From: Neophaeotheca triangularis
Lineage: Eukaryota
Length of the DNA stretch: 64,000 nt
Assembly (NCBI GenBank): GCA_054600435.1
Contig: BAAIJX010000003.1
Location: forward strand, 186,001-250,000
Direction of reading: 5' to 3'
Numbering within the stretch: position 1 is the stretch's first letter; every line of letters starts with the position of its first letter. This document shows, piece after piece, positions 1 through 64,000 of the stretch. The translations under genes were made by a program, and so were the position numbers. Below the pieces are notes generated by a model. It was given only the letters and a program-made list of their open reading frames with translations, had not been told where the DNA came from and did no database searches.

Positions 1-530
1 GCGGCCTGACAAGATGCAAAGACCCAGGAGCGTTTCCTTCATATTGCCCTGCCCCTTGTCGTGACTTTTATCGCCAACGTGATCGCCGTTGCCACGACCA
101 ACATTGGCGCTCGATGTAAGTTCGCACCTGTTCCAATGAAGGGAATAAAGACGACCATTCTAATCCACCTTTTACAGACTTCGCCATGATGCTTTTGCCA
201 GCCAGCTTCTACTCCAGCGCAATCGTCCAACTCTCTTGGATCTCCGGCTCTCTATCACAACCTTCTGTAAAAAGAGCAGCTTCGATCGCCTTTATCAACT
301 CTATGTGCAACACGCCCAACATCTGGACAGCCTACCTTTACTACGACAGCCCACGCTATGTGGTGGCATTCGCTGTAAACCTCGGGGCAGCAATTGTTGC
401 CATTGGCTTCGCAACTTTTACCTTCTTACACCTCCGTCGCGCCAACCGCAAGCTTGAACAGGGTCTCGACCTTGGGAAACATGGGCCGACTCGAACACAA
501 CTGAGGTCTGGGTTTAGATATCTCCTGTAA
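1..530 (+). CDS. 3' part of an MFS transporter, anion:cation symporter (Dal5/Tna1 allantoate/nicotinate permease-like); 5' end lies outside the window
   Basis: Spliced translation ERFLHIALPLVVTFIANVIAVATTNIGARY-FAMMLL...SWISGSLSQPSVKRAASIAFINSMCN...HLRRANRKLE...GFRYLL*. Intron 116-177 (GTAAGT..CTAAT..TACAG). The C-terminal 'N++L...FRYxL' pattern is typical of this family. Confidence 0.85.
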
Positions 531-1412
531 GAGCTTTGGTGGGCAATGAGTCGTCGAGTCGGCAGATGAAGAGTGTCAAAGCCATCCCTCAATGCAGACA
601 CGGGGAGTGACAAGCATGAAGAGGTTCTATCTACAATATTGGTGGTTTCTAGCGTCGCTTTGCTAGCATACTCGGGTGTATTCAAACTTCTTTTATTTTC
701 TTACAGCCTACACCGACTTTTGCGCACCGTCACTACGTCAATGAGTGTATCACTGCTTTAGGAATGCGTCGACAAGACAGGACGTGGTAAGCATTAATGA
801 TTCTGAAGGAACACTCACTTGGCCGCTCGAGTACGGCCAACGGGTATCAGCAAAACGCGGGGTGCCATCCATGAATACAGTACAAGCGGCCAACTGGTGA
901 GGCTTGGTCAAATCAAGGCGGGGGAGATGGAAGGCGACGAGATAGGTGAGGCGGAGAGGTAAGAAATAAGGTGGGCACTCGCCCCATTCGATACCACGCC
1001 GCTTCCCTTGCAGCACATAGTCACCACGGCTTGAATCGAGTCCTGGCATGGCTGGCGTGGTCCCTTAGCGGCAGGCTTGGTCGAGCTTAGTCGAGCGTCT
1101 AGAAGTCGATGTCGTCGTGGTGGCTGGCTGGACAGCGCGGCTCCACTGTACTTGGGGTCAGCGTGGGGGCCGTGGAGGATATCTTTGTGGGGCTGCAAGG
1201 GTCGGCTTTGGGGGTCGTCTTGGGGGTCTCGTTCGCCAACCGATACCGTCGCCGATGTCCCCGATATCCGATGCATTCAAAAAGGCAGTGTTTTGCCCTA
1301 CAGGGAAGGCGTTAGATTGCCCTGCACGTTTTCCAATTTTCAGGATATCCAGAGATTGACGCCTCCTACGACAACTCTAACCAATTTTTTTGATCTGATT
1401 TGATCATTCACC

Positions 1413-2918
1413 ATGGCTAAGATCAAGTCCGTTGAACATTTCCGCGTGAAGCCGAGATGGATGTTTGTGAGTCGTTGATGGAATCGATCTATATAGCCGT
1501 TCAGAATATTCATAGTAGGCAGGTCAAAATCACCGACGATGAGGGCAAAGTAGGATGGGGCGAGAGCACACTCGAGGGCCACGACCTGGCTGTCGAAGGG
1601 AGCTTAGACGAGATCATTGTGAGTTCGGACGGGCAAGCCCGTTGAAATACTGATCAGCGTACTGACCGCCAACAGGTTCGAATCGTCGGACTCGAAGCAA
1701 AGTAAGGACATACGCGGAGTTGCCTGGCCTGGATAATCGGACAGTACTGACTCGGCACTAGCAACATCGAGCACATATGGCAACTCATCTGGCGGTTAGG
1801 CTTCTACCGCGGCGGCGCGGTCTTCATGTCTGCCCTCTCGGGTATTGACATAGCTCTGTGGGATCTTAAGGGTAGGTACACCATTTTGAGCCAATGAATA
1901 CATCAGGCTAATCGTCTTCAAGCCCGAAGAATGAACGTTCCGCTGTTCGAGCTCCTCGGCGGCAAGGTCAGAGACAGGTGCCAAGTCTACTGCTGGATAG
2001 GAGGCGATCGCCCTTCGGACATCGAGAAGGCAGCGTAAGTTTCCCATCTCCATCATGCCCTCATCACCTCGAGCTAACGAGTTCGCGCAAACAGCAAAGC
2101 CCGCAAGGAGCAAGGTCTCTCCTGCGTGAAGATGAACGCCACCGAAGACGTCAACTGGCTAGACTCACCCGCGGTGCTGGACGCCACCGTGGAGAGACTA
2201 AAGACGGTCAAAGCTCTCGGGCTCGACGCGGGTCTTGATTTCCACGGCCGTCTTCACAAGCCCATGGCCAAGCAGCTGGCCAAAGCACTGGAACCGCACC
2301 GCCCCCTCTTCATCGAGGAGCCCATACTCGTCGAGCACCCGGAAGCACTCAAGCAGCTTGCGGGCATGACTTCAATCCCCATCGCCCTGGGAGAAAGATT
2401 ATACAGTAAGTCGCCGCCGCGCCCCCACCGCGCCAATTGCTCGAACAGAAAACACTAACTTTTGCAACCACCTAGACCGCTGGGACGCCAAGCGCTTCCT
2501 AGAAGAAGGCCTGATCGACGTGCTGCAACCGGACATCGCACACGCCGGCGGCATCTCGGAAACGAAGCGACTGGCCAACATGGCCGAAGCCTACGACGTA
2601 GCGATCGCGCCCCACTGCCCACTGGGCCCGATCGCTTTCGCCGCCTCGCTGCACGTCGGCCTTTCGACGGCCAATTTCAACATCCTCGAGATGTCGCTGG
2701 GAATGCACTACAACGTCGAGGCCGGCGATATCGATCTCTTGACGTATATCAAGGACCAGTCTGTTTTTGATATCAAGGAGGGGCATGTTGCGGCGCCTAC
2801 GGGGCCTGGGTTGGGGATTGAGGTGGATGAGGAGATGATTAGGAAGATTGCCACCGAGACGGAGCCGTGGCAGTGCAAGGAGTTTTATGGACCGGATGGT
2901 TCGATTAGGGAGTGGTAG
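1413..2918 (+). CDS. D-galactonate dehydratase-like enzyme (DgoD type, mandelate racemase/enolase superfamily); 7 exons
   Basis: Exons 1413-1466, 1523-1618, 1676-1701, 1762-1871, 1923-2034, 2095-2405 and 2476-2918 join in frame with GT-AG introns. Motifs PRWMFVKI, GWGE, FYRGG..MSALSGIDIALWDLK, KMN, DFHGR, FIEEP, GERL, QPD, HCPLGP, terminal EW. Confidence 0.92.
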
Positions 2919-3428
2919 AGATGTAGCGTCGGGAGATGAAGTCTTGGTTACGTAGCTTGAAGGTATAAATTCTCAATTTCCTTCAGGGGTAGTAACGCAA
3001 TTATGTACAGCACATGTTATCATACAGAGCTTGTGGAATTTTCAAGTCATCCAACACACAAAACTTTCTGGCAGTCTTGATACAAAGCTTCTGAGAGTTT
3101 CCAACCCATGTGAATCAGCTGCTCACCTCGCGTCCTAGATGGTGAGATATCCCGACCTGCTCGGGTTGTAAGCGTTTGGGTTGCTGCTCGTGCGTGGCAT
3201 CGCTACGTTTCGCCCGCTCATCGCCCAAATCTTGTGACTGGTACTAGACAATTCTAGTCAGTCCCAACCAGCTGGCGGTGGATCACTGGCATCACATTGC
3301 CTTTTGTCCTTGACGTGAGCACGATTCCGCTGAATAGTCCTACAACGGTATTGTTCCGTGTGAGGAAGTGGCTGGAGTCGGGTGGTGGCCCGAGATGGCA
3401 TATTGGGTGTCGAGATGTCAAGATTGGT

Positions 3429-6132
3429 TCAAGCGACATCCCACGAACCCTCGGCAAGCATCCTCTTACACTGCATAAGCCTAGCCGAAGCCTCCAGCAA
3501 GAGCTCCGACTCGGCATTCGCAAACTCCTCCGACAACAGCTCAAGCACCGCCATGCAGCCGTGGTGATTGATCATGAGAATGACATTGTCGGCGTCTTCC
3601 AGCTCGGCGGATGAATTGATGTACCGACATGCCGTATACTGCGTTGGTCTGGAAGGCGGCTCGTAAGAATACGAAGTTTGGTTTGGAGCCTCGACTCGCA
3701 AGGTCATTTCGTGGGCCCAGATGGCCAGGGCTGCTAGGTAGAGTACCCAGGGTCGGTATATGAGGGGGTCAGAGCGGCAAGAATAGGCGGCGCCGTTGGA
3801 TATTGAGCTTGTCTCGGACGCCAGGCGTTTTGCGATGCTGTGATATAACAGCTTGAAACTGTGGAGGACGGCATGTCGAGCTGCTGCAGACATGGCCCAG
3901 GCTCGCATTCTCTGTAGAACCCCATTCCTGTCTTTTGACGAAACCTTGCGGCTGAGTAGTCTTTTCGAACCTGCAAGCATTTGGAGGTCGATTAAGTCCA
4001 CGTGCATAGTGATGTGACATAAGTGGTAAAGGACTATAGGTTGGTCGCTGCCTGCTTGTTGGGTGCTTGCGCTGTGCTTCGAACGGGACAAAGCAATCTC
4101 GAAGCTTTGCTTCCAGGACGAAAAGGCGTTGAAAAGTATAGCTCTCCATCGTGCCTGCTCTCGCCCGGTAGGCACGGTGTCAAGAAACTGGAGATGTTTT
4201 TCGCGGCGATTGATGTGCCAACCGACACTTAGTAGGCCCGAGAAAAGCACCAGTCGAGCGTTCTGGTGAGTTTGTACCTCGTGGCCATGCATGCACTGCT
4301 TGAGAGCCTCCAGAAAACTTGGAGTTTCAGAGATACTGTACATTGCGAAGCTGGACGAAAGATGTTGGAAGTCCTCCACAGTCTTGGCGTTCCAAAGCGA
4401 GTCGTCGCAAGGCAGATTGAGTCTAATCTCGAAAGGCGCTAACCTAGACAGAATCAGTATGTGCAAGGTGCGATCAAAGTTAGCTGAGGATACGGAAACG
4501 AGCTTACTGGTGTTCGTGTCCAAACATTACAGCATGAAGTACGTCCATCTGGAAGGCCGTAAAGACCACACGGTGCATCGACTCGTTCTTAGCCCAACGC
4601 CGCCACCACGAGTAGCCATTCGAGCGAGGTGGCCAATTACTAGCGCCCATGCCGTTGGGTGACGGGCAAGCTGTGCTGTCCCGAGGAGGTGATTCGCTGC
4701 CTGCTCTACCGATCAATGGCGAGCCTCTCCTCAGCAGAGTCAGGGTAGATGCGTGGTGAATGACTGCTCTCTCATGCAGTCGACGTGTTGAATACATCTT
4801 CTCGTGGAATTCGACAAGCAGCAGAGCTTGCGCAACCCACAGTTGAACTGGGGGCTCAGAGTCGTCCTCGGTAAATATTTCCCATCTCAAGTGAGTTGTG
4901 ATTAGATCAGCCAGTGTCCTATGGTCAGGCGAACTACCTTTTGGGTTTCCCTGTACGAGCGCGCTGGCGCCGAGAGCCACGATAGCCAGCAGTAGCATGG
5001 GATGGCACTTGTTGCAGGAAAACGTCCATTGATGAAGCACCGCGACTTGTGCTGCTATCTTGGACCAAAAACTCTGAACGGTGTTCTCAAGAACCGATGT
5101 TGTAAGGTTTGGAAGCTCACCAGCTTCGTTTTGAAACAAGATCCCTTCCAAGATGTAATCTGGCTGTCTTGAACGCTTCGACTTTCGGATAAAGATCAAC
5201 ATAAGCTGTACAATTTCCTGTCTCCTGGTCTCTGATATCGAGCTGTGAGCGTCGAGGCTCCAATATAGCGTGGTAGGGGTCCAGCTATCACCTGTGGCAG
5301 GGAAGCCCATGTCTGCCACACTGGATCTCAGCGCTGTGTCGGTGGCAGTACCTGGTGAAAAGTCGACACCAAAGTCGATGTAGGGAAGATTCGTTAGATC
5401 GAAATCGTAATTTGGCTGCGACTTGGGACTTTCGAACAGCCACGACGCAAAGTTGTCAGTCGGGCCCATTCCATCTGCCTGGTCAAGCGGCAACCAAGGA
5501 GTGCTCATCGACTGGGAAGGCAGCATCGCGCTATTAATCGTGCTAGGGCCCATCACGCTCTCTTGTGCCGGAGGAACCGAGTATCCGGGCTGCATTTCTG
5601 AGGCATAGTGTGAAGTGGGTGTCGCAAGGGGAGCGACACCTGGCTGGCCATGGCTACCGCCATCAGTATGATGTAGCGGTGGCAGGTTGACCGCTGAGGT
5701 GGGTTCGGGATTTGCTTCGTACTGATACGATTGAAGCTCAGCGGACGATGTGGCGGGTTCTTGCTGAGTCTGTATCGTGCCATCGTTGGTCTCGAAATGG
5801 CCCGTCTCCCCTTCGGTGTGCTTTGCTTTATGTCTTGCGAACAAGTCTGTTCTGACGAAGCTTTGCCCACAGCCTGGAACTTCGCAGTGGAACACTTGCT
5901 TTGGATTATCTGAACATGGTCAGCCCGAGCCTCTGACTATGAAAATTCAGCTGCTGTAAGGTAATTACACACGATTCAGCTCATGGCGCTTCAGGTGCTC
6001 TGACCTACTATACCTCTTCCCACACCCTTCGTGACTACACACAAACTTCAGCGGTTTGCCGGCGCGACTGCCCCGAGCTCTCTTCTTGGTAGGCGGTTCT
6101 TCAGTACCGCTGCCAGTGCCTGCGTCGTCCAT
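3429..6132 (-). CDS. C2H2 zinc-finger transcription factor with a fungal-specific TF (middle homology) domain
   Basis: Exons 6132-5973, 5909-4508 and 4443-3429. Two fingers CSHEGCGKRYSRSEHLKRHELNH and CEVPGCGQSFVRTDLFARHKAKH. Downstream LHQWTF, QALLL.EF, ESMHRVVFTAFQMD and LPCDDSLWNA motifs. Start codon is a best guess. Confidence 0.88.
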
Positions 6133-6676
6133 AATCTGCGAGCGTCGACATCGAGTGGGATGCTGTGCAGGCAACTAGCTCAGTTCAAGGTGTGCGCCCC
6201 CAAACTGCCGCCCCCAAAGACGATGTGGGGGATGTAGCTGCGCTCGGACAACCTGGAAAGCGAGGAGGTACCGGTACCTAGGGTTCGGATGGTCCCTAAA
6301 AGATCCACGGATACCTCCTACATAGTAAGGTGTAGTCCAAACTGGGTAGCGCACGTGACGGCCAAGATGACGTCGAGAGGCTTGTTTCTAGTGGAGACGG
6401 GAGCTTAGGCTGTCACTAGTGTGATTTTGTGGCAGCCTTAGGCATGAATTTCACCGTTTCGGCCAAGGCTAGACGGATTCACCTTCGTTCGATAGTTCTC
6501 TCCTATTCAACAACCGATCCACGCCCGCAGAACCACACCAGGTCACACCTAAACAGCTGGGACTTAGTTTGAATACCACATCACGTTGAAAAGACACAGA
6601 AATCTGACAACTCGCAATTACCGGTCACATACCCAACAAAATACCCATCCAGACTCCTCGACAAATAGCTTCCAAC

Positions 6677-7842
6677 ATGGCCGACGAGACCGAGATGGAG
6701 GCATCCCTTCAACCCATCATCGACCAAAAGAGCCTCAAGTTTGTGTTTGTGGGGGGCAAAGGCGGAGTCGGAAAGACGACAACAAGCTGCTCCCTCGCAG
6801 TGCAAATGGCGAAAGCGAGAAAGAGTGTCCTCCTCATCTCTACCGACCCGGCGCATAACCTGAGTGATGCCTTCGGCATGAAGTTTGGCAAAGACGCTCG
6901 CGAAGTTACGGGAGTGCCCGGCCTGGCAGCCATGGAAATTGACCCCAACGGCAGCATACAGGATTTGATCTCGGCTGGTGGTGAAGATGCGCAGGAGGCC
7001 ATGGCAGGGCTTGGGGGAGTTGGGAACATGTTCCAGGATATGGCTTTCTCGATACCCGGCGTGGATGAGGCCATGGCGTTTGCCGAGGTCATGAAGCAGG
7101 TCAAGGGCATGCAGTACGACCTGGTCATCTTCGATACGGCACCTACTGGACATACGCTTCGTTTCTTGCAGTTCCCCTCGGTGTTGGAGAAGGCATTGGA
7201 GAAGTTGTCGCAGCTCAGCAATCAATTTGGCGGCATGCTGAACTCGGTCATTGGTGCTCGCGGCGGCTTGCCGAATGGTCAGAACTTGGACGATGTTCTC
7301 AAGCGGATGGAGGATCTTCGGAGCACTATTGGCGAAGTCAACAAGCAGTTCAAAAATGCGGACCTCACTACGTATGTATCGCGCTTTAGGAGAGTACGAC
7401 TCATCGCTAACAACGTCAACAGCTTTGTGCCTGTACTCATCCCAGAGTTTCTTTCCCTCTACGAAACTGAGCGCATGATTCAAGAACTCGGCTCCTACGA
7501 GATCGGTATGCAATACTATCATTTCGCACTATGACTCCATACTAACGTCTATGCAGACACTCATGCCATGGTGGTCAACCAACTCCTGTTTCCAAAGAAA
7601 GACAACCCATGCGAACAGTGCAACGCGCGCCGGAAGATGCAACGGAAGTACCTCGAGCAGATCGACGACCTCTACGGGGAAGACTTCCACGTGGTCAAGA
7701 TGCCTTTGCTGGTAGATGAAGTCAGAGGTGTTGAGAGCATATCAAAGTCAGTATCACTCTTCCTCTAAGCTATTCTGACACTACTAACAGCCACAACAGG
7801 TTCAGCGAAATGCTCGTGAAGCCGTTTGAGCAGCCTGTGTAG
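6677..7842 (+). CDS. GET3: ATPase GET3 (ArsA/ASNA1), tail-anchored protein insertion
   Basis: [11 protein letters not shown]-loop, [28 protein letters not shown] motif. Exons 6677-7371, 7423-7505, 7557-7746 and 7800-7842. Confidence 0.96.
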
Positions 7843-8574
7843 AGTGTTGGATAGTGTACGATGTGAAACGAGGTGACGAATGGGCCATGGGAAGCAGCAT
7901 TATCAGCGAGGCGTCTGGGGAGTGTACAGCTTCGCTTTCGGTATAGCTTAAGCCAAATCTATTGAAACGGAAGCAAATTGAACTTTGGGAGCGTTTCTGA
8001 GCCCTGCAATCGAGCTCGAACTCGGCGCCTCAATACATTAAGGTAAGTTCCTCTACGATGGGGCGAGCGATGCGGTAACCCGAAAACACTCTGGCTTGGG
8101 TCCATTTCAGCGGGGTTGTGCTTGACCCCCCTTTTCGTACTTTATGCGTGACATGAGCAGATGCAACGATTCGCAACTGCATTCCGGTTGAGGCAACTGC
8201 TTGCCTGCTCAAGGGGGTTGCATACTATCATGACGATCATAAAATGTCCATGTAGGTATTTGTGTGTATACATGACCTCGGTAGTTGGCTTTGTGAGATG
8301 TGGGGGAGCGGGTTGACTTGACTTCACCTGCTGGATATGACCTAGTCGAGATTCCTTATCAATCAGTATTCCGGGGCATTGTTAAGAGGTAGAGGACAAG
8401 GTAGACTGTTTGTTGTTTCTAGATAGGTCTACCTAGAAGACGACTCCCCTGCCGGTTGCTGTCGATCAACGGGTGCAGGTTCGAACAATAACTAAATCCA
8501 CCAAGATACAAGCTCGAGCTGTAGAGGATCCCCCGGTCTAAACGAAAAGCACTGGAATCCGCCCTTCTCCGAAC

Positions 8575-10332
8575 ATGGCACGACCACCGCAATACGAAAC
8601 CATCCCTTACCCTTATGACGCCGGGCCCCTCGGCCACGTCCAAGGCCTAGCAGTATCCAGTGCTGCGGAGCCGTCCCACCACCTCCTCTACTACTTCGGC
8701 GGTATCCCCTACGCCCAACCGCCAGTAGGCCCCTATCGATTCCGACGAGCTCGCCAACTCCCACCTTGCTACCGCTACGGAACACGCGCGAGCCCAGCAA
8801 ACTTCACTGGAGGCCATGGAGTCTGTCCCCAACCCGGGTGGCTAGGTCCCCCCGACACTACCCTCTGGGATGAGAATTGCTTGCAACTTAACATTTACAT
8901 CCCGAACGGGGAGCGGCCGGGGAAAGGCTGGCCTGTTTACTTCTACATCCACGGTGGTTTCTTGCAGTGGGGCCAAGCGAACGATTCTCCAGAAGCCCTG
9001 ACGCCTCTGTTGAGCGAAACGGGCTTCAAAGCGATAATAGTGCAACCTGCGTACCGCCTCAACGCTCTAGGCTTCCTAGCCTCGGAGGCCCTCGCCGCTG
9101 AGGCTAAAGCAAACAATGAAACAGTCGGCAACCTTGGTTTCTGGGATCAACGGTAAAGACCACCTTTCAAATCTCAATCAGCCGTACAGAGCAACCACTA
9201 ACCCCACCCCAGCCTCGCACTCGAATGGACACGAAAGAACATCACCCTTTTCGGTGGCAACCCCAGCAACCTCACCCTCGCCGGATACAGCGCCGGCGCC
9301 CACAGCACCTTCATGCAACTCGCGCACGAACTCTACCGGGTACCATCAGAAAAAGCAATAATCAAAAACTGCATAATGTTCTCCAACAGCCCAGGCGTTC
9401 AACCGAAAACCCTCCACGAACACTCCAGCCAATACGACGAGCTCCTAACCGCCCTATCCATCCCATCACACCTCCCGGCAAGCGAGAAACTCAACCGTCT
9501 CCGCTCCCTCCCCGCAGCCAGCATCGCCAACCCCCCAATCCCCCTAGCGCAGTCCGAATTCCGCGCCCTCAGCGACGGCGCCTTCATCCCCCTCGATCTC
9601 ATCCACTCCATCAACACCGGCGACTTCGCCTCGCGCATGAAAGCCCGCGGAATCAAACTCCTAACCGGCGAAACCCGCGACGAGCACAACCTCTACCGAC
9701 ACTGGCGCACGCCCCTCAACAATTTCCCTGCCCTCCACAAACGGCTGTGCGCAGACTACCCCCGCGCCGCCGTCGACAAGCTACTAAAACACTACTGCGG
9801 CTCCCTAGCCTCCCCAAGCCTACCAAAAGGGATACAAGACTGGCGACACCTCTTCGGCCACATCTACGCCGCCATGCAGGTCCACGGCCTCCAGCGCGGC
9901 TTTCTGGATAAACTGACCAACCCCGAAACCAAAACCCCCGTCGACGACTCTTCCCCTTTTCTGAAACCCGGTCGAGACCTCTTCCGCTACCGCATCGAAT
10001 ACCGCTGCAAAGTCTCCGATACCACGATCCCCCCGGAATGGGGCGTGACCCACGCGACAGACATGGCCGCGATTTGGCAGTGGGGCCAGGGTAAATTGCG
10101 GAAATCGGAGAAGAATGCTGTGGCGCCTTGGTTGACGGTTTTGGGGACTTTTGTGGCGGGCGGGGAACTGGAGTGGGGGACCAATCGGATCAGGGAGATG
10201 CGGAGGTTGAGGGGGGACGGGAGTACGGATGTTTGGCGGGATGAGGGGTGGGAGGAGGGGGTGGGGGTTTGGGAAGTAGTTAACGGTGAGGTTGAGGGTG
10301 AGGTTGAGGGAGGGGAGAAGGCGAGGTTGTAG
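8575..10332 (+). CDS. Type-B carboxylesterase (alpha/beta hydrolase) with C-terminal PTS1-like -ARL
   Basis: GIPYAQPPVG..RF, ENCLQLNIY, IHGGFLQ, YRLNALGFL, GNLGFWDQR, nucleophile elbow GYSAG, THATD. Intron 9153-9212. Confidence 0.9.
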
Positions 10333-10651
10333 TGGGTGGGGTTTGTCGGTCTTGGTGGTGATGGTATTGATGTTATGGTTTCCAATGCTATCTAAATCTT
10401 TCTGTCTCAGGTACAGCCACGTTGAGTGACATCCTTTTTCTTTTTCCTTTTCCATCTTCCCTCTCTCGAACGCCCTCGCAATGCTATAGATTAGAAAGAG
10501 TTTCCCTTTTCGAAGTTGAGCCACCCATGATGATGAAAGGGGTGCAAGGGGGGTATCATGTTAAAAAACTTTGCAAGTCCAGCCGTAACATCCGTCGCCG
10601 TCGTTGGTTGCAAAACTCCGCGTCGTGTCGCGTATGATTGCTCGTCGTCGT

Positions 10652-13600
10652 TTAAAACAAGCCATCAATCTCGCCAGTCTCGCCATCAACCTCGACATTC
10701 AAGTAGCCAGGCGCAGTGGGCAAACCGGGAATTGTCTGGATATCCGCAGCCAGAGCGAAGAGGTAACCAGCGCCGGCGGCCATGCGCACATCCTTGATGG
10801 GGATGGTGAAGCCGGTCGGTGCGCCCTTGAGTGCCGCATCGTGGGAGAGCGAGTACTGCGTCTTCGCGATGCAAATGGGCAGCTTGTCGAGCCCCTGCTT
10901 CTGGTAAGTCTCGAGCTTCTTCTGGGCGACGTCGCTGAACTCGACGCCGGCGGCGCCGTACATGTTCTGCGCGATGGATTCGATGCGCTGCTGCACGGTG
11001 CCGTTGAGGTCATAGAGCAGTTTGAAGTCTTCGGGCTTGGAGTCGTTGCTGGCTTTGATGACGCCCTTCGCGAGATCGACGGCGCCCTTGCCGCCCTCGG
11101 CGAAGTGGTTGGCCGCGATGGCGTCTTCGGCGCCGGCCGCAATGGCTTCCTCGCGGATCACGTCGACTTCGGCTTGGGTGTCGGTGGAGAACTTGTTGAT
11201 GGCCACGACGACCTTGACGCCGTACTGCTTGGCGTTTTGAATTTGCTTGCGAAGGTTGACGCAGCCGGCGCGGAGGGTCTCGACATTCTCCGTGCGGTAG
11301 ACTTCTGCGAGTTGTTCGCCAGGCTTGATTTCCGGGCCGCCACCATGAACCTTGAGGGCGCGGACAGTCGCGACGAGAACGGCAACGTCAGGGACCAAAC
11401 CAGAGTTGCGGCACTTGATGTTCATGAAGCGCTCGCCGCCCATGGTGAAGTCGAAGCCGGCTTCAGTGACGACGAAACCGGCCTTCTCGTTGTGGTCTTC
11501 GTCGGGCTCAGAGCCTGCAAGTTTCAGAGCGACTCGGTCGGCGATGATGCTGCTGTTTCCGATAGAGATGTTGGCGAAGGGACCGGCGTGGACGAAGACG
11601 GGTGTGCCTTCGAGCGTTTGCATGAGGTTGGGCTTGATGGCATCCTTCATCAAAGCGGTGAGAGCACCACCGGCGCCAATGTCGTCGGCAGTCACCGGGT
11701 CGCCAGCGCGAGAGGAGGCAACGACCATACGGCCGAGACGCTCACGCATGTCGGAGAGGGATGTGGAGAGCGCGAGAACGGCCATGCATTCGGAGGCGAC
11801 GGAGATGTCGAACCCGGTCTGTCTGGGTTCTTGCTTGGATTCAGATGGAGCTTGGCCGATTGTGATGCCACGAAGATGTCTGTCGTTGACGTCGAGCACA
11901 CGACGCCAGGTGATTGTCTCTGGGTCAATGTCAAGACGGGCGAACTTGCTGTATTCCTCTTCGGTCAGATCGTCAGGATTGGTCTTGTTGATTCCTAGCT
12001 TTTGAAGACGCTTGTACATGACGGGCACGAACTCGCGCTTGCCCTTCTTTGCAGGTACTAGACGGCGGTAAAGGGGGCCGTCCTTCTGTGTCGCTTCGTG
12101 GTACATGCGGGTGTCGATGGCGGCAGCGAGGAGGTTGTTGGCGGCGGTGATGGCGTGGATGTCACCTGTCAAGTGCAAGTTGAACTCGTCCATGGGGATG
12201 ACCTGACTGTAACCGCCACCAGCTGCACCACCCTTGATACCAAAGGTTGGGCCCTGAGATGGCTGCCTGACGTTGGCAAAGGCGATGCGGCCAAGGTGAC
12301 CAGCCAGAGCTTGCGTGAGACCAATCGTGGTGGTCGATTTGCCCTCGCCGAGGGGAGTGGGCGTAATACCAGCGACCAAAACGTACTTGCCGTTCCTCCT
12401 GTGCTGCAATCGGTCTAGCACGTCCAGGGAGACCTTGGCCTTGTACGCTCCGAAAGGCTCCAACTCAACCGGGGTGATGCCAATCTCTGAGGCGACCCTG
12501 TTGATCAGCTTGGGGTGTTGGCCCCTGCTTATAGCAATGTCGCTGGGCACGTTGTCCTGAATCCGCAGGGGTAGAGGCGTAATCTTCCTGCTCTTCTCAC
12601 GCTCAAAGGCCGTAGTAGCAGCATCAACCACGTTCTGCATCAGCATGGCCACGGTCATAGGTCCAACACCGCCGGGGACAGGGGTGATTTGGCTCGCGAC
12701 CTCCATAGCGCTCTGAGTGTCGACATCTCCGACCAGCCTCTGTCCGCTCTTCTTGGTGTCGTCGGGCACAAAGTTCGTCCCGACGTCCACGACCACGGCT
12801 CCCTTCTTCAACCACTCTCCTTTGACAAACCCAGCCTTGCCAATGGCCGCGACAACAATATCGGCTTCCTTGACAATCGCTTCCATATTCTTGGTCCTGG
12901 AATGGCAAACGGTAACCGTGGCATCCGCATTTCTCAGCAAGTAGCTGACGGGAGCACCAACGATATCGCTCCTGCCCAAGACGACCGCGTTCTTGCCGGC
13001 AACCTCGACGCCCGCCTCTTTCAACAGCACCATGACACCCTTGGGCGTGCAAGGCACAAAAAGCGGCTTCCCGCCCTTCTTGGCGAGCTCGCCAATATTC
13101 GGCCCTCCGAAACCATCCACATCCTTCTCATCCGCGACCGCGCTGGTAATGGCGTACTCATCGATACCCTTCGGCAGCGGCAGCTGCACCAGCATACCAT
13201 GGACAGCGGGATCGTTGTTGAAAGCCTCAATCTTCTCCAAGAGCTCGATTTCGGAGATGTCGGTGTAGTGCTCGAGGCGGCAGTCAATGTTGGCCTCCTC
13301 GGCGGCTTTGAGCTTCATCTTGACATAGGTGCTGCTGTCGCTGCGGTCGCCAACCTGGATAATGACGAGGCTGGGCTTGAAGCGTGGGTTCGCGGCTTGC
13401 TTGGTCGCGATTTCAGAGTTAAGGCGCTCGCGGATTGTTTTGGCAATGGCCGTTCCGTCAATCTTGGTGGCCGCCATTGTGTGAGCTGTGGCGGAGAAGA
13501 GGCGGCGGGAGGAGGGGTGGTGGGTGTAGGAGTAGGAATGGGGGAGTGCGGATGTGGATGTGGTTGTGGTAGTGGGGGAGGAGAGGTTGGGGCTCAGATA

Positions 13601-13705
13601 ATGCGCTGAGGGGAGGTGGGATGATTTTGTTGGATCGACAAGGTAGCTGCGCCGAGATGGCAGAAAAGCTGCTCTGCCTCGGGTGGAAGACAACAATCTC
13701 TGCAT
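10652..13705 (-). CDS. ADE3: Trifunctional C1-tetrahydrofolate synthase (ADE3/MIS1 type), intronless, with N-terminal presequence
   Basis: KDVDG, PCTPKG, GRSDIVG and TPVPGGVGPMTVAML (dehydrogenase/cyclohydrolase). ITPTPLGEGKSTT, FNLHLTGDIHA, HAGPFANI and TEAGF (formyl-THF synthetase). Confidence 0.96.
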   Translation of the reverse strand: MQRLLSSTRGRAAFLPSRRSYLVDPTKSSHLPSAHYLSPNLSSPTTTTTSTSALPHSYSYTHHPSSRRLFSATAHTMAATKIDGTAIAKTIRERLNSEIATKQAANPRFKPSLVIIQVGDRSDSSTYVKMKLKAAEEANIDCRLEHYTDISEIELLEKIEAFNNDPAVHGMLVQLPLPKGIDEYAITSAVADEKDVDGFGGPNIGELAKKGGKPLFVPCTPKGVMVLLKEAGVEVAGKNAVVLGRSDIVGAPVSYLLRNADATVTVCHSRTKNMEAIVKEADIVVAAIGKAGFVKGEWLKKGAVVVDVGTNFVPDDTKKSGQRLVGDVDTQSAMEVASQITPVPGGVGPMTVAMLMQNVVDAATTAFEREKSRKITPLPLRIQDNVPSDIAISRGQHPKLINRVASEIGITPVELEPFGAYKAKVSLDVLDRLQHRRNGKYVLVAGITPTPLGEGKSTTTIGLTQALAGHLGRIAFANVRQPSQGPTFGIKGGAAGGGYSQVIPMDEFNLHLTGDIHAITAANNLLAAAIDTRMYHEATQKDGPLYRRLVPAKKGKREFVPVMYKRLQKLGINKTNPDDLTEEEYSKFARLDIDPETITWRRVLDVNDRHLRGITIGQAPSESKQEPRQTGFDISVASECMAVLALSTSLSDMRERLGRMVVASSRAGDPVTADDIGAGGALTALMKDAIKPNLMQTLEGTPVFVHAGPFANISIGNSSIIADRVALKLAGSEPDEDHNEKAGFVVTEAGFDFTMGGERFMNIKCRNSGLVPDVAVLVATVRALKVHGGGPEIKPGEQLAEVYRTENVETLRAGCVNLRKQIQNAKQYGVKVVVAINKFSTDTQAEVDVIREEAIAAGAEDAIAANHFAEGGKGAVDLAKGVIKASNDSKPEDFKLLYDLNGTVQQRIESIAQNMYGAAGVEFSDVAQKKLETYQKQGLDKLPICIAKTQYSLSHDAALKGAPTGFTIPIKDVRMAAGAGYLFALAADIQTIPGLPTAPGYLNVEVDGETGEIDGLF

Positions 13706-14177
13706 CTGAAGCGAGTGTCTACTTTTATATCGTCTCGTAGCGAGCGTGGGGAGACCTTCAAAGAGTACTTAATGTGAGATGGAGAATGAGAGAATGTGAA
13801 AATATACTCGTTTGGGATGCCCTATACGCGGTACAATGCGGTGGTCCGTGAGGATAAACTAGGTATCGACTTCCCGGCTCTTCAAGCAATTCTTGTGTCA
13901 TGCCTGAGGCCACCTTTTAGTTTTTGTTACTCATCCGAAGCCTACTGGTCATAACGGTGCCACTGCAATGTTGTGAAGTGAGAGAGAGAGATGAATGTCG
14001 TTGCTTGCTTGCTGGTCAGACCTTGTTATTGTTGTTGTTGTTGTTAGTTGACTGCCCTCGCCTTCTGTGCACGTAAAAGTAGATGTGGAACCATCGCTAC
14101 GTCCCTCCCAACCTCCCAACCGTCCAAAGCGCCTTTACTCCCGCAATACAACCCCCCCCCCTCACGTACTAGACTTC

Positions 14178-14990
14178 TCACATGGCCATCTCAGCCTGCA
14201 GCTTCCTGAGCTCCTCTTCCTCGTCGTCTTCCTCCTTACGTTGCGCCCGGGTTGTCGCTGCACATGAACATTAGTAAAAGCACTTCCTTTCCCAAACTCA
14301 AAGTAGCACTCACGTTCTCCGACCGGTCTGTCAGGCATACTGCTGATTTGGTCGCCAACAGGCACACTGCCCGTCTTCAGCATCTTCTCATCCAGCTGCT
14401 CCTGCTGCAGACCCTCCAACTCTTCATCCAGCTCATCCTCATCCACACCCTGGCCCACAGAGCCCTGCGTCAAAGCCTCAGCAATCTCCTCGCCAATCGC
14501 ATGCTGTTCTCTTAGATCCTCCATCGTCTGATCCACCTTGTCAATTGTCAGGCCGCCGTGGATGTTCTTCATAGCCGATGAAGCGTTCTTCATCGCGTCC
14601 AGAGTCTCCTTGTTGATGTTCGCCGTCTCGATGCTGCTGATCTCACGTTCCACCGTCATCATCTGACTACTCGTCTGTTCAAGCTGGTGCTCGAAAGCCT
14701 TCTTCCGCCGTAGTGCTGCCTTGGCCACTAAAGAAGCACCACAATCAGTACACGTCCACCCTCCTTCACACCCAATCATCCCCTTCCTCTAAGAACTTAC
14801 CAGCCTTATTCGCACTAACATTCTTCCTAGCAATTGCGTCTTGCTCCTCCATCTGATTCATCAAGTGCTTCTCCCGCTTCGACAGCATCTCCAGCGTACT
14901 CCGCAGCCCGAGGATGGCATTCTTGGCACCGTCCTTTTTCGCTTTGCTGCCGCCGCCGCCCCAGAGGTTGCCGAAGCCCCAGCCTGACAT
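14178..14990 (-). CDS. SNF7: ESCRT-III subunit Snf7/Vps32
   Basis: Exons 14990-14801, 14727-14314 and 14257-14178. AKAALRRKK, IETANINKETL, LTIDKVDQTM, DEDELDEEL, terminal EEELRKLQAEMAM*. Confidence 0.95.
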
Positions 14991-15545
14991 TCTTTTCGTC
15001 CGCTGCTGCCGGTGTGTGCCAGAGATATTTGCGATGCGGGCGGCGTGTCGGGTGGCGTGGATGTCGTTGTTGCGGTGTGGTTGCTGGTGGGCGCTACTCG
15101 TGGAAAGGCGTGGATGTGGGGAGAAAGCTCGGTGCTAGGGGTCGGTCTCAGAGGCGTGCACAGGTGTTCGAGCGTTGTTTTTTTCTCGGATGGATCGGTG
15201 TCCGTAGGTGATTAAATGGTCTCTTTGAGGTATTGTCGAGCTTGATGGTATGCGTGAAGGTCGGGACGTCCTGTATCAGTCGCAGATAGGACAGCCGTAT
15301 GACGTTTGAGCCACGCCAAGACAGCTGCAACTTCGTCGCGTGGGGCAGTCGCCTGGCCTTCAGGGCTGGGCTAGCTGGCTGGTGAGACTCGACACTACTG
15401 AAGTAGTGAAGCACAACACTCTGCGATACCAATTTCGAACATGAACTCCTAATGAGTGCCGGCGAATGAATACTGAGACAGAACATAATTAGAACTCCAA
15501 CCACCACCATCACTGTCAACCCTTAAATACTTTGTTCCTCCCATA

Positions 15546-16030
15546 ATGCCGCAGCCTAGCCATCTAGTCCTCCTAGAACAGCTGCCTACACAACCCCCAG
15601 GCACCAAAGTCCGCTTCCTCGGATGGTGCGTCTCCCATACCTCTTCTAGTCTTCTACATTCCACCCCGTCTGATACCTTGCCCCAAACAGTGTCCACGCC
15701 TATGACCCTGTTACTGCGACCCTAGACCTGAAATCCCGCTTCCCGGCCACCTCCCCCGACAACCCCAGCGCCAGCGTCGATGTTTCCGCCATCGTTGACG
15801 GTTTGGATCATGAACTTCTTCAGACTGGCGCCTGGGTGAATGTCATGGGTGATCTTGACGGCGTAGCGAAGACGTCGGGTTCTTCTTCGAAATCTAAGCG
15901 GAAAGCTGCTGGCCCTCCTCCTCCGCCAAAGATACTCGCTTCCATGATCTGGTCGGCTGGCGTCGTTGATGCTGAGAGGTATGCCGATGCTGTGAGGGCG
16001 TATCAGAAACCTTTGGCGGACATGGGATGA
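15546..16030 (+). CDS. TEN1: Telomere-capping CST complex subunit Ten1 (OB fold)
   Basis: Exon 15546-15625 (MPQPSHLVLLEQL..GTKVRFLG) plus 15691-16030 (CVHAYD..L.L..VDVS..LQTGAWVNVMG) matches the pattern I recall for filamentous-fungal Ten1. The first exon is missing from the ORF track. Confidence 0.78.
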
Positions 16031-16542
16031 TAGGGCTAGCTGTGCCTCCTGGCACGGCCTGAGCTTTGTTCGCCAACGCTCCCTTCAGAGGAAACCTTGT
16101 CCGCTGCCTCCTGTCAGACTGGCTCTAGGACGACGGGCAAATACGATCAGCCACGCCGGGGAATTACAAGCCCAAAGCAGTCATAGAGAATCATTTCGCT
16201 TTTGACAAGACGGCCTGGATCCTGGGTTGTGAGAATGAGCTGCAGCAGAGCTCCAAGGTACCCCGACTTTCCCCGCAAACCTTCCGAAGCCACCCGGGAG
16301 GGACGGGCATATAGCGGATGCCAGACGTCTACGAGATGCGTTTGTCGTAATGCGTCAAGCTTCCTCTTGGGGTTTGAAAGTTGGGGAAACCGCAAGCTTA
16401 GCCCTCGATTCTTCTCACTTCCTAGCGCGACGAAAACGCAGCAAGGGCCAGCAGCTAGCGGAGGGCCGTTTCCTCAACTCGATTCCAACTTCTGAGTGCT
16501 TTGTTCGATGCTTCACATGTCTTCAAACCGGTGTCCAGGATT

Positions 16543-17334
16543 TCATGGCTCTTCCCATGGCAAATTCCCAGCGAACATCTCCCTCTCGCTCTCTCCGCCC
16601 TTCCAGTGCAACAAGTCCACAATTTCCTGCTCTACCCCTTGCCCGACCCTGTCCAGAACCTCTTCACTCCAACACCTTTCCCTTCGCTTCCCGCCCAGAA
16701 GCGCCCCAGCCCCATACGGGTCCTTTTCAAAAGGCACCATCCCCCTCTCCCTCTCCCCTTGCTCAACCTCCCTCAACTCCTCTCCCGTAAAAGGCGGATT
16801 AATACCCCAAACCCTCAATCGCCCCAAAGGCCACTTAATCGCCACAGCATGCAGCTGACAAAATCTCTCAGCTTTGAAAGCATGCGTCACAACCGTCACA
16901 GTAGCCGGATACGCTCCCACGACCCGCCTGAATTCCAAGATTGAGAAAAGCAAGTTCTGAAAACTGTCCGTCGCATTCTCCTCCAGAAAAATGCGCCCCT
17001 TCACCCCCTGATCCATCCCCGCTTCCTCCTCGGCGCGTAGAACGTCCCAGTACCCTCTCGCCTCACTCACATCACAACCGGCTCTCGTACGCCCGCCGCT
17101 GAAAACCAACAGCGCTTTGGGATCTGAGCGCAGGGCTCGGCAGCCGGTCAGAATGTGCTGAATGAAGGTCTCGTGCTCACTTGGTTTGGAGTTCAGGGTT
17201 TTGGATTTTTGGAACGGCGCCAGTAGCCATTGGGACTCGTCTGAGGGGTTGACGGCCGATGGGTTGGCGGGTCTGAGGTAGGTGGCGTGGCCGCAGACTA
17301 GAATTAGTGAGGTGCATTGGGCTGTTGTGGACAT
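16543..17334 (-). CDS. DUF218-domain protein (YOR238W-like)
   Basis: LILVCGHA, LLVFSGGRT, SEARGY, EENATDSFQNLLFS, VVTHAFKAERF and DPYG motifs; intronless, 263 aa. Confidence 0.78.
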   Translation of the reverse strand: MSTTAQCTSLILVCGHATYLRPANPSAVNPSDESQWLLAPFQKSKTLNSKPSEHETFIQHILTGCRALRSDPKALLVFSGGRTRAGCDVSEARGYWDVLRAEEEAGMDQGVKGRIFLEENATDSFQNLLFSILEFRRVVGAYPATVTVVTHAFKAERFCQLHAVAIKWPLGRLRVWGINPPFTGEELREVEQGERERGMVPFEKDPYGAGALLGGKRRERCWSEEVLDRVGQGVEQEIVDLLHWKGGESEREMFAGNLPWEEP

Positions 17335-18270
17335 GGTGGCGGAGATGGGGTGGTGAGGGGATGGTGTTTATGTTTTGGGGGGCCGTGGGCTTTTTGCCTC
17401 TTCCACGGCTAGTTGTTTGATATACTAATGTTTTTTCTGAAGAGGTTTGACGTGGGACTACGGCATGTCGTTGGACGGGCTTGGTTTGTTCGGTGCAGCT
17501 TGAGCATGACCTAATGACGAGGCGAACTACTAGGAGTAGCACCGAACGGAGAGGCCGCAAGCTGTCGTGGCTGAAGAAACCGAGAAGCGTTGTAAGGCAC
17601 TATTTCGGGAGGGACTAGCAAGTAGGTACAGTAGCAACGGTTCCACTGATTCGTGTTCTGGGGAAGTGTTGCGTGGCTGTGCGGATAGGATGGATGGGTA
17701 CGTCACGTGATACGTGAAGAACGAGATGAAGTTGGTACAAAGCTGCCAGACATTTACATAGCAAGGCAGTAGTAATTATTGAATGTGGCGGAGACAACAT
17801 TAGACGGTTTCTCTTCCCTTCTCAAATAAAGCTCTTTAATCTACATGAACATAACTACGTACATAGCTAAGTTAGGTACCTAGATTAGATCATCTCTGTC
17901 ACGTGCTACCTCACCCTCGTGCAGGCGTCAATCTGAAACACGACAGCTCTTCTTGGTTAGGGTCGTTAGGGTTGGCCAGGCCAGTCGTGGCCAGTCATCA
18001 ATCCCCGCGTCAAGATCCACAGGGCGGGCAGGGTCCCGTCCCTTCTCCCAGCCTCACAGGCTACAGCGCCAAGCATCCGATCCACGCTTCTTTGTCTTTG
18101 AACCCCAGCTACCAGCTAGGTACCTACTCCTTTTCCCATTGTGACCTCTCTCATCCTCGACGACACCTCCGACTTACGCCACGCGACCCGTTCTCCACGC
18201 CAACATTTCCATCACAACTACCTATCAGTCATTCGTTTTGCCAGCAAACATACCCTGTCACTAGCCCACC

Positions 18271-21144
18271 ATGGCCTACCAAGGAGGTGGAGGTTATGGA
18301 GGAGACCCACGAGACCATGGAATGAACAATCTGCCCCCTCAAAATGTACGCATCCCTTCATGTGAGACATGCATGCAAACAACACACGACACTGACTTGA
18401 CCACTCCATCAGCAACCATATGCTCCCCAAGGACGAGACAGCGACGACGAAGAGGCCGAACGCTCACTGCTCAGAACAGGCCCCTTTCAAGGCCCCTTTG
18501 ACGATCCCCACAGTCGCGGAGGAACGCCAGGCGCCCACGACACCACCGGCTACAACCTCGAAGAATCCTACATGGGTGCCGGCAATCGCGCGCCGCCCTT
18601 CAACGGCTATGAAGAAGATACCGGCTACACAGGCACTACCCTCCAGGACCCCGGCTACGGCCCTCCTGACCGAGTCGCCAGCCCTTATGCACCAAGCGAG
18701 ACCAGCACCGAAGCATGGAGACAGCGTCAAGCCCCCGGTGGACCTATGGCGCAGGCCGGGTTGAAGCGTAATGCTACGCGTAAGGTCAAGTTGGTGCAGG
18801 GTGCAGTGTTGAGCGCAGACTATCCGGTGCCCTCTGCCATTCAAAACGCAGTGCAGGCAAAGTATCGCAACGATCTCGAGAGCGGTAGCGAGGAGTTTAC
18901 CCACATGCGCTACACCGCTGCCACGTGCGATCCCAACGACTTCACCCTGAAGAACGGTTACAATCTCCGTCCGGCCATGTATAACAGACACACCGAGCTG
19001 CTGATTGCCATCACCTACTACAACGAGGACAAGACACTCACGGCGCGCACGTTACACGGTGTCATGCAGAATATCCGCGACATTGTCAACATCAAGAAGT
19101 CAGAGTTTTGGAACAAGGGCGGTCCCGCGTGGCAGAAGATTGTGGTCGCACTGGTCTTTGACGGTATAGATCCTTGCGACAAGGGCACGCTGGATGTGCT
19201 GGCTACGATTGGTATCTTCCAAGACGGCATCATGAAGAGGGATATTGATGGGAAAGAGACGGTGGCACACATTTTCGAGTACACTACTCAGCTCTCCGTG
19301 ACGCCGAACCAGCAGCTCGTCAGGCCTTTGGACGAGGGGGCTTCCACCCTTCCACCGGTACAGATGATGTTTTGTTTGAAGCAGAAGAACAGCAAGAAGA
19401 TCAACTCCCACAGGTGGCTGTTTACCGCTTTTGGACGTATCCTGAACCCCGAGATTTGCATCCTGCTGGATGCTGGTACGAAACCCGGTCACAAAGCTCT
19501 GCTGGCGCTGTGGGAGGCTTTCTACAACGATAAGGATCTTGGAGGTGCTTGTGGTGAAATCCACGCTCTGCTTGGTAAAGGCTGGAGGAACCTCGTCAAC
19601 CCGCTGGTCGCATCGCAAAACTTCGAGTACAAAATCTCCAATATCCTGGACAAACCTCTCGAATCGTCGTTTGGTTATGTGTCTGTGCTGCCAGGTGCCT
19701 TCTCCGCTTACCGTTTCCGCGCCATCATGGGTCGGCCACTCGAGCAATACTTCCACGGTGATCACACTCTTTCCAAGCAGCTCGGTCCCAAGGGTATTGA
19801 GGGTATGAACATTTTCAAGAAGAACATGTTCTTGGCCGAGGATCGTATTCTCTGTTTCGAGTTGGTCGCCAAAGCCGGCAGCAAATGGCACCTTACCTAT
19901 GTCAAGGCCTCCAAGGGTGAGACTGACGTACCTGAGGGAGCTGCTGAATTCATCGGACAGAGGAGAAGATGGCTCAACGGATCGTTTGCTGCGACAATCT
20001 ATTCGTTGATGCATTTCGGTCGCATGTACCGGTCTGGACACAACATCATCCGCATGTTCTTCTTCCACATTCAGATGATCTACAATATCTTTACTGTTAC
20101 TCTGGCATGGTTTGCGTTGGGTGAGTGATGACATGCCTTTGCTCGATCGAATTTCAACTAACACAAATCCCAGCATCCTTCTGGCTCACCACAACCGTCA
20201 TTATGGATCTCGTCGGCACCCCATCGACCAGCAACAACAACTCGGCCTTCCCCTTTGGTAATACCGTCACTCCGATTATCAACACGATCCTCAAATACAT
20301 CTACCTTGCCTTCCTACTGCTTCAATTCATCCTCGCCCTCGGCAACCGACCCAAGGGCAGCAGAGCCTCGTACATCGTCTCCTTCGTCGTCTTCGCCGTC
20401 ATCCAACTCTACGTCATAGTGCTTTCAATGTGGCTCGTCGTCAACGCCTTCTCCTCAGAAAACGCAGGCGACCTAGACACCGACAATGGCGCCGACGCCT
20501 TCTTCTCCTCCTTCTTTTCGTCCACAGGCCCAGGCATCATCATCATCGCGCTCGCCGCAACCTTTGGCCTCTACTTCGTCGCCTCTTTCCTCTACCTCGA
20601 CCCCTGGCACATGTTCACCTCCTTCCCGCAATACCTCCTCACCATGTCCAGCTACATCAACATCCTCAACGTCTACGCCTACAGCAACTGGCACGACGTC
20701 AGCTGGGGCACAAAGGGCAGCGACAAAGCCGACGCGCTCCCCTCCGCCACTACTTCCAAAGACGCCGCAGGCAAAGGCATGATCATCGAAGAAGTCGACC
20801 TACCGCAAGCCGACATCGACTCGCAATTCGAGCAAACGGTCAAACGTGCCCTAACCCCTTACGTCGCGCCCAAAGAAGAAACCAAAAAGACTCTCGAAGA
20901 CAGTTACAAGTCTTTCCGCACGCGGCTGGTGACGCTTTGGATTTTCTCAAATGCCCTGCTCGCTGTCGCCATTACTAGCGAGAGTTTCGATAAGTTTGGG
21001 TTCAGTAATGGCGCTACCGATCGGACTGCGAATTTCTTTAGGGCCCTGCTTTGGGCGACTGCCGCACTGAGTTTTGTGCGGTTCTTGGGCTGTTTGTGGT
21101 TTTTGGGTAGGAGTGGGTTGTTGTGTTGTTTTGCTAGGAGGTAG
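18271..21144 (+). CDS. Chitin synthase, class III (ChsB/CHS-1 type)
   Basis: Exons 18271-18345, 18413-20120 and 20174-21144. [44 protein letters not shown]. The C-terminal CCFARR is characteristic of class III. Confidence 0.95.
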
Positions 21145-21763
21145 AGCAGATGTGGGGAGGCGGGGGGAGTAGATGGAAGGGTGTGAGGTGGCGGGTGGGC
21201 CTGGTGTCCGCCCTGCCCGTCTGCCTTTTGGGCGTTTATCTCTATGGTTTTTGGGTGTTGTTGTTGTTGTTGCACTATTCCTGCTTGTTTACCACTTACA
21301 CGAGCGATGGGCAAGCGGAACGATCTCGTTACCTGGCGTGGTTTTCTCTTTCTTCTTTAACCACTCTGCGCGTTGCGTGCGCTTAGCGATCCCGCATGCG
21401 TATGTATGCTGCGGCGTGGCTGCTAAAGCCCGCCGCCTGAGTGGCTTGCTTTCAGGCCTACCTTATCCTGATTGCAGTCCGACGAGGGCTTGTATACCAG
21501 TGTTCCGACCTTCCGCTGTCCTTTTCCGTTTTTCATTGCGTGAGTCGACGGTACAAGTCCTTCGGCCAACGATAGCTCTGCAGAAAATCATAATAGCTTT
21601 CCCCCAAGAAATCTACGCGCTTTCAGCGTACCCTTGCTCTATCGCCGTAGGTGCAAGCCCGCATCCACGTAGAAAACATAATATACACGATGATCCGAGC
21701 ATCAGCTGTGCTCAGAGGATGGAAAAAAAAGAAAGGAAAAATAGAGCTCTTGCAGGCAAAAAG

Positions 21764-21835
21764 AGGTCGCACCCGGAATTGAACCAGGGTCTCCAGAATC
21801 AGAATCTGGCGTCATAACCACTAAACTATGCAACC
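21764..21835 (-). tRNA. tRNA-Gln(CTG), intronless
   Basis: Reverse complement GGTTGCATAGTTTAGTGGTTATGACGCCAGATTCTGATTCTGGAGACCCTGGTTCAATTCCGGGTGCGACCT. Acceptor stem GGTTGCA/TGCGACC, anticodon arm CCAGA-TTCTGAT-TCTGG, T-loop GGTTCAATTCC, downstream T5 Pol III terminator. Confidence 0.97.
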
Positions 21836-23117
21836 TTGCTTAAGCTCGATTGGGCTGACCAATTGAATTGGCTTGTTCGTGTGACATGTTTCCAAAATTT
21901 GTATATATACCTGCAATAAATCTAGTCGAATAGCCTACGGAATAGCTCAAGAAGTGCAAGGGCGGGAATATGGAGACTCGAAAAATTACAAGTCTTGTTA
22001 ATATTCTACCACTTTTGTTACCAAGGACGCTCAACATGTCCGTTCGGCGCGAGTGTGTCGCGTGCGTCGTCGGCAGCGTTCGGGCACATCAAAGCCACGA
22101 CAAACATGAGGACCGAGAAGTTTGGGGCCCCCCTATCTTGCCAGGTTCGAGTTGCTCGCTCGGAAATTGGAAAGCAGGTTTGGCACGTGAAGGACATTTT
22201 AGAGCAGAGGAGCAGAGCAGAGCAGGTATGTTTCTCCAAGGCGATTGGCTTGCCTCTACTACCGAGTTCTTATTCTGCGAAGGCCCTAGGGGGGTAGGGG
22301 GTTCAAGTCCGGTACCCTCGATCTTCTCGCCAGAATAATATGCAGTCGAGCGGGCGCAGAGCAAGGGAGGAGAAGATTGGAGGAGTACAGTAATTATGCA
22401 CTCGGGGCCAGGTCCTCGGTCGGCACTTTCCCAGTCCATAGTAGTAAATTCCCCATCTCCTTGACGCTCGATCCCCGTGTTTAACACTTGTAATGACTTT
22501 AAACCAGATTCAGAGCTGCTCCTGCTTTCGCTGCCTCACTCGACCAGGCACATTCGTCTCTACCTTCCTAGTCACTACCCAGACCGTTTTCACTACTGCC
22601 GAGAGGTCTTTACAAGTTCCGAGTCCGGGAAAGTTTGGTTTGCAGGTGGTGTAGGGTTCGAGTTTGGGCTTGACGCGGGGCTCCTTAATCGAACACAGGC
22701 ATGGCCAGCAGAGTAGTTAGGGACGGCGACGGGTTCCAGTGGTACTCATAATCGCAGACGACTTGCTGTCGTGCTGTCTTGGGTTTCCTTCGGCAACCTT
22801 TGATACCGACGGGGTGATTTTTCAAAATCGACTCAGGGGCACATGAGCGAAAGATCGGTTGAACTGTAAAATGGTAGAAGACTCCATGATAGCAAGACGC
22901 CATCACATCCCCAACCACTCGACACAAACCCAACAGACAGAGTAAAACAAGGTTCAAGATCAGATCACATCTAGGTATCATAAAAAAAAAGCCGGCCCAG
23001 TCAGCACCACTTATGCCTCAAACCAAACCCCCCCCCACCTGATCAACCAAACCCCTTGCTCACCACAAAAACGCTCCAAAAACCCCTCACCCGGACCCAC
23101 GAACATTGTAACAATCA

Positions 23118-26100
23118 TCACCCATAACTTTGATACCCGCCCTCCCTAGCCCTCTCGCGCTCCTTCTCCCGCTTCCGCCTACCCAACCCCACAAGCCCCT
23201 TCAGCCCATCCCCGCCATGGCTCCCACCCGCACTCCCCGCGCTTTTGCGCTCCTGCTCCCTCTCCCGCTCTTGCTGCTTAAGCAGCTTGCGTCTGCGCTC
23301 CTTCTCCTCCCGTTCGCGCGCTTTCTCGCGCTCGCGCTCTTTATCCTTTTCGCGCTCGCGCTCGCGTTCCTTGCTCACGGCGATAGCGAATTTACCGCTC
23401 TTGCTGCCGCTGCCGCTGCCGCTTGTTGGGTTGCTGTTGCCGCCGCCGCTGTGGCCGTGGTCGCCGCCGCCGCCGCCGCTACCGCCACTGCGTTTCTCGC
23501 GCTCGCGCATAAGTTGTTGTCGGATTTCGCGCTCGTAGCTAGGGAGAGCTGTGGGCGCGGCTTCCGTGTCGGAGCTCACGGTTGAGGAGATGTTGGAGGC
23601 GCTTGCTGAGGCGGATGCGCTGGCGGAGAGTGTCGGGGAGTACGAGGGCGAGGGCGCGTTGTCGGCTGAGTGGTGGGAACGGTGGTGTTGGTGGCGGGGG
23701 TGGGGTTGAGTCGAAGAGGAGTAGTGGTGGCGCATGGAGTGGGAGGCGCGTGGTTGGTGGGGTTGACGGGCTGTGGAGGTGGAAGGGGCGTCCATGCTTG
23801 CGCGTTCGCGGGAGCGGGCGAAGGGGGGTTGGCGGTGGGAAAGGGTTGGAGTCGTGCTCTGGGGTGGCGAGGAGTAGAGGGCTCGTCGGCGGCGGCGGGC
23901 CGTGTCGTTGGAGACGGCCCGTTGGTGTTCTTCGTCCGAGTCCAAGGTTGTACGCTCGTTTCGGAGTTGGAGGGCTGCTTCTTCGGCTGCATCAAGGTTG
24001 TTGGCATCAGGTCGAGGTGCTAGTGCCGGATCAGTGGCTATTCGTTCTGCGACGCTGTCCATGGTAGGCTCTGGGTGGCCGTTGTTACCGTGCCATATAT
24101 GACGCCCATTGGTGTCGGTTGCAGACGCGGCGTCTGGTTGCTGCAGTTGATCGATGACTTCTTCCCATCGGAAGCTCAAAGCACTACTCGGCCGCTCAGC
24201 CCGCTCCGCTCGTCTCAAACATTCCTGCGTACGTGCATCCAAGCTCACGCAGAGCTCATGGAACGCGAGGAGATCGCCGTCCGATGCCTTGATAGACGAG
24301 GCAACACTTGGGGTGTTCTGTTGACGCGGCATCGGCGAATCGGCGTATTGATTGTTCTCTTCACCCGAAGTCGCTTCCAGCCAGAGACTGACGAGGTCAG
24401 CAAAGTTCCGCGCCTGGTCAATCAGATATGGCAAGCTTGGAAAGCCTTCACGACTGGTAGGCGGAAGTCGTCGCATGATCGTCATGGGCGTGGTATAGCT
24501 GAGATTTGTCTCGGCGCTCACAGGGTGCGTGGGGGAGGAGGCAGTGCTTGAATTGGCGGTGGTAGACGTCGAGTAATTGCCGCCAGCAGCTGACGACAAC
24601 GGGGTGGGAACGTAGCAGATATCGTCGATGAAGGCCTTGAAACTCTCGCGGTTATTGCTGAGGAAGCTATTCATCGGCTCCATCCATATCTCCTTGGTGC
24701 CGAAACTGGCCATGTTAGCCAAAGTTTGCAGCGACTTTGCGATTAGGGTGAAGCTTCGACGGGCGCGAGGTTTAATATCGTCCTTGACCAGCGAGAACAA
24801 ACCGGGGTTGAGTACAGCTGGGCAGAAGAAGCGCAGGAAGAGGAATCCGCTGACGCTCGAATAGCTGACACTTCTCAGATAGTCGCCGTATCTGTCTTCA
24901 GCACAGGCGCGAATATGACGAAAAATGACGCGCAACTCAACGGGGCACTTGTGTTTCGCCGCTACGATACTCTTCCAGACCCCTTCAGTCAGACCCAGCA
25001 AGCGCCGCCAGTTGCGATCAACTTCAGCTTGAGAGAGGCCTTTGTTGGGATCGACTTCACAATCGGTATCCGATGAAGCAATGGCGTTCAAGGGCGCAGA
25101 GAGCGAAAGGGCGAGAAACTCGCGGCCTACACGCCGCATGTGCGAGTCGAGTGACTTGGTGAGTAAGGTGTTGCCTCGAAAAAGCAGATTCGCCTCGAGT
25201 GTGGCGTTCTTATTCATGTCTCGCACCAGGAGCTCCCTGTCCGACGGACTCGGTGTTTCGCCGCTTTCGGTGCTACCCATGCGTACGCGAGAATAGCGAA
25301 GGCGTGAAAGAGGCGTCGACGGCGTCTCTTTCGAGATGCCGTCAATCTCGTCTTCTACCAATGCAGTCAGCCAGTCAGCCACTGTACCAGAGACCTGGAA
25401 AATGTTCAGCAAACACTCAGACAGTCGTTTGAGCTCCGAAGGGACGAGTTGCGCGAGTTGCAGAGTCAGACCGTTGGAAAACCGATGCAACAGATCGCAA
25501 AGTGGTTGATAGTCGCGCGCCATGAGAATGACGCCCTCCTCCGCTCGAGCTTTGATCAAAATCTCCCCAACACGCTGCCCGTACATGTTGACCACAGGCC
25601 ACCATTTCTCGACTTCCTTGGCGGCTTCCAATTCATCCAGGTAGATTTCGACCTTGCCAATGGTGACGTCAAACGTCATGCCGCTGTAGCCACCATTCGA
25701 GTCGCCTGTGAAACCGTACGCTTCGTGCACGAGCCGGGAAGCTTGCTGTTCGCGCGCGTGCGTAGCTTCAGGAGCCCTCCGTTTGATGACAACAGAGGCG
25801 CTTGTAAGTACGGCGGGCAGGTCGAGAAACTCAAACGACTCGCCCCATAACGGTGTAAGACCTTCATACTTGACCACCGTCTTCCCTCTAGTTTCGTTGT
25901 CAAGCAGGACCTCCACGTGATGACCGTAATGCTCTGGCCTGGTGTCCTTGCTGCCTCCAACAGCTCTGCTGTGACCACCACTGAAGCCCGATTCTGGTGA
26001 TGCAGACGGATCCGCTGTGGCAGGTGGATACATCTTCGCCTCGACAACGCGAATGCTCAAGCTTCGCTCCATACGGAACATGTCCGTCGTCGAGGTTGCA

Positions 26101-28112
26101 ATCATCTTTTCCACGTCCTGGCCGCCTTCCGCTAGTCCGTTCTCGCCTTCTGAAGACGTGGTTCGAGGGCCGTAGAGTTGCGGTATCGTGAATGCCCGTA
26201 ACAAGACAAACCACACCTCATACAGCACCCTGCTCTCTAAGCTGAGGAAGATGGGTCGGAGGAGCGTCGTGCTGCCGGCAGCATTACTCGTATACTGTGG
26301 ATAGATGGCAATGCAGAATTCATTGTCCAGCACGCTCGCGTCCAGCCTTTGGATTGCGCATCTCGACAACTGGCTGAGCTGTACCACAGACACAAGGTTG
26401 TTGTCAGCGTCTGAGTACAGTTTGAGCTCTCCGTTCTCCCTCAACTGCCCGCTGATCCTCCGCCATCTTCTCGACCCATAGCTCTGCATCCGATATGCCT
26501 GCGGTCTTCCCGTCCCGGGCAAACCCATACCACCTCCAGTGTTTGGTGCGTTGCTGTAGCTCACGTTCGTGTCCCAATAGATCATCTTACCAATCTTAAT
26601 AACTGGTGCCTCCTTCGTTCCTGGAATGCCGCCTTTGCGCCTTGGACTCCTTTCACTGCCTGCACGATCCCTAGTCGAGGCATGCTGAGAAGAAATCCTG
26701 GGAGGTGGCTCAGGCGGTGTAGGTGCCGCCGCCGTAGCGTTAGGCTGTGGGTGGGTGGTCTTGTTTGCTTGTCCTTTAGGGGGAATCGGGTGCCAGCAAA
26801 GCAGCGCAGCAAACCAAGAATCGAAATCGGCTTGGTTCAGCAGTTTGATGTGCACCTCCGACGTCGAGTGTGGTAAGCTCACGTCCAGGTATGGCACCTC
26901 CCCGTCGTTCTCCAACTTGACCGAGCATCCTCTTAAATCGGGTATCAAAGTCTTGTGTGTGCCTTCGCCACCTTTGGGCTCGTACAACAGACTCCCCGCT
27001 TCTTCCTGTATATAACAATAGCTCAAATTCCACGGTGCGGCGGCCCCTCTCCTGTACATCAACTTCCCACTCATCCTCCCTTGCAATGTCTTCATCAAAT
27101 GCAGTATCCTTCTCGCGTTTGCAGTCGGCAGGGTCGAAGTAATGCTCTCTGCTGTAGTAGACGATACGGGAGATATCGACCGTCTCCCAGCAGTTACATC
27201 GGCGGGAAGTTGGACGGGGCTCCCAAGGGACGAAATCGAAGGTGCCGAAGGCGGCGACGTTGCCGCAGGAACCGAAGCCAGGTACTCGGCGCCTTGGAAA
27301 CTCGAAGGACTGCCGGGCGTATTGACGCTACCAATGCGCTTGCGACTTCGAGTCAGCAGTGCAGTCGGCGAGCGATCTCTCGCAGTTCTCTCGTCCAATG
27401 TCCTTGTTCGCGGCCGAGCGGCCGCGTTGTAAGCCTCCCTCGCAGACATTGGCTCCTCCCGAGTGCTGACTCCGCCTCCGCCTCCGCCATTGTGTCCACT
27501 GCCCGAACGCCCCAACATTCCAGAACGCGACGCACCGCTAGCACCGCTCCCGCCGTTCCGGTGACTGGTTCTGCTCGCACCACCACGGTCCCAATCCCTC
27601 CTCTTCCTCAACGTGCGATTCCTGTCTGGCGGTGAGGAAGCCGTCGCTTCAGACGCGGTACTCGGGGACGCGTACGCTGCTGCTGCAGCAGCACCGCCCA
27701 CAATAGTCGTTGTCGTGTGGGGCAGAAATTGCCGTTCGAAGCTCGTAGTTTCGCGCGCCTCGACAACGAGCGAGTCTCTTTCGGCCTCGTCTTGGTGATC
27801 GAAGCCTGGGCGTCCGCTGGTACTTTCACCCCCTGCTGCAGGCCTTCCACCGACCGAATGCGCCGACGCCGCAGAACTCTCGGGTGTCACAGCGCGAACG
27901 GTAGGAGCCGTGGTGGGAGAGGTACCCGTAGCGGTGTAACCGACACCGACCGCAGTATCACGTGTGCTGTTGTAGTCCTCGACGATAGACGCCGTTCTAG
28001 GCGTGGGGTTGGTGTGGGTGGCCTGCTTTTTTTCGTCCGCCAACCATTCGTCATAGAGACTCGGCTCCTTTCTGCGCCGCTGCTCTGTCCAGCGTTGTCG
28101 CCGTCCCTCCAT
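23118..28112 (-). CDS. BUD2: Ras GTPase-activating protein, Bud2/Cla2-like (PH-like + C2 + RasGAP, long disordered termini)
   Basis: 1664-aa intronless ORF. LLFRGNTLLTK (arginine finger region), SGFLFLRFFCPAVLNP, LIAKSLQTLAN, C2-like PLWGESFEFLDLP. Confidence 0.87.
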   Translation of the reverse strand: MEGRRQRWTEQRRRKEPSLYDEWLADEKKQATHTNPTPRTASIVEDYNSTRDTAVGVGYTATGTSPTTAPTVRAVTPESSAASAHSVGGRPAAGGESTSGRPGFDHQDEAERDSLVVEARETTSFERQFLPHTTTTIVGGAAAAAAYASPSTASEATASSPPDRNRTLRKRRDWDRGGASRTSHRNGGSGASGASRSGMLGRSGSGHNGGGGGGVSTREEPMSAREAYNAAARPRTRTLDERTARDRSPTALLTRSRKRIGSVNTPGSPSSFQGAEYLASVPAATSPPSAPSISSLGSPVQLPADVTAGRRSISPVSSTTAESITSTLPTANARRILHLMKTLQGRMSGKLMYRRGAAAPWNLSYCYIQEEAGSLLYEPKGGEGTHKTLIPDLRGCSVKLENDGEVPYLDVSLPHSTSEVHIKLLNQADFDSWFAALLCWHPIPPKGQANKTTHPQPNATAAAPTPPEPPPRISSQHASTRDRAGSERSPRRKGGIPGTKEAPVIKIGKMIYWDTNVSYSNAPNTGGGMGLPGTGRPQAYRMQSYGSRRWRRISGQLRENGELKLYSDADNNLVSVVQLSQLSRCAIQRLDASVLDNEFCIAIYPQYTSNAAGSTTLLRPIFLSLESRVLYEVWFVLLRAFTIPQLYGPRTTSSEGENGLAEGGQDVEKMIATSTTDMFRMERSLSIRVVEAKMYPPATADPSASPESGFSGGHSRAVGGSKDTRPEHYGHHVEVLLDNETRGKTVVKYEGLTPLWGESFEFLDLPAVLTSASVVIKRRAPEATHAREQQASRLVHEAYGFTGDSNGGYSGMTFDVTIGKVEIYLDELEAAKEVEKWWPVVNMYGQRVGEILIKARAEEGVILMARDYQPLCDLLHRFSNGLTLQLAQLVPSELKRLSECLLNIFQVSGTVADWLTALVEDEIDGISKETPSTPLSRLRYSRVRMGSTESGETPSPSDRELLVRDMNKNATLEANLLFRGNTLLTKSLDSHMRRVGREFLALSLSAPLNAIASSDTDCEVDPNKGLSQAEVDRNWRRLLGLTEGVWKSIVAAKHKCPVELRVIFRHIRACAEDRYGDYLRSVSYSSVSGFLFLRFFCPAVLNPGLFSLVKDDIKPRARRSFTLIAKSLQTLANMASFGTKEIWMEPMNSFLSNNRESFKAFIDDICYVPTPLSSAAGGNYSTSTTANSSTASSPTHPVSAETNLSYTTPMTIMRRLPPTSREGFPSLPYLIDQARNFADLVSLWLEATSGEENNQYADSPMPRQQNTPSVASSIKASDGDLLAFHELCVSLDARTQECLRRAERAERPSSALSFRWEEVIDQLQQPDAASATDTNGRHIWHGNNGHPEPTMDSVAERIATDPALAPRPDANNLDAAEEAALQLRNERTTLDSDEEHQRAVSNDTARRRRRALYSSPPQSTTPTLSHRQPPFARSRERASMDAPSTSTARQPHQPRASHSMRHHYSSSTQPHPRHQHHRSHHSADNAPSPSYSPTLSASASASASASNISSTVSSDTEAAPTALPSYEREIRQQLMREREKRSGGSGGGGGDHGHSGGGNSNPTSGSGSGSKSGKFAIAVSKEREREREKDKEREREKAREREEKERRRKLLKQQEREREQERKSAGSAGGSHGGDGLKGLVGLGRRKREKERERAREGGYQSYG

Positions 28113-29083
28113 CTTCGCCGCAGCGACCTTTTTCCTAGGTACCTGGCGTTCAGCCTAAGAAAAAGGTCCGCTCGCTGCTGCAGCTGCAGGAATGGTAGAT
28201 TGCTGGCCGAGGGGAATGCTGCATCGGCGGTGTGTGTTCGCATTCGGAAAGGCGGGCGAGTGGGCTTGATCTATGGGGTACAGGCGAGATCAAAGTACAA
28301 GAGTATATTGTTGCTGTAGTGCCAATACTCAAAGTGGGTAGGTAACAGGATCGCGATGCTCCCACAGTCGTCGTCGTCGTCGTTATCGGCGCACGCGTGA
28401 CGCGCTGCGCAGCCGTTTACCGTAGTCCGACAACGCTGCTTTCCCTTTTGCCCGCTTCGTCTGCTCTACTTCGAACGCCAAGATATCCCCGCGATATTTG
28501 GATACACAGTCTCGACAGTACGGACGGCATTGAACGAGGACTCCACTCGTCAAAGGCTTGGGATAATGTCGCAAAGAGCCATTGGCACAGCAAGCGAGCG
28601 AGGATTATGATGTTCTTAAGGTACAATGATTACATATTGTTACTGTGAGAACGGGTTACATGCAGGCACGAGAAGCATAATCGTGACTTGCTTGGTACCT
28701 TACCCAGTGGAAAGCAGTAGTGCATGAGTTTCGCCTGCTTCGCTTACCGAGACCAAGCTCACTATCCCGTACAAGCTTCAACTAGTGTATCAGGGCCTGA
28801 AGAGAACGTAGGTACTGTGGGGGCCAATAGGAACGGCATCAAGATAGCAAACCGTACCATTGCAAACGGAAATGTAGAGCAGTGGCGAGGAATACTGAGA
28901 GCGAACCAGCACTCGCAGCAGAATCTTGGTATCCCTATACGTATCGTCAAAAAATAGCATCTTTCATCAACCCAAACGCAGCCCAAGTCCCGAAACCATC
29001 AAACGAGATAGAGCCCCCCCCCAACAACCACAGCCTCAATCCAGTGCTCTGATAACCGAAAAGTGGAAAGGCAGGCTGCCTCC

Positions 29084-30472
29084 CTAACTATCCCCCCTCC
29101 CCCTTCCCCCTCTCCCCCTCAAACTCCCTCCAGCTCCCTCTTCGCTGCCAACGGGACTCATCCTCTCGCTGCCAGGCGGTCCTCCGCTCCCAACGCTAGT
29201 CCCACCAGGGTGCCGCAGATCTCCGCTCGCAGTTTTCCTGACTGCCTGTCTCATCGTCTCGATCGCCAGCCCACTACCACTTCCCAAAAGCTGACCGGGG
29301 CTTGCTGCCGCACTGCCCAGACTCCGGATGGAATGCGGGCTAGCCGTTCTAGCGGGCGATCTCGCTCCTTGGACCGGCGGAGTGGTCACGGCGGGAGAGG
29401 GAAAGGAGGTCGAGGAAGGGGAGCCTGGCGTGCTTCCTGCGACTGCGGCGGTGGAGAGATTGTGCTGATGGCCGCCTGTTGGGTTTGGCGCGGGTCGCGG
29501 GAGAGAGGAGAAATCGGCTGGGAAGCTGGGGATGGATGTTTCGGCCGCGGCGCTGTCTATTTGCGACAATGGATGGGGAGAAGCATGTTGGTGGTGTTCA
29601 TCCTGCACGACGTCCGCGAAACTGATGAAGCTGAGGCGGTGGAGGTCGTTCGGGTCCAGTGCGCCGTAGTTGCTGCCGCTGTCGCCGTCGAAGCTTTGGC
29701 TAGCTAGGGAGACTTGCGAGGGGATGACGCCCGGGACGTGGGTTGCAGAGGCGGCTTCGGAGCCTTCCGAGGTCTCTTTGTGAAGGGTCGGTGGGTTGAA
29801 GGAGGAGGCGGGTGAGTGGAGGGATGACAGGTCGAGGTGGCTGGAGGAAGCTTCGAGTGGTGCTGTTGCGGGTTGATGAGAGTTCGTTGTGACAATCTCG
29901 ACATCGTCGGGATTGAGCTCTTCGCTAGTGATTGCTTGTGCGCTCGCCTCAAGAACTGGAGGGATGTGGTCTTCTGTTAGGACGTGGCTCGGCATGTGGG
30001 CTTCTTGGCCGAGAGACGAAGGAGGCGCGGGTTCTTGGACATTCCGTTCGAAGATTTCGCTCGAAGCAGGGGAGTGCAAGCGTGGCGAGCTGGATCGTAG
30101 ACGACTTGGGGAGTCGGCTGCCACTGTGCTGGACAACGGTGGCTGCATCCTCGCCGGAGTGGGGGGTATAGGTTGGGGCTTCGACTTGAGCTCTTGCTGC
30201 TGAGATGGGGACTCTGGCCGCATAGCCTCTACCGCCGCACGTGTTTGAGGTAGCATGCTTGGTTCCGATTCGTTGTCCATTGTCTTTCCCGGAGATCCGT
30301 CGTTGCCCGCTACGTTGCTCTTGCGTACTAGCTTCCGCTGCCCTGTCTTTGGATCTACCACTTCTTCCACAATCCCCTCTTGGAGCTGTCCTCGCTGGTC
30401 TGCTGATATGAGCGGAGTCGACGAATTCTGCGGTGATATCGGCCGTTGCGGTAGATGGTAAGATGGAGGCAT
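29084..30472 (-). CDS. Conserved fungal hypothetical protein, Ser/Pro-rich and disordered
   Basis: 462-aa ORF with SPASSEIFERNVQE, TEDHIPPVLEASAQAI, RLSFISFADVV and ETMRQAVRK blocks that I recognise as recurrent in fungal hypotheticals. The start may be preceded by a 5' exon. Confidence 0.75.
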   Translation of the reverse strand: MPPSYHLPQRPISPQNSSTPLISADQRGQLQEGIVEEVVDPKTGQRKLVRKSNVAGNDGSPGKTMDNESEPSMLPQTRAAVEAMRPESPSQQQELKSKPQPIPPTPARMQPPLSSTVAADSPSRLRSSSPRLHSPASSEIFERNVQEPAPPSSLGQEAHMPSHVLTEDHIPPVLEASAQAITSEELNPDDVEIVTTNSHQPATAPLEASSSHLDLSSLHSPASSFNPPTLHKETSEGSEAASATHVPGVIPSQVSLASQSFDGDSGSNYGALDPNDLHRLSFISFADVVQDEHHQHASPHPLSQIDSAAAETSIPSFPADFSSLPRPAPNPTGGHQHNLSTAAVAGSTPGSPSSTSFPSPAVTTPPVQGARSPARTASPHSIRSLGSAAASPGQLLGSGSGLAIETMRQAVRKTASGDLRHPGGTSVGSGGPPGSERMSPVGSEEGAGGSLRGRGGRGRGDS

Positions 30473-30982
30473 CGGAGAGTTTGCTACCTTTTCCTCGGTT
30501 CCAAGTTAAAATCACAAGACGCTTACCAACTTACTCAAGCGTGTCACAGCGCGGCTTGGAAGTGGCTGGTTTCAAGTTGCAGTCGTAAGACGCTGACCCT
30601 CAATGCTGCTCTCACAGTGCACTGCAATATCCTGATCCGTACCTGAGATGCACTTGGACCGATGGCTTCCTGCGAAACCACCTCTTGCTACCTAGGTGCT
30701 GCTGCAATCCACTTCAAAAGAGTAAGCTGACGAACGGACGAGGGTCCAAAGTCGAAGCGAAGTAGACAAACCCGATTTCCTGCAGGCGGAAGAGAAGGGC
30801 GTTGGTATGCGGGCAAACAAGAAGTCCAACAATAATCAGCGCAACACAGCCCACAAAAGTTATACAACCCCCCTCGAAAGCAAGGTGAAATGATCCAATC
30901 AGTCAAAGCGGCCCGCTTCTGAAGGGTAAGGTACAAGCCGCATACATACCTACCTGGTAGTCAGAGAAGCCGAAGACGAATC

Positions 30983-31011
30983 ATAATAATAATGATAATG
31001 ATAATAATAAT
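30983..31011. repeat. (ATA/ATG)n microsatellite
   Basis: ataataataatgataatgataataataat in intergenic DNA. Confidence 0.8.
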
Positions 31012-31980
31012 ATACTACTGTGCATGTGACCTCGGGCTTTCTTCAGCGCCCGATGACGTTCCCTTTCCCCCTCGCTCCGCCAGGGCAGAGCAGGGTTCCA
31101 AGGTTGTACAGGGCGAAACGAGTGTAATTCGACGCTCGGCTGTTCCAAGGGTCCAGCTTAGATGCAGAGAATAGTTTGCAAGTGCCCGAATAGCCGGGAA
31201 ATATCGGTTAAAACCCTCCTACCTAAGAATAATACATTACCTTATACGAGGTTAACCTTCCAGGTTCACCTATCAACCTTATGATCCGTCTCTACAAGGA
31301 GATACCTATGATAACAAGATGCGACGCGTGGAAAAATGCTCGTTCAAACCTTTTGATCCGCCTCTCTCGTACTGTCGTACAGGAACGCGGCGGCGTTTGA
31401 GATCTGCAGTTTCAAAGTTGGCGTGCCATGGCGGGTAGCAGTGTCATTGTGCGTGAGTTGCAGTGTACCTAGGTACGGCTCGAGGATCGCAATTAGATTG
31501 ATGACATCTTCGGGGGAGTTTGAGCAATCCATGTAATAATAATGACAGTCGTTGGGCCTGTCGAGAGCAGTGTGGGTGGCTGGGTGGGTTTGGTCCGATG
31601 ATTGTTTGGTGCCGACAGCTTCCCGTGATACTGACCCAATCTTGTCGGTTGAGGGGCGGTTGATCTTGTTCAGATAAGGTAAAGTAGTCAGGAGAGAAAG
31701 AGATTGAAGTCGAGGTGCGGTATAACAGACCTGGAAGTCTACGCGTAGAGCTTCGAACTCATGAGGAAGGAGCAAGGCAAGCCTGAACCCACGCCAGAAA
31801 GGCGAGGGATCTGTGTGGACCAGCCTCGAGTTGTGATTATTGTCATGTTGTACAAGTCCTTGATGTACAATAGCCCTTACCCGACCCGCGTTGTGTCTTT
31901 CCCGACCACAACGGCAAAACCCCTGATGCACTATTGCTGCTCTGAAGGTTTGAAAGGCCGCTCAACTTCCTAAAAAACCA

Positions 31981-34176
31981 TTACCACAACTTCTCCTTCT
32001 CCTGCCTCTTTGCAAGCCCCTCTGGCTTCCGCATAAAACAGTCCAGCAGCACACCAGCAGCAACACCAACGTTCAAGCTCTCAACGCCTACATCCACAAC
32101 CTCCACCGGCCTCCCCTTTTCGCCCGTAACTTCATTTTGTCGCCTGTTGCTCGAATCTCCCCACTTGTTAGCGACAGGCTTACTCGGCCCGCCGATAACG
32201 GAAACCTCCCTGTCCGCCCTTCTCAGCATGATTTCTCTCAACCCCTCGCCCTCCGCTCCTAACATTAGAATGCAAGGATCTTTCGCCAGGGGACTGTCTT
32301 TGCTTAGGACCTCCGAAGTGACGTGTTTACCGGCCTTGCTCGTCGTCATGAAATTCGGATCCGGTGGCGCGACCGAGGCGTAGACTTTCCACTGCCCAAC
32401 TTTCTGGCTATCGTAAATGAAGCCGGAGGGCTTAGGTGCGCCGAGAATCGTTAGAGCCTCGCAGGCGCCTGCGCTCGCTTTGGCGACGACTGCCGAGGAG
32501 AGTGGTGCGCAGGTGTTGGTTGCAACGACTACAGCGTCGACAGAATAGAAGTGAGCCGTACGTAAGATGTTACCCAGGTTACCTGGGTCCGTGATGCCGT
32601 CGAGGAAGAGGACGAGAGGGTAGCGCCAGCGGTTCGCTCCTGAGGAGGCGGGAAGGGCCGAGGGGGCGCCGTTGATGGAGATTTCTTCGGCAGATTGAGG
32701 GCATAACCTCAAGGGGATGATGGCGTGTTTCTGGTTGTGCTTGCCTAGGGAAAGCACTGGGGGAGAGGGCAAGCCAGAGGCTTCGAGAACGAAGTTGTTG
32801 TGGGGTCTGTCACCGCTCATGGCGTTTAGTAGACGAACGGATTGGTTGGGACGGATAGGGATTTTGTGTTTTCTTGCGAGTTGCAACATCTCGTCGCGGG
32901 CAGGTGAGACGGGGCCGTCGCGGAATTGGCGAGCGGTGTGGAGGGCGTAAAGCTTTCGTCGCCCTGCTCGGAGCGCGGCTAGTACAGTGTTGGTACCGTA
33001 AAGGAACTGGGAAGAAGCAGTACTATATGGTATGGAGACCGGGTGGCCATCTGCGTCATCGTCGGATACTTGGGATGGCTCTACGGAAGCTGCCTTTTGC
33101 TGTTGTTCCTTCTTTTCGCGTTCCGAGACCTGCAACGCTTCCGTGAGCTTTGCAACGTCCCTTTTCAGATCCGAAAGCTCCGTTCCCTCTGCTTCTGCTC
33201 GCTTCTTCAGCCAGATCAGATCCCGGTCGAGTGCTTGGGTTTGATCTGCCATGTCCACGCGCGAATCGGGTTGCCTCGAGCCGCCAGGTGGCAGTCTCTC
33301 TTTCATCATTTTCTCAATCATTCGAACGATCCGCTCAGACGCATTCTTCTCGTCGTGTTCCCGAGACCTTTGAGGGATGAATTTTGGTTTCCTATCTACC
33401 GCCCTATTATGCATCCTAAAGGATCCGTGAAGATGCGAAGTGAGGAGCTCGTATTTGCCGTTCCCTGTCGTCCAAAGCACGGTATATGCGCCCAATGGTC
33501 TATCCTCGGTGCGACGATAGACACGGCTTGGCATATGCTGCTTCAGGTACCGGTGAAACGACACGTTGCTGTGGTGATTCTTGTTCACCCACTTAACCAT
33601 CTTCCTTGCTCTATTGATGTGCAGCTGCAACCCAGAATTGTCTAGCGAACCCTCGACCTCTGAATCATGCAATGTAACGACATGGTCTGACAGCTCGTTC
33701 GCAAGCTCTTCTGGGTCAACAGGCATGGGTGCTTCTTCAACTAAAGCTCGCGGAGTTTCAGGATCTGAATCCCTGGGTTGACGATGCGGTGACGGAGGAC
33801 CTGCGAACGCATCGCCTGAGCTCTCTGAGACCTGCCTCACGATTCTGAGACCTTCCCTGCGCGGCTTCTTCAAATGATTTCCAGTCGCGATTTGACTCGC
33901 GGACTGCTTTTGGGATGGGTTCTGCCTTTCCGCTTCGTCGTTGGGCTCAGATAAAAGTGCTCTCTTTTCACGCCGGGGCAATCGTGCATCCTCACGTCGC
34001 ATTGGCTTGCTCCGTCCGCGGCCGGAGTCTCTGGAAGCGCGGAGGCCCTTGTTGATTGCGGAAGTGGTGGAGATGCCGCGATTGAGACATGACGGGCATG
34101 ATGGGCATGATGGCGAGAACAAGGTCAGCCATTTGGTGTAGAACAAGGGCGTTAGAGCAGTGCGCGGTACTGTCAT
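31981..34176 (-). CDS. MRM1: Mitochondrial rRNA 2'-O-methyltransferase (SpoU/TrmH family)
   Basis: SIPYSTASSQFLYG, RPHNNFVLEAS, LDGITDPGNLGNILRTA, KASAGA, LGAEGEGL, VESLNVGVAAG. Confidence 0.88.
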   Translation of the reverse strand: MTVPRTALTPLFYTKWLTLFSPSCPSCPSCLNRGISTTSAINKGLRASRDSGRGRSKPMRREDARLPRREKRALLSEPNDEAERQNPSQKQSASQIATGNHLKKPRREGLRIVRQVSESSGDAFAGPPSPHRQPRDSDPETPRALVEEAPMPVDPEELANELSDHVVTLHDSEVEGSLDNSGLQLHINRARKMVKWVNKNHHSNVSFHRYLKQHMPSRVYRRTEDRPLGAYTVLWTTGNGKYELLTSHLHGSFRMHNRAVDRKPKFIPQRSREHDEKNASERIVRMIEKMMKERLPPGGSRQPDSRVDMADQTQALDRDLIWLKKRAEAEGTELSDLKRDVAKLTEALQVSEREKKEQQQKAASVEPSQVSDDDADGHPVSIPYSTASSQFLYGTNTVLAALRAGRRKLYALHTARQFRDGPVSPARDEMLQLARKHKIPIRPNQSVRLLNAMSGDRPHNNFVLEASGLPSPPVLSLGKHNQKHAIIPLRLCPQSAEEISINGAPSALPASSGANRWRYPLVLFLDGITDPGNLGNILRTAHFYSVDAVVVATNTCAPLSSAVVAKASAGACEALTILGAPKPSGFIYDSQKVGQWKVYASVAPPDPNFMTTSKAGKHVTSEVLSKDSPLAKDPCILMLGAEGEGLREIMLRRADREVSVIGGPSKPVANKWGDSSNRRQNEVTGEKGRPVEVVDVGVESLNVGVAAGVLLDCFMRKPEGLAKRQEKEKLW

Positions 34177-34530
34177 TGCATGTTGTTATGATGAGATGCC
34201 TACTTCAGCAGGAAGAAGGACGAAAAATTAAAGGGTGAATGTTGTATCCATGAATGTTGCTGCGGTTGGGGCATGGGCCACATAACGGCCTTGGCAATAT
34301 ACATCGAAGTCGCGTTCGATGAGCACGCGTCAAGATCTCTCTCCCCCCTCTTAGCCACAACATCACTTCGGGGGTTATCGACGATGTCAGTGTTTCGGCC
34401 GGATCGCGTTGTTCTCGCGACCAAGTGACATTGTCGAAAATCACCGTATCGATCACTTGGAGATACCACAAATCGCTGCCTACCTAATCTACGAGCTCCG
34501 ACCAACGTCAGTCCCTCATCAATCGTAGCC

Positions 34531-37500
34531 ATGTCATTCAATTTCGCAGCACAGCTCGATTCCGACGAGGAGACCGCGCCGCCTTTGGACCTGTCAGAGT
34601 GGACATCAACCGTAGACAAGAAGCGCAAACGTCCATCGCCTAACCCAGATCCTCCAGTCCCGCGCCAGCAGTCTTCGGGCTTTCAGGCAGTCAATGCGCC
34701 GGCTCTGGGACTTCTACCGCCAGCTCCCATGGCCCCGATAGATCTAGAGGAAGATTTTGTCATTCAAGACGACCAACACCAAGGCGAAAGTGCGCCGACT
34801 CGGGGGGTCTTTGCTCTGTCTGATGATGAAGGGCAGAGTGCCGGCCAAGCTGAGGAGAGTGACGACTTGATCGAGTTGCCGGACGCGCCTGCACCAGCAG
34901 AAGGTTTGCCAGCTGCTGAAACTTCGGATACGATCGCTGTGACGGGTCCCAAGGTCGTGATTGTGATTCCGCAGCAGAAGAGGAGCAGATCGAGCAGCGT
35001 CGTGGACTTCACACAAGGTGGTGATATTGTCCGCCGTGTCTTGGGAGAGCTTGAGGAGCTGGATGCCAACGGAAGATCGATATACCAGGTCGAGTTCGAG
35101 GATAGGCATACAGAAGAGGTAGGTTCACTCTCCTTCATCCATTGCTGTTTGCGCCGCGTTGCACGCTTCATTCGTCAAGTCTATTTCGCTTCATATGGCC
35201 TGAGATGGCTTCATTTCGCATGTTTAGCCTTCATTGTCACCAAAGCTGCCTCTGTGCGCCTACAGGAAGGATCTGAATCCTCTTCCCCTCTCCTTTCCTT
35301 CTCTTCTTACACCCACAACCTACTCCCAACAACAATACCACGGTCGATCGATATCTGCCTCGACCATATCGAGAGCAATCCCTTGCCAGTAGCAGTACTG
35401 CAGCGGGTTCGAAACAACGACTGCGAAGCGAAGGCCAGGTGTCATATCAGCAAGTGTTCGTTGCGGCCTTCCCAGCACTTCAAGCCTTCATTCTGCTAGC
35501 CGCTATTGCTGCTTATTGACCCTTTCTCATCTTTTCCCTCCCCTACTGGTCACCTTGTTTTCCAAGAAAGATGACCTGCTAATAGCTCATTCGCTAGCAA
35601 CCCTATGACACAGTAATTCGATATCACAACGGCAAACAAGCATATCAGACATTTGTAAACACCCCAGCTCCAGAACCCTCACTCGAGCCGGCGGCAAAGC
35701 GGACTTCTACCGAGGCGACCAAAATGTCGTCAAGCCGCCCAGGCAGAAGAACTACTCAGCGGACGGGCATGGTGAGCACCATAGACAACGTCTCGGACGA
35801 AGGAAATGCTGGAAACAGCTCCGACGAAGAGATTGAGCTCGAGCCTCGTCCCTTTGGACGCCGCAAGAAGAAGCAATACCACGCTCAATATGTAGACGAA
35901 GGAGCAGACGAAGAAGACGAAGAAGTTGATGCCAAGAACTCCGAGGAAGACACGGGCAGGCGTCCGGGTCTACGACGTGGTCTACGCAAGCCAAAGCCAC
36001 AGCCAGTGGGGGTGAGCTTGCGTAGTGCTGATGTTGATGACGGCTCCGACTCAGAGGGCGCGATACCGTTTCTGCAGTCAGATCTACCTGGCACTCGTCG
36101 AACTCGCAAGATGCGCTCTCAAGGCCCTGCCGCCGATTTCGTCGAGGACGAAGGAGACGACATTGGCTACAACAACGCTAAGAAGAAAGCCATTCATGCT
36201 GGAGAGCGGCAATCTACTCGTGCAGGCAGACATACGCGTGGGATGGAGGAGGTTGGCGAAGATAACATCTTCCGGTCCGACTCCGATGATGCTGCTCGCC
36301 CGCCACCCAAGCCCAAGGCTACTGGTGCCCGCGAAGCTTTCAAACAGCTTCCACGCAACGACGAGTTCCGGATGCGCCACAACCAGCAGTGTGAAACGTG
36401 CGGCAATGGTAACAACTTCGCTCCAATCATCTATTGCCAGGGATGCACGCTCGCCTATCACAAAGGCTGCCTGGGACACCGTACCACTCGTGAGCACCTA
36501 GTCACCAAGATTGGGGATGGCAACTTTGTTCTCCAATGCCGTCGTTGTATCGCGTTTCCTAAGAGCAAAGACCCGACCGCTCCTGACCAAGGCAAGTGCC
36601 AAGATTGTCACAACCACGGCCCTTCCAACAAGCCTTTCCGCCCACGCAAGACCCCAGCCCAGGAGCAGAGGGATCGCGATGAGAACGATGGCGAAGATCC
36701 CATCTATAACATCCACGAGGACCGCATCAACAAGGCCGACAACGTCATGTTCCGCTGCTTGCAGTGCTTCAGAGGCTTCCACTTCGAACACCTTCCATCT
36801 CGTTCGGACATGATGGACATCGACATGGAGGTGGACCCAGAACAACGCTTCCGCGAGTACAGCCGCGACTGGAAGTGCAAAGATTGCGCCACCATGCCTG
36901 CCAAAGTCTCTGGCATCATCGCTTGGAAGCCCATCGACGAAGACATCTACGATCCTGCCGTCCCTTATGACAAAGTTAGCGAAGACGACAAAGCGTACCT
37001 GCTCAAGTGGGAAGGCATGTCTTACTTTCAAGCTATGTGGATGCCCGGGCCGTGGGTCTGGGGAGTTACAGCGTCTTCAATGCGCAAAGCGTTTGGCAAG
37101 CGCGAGGATGCTCAGAACCCCAAGATGCGAACCGAAGCAGCTATCCCAGAGGACTTTCTCCGTGCCGATATTGTACTAGACATCAAGTATACCTCATTTG
37201 TCGACATTCGGGGAGAGGAGATTGACAAAGCTCGCATCCGTGAGATTGACAAGGCACTCGTCAAATACAAGGGTCTTGGCTACGAGGACGCCGTCTGGGA
37301 GGCACCGCCATCACCAGACGACGGCGACCGCTGGACTGACTTCGTGACTGCTTACAACGACTGGGTGTTGGGGCGTTACGTCAAGCAACCTGGCGCCAAA
37401 TCTCTCAAGAACAAGATCGAAAAGGCTCGCAACCAAGACTTCTCCAAGCTCGAGAAGGACTCTCAGCCCGAGAACATGAAGGGCGGCGAGCTCATGAAGT

Positions 37501-40500
37501 ATCAGATTGACGGTCTCAACTGGCTATACTACAAGTGGTACACTCAGAAGAACGCAATTCTGGCTGACGAGATGGGTCTCGGCAAGACAATCCAGATCAT
37601 TGCCTTTTTGGCCACATTGGTGCAGGACTGGAGCTGCTTCCCCTTCCTCATTGTCGTACCCAACTCGACGTGTCCCAACTGGCGCAGGGAGATCAAGCGC
37701 TGGGCCCCGAGCTTGCGCGTTGTTGCTTTCTTTGGCAGCAAAGAGAGTCGCGATCTCGCCTACAAATACGAGATGTTTCCCGAGAACAGCAAGGACCTCA
37801 AATGCCATGTGGTGGTAACGTCTTACGATGCTGCCGCTGACGACAGCTGCCGCAAGTTCTTCCGATCGGTGCCCTGGCAAGGTCTTATCGTCGACGAAGG
37901 CCAGCGTCTGAAGAACGACAAGAACCAACTTTATTCCGCTCTAAACGCCCTCAAATTCCCCTTCAAGGTCCTGCTCACTGGAACACCGTTGCAGAACAAC
38001 CAACGCGAGCTGTTCAACCTCTTGCACTTCCTTGACGAAAGCTACAACGCCGAGCAGCTGGACCAGGAGTATTCCGAGCTCAACAAGGACAGCATTCACC
38101 AGCTTCATGATCTCATTCGACCCTTCTTCTTGCGCAGAACGAAGGCTCAAGTGCTCACCTTCCTTCCACCAATGGCGCAGATCATCTTACCCGTCAGCAT
38201 GTCCCTCGTGCAGAAGAAACTCTACCGTAACATCTTGGCCAAGAATCCAGATCTCATCCGCGCCATTTTTGCGTCAGACAGCAACGCCACTCTTGGTAAA
38301 GGCGAACGAGGCAGCCTGAGCAACATCCTTATGCAGTTGCGAAAGTGTCTTTGCCATCCGTTTGCGTACAACAGATCCATTGAAGAGCGCAATGTCGACC
38401 ATGCGATCTCCCACCGCAATCTCGTCGACGCCAGCAGCAAGCTCAAGCTTCTTGAAGTCCTTCTGCCGAAGCTCAGAGAACGTGGTCACCGTGTGCTCAT
38501 CTTCAGTCAATTCCTCGACATGCTCGACATGACTGAAGACTTCCTTGACGGTATGGAGATGCCTTATCAACGTCTTGACGGCTCGATTGGCAGCCTGCAA
38601 AAGCAGAAGCGCATCGACGAGTTCAACGAGCCGGGATCTCCATTGTTCGCCTTCCTGCTTTCCACTCGTGCTGGAGGTGTAGGCATCAACCTTGCCACTG
38701 CCGACACTGTCATCATCCTTGATCCCGACTTCAACCCTCATCAAGACATTCAAGCTCTGTCGCGTGCGCATCGTATCGGGCAGCACAAGAAGGTTCTATG
38801 CTTTCAGCTCGTCACCCGTGCTTCCGCGGAAGAGCGCATCATGCAGATCGGACGCAAGAAGCTAGCACTCGATCATGTACTCATCGAATCCATGGATGCA
38901 GACGACGCTAGCAACAACGATCTGGTATCTGTCCTTCGACACGGTGCGAGCGAACTCTTCAGCGACGATGGCGACCAAGACATCGTCTATGACAGCAACA
39001 GCGTAGAGCACCTTCTAGACCGAAGCCACATGGAAGATACGCAGACAGGTGCAGACAAGAGTGCGGAAACGCAATTTTCGTTTGCACGTGTCTGGGCGAA
39101 CGACTCGGGTGCTCTCGAAGAATCAACAGCCGTGGAAGACGCCGAGCAATTGCCGCCTCCGGATCCGGGTGTCTGGGATGCCATCCTCAAAGAGCGCGAA
39201 CGCGCAGCTGCAGAAGAAGCAGCCGCCAAAGTCGAAGCCTTTGGCCGTGGTCGCCGAAATCGCCACGCCATCGACTATGGCACTGACAGAGCTCCGGACG
39301 ATGCTATGGACCTCGATCCATTGCCAGGCAAGAGGAGCGGCAAGAAGGTCAAAGACGATGACGCCAGCGACACGGATTTCCAGGCCGAGGAGTCGGAGCC
39401 CGAGAGCGGTGCGGAAGAAGGTGAGCAACAGCTTGACGCCGACGATATCGATGCTGTACGAGGTGGGGAGGAAGACGGAACTAATCGTACCACAGGCAAA
39501 AAGAAGGGTAAGAAAGCTCCATCTTCTACTACCACGTCTACTCCCCAATCCACTCCTGCGAAGCCCAAAGCGAACGCCAAGCTGCAGACTTCTGCTTCCA
39601 ACGTGAAGAAGCCTGGTGCTGTTGGTGCTACGCTAGGCAAGAGCAAAGCAAAGGCGACGTATTCTGCTTCCGACATGAAGAAAACGCTCGCTGCTGCCGC
39701 TGAAGCTAAGAGGGCCACGAAGCCTGCGATTGCTTCGCCGAAGAGGAAGGCTGCTGCTACGTCTAAAGCTGCTCCCGCGGCGAAGAAGGGAAAAGTTTCT
39801 CAAGTCAAAGGCATAGGCAACGATCGTTTCGTCGGTCTGGCCGTCATGCCTCGGTCCGACGAAGTCTACACTGTTGTCGATTTGGTCTCTGAGAGTGAGG
39901 AAGAAGAGAGTCCGAAGGCGACCGCTGCTATGGATGAGACTTCGGATGGTCCCGTGAAGAAGTCTCTACCAGAAGGGGCGACCAAGGATGGCGTTGTCAT
40001 GACAGATGCAACGAAAGCACTTGGCGGCGATACTGGAACCACTGAAGGCGAAAGAGACGAGCCTACTGCCGTCGAACCTAGCGTCTCAGACAAGGGCGGC
40101 AAGGTCGACGACAAAGTGGGAGTCGTCTCTGCCCCGTCCGCTTCTCTGCAACCGCTCGAGTTGGCCAGCCCGATGCTCGACTTCACCACCACTCCTTCTA
40201 CCCTAAAACCAGCCGCTCAATCTTCAACAGATGCGGCGGCAGCCCCGACATCATAACTTTCCTAGTACTACAAGCAACCAAAATGCCCTCCCCAACTGCC
40301 GAAGCTAACTTCCTCTTTTCACAGACATGCCAGCCGGTCAATTTCGCCGCGTCGTAGTCCCCAACACCACCCCAGCAAACCCCCTCATCAACAACAACAG
40401 CACTACCCACGACCCCACCAACACCGCCGCCAGCATTCAAGCCTACCGCCACCAACAATCCCTGGCCCCCCACCCCAACCAAGAAAACATGCTCAACTGC

Positions 40501-41027
40501 CTCGCTTGCCGCACGTACCATGCCGTCGGCTACTGCCCGCTCAAAGTCGCCGGCGTCGAGAGATGCAACCTCTGCGGCCTGGCGCACTACGGCCACGCGC
40601 GCGTCTGCCCCCATTTGCAGAGCGAGACCCAAGTAAGCAACCCCACAACTCACTTCCACCTAAAACCCCCTCCACTAACAATATTGTGCCACAAAAGGTA
40701 CGCGCCATGCTCTCGGCTCTCAAACAATCCCAAGAACCAGCCCACCTCGTCAACGAAGCCCGCAAGTACCTCAAGGGCTTGAAGGGCAATCTGGTGCAAC
40801 TGAAGAAGCAAAAAGCGGCCAAAGAACACGCTATCAAGGAGGCCGAAGCCGCCAATGCGAATGTCAACCAGCAGGCTCACATGGGCTTGTACGGGGGATC
40901 TGCGGGAGCGGGTGGCGGATACTCGTCTGCTATGGGCTATGGCGGGTATGGGGGTGGATATAATGGAGGTAGTTACAATGGCAGCGGCGGGGTGCCGCCG
41001 GGGTTTTTCGATAAGTTTAGGGCTTAG
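34531..41027 (+). CDS. CHD/Mi-2 family chromatin remodeller, Mit1-like (PHD-like fingers, chromodomains, SNF2 ATPase, C-terminal zinc finger)
   Basis: Proposed exons 34531-35118, 35598-39507, 40325-40632 and 40698-41027, all in frame with GT-AG introns. LADEMGLGKT, DEGQRLKN, LTGTPLQNN, LLSTRAGGVGINL, QALSRAHRIGQ. Last exons carry CLAC..H..G.CPLK..GVERCNLCGLAHYG..CPH. An unspliced isoform would stop at 40256. Confidence 0.9.
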
Positions 41028-42031
41028 GCGGGGAAGGAGGAAGGCTCGAGCAGGGTTTGGAGGCGGATGGGTGCTTTTGGTGGTATAGATGGGAATCGGT
41101 GCTTAGCTTGCTGTTGCACAAAAGTCTAGTATATAGATTCCCAACCACGATTCGAGCGCGACGATTGCCTTCGCCAGCTTTTACTTGAATGCTGCTCTCG
41201 AGCTTGCAGGTTACATACGCCGTGAACATACCTTTTTTCGGAAAAGGAAAGGCCGACGCGGTCCCAGCGTCCCAAGTCGAGGTCTTGGAAACGCCTCAGC
41301 ACCGCACCGCACCGCAACCCTCTCTACCCCGTATTCGTGTTCTTTGCGTCAAGCACTATTCGAAATTACTAGCCAGTTAGCCCGCAGTGGCGAAAGAAGA
41401 TCCTGGCCTCCTTTTCCCCACTCATTGCTTTGCCTTTTCTACCATCCTCCCCCTGTCTGACGAAAACGCGGCAACCGATCTCTTGAAACGCCGTCCCGTG
41501 GTCGTGAGAGAAACACCGAGGACCCTCGCTTTCCCACCGACTCATCTGGCCAAAAAGCTGGAAGAAAAGTCTTTCTTGCTTACCCAGCCACCACCTACCT
41601 ACCTCAACACCCACCTCGATGGAAGAAACCGCGAATGAGAGAAAGAAAAGGAAGCCTTCCAATGAATACAAAACAAAATAATAGAGCATCTCATGCAAAC
41701 AGTGGTATCTCTCGAAAAAAGGGAGTGAATGCCGGAGTGCGCGTGCGCGTTGTACATGAACGACAGCACGCACAGTCATCGACCCGGGGAAAAACAGCAC
41801 CAAAGACCGACAGACAGTGAACGATTCCCTACGCTCGTCGCTTAGATTCACATGCACGCACTGCCTCCTTTTTTGGCGTTGGGGAAGCACGACTTCTGCC
41901 TTGTGCTTGCATGCAGTACCACTTCCCCCTCTTGGGCCCTTCTGTCTTACGCCACGTCTTTTCTTTTGCGTTTTTCCTTTCTTCAAGGGTGAAAGATTTT
42001 GCTTGCCGTCTTTCCTATGTTTGCATCGGGA

Positions 42032-42833
42032 CTATCTGTCCGGCTCGTTGGCGTCAGGGGGGTTGAAGAGACCGAAGCGCATACGGTGGAGCTGGTGGCT
42101 GGCTGTCAGTACAACAGAACGAGACCAAAGAATGCAAAAGAGGTTGTGGAGCAGTGCTCACCGCAGGCAACTTAGGCACGACAACAGCCAGAGTCGCAGC
42201 AAAATTGACCAAAAAGTAGACACCATCGTAATGCGTGTAGTGTGTGCTGACCAAAAACAACACGATCGGCACGCTGAGGAGGAATTTCTTCGCCGGGGTG
42301 TATTGGTCGCCGTTGTCGATTTGCTCCCACATGTTGAGGTTGTCGTAGGCGCCTGCGTTGAATTCAAAAGGCACGCCGCGTACCCAGTGGAACATTAGGT
42401 AGGAGCCGAGCATGTAGATGACGTTTGTGAGGGTCCAGGATGTTTCTTGCGAGATGCCGGGGATTGTGAGGGTAAGGATTTTTAAGAGCATGATTAGGAG
42501 AGGGTGGATGAGCCAGGCGCCTGAAGGGGGAAAGGGGGGTTAGCTGGACTCTTTTGTTCGTTTTGCATGTCCAGTGTCTGAGATGGTGTAGCGATAACCC
42601 CAGTCATTGACTCTCTTCTTTTTCTTCACATCTCAACGCCGTTTGCGCCATGCTATCTTGCCCCTTTGGGATCGTACATGAAATGGGACATGCTCACCTT
42701 TGGCATTGACCCATTGGCTGTTCAAATTCGGCAGCGCAGACTGGTCGCTCATATGCTCCAGACTCTCCGGCGGTTCTTGGTACATCAGACTGCTACTCCT
42801 CCGTCTCCGCCGGTTCTTGTCTGCGCTGGCCAT
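42032..42833 (-). CDS. ORM1: ORM/ORMDL family regulator of serine palmitoyltransferase
   Basis: Exons 42833-42698, 42520-42162 and 42091-42032. NLNSQWVNAKGAW, FHWVRGVPFE, LNMWEQID, QYTPAKKFL, PKLPALHRMR. Confidence 0.94.
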
Positions 42834-43275
42834 TTTCTGCTCCGCCGCCTGAATGCACACGGGGCTGTCCGTCACTCTGCCGGGACTTCGGTTGACGGCG
42901 GGGTTGGAAGGCGGCGGGCTCTTGACGCCTTCGGCGAAGGTCAGACCGACGCCGTTGCGTTGGAGGATTGTGGAAGACAGTTTGGCGGTGTTGGGGGAGC
43001 TTGGCCGGTAGGGGTATTGGTTGCAAGAGGTGGGCATGGGCATGAGTGGTTATGTGTCGCTTTCGCCGGCGAGGTTGGGGAGCGGGTCGGTGATGGTGGG
43101 TGGTGACGGGGGATAATGCTACGAATGTACCACAAGGCGGTGGTGGTGGTGGTGGTGGGGGAAGCTGGTGCGTGTCCTTTGTGCGAAGAATTTGGCCAGA
43201 TGGGACGATACTGCCGTTTACAATCACACCCTGGGCGGAACGGAGGTGTTGAGTGTTGTTGGTAGTGATCAAGGT

Positions 43276-43313
43276 GGTGACGACGGTGACGGTGACGGTG
43301 ACGGCGACGGTGA
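43276..43313. repeat. (GGTGAC)n hexamer microsatellite upstream of ORM
   Basis: ggtgacgacggtgacggtgacggtgacggcgacggtga. Confidence 0.8.
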
Positions 43314-43818
43314 GGGGTGGCGAGGTTGCGTAGCGGATAGTGCTGGTGCCTGGTCGACAAGGGATAGATTGCTTGCCGGTGCTTGTGGGAGGAGCTTCAC
43401 AGAGCTCGAGTGGTGTCTGGTGTTGTTGGTAGATAGCCCAGAGGTGGGAGAGAGGAGGGGGTTACGCTGGTCACGGGGATTGATTATTGATTATTGCAGC
43501 TCGCTCGGGGATGGATGATTTCAACCAGCCCAACCCAACTTGGCCGGAGGTTACGAAGCCCCCCCAGTAGTACTACTACTAGTAGGTACCCGCACTACTG
43601 CACTGCTAAAAGCGTCTGGCAAGGGTCTAGAGCTCCACACTGCAGCCACGCAGCCCACGCTAGCCCCTGTCCTGGCTACTTCCCGTCGGAGCTACCCGAG
43701 CGCCCGTCGGACATGATAATAATCTACTAGTCCCTACACTTTTATTCAACAATCACCACTACATCTCCCTCCAACACCAATCAATACACTCCACACTAGC
43801 CGTTGTGTGCACCTCAGT

Positions 43819-44706
43819 ATGCAGACAAACATCCGTCAAGACAGCGGCGAGGAGTCCCGCGCCAACAGCGTCGGTCGCAAGCGCAAGCACGTGACGGACT
43901 CTGGCGATAGCACCATGGCAACCGGCAAGCACATCAAGCTTGACAACAACGACAGCGACAGCGAGGGTCAAGACGAGGTAGATAGAAGCTCCCAAGCCAG
44001 CTCTGACTTCAACAGCCGAGAGAGTGGCCAAGTCTCCTCTTCCGAATCTCCTGACCCTTCGCGCCTGGCGAAGAATGCGTGGCAAAGCGATGCTGACTCT
44101 CCTCGCAAGGAATACAAACACGAGAGACCAAGCAGCCCCGGGGAGGAAGACGACAACGCCGTCCAGAGTGACAGTAGTGCCGGAGATAGCGACAGCGCTT
44201 CCGACGACGACGACGACGACAAGGACGACACCAGCAACTCCGCATCCACCGGCCAACCCCCCAAGCAGCACAAAACCAACGGCAACCCCAACAAGGCCCC
44301 GATCAAATTCATCCCCAAACCCGCTCCGCGCCTCAACAAGTACGACGAGCTCGTCTGCGAGCGCTGCGGCGCTACCGGGCACTCCGGCGATGGCTGCTCC
44401 TTACTCTGGAAGACGTACTTCCCCGGCCAAAACAACGTCACTCAAATCCCACGCGAGGCCATGGTAGTCAGCTGCTACAACTGCGGTATCAGCAGTCGTG
44501 CCGTGGGCCACGCCAGATCACACTGGGGCGACGATTGCCCGGAGCTGCCGGCTTTCTTGCGCGACAACCCTTCGGGTTTGTGGACGGCCAAATACGCTGA
44601 CAAGTTTGTCTTGGGAGTGGAGGTCAGTGAGAAGGGGCAGGCTAATCTGGCAGCTGGAGAGAGGCTGGCTGGACAGCGTGCGGCTTTCTACTTGGACCGC
44701 GACTGA
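43819..44706 (+). CDS. Air1/Air2-like zinc-knuckle protein (TRAMP subunit-like) with only two knuckles
   Basis: CERCGATGHSGDGC, then LLWKTY linker, then CYNC...HWGDDC. This resembles Air2 ZnK4-IWRxY-ZnK5. The N-terminus is acidic and Ser-rich. Confidence 0.72.
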   Translation: MQTNIRQDSGEESRANSVGRKRKHVTDSGDSTMATGKHIKLDNNDSDSEGQDEVDRSSQASSDFNSRESGQVSSSESPDPSRLAKNAWQSDADSPRKEYKHERPSSPGEEDDNAVQSDSSAGDSDSASDDDDDDKDDTSNSASTGQPPKQHKTNGNPNKAPIKFIPKPAPRLNKYDELVCERCGATGHSGDGCSLLWKTYFPGQNNVTQIPREAMVVSCYNCGISSRAVGHARSHWGDDCPELPAFLRDNPSGLWTAKYADKFVLGVEVSEKGQANLAAGERLAGQRAAFYLDRD

Positions 44707-45343
44707 GCGAGTACTGCGGTTACTATGAGCTTTGTTCACGGGTAGCGCCCACTGAACGAAGATTGTTTTACAAGCGTGTATTTGTACGCTCAAAACGGGG
44801 GCTTGCATGAAGACCAGGACACCAAGAGACCGGCGAGAACACGAAGTTTTAAAATTCGCTACCTGAAAAGTTTCACTATCGACCTTAAAATAATTAATCG
44901 CACTAGCCACAGCCTAGCACTATCACGACTCAACGCGAACGGGCAACCTGCCACCCGAGCCACAATGGCAGACCCAAGCCATGACAACTGTTCTTTCCCT
45001 GTGCTGAGGCATTCCCAGGCCCTGCGCGATTCTCTCCAATGACGCTCGAGTCCAGTTCGACTACACGCCAGCTCTGGTCGCAATGCAAATAGTAGCCGGC
45101 GCCTGAGTGTCGCCACGTTGTCTATAAGAAGGTTGGTGGTGTGGGTGTTGCTCAAGTTTACCTGGCAGGGATTCTCTCGGTATGGTAGTGACCGTAGACT
45201 GCAGTGGGGTTTTGCGTCCCGTTATCGGCAGCACTTCGAAGGGCAACCAAACAGCTCCACTCAAAGTGCGAAGGTCGCGCAAGTCGCCAAGAACTTGAAT
45301 AAACCACCGCCACTATTGCAAAAGAAGCAAAACGCCTTCAAGC

Positions 45344-45826
45344 CTACTTGGACCTCGCAGACTTCGTAGACTTCACAGACTTCCCGGCCTGCGCGGCCTG
45401 CGCGGCCTGCGCTTCCAGCTCCTTACGCATGGACACCCAACGATTCTTGACGTATTGACTTGCTCCTAGGCCCGACGCAGACTTTCGGGCAGTGGTATGA
45501 TCCGGCCTCGGCAATAGGCTTCCCTGGTGAAAATCACTCAAGAGAGCTTCGGCGTTGGCGTTGGAATAGGGGGCGGGGTAATGCTGTGTACACGAAGGTT
45601 CGGGTGCTGTTGTTCTCGCTGCTGTGGCCGACTTTGCCGGAGTTTTCTTCGTGGAGGTCCTCGCTGCGGTCTTGGGTTTGGTGACGGCTTTAGTAGTGGG
45701 TTTCGCTTTCTTGGGGCTGGCCTTCTTGGAACTGGCTTTTTTCGGAGCAGTGGTCTTTGGACTGTTGTTGTTGTTGCGCTTGATCGCGCTGGTTTTGCCG
45801 CTTTGCGAACGCGTTGTTGGTGCCAT
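45344..45826 (-). CDS. Small Lys/Ala/Thr-rich basic protein of unknown function (orphan A, ~160 aa)
   Basis: AAAATGG start context. MAPTTRSQ..., H1-tail-like PKKASSKKASPKKAK, short helical C-terminal segment. Confidence 0.62.
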   Translation of the reverse strand: MAPTTRSQSGKTSAIKRNNNNSPKTTAPKKASSKKASPKKAKPTTKAVTKPKTAARTSTKKTPAKSATAARTTAPEPSCTQHYPAPYSNANAEALLSDFHQGSLLPRPDHTTARKSASGLGASQYVKNRWVSMRKELEAQAAQAAQAGKSVKSTKSARSK

Positions 45827-46387
45827 TTTCGCGTTGGGTTTGGTGTTGATACTGCTTCGAATCTGTCGAAGGTAGTTGGTGTCTGATGAGAGGAGTGCCA
45901 GCAAGAGAATGTGTTGGGAAAATGTCTAGTGTCAGCCTCCAGGGAAAGGGCAACGTGCTCTTTGTCTTCTCTGGCGCATGATGTGTTTCCGCGACCGGAA
46001 GGGTGAAAGTGAGACGCTTCCCACCCAACAAAGGAATGTGTTTCTGGGCGGCTTTTGCCGGAAGCGGGAATTTGTTGGACGCTGCGACAACACACGGCCG
46101 AGATCTTGGCGGGCATGAGATGGCGGGTTTGTCAAGGAATGGGGAACATTGTGTAATCCACTGCAGATTCATATAGCAAGAGCAAAAGAAGCAATTACGA
46201 ACGCCTTTACCGAGCAGGAACTTTCGCCGAAGTCACCCAGCTACCGGCGGACCACGCAGACAATCCCCCGCAGAATCTGAACCGCACCACGCACCCCCTC
46301 GATCACCTATCGCGGCCCACACTTCCCTGCGGAAGAACCCCTTCACATGACAGCTCTGGCAGCAGCTCCCATCCCTTCTCCCGGGAT

Positions 46388-47632
46388 TCACAGCCTGCGG
46401 CCGCTCTTCAGAGAACGTATGTGACCCTGAAGTTCAGAGATCTTCGCTTCCAACCGGCGGATATGCTCCATAATGGCTGCTTGTTCGTGCCTAGGGACCA
46501 TCGGGATCGCAGACTCGAAGGCCGAACCCAACCGATCAAGAGGCGAGGGATCTGCGCAAAGGCTGTCGGGAGAGTAAGGGCTGTCAGGGGAATAGGGGTA
46601 AGGACGAGAGCGTCCAGCGCGGCGCTTGAGCGAAGTCTTGCCGCGTGTTTTCGAAGGCGCGCAACCCGTTTCGCGAAGCCCGTCGACCGTCGCCGTCGAC
46701 AAGAATGCCAGGACTTCCGGGCTCTCGTATTGCAGAGCCCTCGCCTCGGAGCCGCCCGCGTCATGAGGCGAGGGATTGGGAAAAAGGCTGTTAGGTGAGC
46801 AAGGGCTGTCAGGGGAGTAAGGGTAAGGACGAGAACGCGCTGCACAGCGCTTGGCCAAAGCCTCAACGTCTGGTTTCAGAAGAGGCGCGCGGACCGTTTT
46901 CCGAAGCCGGTCGACCGTTTCTGTCGACAAGAGTGTCAGGAGCTTGGGACGCTCGTAATGCAGAGCTTTGGTCTTAGGGGAGCTGGCCGCGCGACGCTCG
47001 ATTTCCTCCACGGTGACGTCGAAGAGCCGGGCTGCGAGACGCAAGTCGTGGGTTTCGACTTTGGAACCGATGGTTTTGAGAGCGTTGAGCACGGCTATGC
47101 CTTCGCTGGCTTTGCAGGTTAGGAGGAATTCTTCAAAGGCTTGGGTTTGTTGGAGTTCTTTTAGCCGTTGGCGCCATGTGTCTTGCTCTTTTTTGGCAGC
47201 GAGCTCGACTGAGCGGTTGTTTTCCGGGGTTCGAGCTACTTTTGACGGCGGAGGAGGTTTATTCTTTGTGGGACCGGGGGCTTGCGCTTTTGATGTTGAA
47301 TTGGGTCGGATGATCAGGCATTCGGAGCCACCCTCGCTCTCAGAGGGGCAAAGCAAGCCGTTGGCGTCGTCGTCATCGCCATCGTCTTGGAAGTGTGCTC
47401 GCAGTGCAGGAGACTGGCTGGCTCGCGTATTGGCGCTGTCTGGGGTGCGAAGTTTGCGCTGTTTTTGTTTTTGTTTGCGCTGGACTTTGGGTTGCTTCTT
47501 TTGCTTTTTCTCCTGCTGCTTTTTCTTGGTGATCCTGGTTGGTTTTCGTGTCGCCAGGACTCCTTCTCTTTTGAGTGGCGTGACGGGCCTCTTGGTCGTG
47601 GCTTTGGCTCTGGAACGCGTTTGGGGCGCCAT
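46388..47632 (-). CDS. Basic protein of unknown function with internal duplication and C-terminal coiled coil (orphan B, ~414 aa)
   Basis: GCCATGG start. MAPQTRSR..., K/Q-rich NLS-like tract, two ~76-aa repeats, terminal IRRLEAKISELQGHIRSLK heptads. Confidence 0.7.
   Translation of the reverse strand: MAPQTRSRAKATTKRPVTPLKREGVLATRKPTRITKKKQQEKKQKKQPKVQRKQKQKQRKLRTPDSANTRASQSPALRAHFQDDGDDDDANGLLCPSESEGGSECLIIRPNSTSKAQAPGPTKNKPPPPSKVARTPENNRSVELAAKKEQDTWRQRLKELQQTQAFEEFLLTCKASEGIAVLNALKTIGSKVETHDLRLAARLFDVTVEEIERRAASSPKTKALHYERPKLLTLLSTETVDRLRKTVRAPLLKPDVEALAKRCAARSRPYPYSPDSPCSPNSLFPNPSPHDAGGSEARALQYESPEVLAFLSTATVDGLRETGCAPSKTRGKTSLKRRAGRSRPYPYSPDSPYSPDSLCADPSPLDRLGSAFESAIPMVPRHEQAAIMEHIRRLEAKISELQGHIRSLKSGRRL
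46540..46968 (-). repeat. Diverged tandem duplication (~225-228 bp unit, 2 copies) inside orphan B
   Basis: GCAGAGC at 46960 and 46732; AAGGGCTGTCAGGGGA at 46801 and 46576. Protein ALHYERP...RSRPYPYSPDSPCSPNSL versus ALQYESP...RSRPYPYSPDSPYSPDSL. Confidence 0.9.
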
Positions 47633-48020
47633 GGCAACGAGGTATTTATCGTGGAATGTTGGTCGTTTCGCACCGATTACTGGGTATAAATCAAAGCTAT
47701 GGGGTCGCGACGATGTGGAAGGCACGGATACGATAGAGTACACGAATATCCGTAAAGTCTCAGGGAGGAGAACGAACCTGTTGGCCATCGTTCATTTGAG
47801 GCTGAAATGCCCCGTTAGTCGAAGCACTTTTCGCAAGCAGAGGTCACATTCCACCACCGGACGAAAGCGACCAAAAAGGCCCTCCGAAAGCGACCGACAC
47901 GACAGCCGACCGATGCCAGAGCAGACAGGGGACCGCGCAAAGGCCCCAATTACCACGTTGCAACCAACCCTTCACCACGTCCACACCACTATCCCACCAC
48001 CTTCTCACCTCCCCTACCTC

Positions 48021-48485
48021 CTACCCGATCACCGGCGTATACCCCTCCAACAACCCCGTAAAAACCCCCAATGTGCCCTCATCCCCTTGCTCAAAAGCTT
48101 TCCAAGCCCGATGGTAAATCCAATCCAACCGATCACAGAGTCCATTATACCGCTCTAGCAACCATATATCGTCTTCCCTATCAACACTGCGAGTACTGCA
48201 AGTTGATGATGTCCGGGTGGTATCCGGGTTCGAGGGAGGTTTGGAGTGGTGGTTTCGAGAGACGATGATGGTTTCGGGGTCTTCGCCGGATTTGTAGGCG
48301 TTTACGGGACGTTTCTTGGGTTGGGGGGTGTTGATGCTACCGTTGTGGTTGTAGTTGTTGTTGTTGCTGCTACGACTGGTGGAGGTTGGAGAGGTTGAAT
48401 TCCGAGTTGATTGAGTTGTTGTGGTGGGTTTTAGATTCGGAAAGGTTGGTATGGGCTTGGTTTGTAGGCGGGTTTTGGGCGACAT
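48021..48485 (-). CDS. Small hypothetical protein (orphan C, 154 aa)
   Basis: ACCATGT start. MSPKTRLQ..., low-complexity T/S/N region, PKKRP NLS-like motif, amphipathic helical C-terminus. Confidence 0.55.
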   Translation of the reverse strand: MSPKTRLQTKPIPTFPNLKPTTTTQSTRNSTSPTSTSRSSNNNNYNHNGSINTPQPKKRPVNAYKSGEDPETIIVSRNHHSKPPSNPDTTRTSSTCSTRSVDREDDIWLLERYNGLCDRLDWIYHRAWKAFEQGDEGTLGVFTGLLEGYTPVIG

Positions 48486-48935
48486 GGTTGAGTTCTGGAT
48501 GGGCCTTGGATGATTAGCATGGTCACTGTCGTTGTGGGACGACGGGGGGTTTCAATGATGTGTCTCGCTAGGGGACTTTTTTCTTTGTTGAAATGGGTTC
48601 TGGCATGATTGTTTCCGCTTGCGGTTGACTTGAGCCTACTAGAATCTTGAAAGGGCTGAGAGCCGTTTGAGCACGAAGGGGTCTATGGTTCCATGGCTAA
48701 CTATATTTTTGTCGATTATGATCCAGGGTCTAAACCTCGAAGGCGAATCGTGGTCGCCTGGACTCAATCGGTTTCCTGCCGCGTTAGGGCAAGATATGCC
48801 CCGATGCCGAGGCCAACGCTGCGGCAGGATAAATAATTGCATCTCCATGTAGCAGACAGATACGAGTGCAATAATCCGCACCCGATTCGCAGTCCCATTC
48901 AAAAGCAAGAAAGGCTGGGAGTACAGCCCCTCTTT

Positions 48936-49838
48936 CTAAACATCCTCCTCACCACCTTCTCCCTCCACCCGAGGCCCCTCATCCTTCCGCTCCTCCTTCT
49001 GAATCCTCGCATCCATAATCCTCCCCAAACCCCCTACAACCTCCCCCTCCACACCCAACTTCCCAAGCTCAAAAGTGGTACACCAAGCTTCCCCAAAGCG
49101 CTCCTCAAGCAATCTCACGGGCTCTCGAAGCGCTGCGACAACGGCGGCGTAAACTCCCACGTTCGATGACTCTAGTCGCATCATCGTCTGAAGAGTCTGC
49201 AAGTAGGCGAGGTAGAGTGATCCGATTTCGGTGGAGAAGTTGGTCTTGTTGTTACGGCGGGCGGGTTTCTCGGCGAGGGGCTTGGGCTGGTGGGGTTTGA
49301 CACTGTTATCGGATGGGGGATTGGCAGCGGCAGCGCTGAGCTCGGTGTGCGGCGTCGTGGAGTCTGGTCTCGAGCTTGTGCTTGCCGAGACTCGTTGGGA
49401 CCCCTGGCTGTACGATGATGCCATGGATTCTTCAGCGGGCTCTTCCAATCTTCTCTTCTTAGGACCGGCCGTGGGGTTAGCCGAAGAGAGCTCGGATCCT
49501 GCTGCTTCGCCTGGAGTAGTGGGCTCCTGGTCTGGGATCTCATACGCCGGGATGCTTCTCTTGCGCTTCGCTGGCCCGGTAGACGAGACTGTCGAATCTT
49601 CCTTGGCGGCTGTTTTCGCGATACCGTTCTTGACTTTGGCGGATGCGATGGCTGTACGGGCAGGCATCTCTCCCCCTTCGTCTGGTGTCGTGATCTCGGG
49701 TTGTTCAAGTCTCTTCGCCGGGTTGCGTTTTCGGCGGGTAGTGGATTTCGCAGGCTCAGAGGTGGGAGTTTGGGGAGATTTGCCTTTCTTTGTTCTGGCT
49801 TCGTGGGCGTCGCGGAGGGCTTGCTGTTTTCGGCTCAT
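48936..49838 (-). CDS. Basic hypothetical protein (orphan D, 300 aa)
   Basis: Intronless ORF with several NLS-like motifs (RRKR, KRKR, PKKRR) and a helical C-terminal domain (EIGSLYLAYLQTLQ...FGEAW). Confidence 0.65.
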   Translation of the reverse strand: MSRKQQALRDAHEARTKKGKSPQTPTSEPAKSTTRRKRNPAKRLEQPEITTPDEGGEMPARTAIASAKVKNGIAKTAAKEDSTVSSTGPAKRKRSIPAYEIPDQEPTTPGEAAGSELSSANPTAGPKKRRLEEPAEESMASSYSQGSQRVSASTSSRPDSTTPHTELSAAAANPPSDNSVKPHQPKPLAEKPARRNNKTNFSTEIGSLYLAYLQTLQTMMRLESSNVGVYAAVVAALREPVRLLEERFGEAWCTTFELGKLGVEGEVVGGLGRIMDARIQKEERKDEGPRVEGEGGEEDV

Positions 49839-50423
49839 AGTCGTTGGAGGTGGGTGTAGTGATGGTATGAATTGAAAGTTCTTAAGAAACCGAGGTTTCA
49901 GGGTGGAGCTGTTTGAGTTGTGGATGGTGATGAGAGATATGTGGATGGTTTTGTCGTTGGAAACTGATTTTGTGAATGCTTGACTTTAGTCTGGCGATCA
50001 AAACAGTCGATGTGGTATTGAGTAACTGGTCTGCTGCGATTCTGTTTCAGCAGTGACGTGGAGTGTGTGAGACATGGAAGGATCACCTTTGCAGTCCAGC
50101 TAGCAGATGTCTCTGACCTCGTGGCTACAGTGAAATATCTGCGACAATAGCAACATCGCCATTGTGGCCAGAAATAGCCGAGTGAGCTTCTCGTCACCAT
50201 AATAACTTGCGCATTTTGGTCCCAGTGACGGTGCACACTCGTTGCTTGTCCTTCAGTCGGCTGAATGATTAATCATTTGTTTGCGCTGGGAGCATGGCCA
50301 AAGAAAAGCCGACCCTCAACATTACTTGCATATGAACCGGCTCGTCAGGCGAAAAAGGGCGTTCCTGGGTATCTAGTGTCGCATGCCACATCAAGCGTTT
50401 TGCCTCCACAATCGGATCTTCGC

Positions 50424-51473
50424 TCAACCACCAAGCACTCCTTCAACAATTCTTTTCCCCCTATCATCACCCAAAAACCCCCACTCCTCACCTTCACTCT
50501 CCTCGCACTCCAAAAGCACCTCGTATCCCCTCCTCACAGTGTCCTCCTCAACCTTGACGTTCCCGTCCACCAACGCCCTCACAACGCCCTGGCATCTCGC
50601 AATCTCCCTCCGCGTCTCAGGCCCAATCTCATCATTCTGGCTCGAATACATAGCCCCACTAGCCTGCTCCTCCAACCTATTCACCCCCACCTCCTGCTTC
50701 GGCTCCTCACTATGCCGGCTAATCCAGATATACCCATTGACCCCCAAAATCACATCCACCTCGCCACCCCGCCTCGTCTGCAGCGTGAAAATCTGCCGCT
50801 TACTCCTCACGACGCCACTACCCCCGCCAACCCCGCTCACAGCCATGAAGACCCCGTTCCGCAGTTTCCCATACCTCAGCGAGCGCGTGTGCAAGCTCGC
50901 GCTGCCGTCTTGGAACAGCGACTGCACTTCGGCGACTAACAGCTCGCCTTCGCCGAAAAAGGAGCGGATGTTCAGCTCGTCGACGCTGGTGCGGCGTCGC
51001 AGCGTGCCGCCGGGAAGATTGATGGCGGAGAGTAGGAGCGAGGCGAGCAGCGGTGCAGCGACGTCGACTTTCCATCTTCGTGACTGGACTTCAACGATAC
51101 GACCGATCACCAGGTCGCCGATTTCTGGGGTGTAGCGTGCGCGTAGCGGGACGATGGAGAGCAGTTTGTTGGTCTTTTGTAGTGTGCCAGCGAGCGTGCT
51201 GCGAATGGTTGTGTCCGGGGTTGTATTGGAGGGGTCTTTGCTGCTGGGTGCGTAGGTGCCGTGGCCGCGCATCCATTGAGGGTCTTGGGTTACGGTTTGA
51301 CCGGGGGTGATGATGTCGGTTGGGCGCGAGGTGGGGAGGTCGAGGTCCATGGCGTTTTCATCTGCCGAGTCTTCATCTTCTTCTTGGAGGCGGTTGTCGT
51401 ATTTGGCTCGTTTGTTGGCGTAGGAGTTTGTGGGAGCTGCCGCGGGGGCCGGAGGAAGAATAGTTATGGCCAT
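50424..51473 (-). CDS. RRP4: Exosome cap subunit Rrp4
   Basis: [68 protein letters not shown]. Confidence 0.95.
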
Positions 51474-52049
51474 TGTCGTTGCGATGTTGTCGAGTAGACT
51501 GCCAAATAGGATGTTTCGCTGTCGAAGTGAACTTGGTGAAGGTACCTATTTCAGGTAGTCGTAGAAAAGCAGAAGCTCAGACGATACTTGCTGTGGATCT
51601 TATCTTATCGATATCAACTGACTTTGCCATTGGACGGCGTTACAATACGCTAAGAAATGGACGGTTTTTTGAGATCGCGGCCATCTTCTGCCCCACGACC
51701 TCGACCTCCCGGGTTAAGGCTGTCAATTTATCTGGCGTCAGGCCAAAGAGTCCCTTGGTGTTCGCGATAACTTCAGCACTACGTCTGGCCGCCGAGGACG
51801 CTTTACCTGACAGAAGATGACTTGTTCAAAGTCTGATCGGGGCGCTCACGTAGCGAAATCTTTAATTTCTCGCGTGATCTTGGTAACATCCATTTGTAGC
51901 TGGATTCATAGGTACTTTGCGGGTCGTCCTTCTCAGCTGGTTGCAGCCAGATAATCGCAAAACAAGCAGGAACAGCAATGCCAGACTGGACATCTCGCGA
52001 TCAGTCTCCCTCCACAAACCTAACTTGCAGCTCCAACCCACCGGACACC

Positions 52050-52883
52050 CTACTTAATCCCCCTCCACTCCGCAAGCGCGTCTACAATCCTCCCCCACAG
52101 TCCTCCCTGCCACCCCCTCACGCTCTCCCACTCCTCCTCCCTCATCCCCATCTCACACATCAAAAGCCACCCACCAACCACAAAATCCGCATACCTAGGC
52201 CCTCCCTCATCAACCCAAACCACTTCCCTGACCTCCCGCCCCCTCTGCTCAAGCCCCCCAACCGTGCCCCCGCGCCTCCAAACCCAGTCCGTCGTGCCCC
52301 CAACGTGCGCATAAACTTTCGCCAGCTCCGCAAGCGCTTGCTCAAAAGACAGGAGCATCGCTTCGCGCTTCTCGCCCGCGAGACTGAGGTCCGCGGTCTC
52401 GGGCATGGCTTTCGCGCGCGCCATGAACATGGCAATCGTCTCGTCCATCCTATCGGGATTCAGCGGGATCCGGTCGACAAGCGCCACGTGCCGGGTAAAT
52501 ACGCCATCGACCTGCGCGTTCCAGGCAGCGGTCAAACCCGTTGTCGCAGGCGCGAACAACAACCCCCGACCCGAATGCGGGTACGTGGTTTCCAGGTACA
52601 GAGCTATCTCGAAAGAGTCGCCGATTAAGGCGCCGGTGTTGGGGTCGTGGAGGATGGGGAGCGTGTGGAAGGGTTCGCCGTTGGCGTGCGAACGATTGGC
52701 GGGAAGGCTGAGACTTTGGCGGAGATTGGCGATGTCCGGCATGTCGGTCCATTGGGTGTGGTAGGGGAGGTTTTTGTGGTTCAGGGCGAGGCGGGTTTTC
52801 CAGGGGTTGGGAGCGATGGTGCGGAGAGGGGGGCCGGAGGTTATGTCGTAGAAGATTAGGGGTTGGAGCGTGGGGGTCGTCAT
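52050..52883 (-). CDS. Glutathione S-transferase, fungal GSTFuA/LigE-like
   Basis: LIFYDI, PNPWKTRLALNHKNLPY, TLPILHDP.TG..IGDSFEIALYLE.TYP, YADFVVGGWL. Start taken at the first ATG (MTTPTL). Confidence 0.85.
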   Translation of the reverse strand: MTTPTLQPLIFYDITSGPPLRTIAPNPWKTRLALNHKNLPYHTQWTDMPDIANLRQSLSLPANRSHANGEPFHTLPILHDPNTGALIGDSFEIALYLETTYPHSGRGLLFAPATTGLTAAWNAQVDGVFTRHVALVDRIPLNPDRMDETIAMFMARAKAMPETADLSLAGEKREAMLLSFEQALAELAKVYAHVGGTTDWVWRRGGTVGGLEQRGREVREVVWVDEGGPRYADFVVGGWLLMCEMGMREEEWESVRGWQGGLWGRIVDALAEWRGIK

Positions 52884-53470
52884 TACGGTGGAAGCAAGTT
52901 GGCTGTGTTGGGGGGTTTTGTTCTCGCTTGCGTTGAAATGACTTTGAAACTCCAATGTATGTTTACCAGTGGTCTACCTTAGGTACTTAACTTGGATGTG
53001 GGACGATAGGCAGTTTGTGGACGTAATGTCGACTCATCATTGCATGAGTGAAAGTGGGAGGGACTGAGGTCGGCGCGGTCGGGCAACGACTTGCCGTTCC
53101 AGGCTTCATCGCTTTGTTTGTACGTACCTACTAGATAGGGACGCTACGCAACTTCTAACAGGAAAATGCGCCAAGTCCAAGAAAGCATCTAAGCATCTCA
53201 TGCAACATAAAGTGACTATGATGGCGCTGGGCACGGCTGGATCAAAACGGTCTACGCTGATCAAAGGAACCTTTTCCAAACTCACTTCAAGTCTTCGATC
53301 CTTCACTGATTTTGGAGGTATCAACATGAGATGTGGAAACGATGAGCAGAAGACGTTGATTGAACCCCACGAAAAGCTTTGAGTGCTGCTCGTGATGCGC
53401 GCACGATTCAGCTGTGTATTCATACAGCACTGAATCCAGCACTCAACACCACCCCACCACCCTCCCGCTT

Positions 53471-55063
53471 CTACAACAGCCCCATCCCCTCGCCCCGCAA
53501 TCCACGACTCGAAAACTCCTCCCTCTCCACTTCCCAGACCCCCTTAACCCGCAAACTCGCTGTCAAACTCGCTCCCGCCCACGCCCCCAAACTCTCGACG
53601 CCCCTAACCTCCCCCGCCTTAGCTCCATCGCTATTCCCCTCCCGCCTCCTCTCCTTTTCCGCTTTCAGCGTAATACGGTCGTTAAGATCATCGTGCTTAC
53701 GTTCCGAAGCGGGTGGCAGCAAAGGTGCGATGGGATCGCTGGGCTGGGCGGAGACTTTACGGCCTTGGGGGGCGTTTGAGACTTCTGAGGCGTTGGCGGC
53801 GCGGTCTCGGAGGTGTTGGGAGGTTTTTTTGCCTGTTGCGCTACCATAGTTGGTTATGCTGTCCCAGCCATGGGTGGCTATGTGGGTTTGAAGTTCGCGG
53901 AGGAGGCGGGCTTTCAGGCCTGGGAGGCGCGAGTGGGAGCCTGTGAGGATTAGGCGGCGGAGGCAGAGGGCGCGGAGTTCCAGGGGGAGTGCTAGGAGGG
54001 TTTGGTATAGAAGTGATGGGAGCGGGGCTTCGTGGTCGTCGGGGTGGGAGGTGAGTTGAGGGAAGAAGGTCGTTTCTGCTGGAAGAGAGAGAGATGTGAA
54101 GGGGATCGCGAGAAGGGTTGATGACAGCGGGAGCGTTGTTGTTGTTTGATCGTCGTTTGGTGGTGTTGAGGAAGACCGGCAGTAAATCATGCGGTCGGTG
54201 ACTTGTTCTGCGTCGTCGTAAGACGTGGCGATACCATCTTTGCCGTTGTCGTAGTGGCCGGCTGCCTCATCTAATAGCTTCTTCGTCTCCTGTACTAGCA
54301 TCTTCCCACCCCTCACTGTCCGTCGTTGTAATACCTCTTTATATTCCCCTACAGCGGTTACGACGGTCTCCTCCCATCCAACCTCCACAACAAGCCCATG
54401 CCTCAGTCCAGCAGCCACACAGTTCATGACGGGCTTGGTGAGCAAGACAACGCTCGGCGGCTGCGAAAAATGCGAAAACAGAACCTTCAGCGCTACTTCC
54501 AGTAAAGGCGTAGGGAACAAGGAAGGAGTGACCAACACAGCCTTCCTCGGTTTCTGATCCAGCTGCAAATGGTCCGTATGTAGCACTCGTACCGCACGAT
54601 CAAGCTTGTCCTCCACGAGACCAAGATCAAGACTCCTCAAATCTGCGCGATAGAGCTCATGTTCTCCCGCCCACTGCCCATAAGTCTGCTTCCTTACGTT
54701 CTCCTTTTTTGGAATGCTGTAATCATACTGCCTCCAATCTCCCACTCTTCTTCCGCCCTCCGGGCTGAAACGAACGAAGCATCGCGGCCTACTCTCTCCC
54801 GCATATCCGGCGCATATGTATCGCTCGTGAAGCTCGTACACGATGACATCTTCCGGTTCAGCACGCAAGCCAGATCCGGGGCTACCGAACTGCGAAGAAA
54901 TACTGCGATTTAATAGCGGAGTTCGAGGTGTACGTGGAGAGCCCGGCGTTGTGCCTCCAGCTCCAGCTCCAGCTCCAGGGGTAAGGCCACGAGCTGAGCC
55001 GAGGACTGAGGGACGCGCAGATCGACTAAAGTAGTCGGATGATGATGTTATTGTTGTTGCCAT
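53471..55063 (-). CDS. ARP10: Actin-related protein Arp10/Arp11 (dynactin, Neurospora RO7-like)
   Basis: GYAGESRPRC, LVEDKLDRA, AAGLRHGLVVEVGWEETVV, LILTG, ESLGAWAGASL. Confidence 0.82.
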   Translation of the reverse strand: MATTITSSSDYFSRSARPSVLGSARGLTPGAGAGAGGTTPGSPRTPRTPLLNRSISSQFGSPGSGLRAEPEDVIVYELHERYICAGYAGESRPRCFVRFSPEGGRRVGDWRQYDYSIPKKENVRKQTYGQWAGEHELYRADLRSLDLGLVEDKLDRAVRVLHTDHLQLDQKPRKAVLVTPSLFPTPLLEVALKVLFSHFSQPPSVVLLTKPVMNCVAAGLRHGLVVEVGWEETVVTAVGEYKEVLQRRTVRGGKMLVQETKKLLDEAAGHYDNGKDGIATSYDDAEQVTDRMIYCRSSSTPPNDDQTTTTLPLSSTLLAIPFTSLSLPAETTFFPQLTSHPDDHEAPLPSLLYQTLLALPLELRALCLRRLILTGSHSRLPGLKARLLRELQTHIATHGWDSITNYGSATGKKTSQHLRDRAANASEVSNAPQGRKVSAQPSDPIAPLLPPASERKHDDLNDRITLKAEKERRREGNSDGAKAGEVRGVESLGAWAGASLTASLRVKGVWEVEREEFSSRGLRGEGMGLL

Positions 55064-55423
55064 TGCGGCGTTGGAAAGTAGAAGGATCACATTATGTTAT
55101 CACGCATACAGAGAGAGAATCAAGTTGCAAGGCGCGTTTGTCTCGCATTGGCCTGGGGCAGATGGCGGACGTGCCAAGACCCGAAGCAAGTGCGGGAGCT
55201 TTGACCAGAAATTATTTTCTGCGCTTTGTACCCAAGCTTAATTCCATCCGCGAACTTCACCACCTGCGAACAGCAGCAGCAGCAGTGACGAACCTCACCT
55301 CCGACAATCCACGACAACCAGACCACATCGCACCTGTCCGATTTCCACCATCAATTTCCTTTTCGGAAGGTAGCATCCTCTTACTGCCGAAAAAAGAGCG
55401 CGCACGCCGCACAGACAAGCAGC

Positions 55424-57302
55424 ATGACGCTCTTCGTCCTCACCGAGACCTCGGCGGGTTACGCTCTGCTCAAGGCCAAAGACAAGAAATTGTTGAAGCG
55501 CGATGATTTGGCCAAGGAGGCGGAGACGGCTGAAGGTCTTATGGGCATGCTGAAGCTGAAGAAGTTTCGCAAGTTTGAGAGTGCCAGTGCTGCTTTGGAG
55601 GAGGCTGCTGCTTTGACTGAGGGAAAGGTAAAAATTCCCTGTTCCATACACCTCACTTGGAATTAGACTATTGGAGGAGAACGAAGAATATTGAACGAGG
55701 CGGGCTGCGAATTCTTGAAAAGGACGAGTGCTAAAACCGTCATATTCTTAGGTCTCATCAATGCTCTCCAACATGCTGCAGGACATTAAAGAGGAGAAGA
55801 AATGCTCTCTCGCCGTCGCAGACCCCAAACTCGGCAACGCCATCACCAAAATCCCAGGCCTCGAGATCTCGCCTATCTCCGACTCAACCACCGCTGACTT
55901 ATACCGTGGCATCCGTGAACACATTCAATCGCTTATCCCAGCTCTCGCTCCTGAAGAGGTTGGCACAATGAGCTTGGGTCTTTCGCACAGCTTGTCCCGT
56001 CACAAGCTAAAGTTCAGCCCTGACAAAGTCGACACCATGATCATCCAGGCTGTGTCTATTCTCGACGATCTCGACAAGGAGCTCAACACATACGCCATGA
56101 GAGTGAAGGAATGGTACGGATGGCACTTTCCGGAAATGGCGCGCATCATCAACGACAACTTGGCCTATTCTCGCGTCATCCTCAAGATGGGCATGCGAAG
56201 CAACTGCGCGACTACCGACCTGACCGAGATACTACCGGAAGAGATCGAGGGTGCAGTCAAGGCGGCTGCAGAGGTATCTATGGGTACAGAGATCGCGGAG
56301 CAAGACCTCGAACAAATTTTCCACCTCGCTGAGAACGTTGTTGGCTTGACCGAATACCGCTCGGAGCTCTCTTCATACCTGACTACCCGCATGCAAGCCA
56401 TTGCCCCTAACCTCACGACCCTCGTTGGCGACCTGGTTGGTGCACGCCTGATTGCGCACGCCGGCTCTCTCATGAACCTCGCCAAGTCTCCTGCCTCGAC
56501 CGTGCAAATTCTGGGCGCCGAAAAGGCACTATTCCGCGCTCTCAAGACCAAGCACGACACTCCCAAATACGGTCTCATCTACCATGCTAGCTTGATTGGC
56601 CAAGCAACCGGCAAGAACAAGGGCAAGATCGCACGTATGCTCGCTACAAAAGCCACTCTCGGTCTCCGTGTCGACGCCCTCAGCGACTGGGGCACAGCGG
56701 GCAAGAACGAAGGCCAGGAACCTACCGAGGAGGAGAAGAACGAGGTCGGTGTCCACGGACGCAACCTTGTCGAACGCCGACTTCGTGCTCTCGAAGGCAA
56801 GCCTCTCAAGTCCAGCGGCACTGCCATTGGTCCGGGCGGACAGCGCCAACAGGCTCAACCCGCCAAGTTCGATCTCAAAGAAGCCAGGAAGTACAACCCT
56901 GACGCTGACGGCATCTCTGCTGATGCCCCCGCCGCCGTCGCCCCTGCCCTCACGAATGGAGAAACCAAGAAGTCTGAGAGCAAGAAGCGCAAGATGATCG
57001 AGGAAGTCGAGGAGGAAGCTGGCGCAGGTGCCGGCGTCGACGACTCAGACGAAGGTGATGGCAAGCTCCTCACCGACACAAAAATGAACGGAACGGCTGA
57101 AAGGGCCGACGCGGACTCCGAGAAGGCTGCCAAGAAAGAGGAGAAGGCCAAACGGAAGGCGGAGAAGGCTGCTAAGAAGGCTGCCAAGAAGGAGGGCAAG
57201 GGCGAGGAGCAGAGCAGCAAGAAGCGCAAGGTGGAGAGCGACAGCGAGAGCGAGGAGGAGAGCAAGAAGAGCAAGAAGAAGAGCAAGAAGAGCAAGGCTT
57301 AG
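55424..57302 (+). CDS. NOP58: Box C/D snoRNP protein Nop58
   Basis: Exons 55424-55627 and 55752-57302. [69 protein letters not shown]-rich tail. Confidence 0.96.
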
Positions 57303-60300
57303 GATGCCGGCTCTTTGAGTTTGGACTCGAAAGCCTCGAAGCGTGGCAGGGTTGCGAGCGGCGTGGCGGAGGGGAAGAATTCTAAGAAGATCAACGCTGA
57401 GAGCGATGACCCTGGGACGGAAAGCAAGAAGAACGAGAAGAGGAGCAAGATTTCTAAGGCCGGCTCTTCGACATCCAGACTCATCAAGCCTGCGTTGGGC
57501 GCTCGCTCTCTTCGCAAGTAAGAGATGGCTTGGATGCATGTCGTCTTTTTTTGAGGAGTTGAAGAAGGATGGCGCGGCGCTCGAGGCGTTTTTCATCGTG
57601 GCGAGGGGATCTTTTTGGAGCGAGGGCCATGGCGTGACGCTTTTCTTGAACGTGTTACCTACTGAGCTGCAAAGATGTGTATATCAGATGTCTACTATGC
57701 TGTCGACTACGAAGGTGTCCAGTGCTTTAACTGTGTGAGGGTTTGTATCGACGTATTCAGTATGCAAGCTATACAGTAGGTACGTCTCTTTTCTTCCAGT
57801 GGCGACTCAGCTCTGCCGAGGTATTCGCTTTCTAAGAGACACGATCAGGTGACGCCTCAGGTGCCTAACATGATGTGACGAAAAAAGCAATTTGACAAAC
57901 ACTCTGCAGCCCCTACATGTATATCAAGGTTCACACTACCCCTTACCTCTAGGAGTAGGTATGTTTCATGTCACCCGCGCATCTGTCAATTGGTTTTAAC
58001 TTTACGACGGAAAATAAGCTTCCAGCCTTATTATATTACTATTGCTCTTTTGCTACATCTGCCGGGTTACGAGCCACGACCAGATCGACGAAGAGGGTGC
58101 TTGTACCTCTAGGATCTACCCTCCACGCATGACATGAGCCTACGGTACCTTAGGTATACTACTTCTTCAGACACCGTGTCCGTACTGTAGCACTCGGTGG
58201 CTGCCCATACGGGCGAATAGCATGTTGTTGATCGACAAGTCGCAAGCCAATGCCGCGTGGTCAAACTCCAGGCCACGATCTCGAAGTAACTTTCCTGCTG
58301 CAACCGCTTGTTGTCAACGACCAGATGATACCACCGCAGTCTGTAAGGAAACTTGCAAGTCTCACTCTCAGCTTGAAGTCTGAGCCTCCAAGTCTAAGTC
58401 CTCAAGACTCAAGAGTCTAGCCCCAAGGAGTCGAGCCGTCGCGACTCGTAATCCTCCAAGGTCCCTGACCGTAACGTTATCAACCTCCCCCGACGTCGTT
58501 CGCTACTTTCAGACTCTAGACAGTCACAGCCGAGAGACTCTGGTGTTATTATTTACCACCCACCCCGCTCCCCAATGCCTGAGTCTGTGCGATGGTTTGT
58601 CTCGAGATCCGCAAACATGATTACTGAGGGGCAATATGACCTGAAGACGCATGATGTCTCAGCATAGTTTCGAGGACCTTGATCAGCAGGCACAAACGTT
58701 TCACCAAAACTTAACTTGATCTTTCAGACCGCCTACACTGCTGACTGCTCGGAGGGAGCCCTTGGGACGAGCGATCACCGATTATTATTGCTATGTCCAG
58801 CACTGGTACTCGAGCACTTGGCCTCTTGTTTGTTACCAGACTGCCGGTTCGTGCTACTAGATGCCGAGTCAGAATGCTTTGCCAGAGTTTGCGGTCCGTC
58901 TCAACATTCACCGGAAGAGATTTAACATTGATAACGTGCATTATTGTTGAATCTATTCTTTTCCAGACCTACTTTTGCGCAGGTCCCGTCGCGCCCAGCA
59001 GCACCGAGTCACCGCGTACTGGAGGTACATGTTCCATTGGTTGCATGCGTGCAATAACAACATTGATGACACGCAAGGCACATGGTGAAGAAAATTTCCT
59101 CTAGACCCTCGAAGGGTGAAAGCGTAAACGGGTGGACATATCTGGAAACGCATGCGCAGAAGCAACTTCTCTTCGCACTATCAATCTGTTCGCTGTAGTT
59201 TCCGTGTCGCCAGTATCAGATGTGATCAGACTATCAGTTTCTCGCCGAGTGACATTCTTACGGGGATCGCTCTTTAGGCTGACAGTGAACCGAGGTCGTC
59301 GGTCCAGTTGCTGGTTCTTTATAGAGCCTCCGCGAGCGAACAAGGCGCCCCTTCGACGGTCGACACCGTCCTCATATAAGACAGATCCACAAATACGCAA
59401 GCGAAGACGTCGCGGATCGCGAGGCGGCGGGTCCCACGCTACACTTAGTATTAGTACTACCTACATAAGGTACACTCTCCGGTGAAGTTAAAGCCACGCG
59501 GATCTGTCTTGACTTTATGTCACGAGTCAGGGCCGCTCTCTCTCTCTGTCTTTTAGTGCGCATCTTTGCTTACTAGTAGCCTCTACCTCTGAAGTTACTA
59601 GTACCTCCTAGCTTTTGCTTGCTCTACAGGCGGATTTTGCCGTCTACAACCAGGGCTTCAATGAAGCACCACCCTGACTCCTGAGCGCTCTCAGTCGACT
59701 CTCCACGTCAAGGGATTAATCGTCCATGATTGTCTACGCTTTGTCAACGGCTCAACCTCGGACACGTTGTCCGCCCCGGCCGTTGCACTTCTGCATCTTG
59801 TACCGGGCAAAGAATAGTAACTAGACTTGACTAGTACCTGGATTGTCCGGGCTCCCCGGCGATACTCCCTTCTGAGGAACTTCGGCTTGCGTTTCACGAA
59901 TCGTGGCCGAAACGCGGCAGCTCCATGGCTGCTAGCATGCCGCTGCTTTTCAACAACGCAAAAGGTTTGCGAACTTGGAAGCCGAATCTTTTCGAGTCTC
60001 GCCCTTGACGTGCTCGGGGTTCTACCGTGCCTCCTACTCCTTTACCTCCAAGTTTCCACCCCGTGAATCCGTTGATACTTCACGCCACTTCATCAGCCTG
60101 CCAGCCCGCATTCGTAGACCGAAGAAAACAGTACCTCACACGGCTCATCTACCGCTAGGAACGATCAACCCTCGTGCAGTTGCGGACTCAGGGCTATTCT
60201 CTCCTTCCAATCGTTAGCATGACTGTCTGAGTCGGTCTACCGTCTGACAGCCTTACCCCGTCTGTGTGCTCGTTCAACTGCACGTTCGTTAAAAACCTCG

Positions 60301-60462
60301 GTACCTGACACTGGTGGCCGACATACACCCTTGTACATATCTTACGTTCACACGCTCGACACACGCCCTCCGTTCCCTTCTAACTCGCCCCAGGACCCTT
60401 TTGGTGTTCCTACGCCAGCACCACACTCCCTTCAACCACAACATTCCAGCCCTACTTACATC

Positions 60463-61801
60463 ATGGCGGACAGCAAGGCCGACCAAGTGCTGGCCGTGGG
60501 CATCGTTTTCTTCGTTCTATCATGGATAGCAGTCGGCTTGAGAGTATTCGTGCGGGCTGGTATGCTCAAGGCTTTCAAGCTGGACGACTGGACTATGCTT
60601 GCTACTCAGCTACTTTTCACAGCCTACCTGGCCTGCCAACTTGGTGGCGTTGTATATGGCACCGGCCAACGGCTCGCCAACTTGACCGAGGAGGACGCTG
60701 AAATGGCGATGGAGGTACGACTCTCCAAAGTTCTGCTGGTGCTCGAACACCAACTGACGATCCTCTAGTATTGGTACTTCTGCGAAGTCTTCTACATTCC
60801 CGCGACAACGATACTCAAGGTCTCCATTGGCCTGTTCTTACTACGAGTGGCGAGCCAACCGGTGCACATCTGGATCATCTACATCGTCTCGGGCTTATCG
60901 GCGCTCTTCGGCACCATCTTCTTCTTCGTCGTCATCTTCCAATGCACGCCGATCAGCGGCTTCTGGAATTTGGACCCAGACAATGGCCAGTGCATCGACT
61001 CAACTGTCATCATGGCTCTCACTTACACAATTTCCGGACTCAATGTCATAGCCGACTGGGTGTTTGGAATCCTCCCCGTCTTCATCGTCATGGGCCTGCA
61101 GATGTCCGTGAGGCAGAAAAGACTGGTGATTGGGCTTTTAGCCTTCGCTGCCATCGGATCTACAGCAACGGTCGTGCGACTGCCGTACATTGGAAGTCTT
61201 GCCGAAAGTTACGATGGCTGGAATGGTGACTTTTTGTGTAAGCAGCAGCCGATGCGATTCAGCTAGCAAGCCACGAACGAGCTCTTGACTGACATGGACG
61301 GGTACAGACAACACTGTTGGCGTAGCAATCTGGACGACCGTCGAAGTCGGCATCGGCATCACGGCCGCCTGCATTGCAACACTCCGTCCTTTGATGCGCA
61401 TCGCCTTCGAACGCTGGGGAATCAACAGCAGCGGCCGATCTCGAGCGCAGACCCCAAGCCATGGTCTGGATGGCGGACCTAGCCGCGGAAACAGGAACAA
61501 TCCTGGTCTCTCGCTCAATGGGCTCGACGCGCGCCACGGCATCGTTACAACAATCACGGGCAATCATGACCGAGACCACCATTTCGAGATGAACAAATCG
61601 TGGCACACGCGGCGTGGAAGCAGCCAAGAGCGTCTAGCGGACGACATGCTCGAGCCGCAAAAGAGTCCCAGGGATATGGTATTGGTCATGGACGAAGTCA
61701 ATGTCACATATGAGCCGACAAGAGAACGGCTGCGTGGGGGCGACATTGAAGATGAGGAGCGGGGGTTACAAGCCTTGCCGTCACCGACCAAGTTTCGATG
61801 A
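60463..61801 (+). CDS. PTH11-like (fungal rhodopsin-domain) integral membrane protein, no CFEM domain
   Basis: Exons 60463-60714, 60769-61237 and 61308-61801. LRVFVR..DDW, KVSIGLFLLR, FQCTPISGFW, DWVFGILP, LQMS.RQK, WTTVEVGIGITAACIATLRPL. Confidence 0.9.
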
Positions 61802-62481
61802 GGCAGTGTGGGATTTTGGTATCGGTTGGCCTGGAGTTTATGGATGGGTGCGTGCCGTTGGACGGTCTTGTTCCTTTTGTTTTTTCCTGCGACTTGCAAG
61901 ATACCCGGACGACAGTTTGCTGGCGTTTGCAGCGGCTGGATGGATGTACAAGATGTTAGTAGAGAAGAGGTGTGCGTGTTAGACGGGGGCTCATGTACGA
62001 GTATGGTACGATTCATATCTCTGCATGTCTACAAAGATTTTGAATACAATCATGGATGCCATCAACGAAATGTAGTCAGTCGTTTGCGTAGGTACTGACG
62101 TACTGATATCCGTGTACCTACATAATGTTCTAGAAGGGACATTACACAGTAGATGAAGGGAGTCTCAGGTCCTAGGTTAGTACAGCACAAACGAAGGAAG
62201 CGGGCCGTGCTCGCCGACCCCGCAAGAGCAGCGGCTTGGCTCGACTTATAGATGGTGTAAGGTAGGTATGTACTTATGGATGGTTCGCGACCGTGGCGGT
62301 GACTGTTGTTAATAGTCCATTCAAGCCATTGCCCTCATTTCTGCTGCCTGAAAAACAGATACAGCTAGCTACCTACTCACATAACCTGCTACACACTACT
62401 ACCGCCTCCTATACCATCGACATCACTTCCCCTTCCGGACAGGACAGGACAACAAGCGCAGGATCCTCGGCGGCTTGCAAG

Positions 62482-62509
62482 GACACGACACGACACGACA
62501 CGACACGAC
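62482..62509. repeat. (GACAC)n pentamer microsatellite in the PKA-R 5' region
   Basis: gacacgacacgacacgacacgacacgac; a CT-rich tract follows at 62713-62757 just before the ATG. Confidence 0.8.
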
Positions 62510-62758
62510 GTTAAGCTTCAAAGTCACACGGCGGAAACTACGTCAACAGCTCTCCACAAGCAAGACGGGAGTAGTGGGTAGGCATCCCACCTCACACAGC
62601 AAAGCCCGTCACCAGTAGTCAAGTAGTAACACCGACTGCAGACGACAGCGCGCCGCGACTCACTACCCATTGTACACCATCTTGTCATACCCCGTCACTA
62701 CTTGCACACCCGTCTCCCTTCCTTTCTCTCTCCCTCTCCCTCTCTCTCTCTCCCACCC

Positions 62759-64000
62759 ATGACGCTACCGTCCGACTATTCCAACGAAATCCGTGCTCTC
62801 GACCGCGAAGTCCTCAAACAGAAGCCCACCGACATACTCCAATTCTGCGCGAACCACTTCCTCCGTCGTCTTGAGAGTCAACGCGCCGAGTCGCTGCTCG
62901 AACAGCAACATTCCAAAGCCCCCGGCGGTATGGCCGAAAGCACCTTCCCTGGCCAGGGCAACCCCTTTGGCGCCACATCCTCTCAACAATCCAATTCCAA
63001 TTCCGCTTCTTCCACCTCTCACTCTCCCGGTCAACAGCCGACTGCGTTTGGCGGCGGAGGCATGCATTCCGTGGCTGAAGAGGAGGAACATGACTTTCAC
63101 TCTCCCACCGCTTCCTCGTTCCCTCCCAATGTGCGAGGCAACAACAACGGCAGCAGCACCACCTCAGCCCCGAGCGATCCCACAATGAGTAGCAGCGGCG
63201 GTGGGGACAACAGCACCTTTGGCAACTTTGCCTTCACGCCCGCCTCGGGTCTTGAGAAAGCATCTGCCGGCGCAATGGAGACACCGCAGTCGTTTCCAAG
63301 CAACTACAACCTGAATCGCCGCACCTCGGTCTCCGCCGAATCGCTCGCGCCCTCATCGGCCGACGACAGCAACTGGAAAGCACCCAACCACCCCAAAACC
63401 ACCGAGCAAGAAAACCGCCTCCGTCAAGCCGTATCTCACAACTTCCTCTTCTCCCACCTCGACGACGAACAATCGGCTCAAGTGCTAGGCGCGCTGCAAG
63501 AGCGCAAAGTGCCCGCCAAAGACGTCCGTGTCATTGTGCAAGGCGATGCCGGTGATTATTTCTACGTAGTTGAAAGTGGCAACTTCGACATCTACGTCTC
63601 CAAAACGGGCAAAGTCGAGCCAGGAGTCGATGGCATGGGAAGCAAAGTCGCCTCCTCCGGCCCAGGTACCTCTTTTGGCGAGTTGGCCTTGATGTACAAC
63701 GCACCGCGCGCCGCCACCGTCGTCTCCACCGAACCCGGAACCCTCTGGCAACTCGACCGCATCACCTTCCGCCGCATCCTGATGGACTCAGCCTTCCAAC
63801 GCCGCAGGATGTACGAATCCTTCTTAGAAGAAGTCCCCCTGCTCTCCTCCCTCACGCCCTACGAACGCAGCAAAATCGCCGACGCTCTCGAGACGCACAA
63901 GTACCCGGCCGGCAGCACCATCATCCGCGAGGGCGACGTTGGCGACAAGTTCTACATTTTGGAGAGCGGCGAGGCCGAGGCCAGCAAGCGCGGCAGCGCC
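62759..64000 (+). CDS. BCY1: cAMP-dependent protein kinase regulatory subunit (truncated by window end)
   Basis: MTLPSDYSNEIRALDREVLKQKPTDILQFCANHF (dimerisation/docking domain), inhibitor site RRTSVSAES, cNMP-binding QGDAGDYFYVVESG and FGELALMYNAPRAAT. Absent from the ORF track because it has no stop in the window. Confidence 0.96.
   Translation, partial: MTLPSDYSNEIRALDREVLKQKPTDILQFCANHFLRRLESQRAESLLEQQHSKAPGGMAESTFPGQGNPFGATSSQQSNSNSASSTSHSPGQQPTAFGGGGMHSVAEEEEHDFHSPTASSFPPNVRGNNNGSSTTSAPSDPTMSSSGGGDNSTFGNFAFTPASGLEKASAGAMETPQSFPSNYNLNRRTSVSAESLAPSSADDSNWKAPNHPKTTEQENRLRQAVSHNFLFSHLDDEQSAQVLGALQERKVPAKDVRVIVQGDAGDYFYVVESGNFDIYVSKTGKVEPGVDGMGSKVASSGPGTSFGELALMYNAPRAATVVSTEPGTLWQLDRITFRRILMDSAFQRRRMYESFLEEVPLLSSLTPYERSKIADALETHKYPAGSTIIREGDVGDKFYILESGEAEASKRGSA

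Follow-up and report, generated by a model that had tools for sequence, protein, structure and literature searches.

The Mit1 (Mi-2/CHD-type) remodeller gene of a Neophaeotheca-like Dothideomycete, located in the window (the whole 64,000-nucleotide stretch of Neophaeotheca triangularis DNA that was analyzed), was confirmed to have the proposed structure: its main open reading frame (ORF) closes with a stop codon at 40256, and an in-frame splice joins the same protein body to the Mit1 zinc finger. The 817-nt intron removed by this splice (intron B) is spliced out and yet evolves as coding sequence, and the gene therefore probably has two protein products that differ in their ends. The reading we favor, with moderate confidence, is that of one Mit1 gene with a selection-maintained alternative 3' end, giving a spliced zinc-finger form and a retained tail form. 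At NCBI the locus is annotated, probably in error, as two genes rather than one: g3902 (protein P0009, 1748 aa, ending at 40256) and g3903 (P0005, 211 aa, from the ATG at 40327). The features of the gene, in window coordinates, are as follows.

34531..35118, forward strand: exon 1, 196 codons from the ATG, identical to the first 196 aa of NCBI model P0009, with GTAGGT next; partial DUF7141 match in the Pfam search.
35119..35597, forward strand: intron 1, 479 nt, GTAGGT..CTAATAGCTCATTCGCTAG, implied by NCBI model P0009.
35598..39420, forward strand: exon 2, with zf-PHD-like finger, MIT1 chromodomain, SNF2 ATPase, Helicase_C and acidic linker (Pfam on P0001); 3' boundary from the RNA contig.
39421..39495, forward strand: intron A, 75 nt, GTGAGC..ACTAATCGTACCACAG, in frame, stop-free and exitron-like; absent from the X2 contig; donor GGT GAG conserved.
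39496..39507, forward strand: micro-exon, 12 nt, which completes a Gly codon, then encodes Lys-Lys-Lys and the first base of Asp (RNA contig).
39508..40324, forward strand: intron B, the "coding intron", 817 nt, G|GTAAGA..GCTAAC..CACAG|, skipped in the RNA contig; donor and acceptor conserved.
39510..40256, forward strand: alternative C-terminal ORF within intron B, 248 codons plus TAA; a basic part rich in Ala/Lys/Ser/Thr/Pro, then an acidic, Ser/Thr part.
39873..39908, forward strand: VVDLVSESEEEE, a pattern like a SUMO-interacting motif (SIM), with a hydrophobic core and an acidic/Ser run; predicted from sequence.
39895..39900, forward strand: A|GTGAGG, a candidate second donor further along the tail, whose frame agrees with that of the 40324 acceptor (from a pattern scan and a frame calculation).
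40325..40632, forward strand: zinc-finger exon 1, with the conserved FRRV motif, the first finger and the first half of PF18585 (Pfam, PDB 5IKF, RNA contig to 40514).
40633..40697, forward strand: intron C, 65 nt, GTAAGC..CACTAAC..AAAAG, between PF18585 positions 1-25 and 26-52; spliced in NCBI P0005.
40698..41027, forward strand: last exon, with the remaining half of PF18585, a helix rich in Lys, a terminus rich in Gly/Tyr and the stop; identical to P0005; X1 contig at 40712-41100.

The SNF2 ATPase and Helicase_C core was detected by Pfam in P0001 (PF00176, 219.8 bits; PF00271, 81 bits), and N-terminal of the ATPase there are a PHD-like finger and a MIT1-type chromodomain (PF15446, 232.5 bits; PF23615, 110.6 bits). 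The same domain order (PHD-like finger, MIT1 chromodomain, SNF2 ATPase, Helicase_C, C-terminal zinc fingers) is found in S. pombe Mit1, the ATPase of the NuRD-like SHREC complex. Unlike the S. pombe protein, the remodeller of this clade has a coding intron, 453-817 nt in length and with a basic/SIM-like tail, between the ATPase body and the fingers. The four introns of the window gene are 479, 75, 817, and 65 nt long.

A preliminary description of this locus had proposed that the main ORF stops at 40256, that a donor at 39508 pairs with an acceptor at 40324, and that the two join in frame through a split Asp codon, and all of this holds. The stop-to-stop ORF extends over 35598..40256 (1552 aa) and is closed by the TAA at 40254-40256. 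The donor reads AAG G|GTAAGA with its GT at 39508-39509, the acceptor (GCTAAC..TTCCTCTTTTCACAG|) ends at 40324, and the leftover G (39507) plus AC makes Asp, followed by ATG CCA GCC GGT. The fully spliced coding sequence has no internal stop and encodes 1686 aa.

Splicing of the 817-nt intron was also observed as RNA. The X2 contig (301 nt, depth 2.3) consists of 39322-39421, then 10 letters, then 40324-40514; the 10 letters are exactly 39497-39506, with the flanking G's shared between both sides, and the contig joins 39420^39496-39507^40325. It therefore carries the proposed 39507^40325 junction and adds two elements to the earlier gene structure, intron A and the 12-nt micro-exon. The contig has five differences from the window in 291 aligned bases (~98% identity), and this single low-depth contig, from the metatranscriptome of a near-identical organism of another strain, constitutes the direct RNA support. 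The two metatranscriptome runs used have small word shares (0.10 and 0.06), and their zero contigs inside 39508-40324 are uninformative on retention either way.

The zinc finger was found to be part of the remodeller, as had been supposed, and to be no independent gene. PF18585 ("Mit1 C-terminal Zn finger 2") is matched by the exons downstream in two parts, of 47.2 and 32.5 bits (cut-off, 26.7 bits), on either side of the 65-nt intron, and the region matches PDB 5IKF ("Chromatin remodeling factor mit1", E=1.5e-9). An in-frame ATG ahead of the conserved PTFRR motif is absent in eight of eight relatives. Considered as a possible independent transcript, 40327-41027 shows no independent-gene behavior: the RNA contig bridges it to the upstream exons and the relatives lack the start codon. 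Twenty-three short zinc-finger-only database proteins (P0129-P0150 and P0007) begin at a spurious or internal Met, and the exon-joint peptide was found in none of these 23.

The splice sites of intron B are conserved in relatives. Our comparison set comprised 41 metagenome loci, 14 of which share the tail layout. Cladosporium and Hortaea werneckii are among the relatives with this arrangement. All 12 loci that have the region, and the window as well, carry GGT AAG in frame as the donor, while the GGTAAG hexamer is found at only 1 of 36 other Gly-Lys dipeptides (from seven of the same ORFs). The acceptor cag| is conserved three codons ahead of TFRR. The donor codons of intron A, GGT GAG, are kept in nine of nine loci, and a 15-nt unit in the relatives is equivalent to the 12-nt micro-exon of the window.

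Within intron B, the long open frame that had been reported (at about 249 codons) comprises 248 full codons. Frame 0 is stop-free for this entire length, against 8 and 9 stops in the remaining two forward frames, from whose stop density we estimate the chance of such an open frame at ~4e-4. The preliminary description had called for ORF conservation and dN/dS to be checked in relatives. The frame is unbroken in all 14 tail-type loci and the window, and in relatives it is open for 135-201 codons, though the tail sequences are strongly diverged. Tail dN/dS values are 0.19-0.41 (nine pairs), versus 0.02-0.11 in the upstream exon. Nucleotide alignments gave tail values of 0.19-0.45, with bootstrap upper bounds <=0.69, and shifted frames gave 0.78-1.58. 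All 10 indel runs in the tail alignments are multiples of 3, and P0010, the model of the closest relative, retains 60 of 114 tail residues. These results indicate purifying selection at the protein level among the relatives, in the ORF frame only. An antisense gene was rejected as the source of the constraint because antisense frames are not open in L001, L003, L016, and the window, where the longest antisense open stretches are 92 of 163, 74 of 158, 106 of 165, and 116 of 248 aa, respectively. Antisense frames open across most of the tail were observed in some loci.

The 248 aa encoded by the intron are rich in Ala (42), Lys (30), Ser (28), Thr (27), and Pro (20), and include VVDLVSESEEEE. 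Across loci, K+R make up 20-26% of the basic part. The earlier characterization of the tail as a Lys/Ala-rich, H1-tail-like segment is appropriate as to composition, but not as to signature, as the window tail has no H1 or AT-hook signature: it matches no Pfam family (the best hit is the sub-threshold DUF7072, E=0.26), and a GRP core of the AT-hook type was not found in it. Of 13 related tails, 5 contain a core of the KKRGRPKK type. The basic stretch and the hydrophobic-acidic motif that had been pointed out do recur: in nine of nine loci the corresponding position holds a hydrophobic core with acidic residues after it. The window has the full SIM pattern, a VVDL core and then VSESEEEE, and SUMO binding is a prediction from that pattern. 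The SIM core is not universal, because P0010 has WKPTDL in place of the TVVDL of the window and its hydrophobic core is degraded.

Several other readings of the locus were weighed against an alternative 3' end maintained by selection. Two independent genes, g3902 ending at 40256 and g3903 starting from the ATG at 40327, would correspond exactly to the NCBI proteins P0009 and P0005 and would be in line with the zinc-finger-only models of other species (Meristemomyces frigidus P0129, Septoria linicola P0130). However, the gap between them is just 70 nt, the RNA contig spans both, no ATG precedes the conserved motif in relatives, and the zinc-finger-only models begin at assorted spurious or internal Met residues, making this reading barely credible. 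The tail form might instead be the main product, with a remodeller that normally ends at 40256, a junction that represents splicing noise, and zinc-finger exons that are rarely attached. We consider this very unlikely: while in many genomes gene predictors let the protein end within the tail, and PF18585 is missing from most of 120 models among the matches listed, conservation extends to the donor, to the acceptor, and to the PTFRR/zinc-finger exon, which has no start codon of its own in the eight relatives. In addition, PF18585 is by definition the Mit1 C-terminus, and the S. pombe C-terminus is, according to bioRxiv 10.64898/2026.05.03.722496, required for silencing establishment.

The converse, that intron B is constitutive and always removed, its open frame being a relic and the tail protein never made, is consistent with the fact that RNA shows the spliced form only, and with the short-linker orthologs without a tail (L023, L026, L033, Cercospora P0082, and Lecanosticta P0050), which show that the protein works without it. 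We give this little credence, given that the ORF has stayed open in 14 of 14 tail-type loci and the window despite strong divergence of the tail, that the dN/dS range of 0.19-0.45 is confined to the ORF frame with every indel run a multiple of 3, and that tail composition and motif are conserved. Finally, tail and zinc finger could be part of one protein if a shorter intron, 39895->40324, removed the end of the tail and the stop, with the 39508 skip as a minor alternative. Splicing from the candidate donor at 39895 would keep the frame and leave an uninterrupted ORF of 1815 aa, and annotated ortholog gene models from Fulvia fulva (P0019), Zasmidium (P0024), Pseudocercospora (P0089), and Oleoguttula (P0102), together with model P0100, hold both tail and zinc finger. 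Against this, the only RNA contig uses 39508 and not 39895, and no conserved distal donor was found in the tails of eight relatives, five of which have no GTRNG site inside the tail and the rest none that is positionally conserved. Furthermore, only 7 nt separate the tail stop from the acceptor in three relatives, too few to accommodate a separate short intron, and if the GGTAAG that opens the tail were no donor, its strict conservation would be unexplained. We regard a single combined protein as unlikely. The same evidence bears on the earlier claim that the two C-termini are mutually exclusive, which is supported by the relatives, whose tails mostly lack a GTRNG donor, but is not proven in the window, because the candidate donor at 39895 could yield a form with both tail and zinc finger. 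The interpretation of two C-termini in the preliminary description is partly supported.

Under the favored reading, of an alternative 3' end maintained by selection, the spliced form, which is the one seen as RNA, uses the donor at 39508 and loses the 817 nt, so that the ATPase body is followed by the micro-exon and the two zinc-finger exons (1686 aa). In the retained form, which is suggested by the evolution of the tail, the donor would go unused through intron retention or intronic polyadenylation, and translation would run on through the 248 intron codons to 40256, 68 nt upstream of the acceptor, for a product of 1723 or 1748 aa. The retained mRNA would have a 3' region of ~770 nt and a further intron, a layout that in many eukaryotes invites nonsense-mediated decay. 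Its protein would be without the Clr1-binding fingers and would end in a basic stretch of ~120 aa, a SIM-like hydrophobic-acidic motif, and an acidic, Ser/Thr-rich end. The C-terminal domain of S. pombe Mit1, to whose structure (PDB 5IKF) the zinc-finger region aligns here, binds Clr1 and is needed for silencing establishment, according to two papers (PMC6499331; bioRxiv 10.64898/2026.05.03.722496), and in the S. pombe literature the Mit1-Clr1 contact links the remodeller to the SHREC deacetylase module. By analogy with S. pombe, the spliced form may be competent for Clr1/SHREC, and the isoform ratio would then set the balance between a SHREC-coupled remodeller and a free remodeller directed by the basic/SIM tail.

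As to recruitment, the SIMs of human CHD3 (Mi-2 alpha) bind SUMOylated KAP1, so that a Mi-2-class remodeller is recruited via SIMs, as stated in PMC5577459. The tail has a psi-psi-x-psi core and then an acidic/Ser run, a resemblance of pattern only that makes it a putative SIM; unlike in CHD3, the motif here is confined to the zinc-finger-less form. Tentatively, and with more doubt than conviction, we propose that throughout a large clade of Capnodiales-type Dothideomycetes the conserved 5' splice site is a regulated switch that, through loss of the Clr1-binding zinc fingers, detaches Mit1 from the SHREC deacetylase and re-addresses it via the basic tail (which in some lineages resembles an AT-hook) and a putative SUMO-binding motif, with heterochromatin remodelling tuned by splicing, possibly under stress.

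Mit1/SHREC is a reference system for the coupling of remodelling and deacetylation in heterochromatin. If the favored reading is true, a conserved isoform without the coupling domain would amount to a naturally occurring separation-of-function allele, and would also exemplify intron retention that is functional and maintained by selection in fungi, in which alternative splicing is usually dismissed as noise. An alternative C-terminus of Mit1 was not found in the literature searched, and the word "isoform" is absent from bioRxiv 10.64898/2026.05.03.722496. The annotation of this locus as two genes, along with zinc-finger-only and tail-only models elsewhere, means that the ortholog tables and domain inventories for the Mit1 remodeller are wrong in this clade.

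Composite terminal exons and intron retention are well known to give alternative C-termini in the immunoglobulin heavy chain, with its secreted and membrane forms. There likewise, one 5' splice site decides between running on to an earlier stop and joining downstream exons. In contrast to the immunoglobulin case, the present one is from a filamentous/black-yeast fungus, is conserved across many lineages, and is known from spliced RNA and from sequence. Exitrons, or exonic introns, lie inside a coding exon, have a length divisible by 3 and no stop, and are spliced in some transcripts. A fungal exitron study was not among the matches listed in our literature search, the term being from plant papers. 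Intron B is not an exitron because it contains a stop, followed by 68 nt of non-coding sequence, and its 817 nt are not a multiple of 3; it alters the C-terminus rather than causing an internal deletion. Intron A (75 nt) does fit, as it lies within coding sequence, is divisible by 3 in length, contains no stop, is conserved as coding sequence in relatives, and is spliced in the contig.

At NCBI, the locus 34531-41027 is split into two hypothetical proteins of Neophaeotheca triangularis: g3902 (P0009, 1748 aa), the model of which runs through introns A and B to a stop at 40256, and g3903 (P0005, 211 aa), the model of which begins at the ATG at 40327. The features of the locus and its neighbors are:

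31981-34185, minus strand: SpoU-type RNA methyltransferase gene, divergent upstream neighbor
34531-35118, plus strand: exon 1 of the NCBI model
35119-35597, plus strand: intron 1 of the NCBI model (479 nt), interrupting an N-terminal DUF7141-like domain
35598-40256, plus strand: stop-to-stop ORF of 1552 aa with Pfam domains zf-PHD-like, MIT1 chromodomain, SNF2-related domain and Helicase_C
39421-39495, plus strand: intron A (75 nt; GTGAGC..ACTAAT..ACAG)
39496-39507, plus strand: micro-exon (12 nt)
39508-40324, plus strand: intron B (817 nt; donor AAG G|GTAAGA, acceptor GCTAAC..CACAG|)
40327-40632 and 40698-41027, plus strand: pieces jointly matching PF18585, "Chromatin remodeling factor Mit1 C-terminal Zn finger 2" (profile positions 1-25 and 26-52, respectively)
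42054-42539, minus strand: ORMDL-family gene, convergent downstream neighbor

As the two halves of the PF18585 profile lie on separate pieces, the 65-nt intron at 40633-40697 interrupts the zinc-finger domain; PDB entry 5IKF ("Chromatin remodeling factor mit1", E=1.5e-9) also aligns here. Given the length of intron 1, intron B is not the sole long intron of the remodeller gene, and the neighbors' positions leave at most ~1 kb for its 3' UTR.

The donor at 39508 is used and joins the zinc fingers onto the remodeller. Two metatranscriptome runs with small shares of the gene were aligned to 37500-41100, and in one of these (X2) a 301-nt contig of depth 2.3 aligns to 39322-39421 (one difference), continues with ten letters, and then aligns to 40324-40514 (four differences). 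Because the ten letters equal 39497-39506 exactly and the G's on either side are shared, the contig reads ..39420 + 39496-39507 + 40325.., which is the 39507^40325 junction foreseen in the preliminary description and additionally exposes intron A and the micro-exon. Support for the junction comes from one contig of low depth, and the organism it stems from is near-identical to this strain but distinct from it. No contigs lay inside intron B in the two runs, which is uninformative on retention. The frame arithmetic proposed earlier was also right (G+AC giving Asp, then Met-Pro-Ala-Gly), as was the openness of the intron: the main frame is stop-free for 248 codons within the 817 nt, against 8 and 9 stops in the two other forward frames. 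From exon 1 onward, the complete spliced CDS is uninterrupted and encodes 1686 aa.

Scanning metagenome contigs with a zinc-finger alignment yielded 41 loci, in 33 of which the zinc finger is accompanied by the pre-tail region. After removal of duplicates, nine had the architecture of the window (L001, L003, L016, L017, L030, L032, L034, L037, and L040), as did five partial loci (L007, L027, L031, L039, and L041). In none of these is the ATPase ORF broken in the intron, whereas a break would have spoken against the preliminary description; in all of them it continues for 135-201 codons to a stop, followed by an exon starting ..PTFRR... In the remaining distinct loci the linker is short: where measurable, 274-444 nt separate the acidic DTDF anchor from the first Cys-x-x-Cys, and L023, L026, and L033 have a single continuous ORF; L012, L025, and L036 were left unclassified, having too little upstream sequence. 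In L016 (~9030-9060) the second finger reads VEHFNLCG vs. a Cys at that place in all other loci, which may reflect a sequencing error or damage to that copy.

Both the tail architecture and its splice signals are conserved across relatives. The tail, the protein encoded inside intron B, starts with an in-frame GGT AAG (G|GTAAG) in the window and in all 12 relatives with the region present. Only 1 of 36 other Gly-Lys dipeptides in seven of the same ORFs is encoded this way, whereas codon frequencies by themselves (GGT 0.21-0.36 among Gly codons, AAG 0.61-0.87 among Lys codons) would give a share of roughly 0.2. A cag| acceptor lies three codons ahead of TFRR and joins in frame; in relatives, intron B measures 453-564 nt, with 7-46 nt between tail stop and acceptor.

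The scatter of existing gene models is what predictors would produce when facing one shared ambiguous structure. For the C-terminal region, the 120 relatives listed have gene models of three classes: those with a Lys/Arg-rich tail end and no PF18585 (e.g., Hortaea P0040, Vermiconidia P0023, and Zymoseptoria brevis P0083), those with tail and zinc finger (e.g., Fulvia P0019 and Zasmidium P0024), and those with a short linker straight to the zinc finger (e.g., Cercospora P0082, Lecanosticta P0050, and Botryosphaeriales). Zinc-finger-only models, as in Meristemomyces frigidus (P0129) and Septoria linicola (P0130), begin at spurious or internal Met residues. The contig carrying the Septoria CHD model P0071 is equal in length to that of the zinc-finger-only model. 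A reading of the locus as two independent genes, with 40327-41027 as its own transcript, is contradicted by the bridging RNA contig and by missing start codons: no in-frame ATG lies upstream of the conserved TFRR motif in 8/8 full loci, and one has none anywhere in the 150 residues examined. This excludes the zinc-finger exon as a gene of its own and makes the ATG at 40327 in the window a lineage-specific feature.

That intron B is constitutive and its open frame a relic is contradicted by selection tests, which show the ORF to be under purifying selection in relatives. Tail dN/dS is 0.19-0.41 (Nei-Gojobori, nine pairs, two groups of relatives) and that of the upstream exon, in the same comparison, 0.02-0.11. 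With nucleotide alignments built without reference to protein, frame 0 gave 0.19-0.45 (bootstrap upper limits ≤0.69) and the shifted frames 0.78-1.58. All 10 tail indel runs are multiples of three, and no antisense frame is open throughout the tail in L001, L003, L016, or the window. Of the basic part, P0010 (the model of the closest relative) retains 60/114 residues, and of the part after it 28/62; identity over the upstream 400 aa is 88.5%. It is possible that in the window one protein carries both tail and zinc finger via a distal donor, for which there is a candidate (A|GTGAGG, 39895-39900) directly after VVDLVSE and in frame with the 40324 acceptor, giving 1815 aa. However, this donor is not conserved in relatives, and 5/8 have no GTRNG site inside the tail.

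The tail of the window has no Pfam family match. In 9/9 loci a hydrophobic core is followed by acidic residues (VIDLD, PILLDD, IILADSDDED, VINLVSES, VVDLVSESEEEE), a pattern resembling a SUMO-interacting motif (SIM), and the part of the tail ahead of this motif is basic (K+R 20-26%, D+E 2-7%); the core is degraded in P0010. One study reports that SIMs of CHD3 bind SUMOylated KAP1 (PMC5577459). CHD3 belongs to the same remodeller class and is a precedent for the SIM idea, although in the Mit1 tail the SIM is a sequence pattern only. An AT-hook-like core, KKRGRP(K/E)K, occurs mid-tail in 5/13 related loci (L001, L016, L039, L040, and L041), with a weaker KKGRP in L032 and L034; the window tail has no such core.

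Were the donor at 39508 left unused, the product would be 1723 or 1748 aa long, lack the Clr1-binding fingers and end in the basic, SIM-like tail, and the balance between the two forms may determine what share of the remodeller is tied to SHREC, the S. pombe silencing complex. In a 2026 preprint, C-terminal truncation of tethered Mit1 abolishes silencing establishment (bioRxiv 10.64898/2026.05.03.722496); the word "isoform" does not occur in it. The Mit1 family is already known, as is the general mechanism by which leaving a splice site unused yields alternative C-termini. Our literature search, of limited coverage, found no account of Mit1 with an alternative C-terminus and no fungal exitron study.

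Intron A, directly upstream of intron B, is in frame and stop-free and is exitron-like. Its donor, GGT GAG, and a right-phase (phase-1) AG 12-15 nt ahead of the intron B donor were each found in 9/9 related loci, and the peptide it encodes is conserved too. At the other end of the gene, the C-terminus of the zinc-finger isoform (40860-41024) is Gly/Tyr-rich and of low complexity, with a weak GRP-family match (E=0.0043), and the C-terminal ends in relatives are Gln/Gly/Tyr-rich (e.g., P0015 and P0143-P0150).
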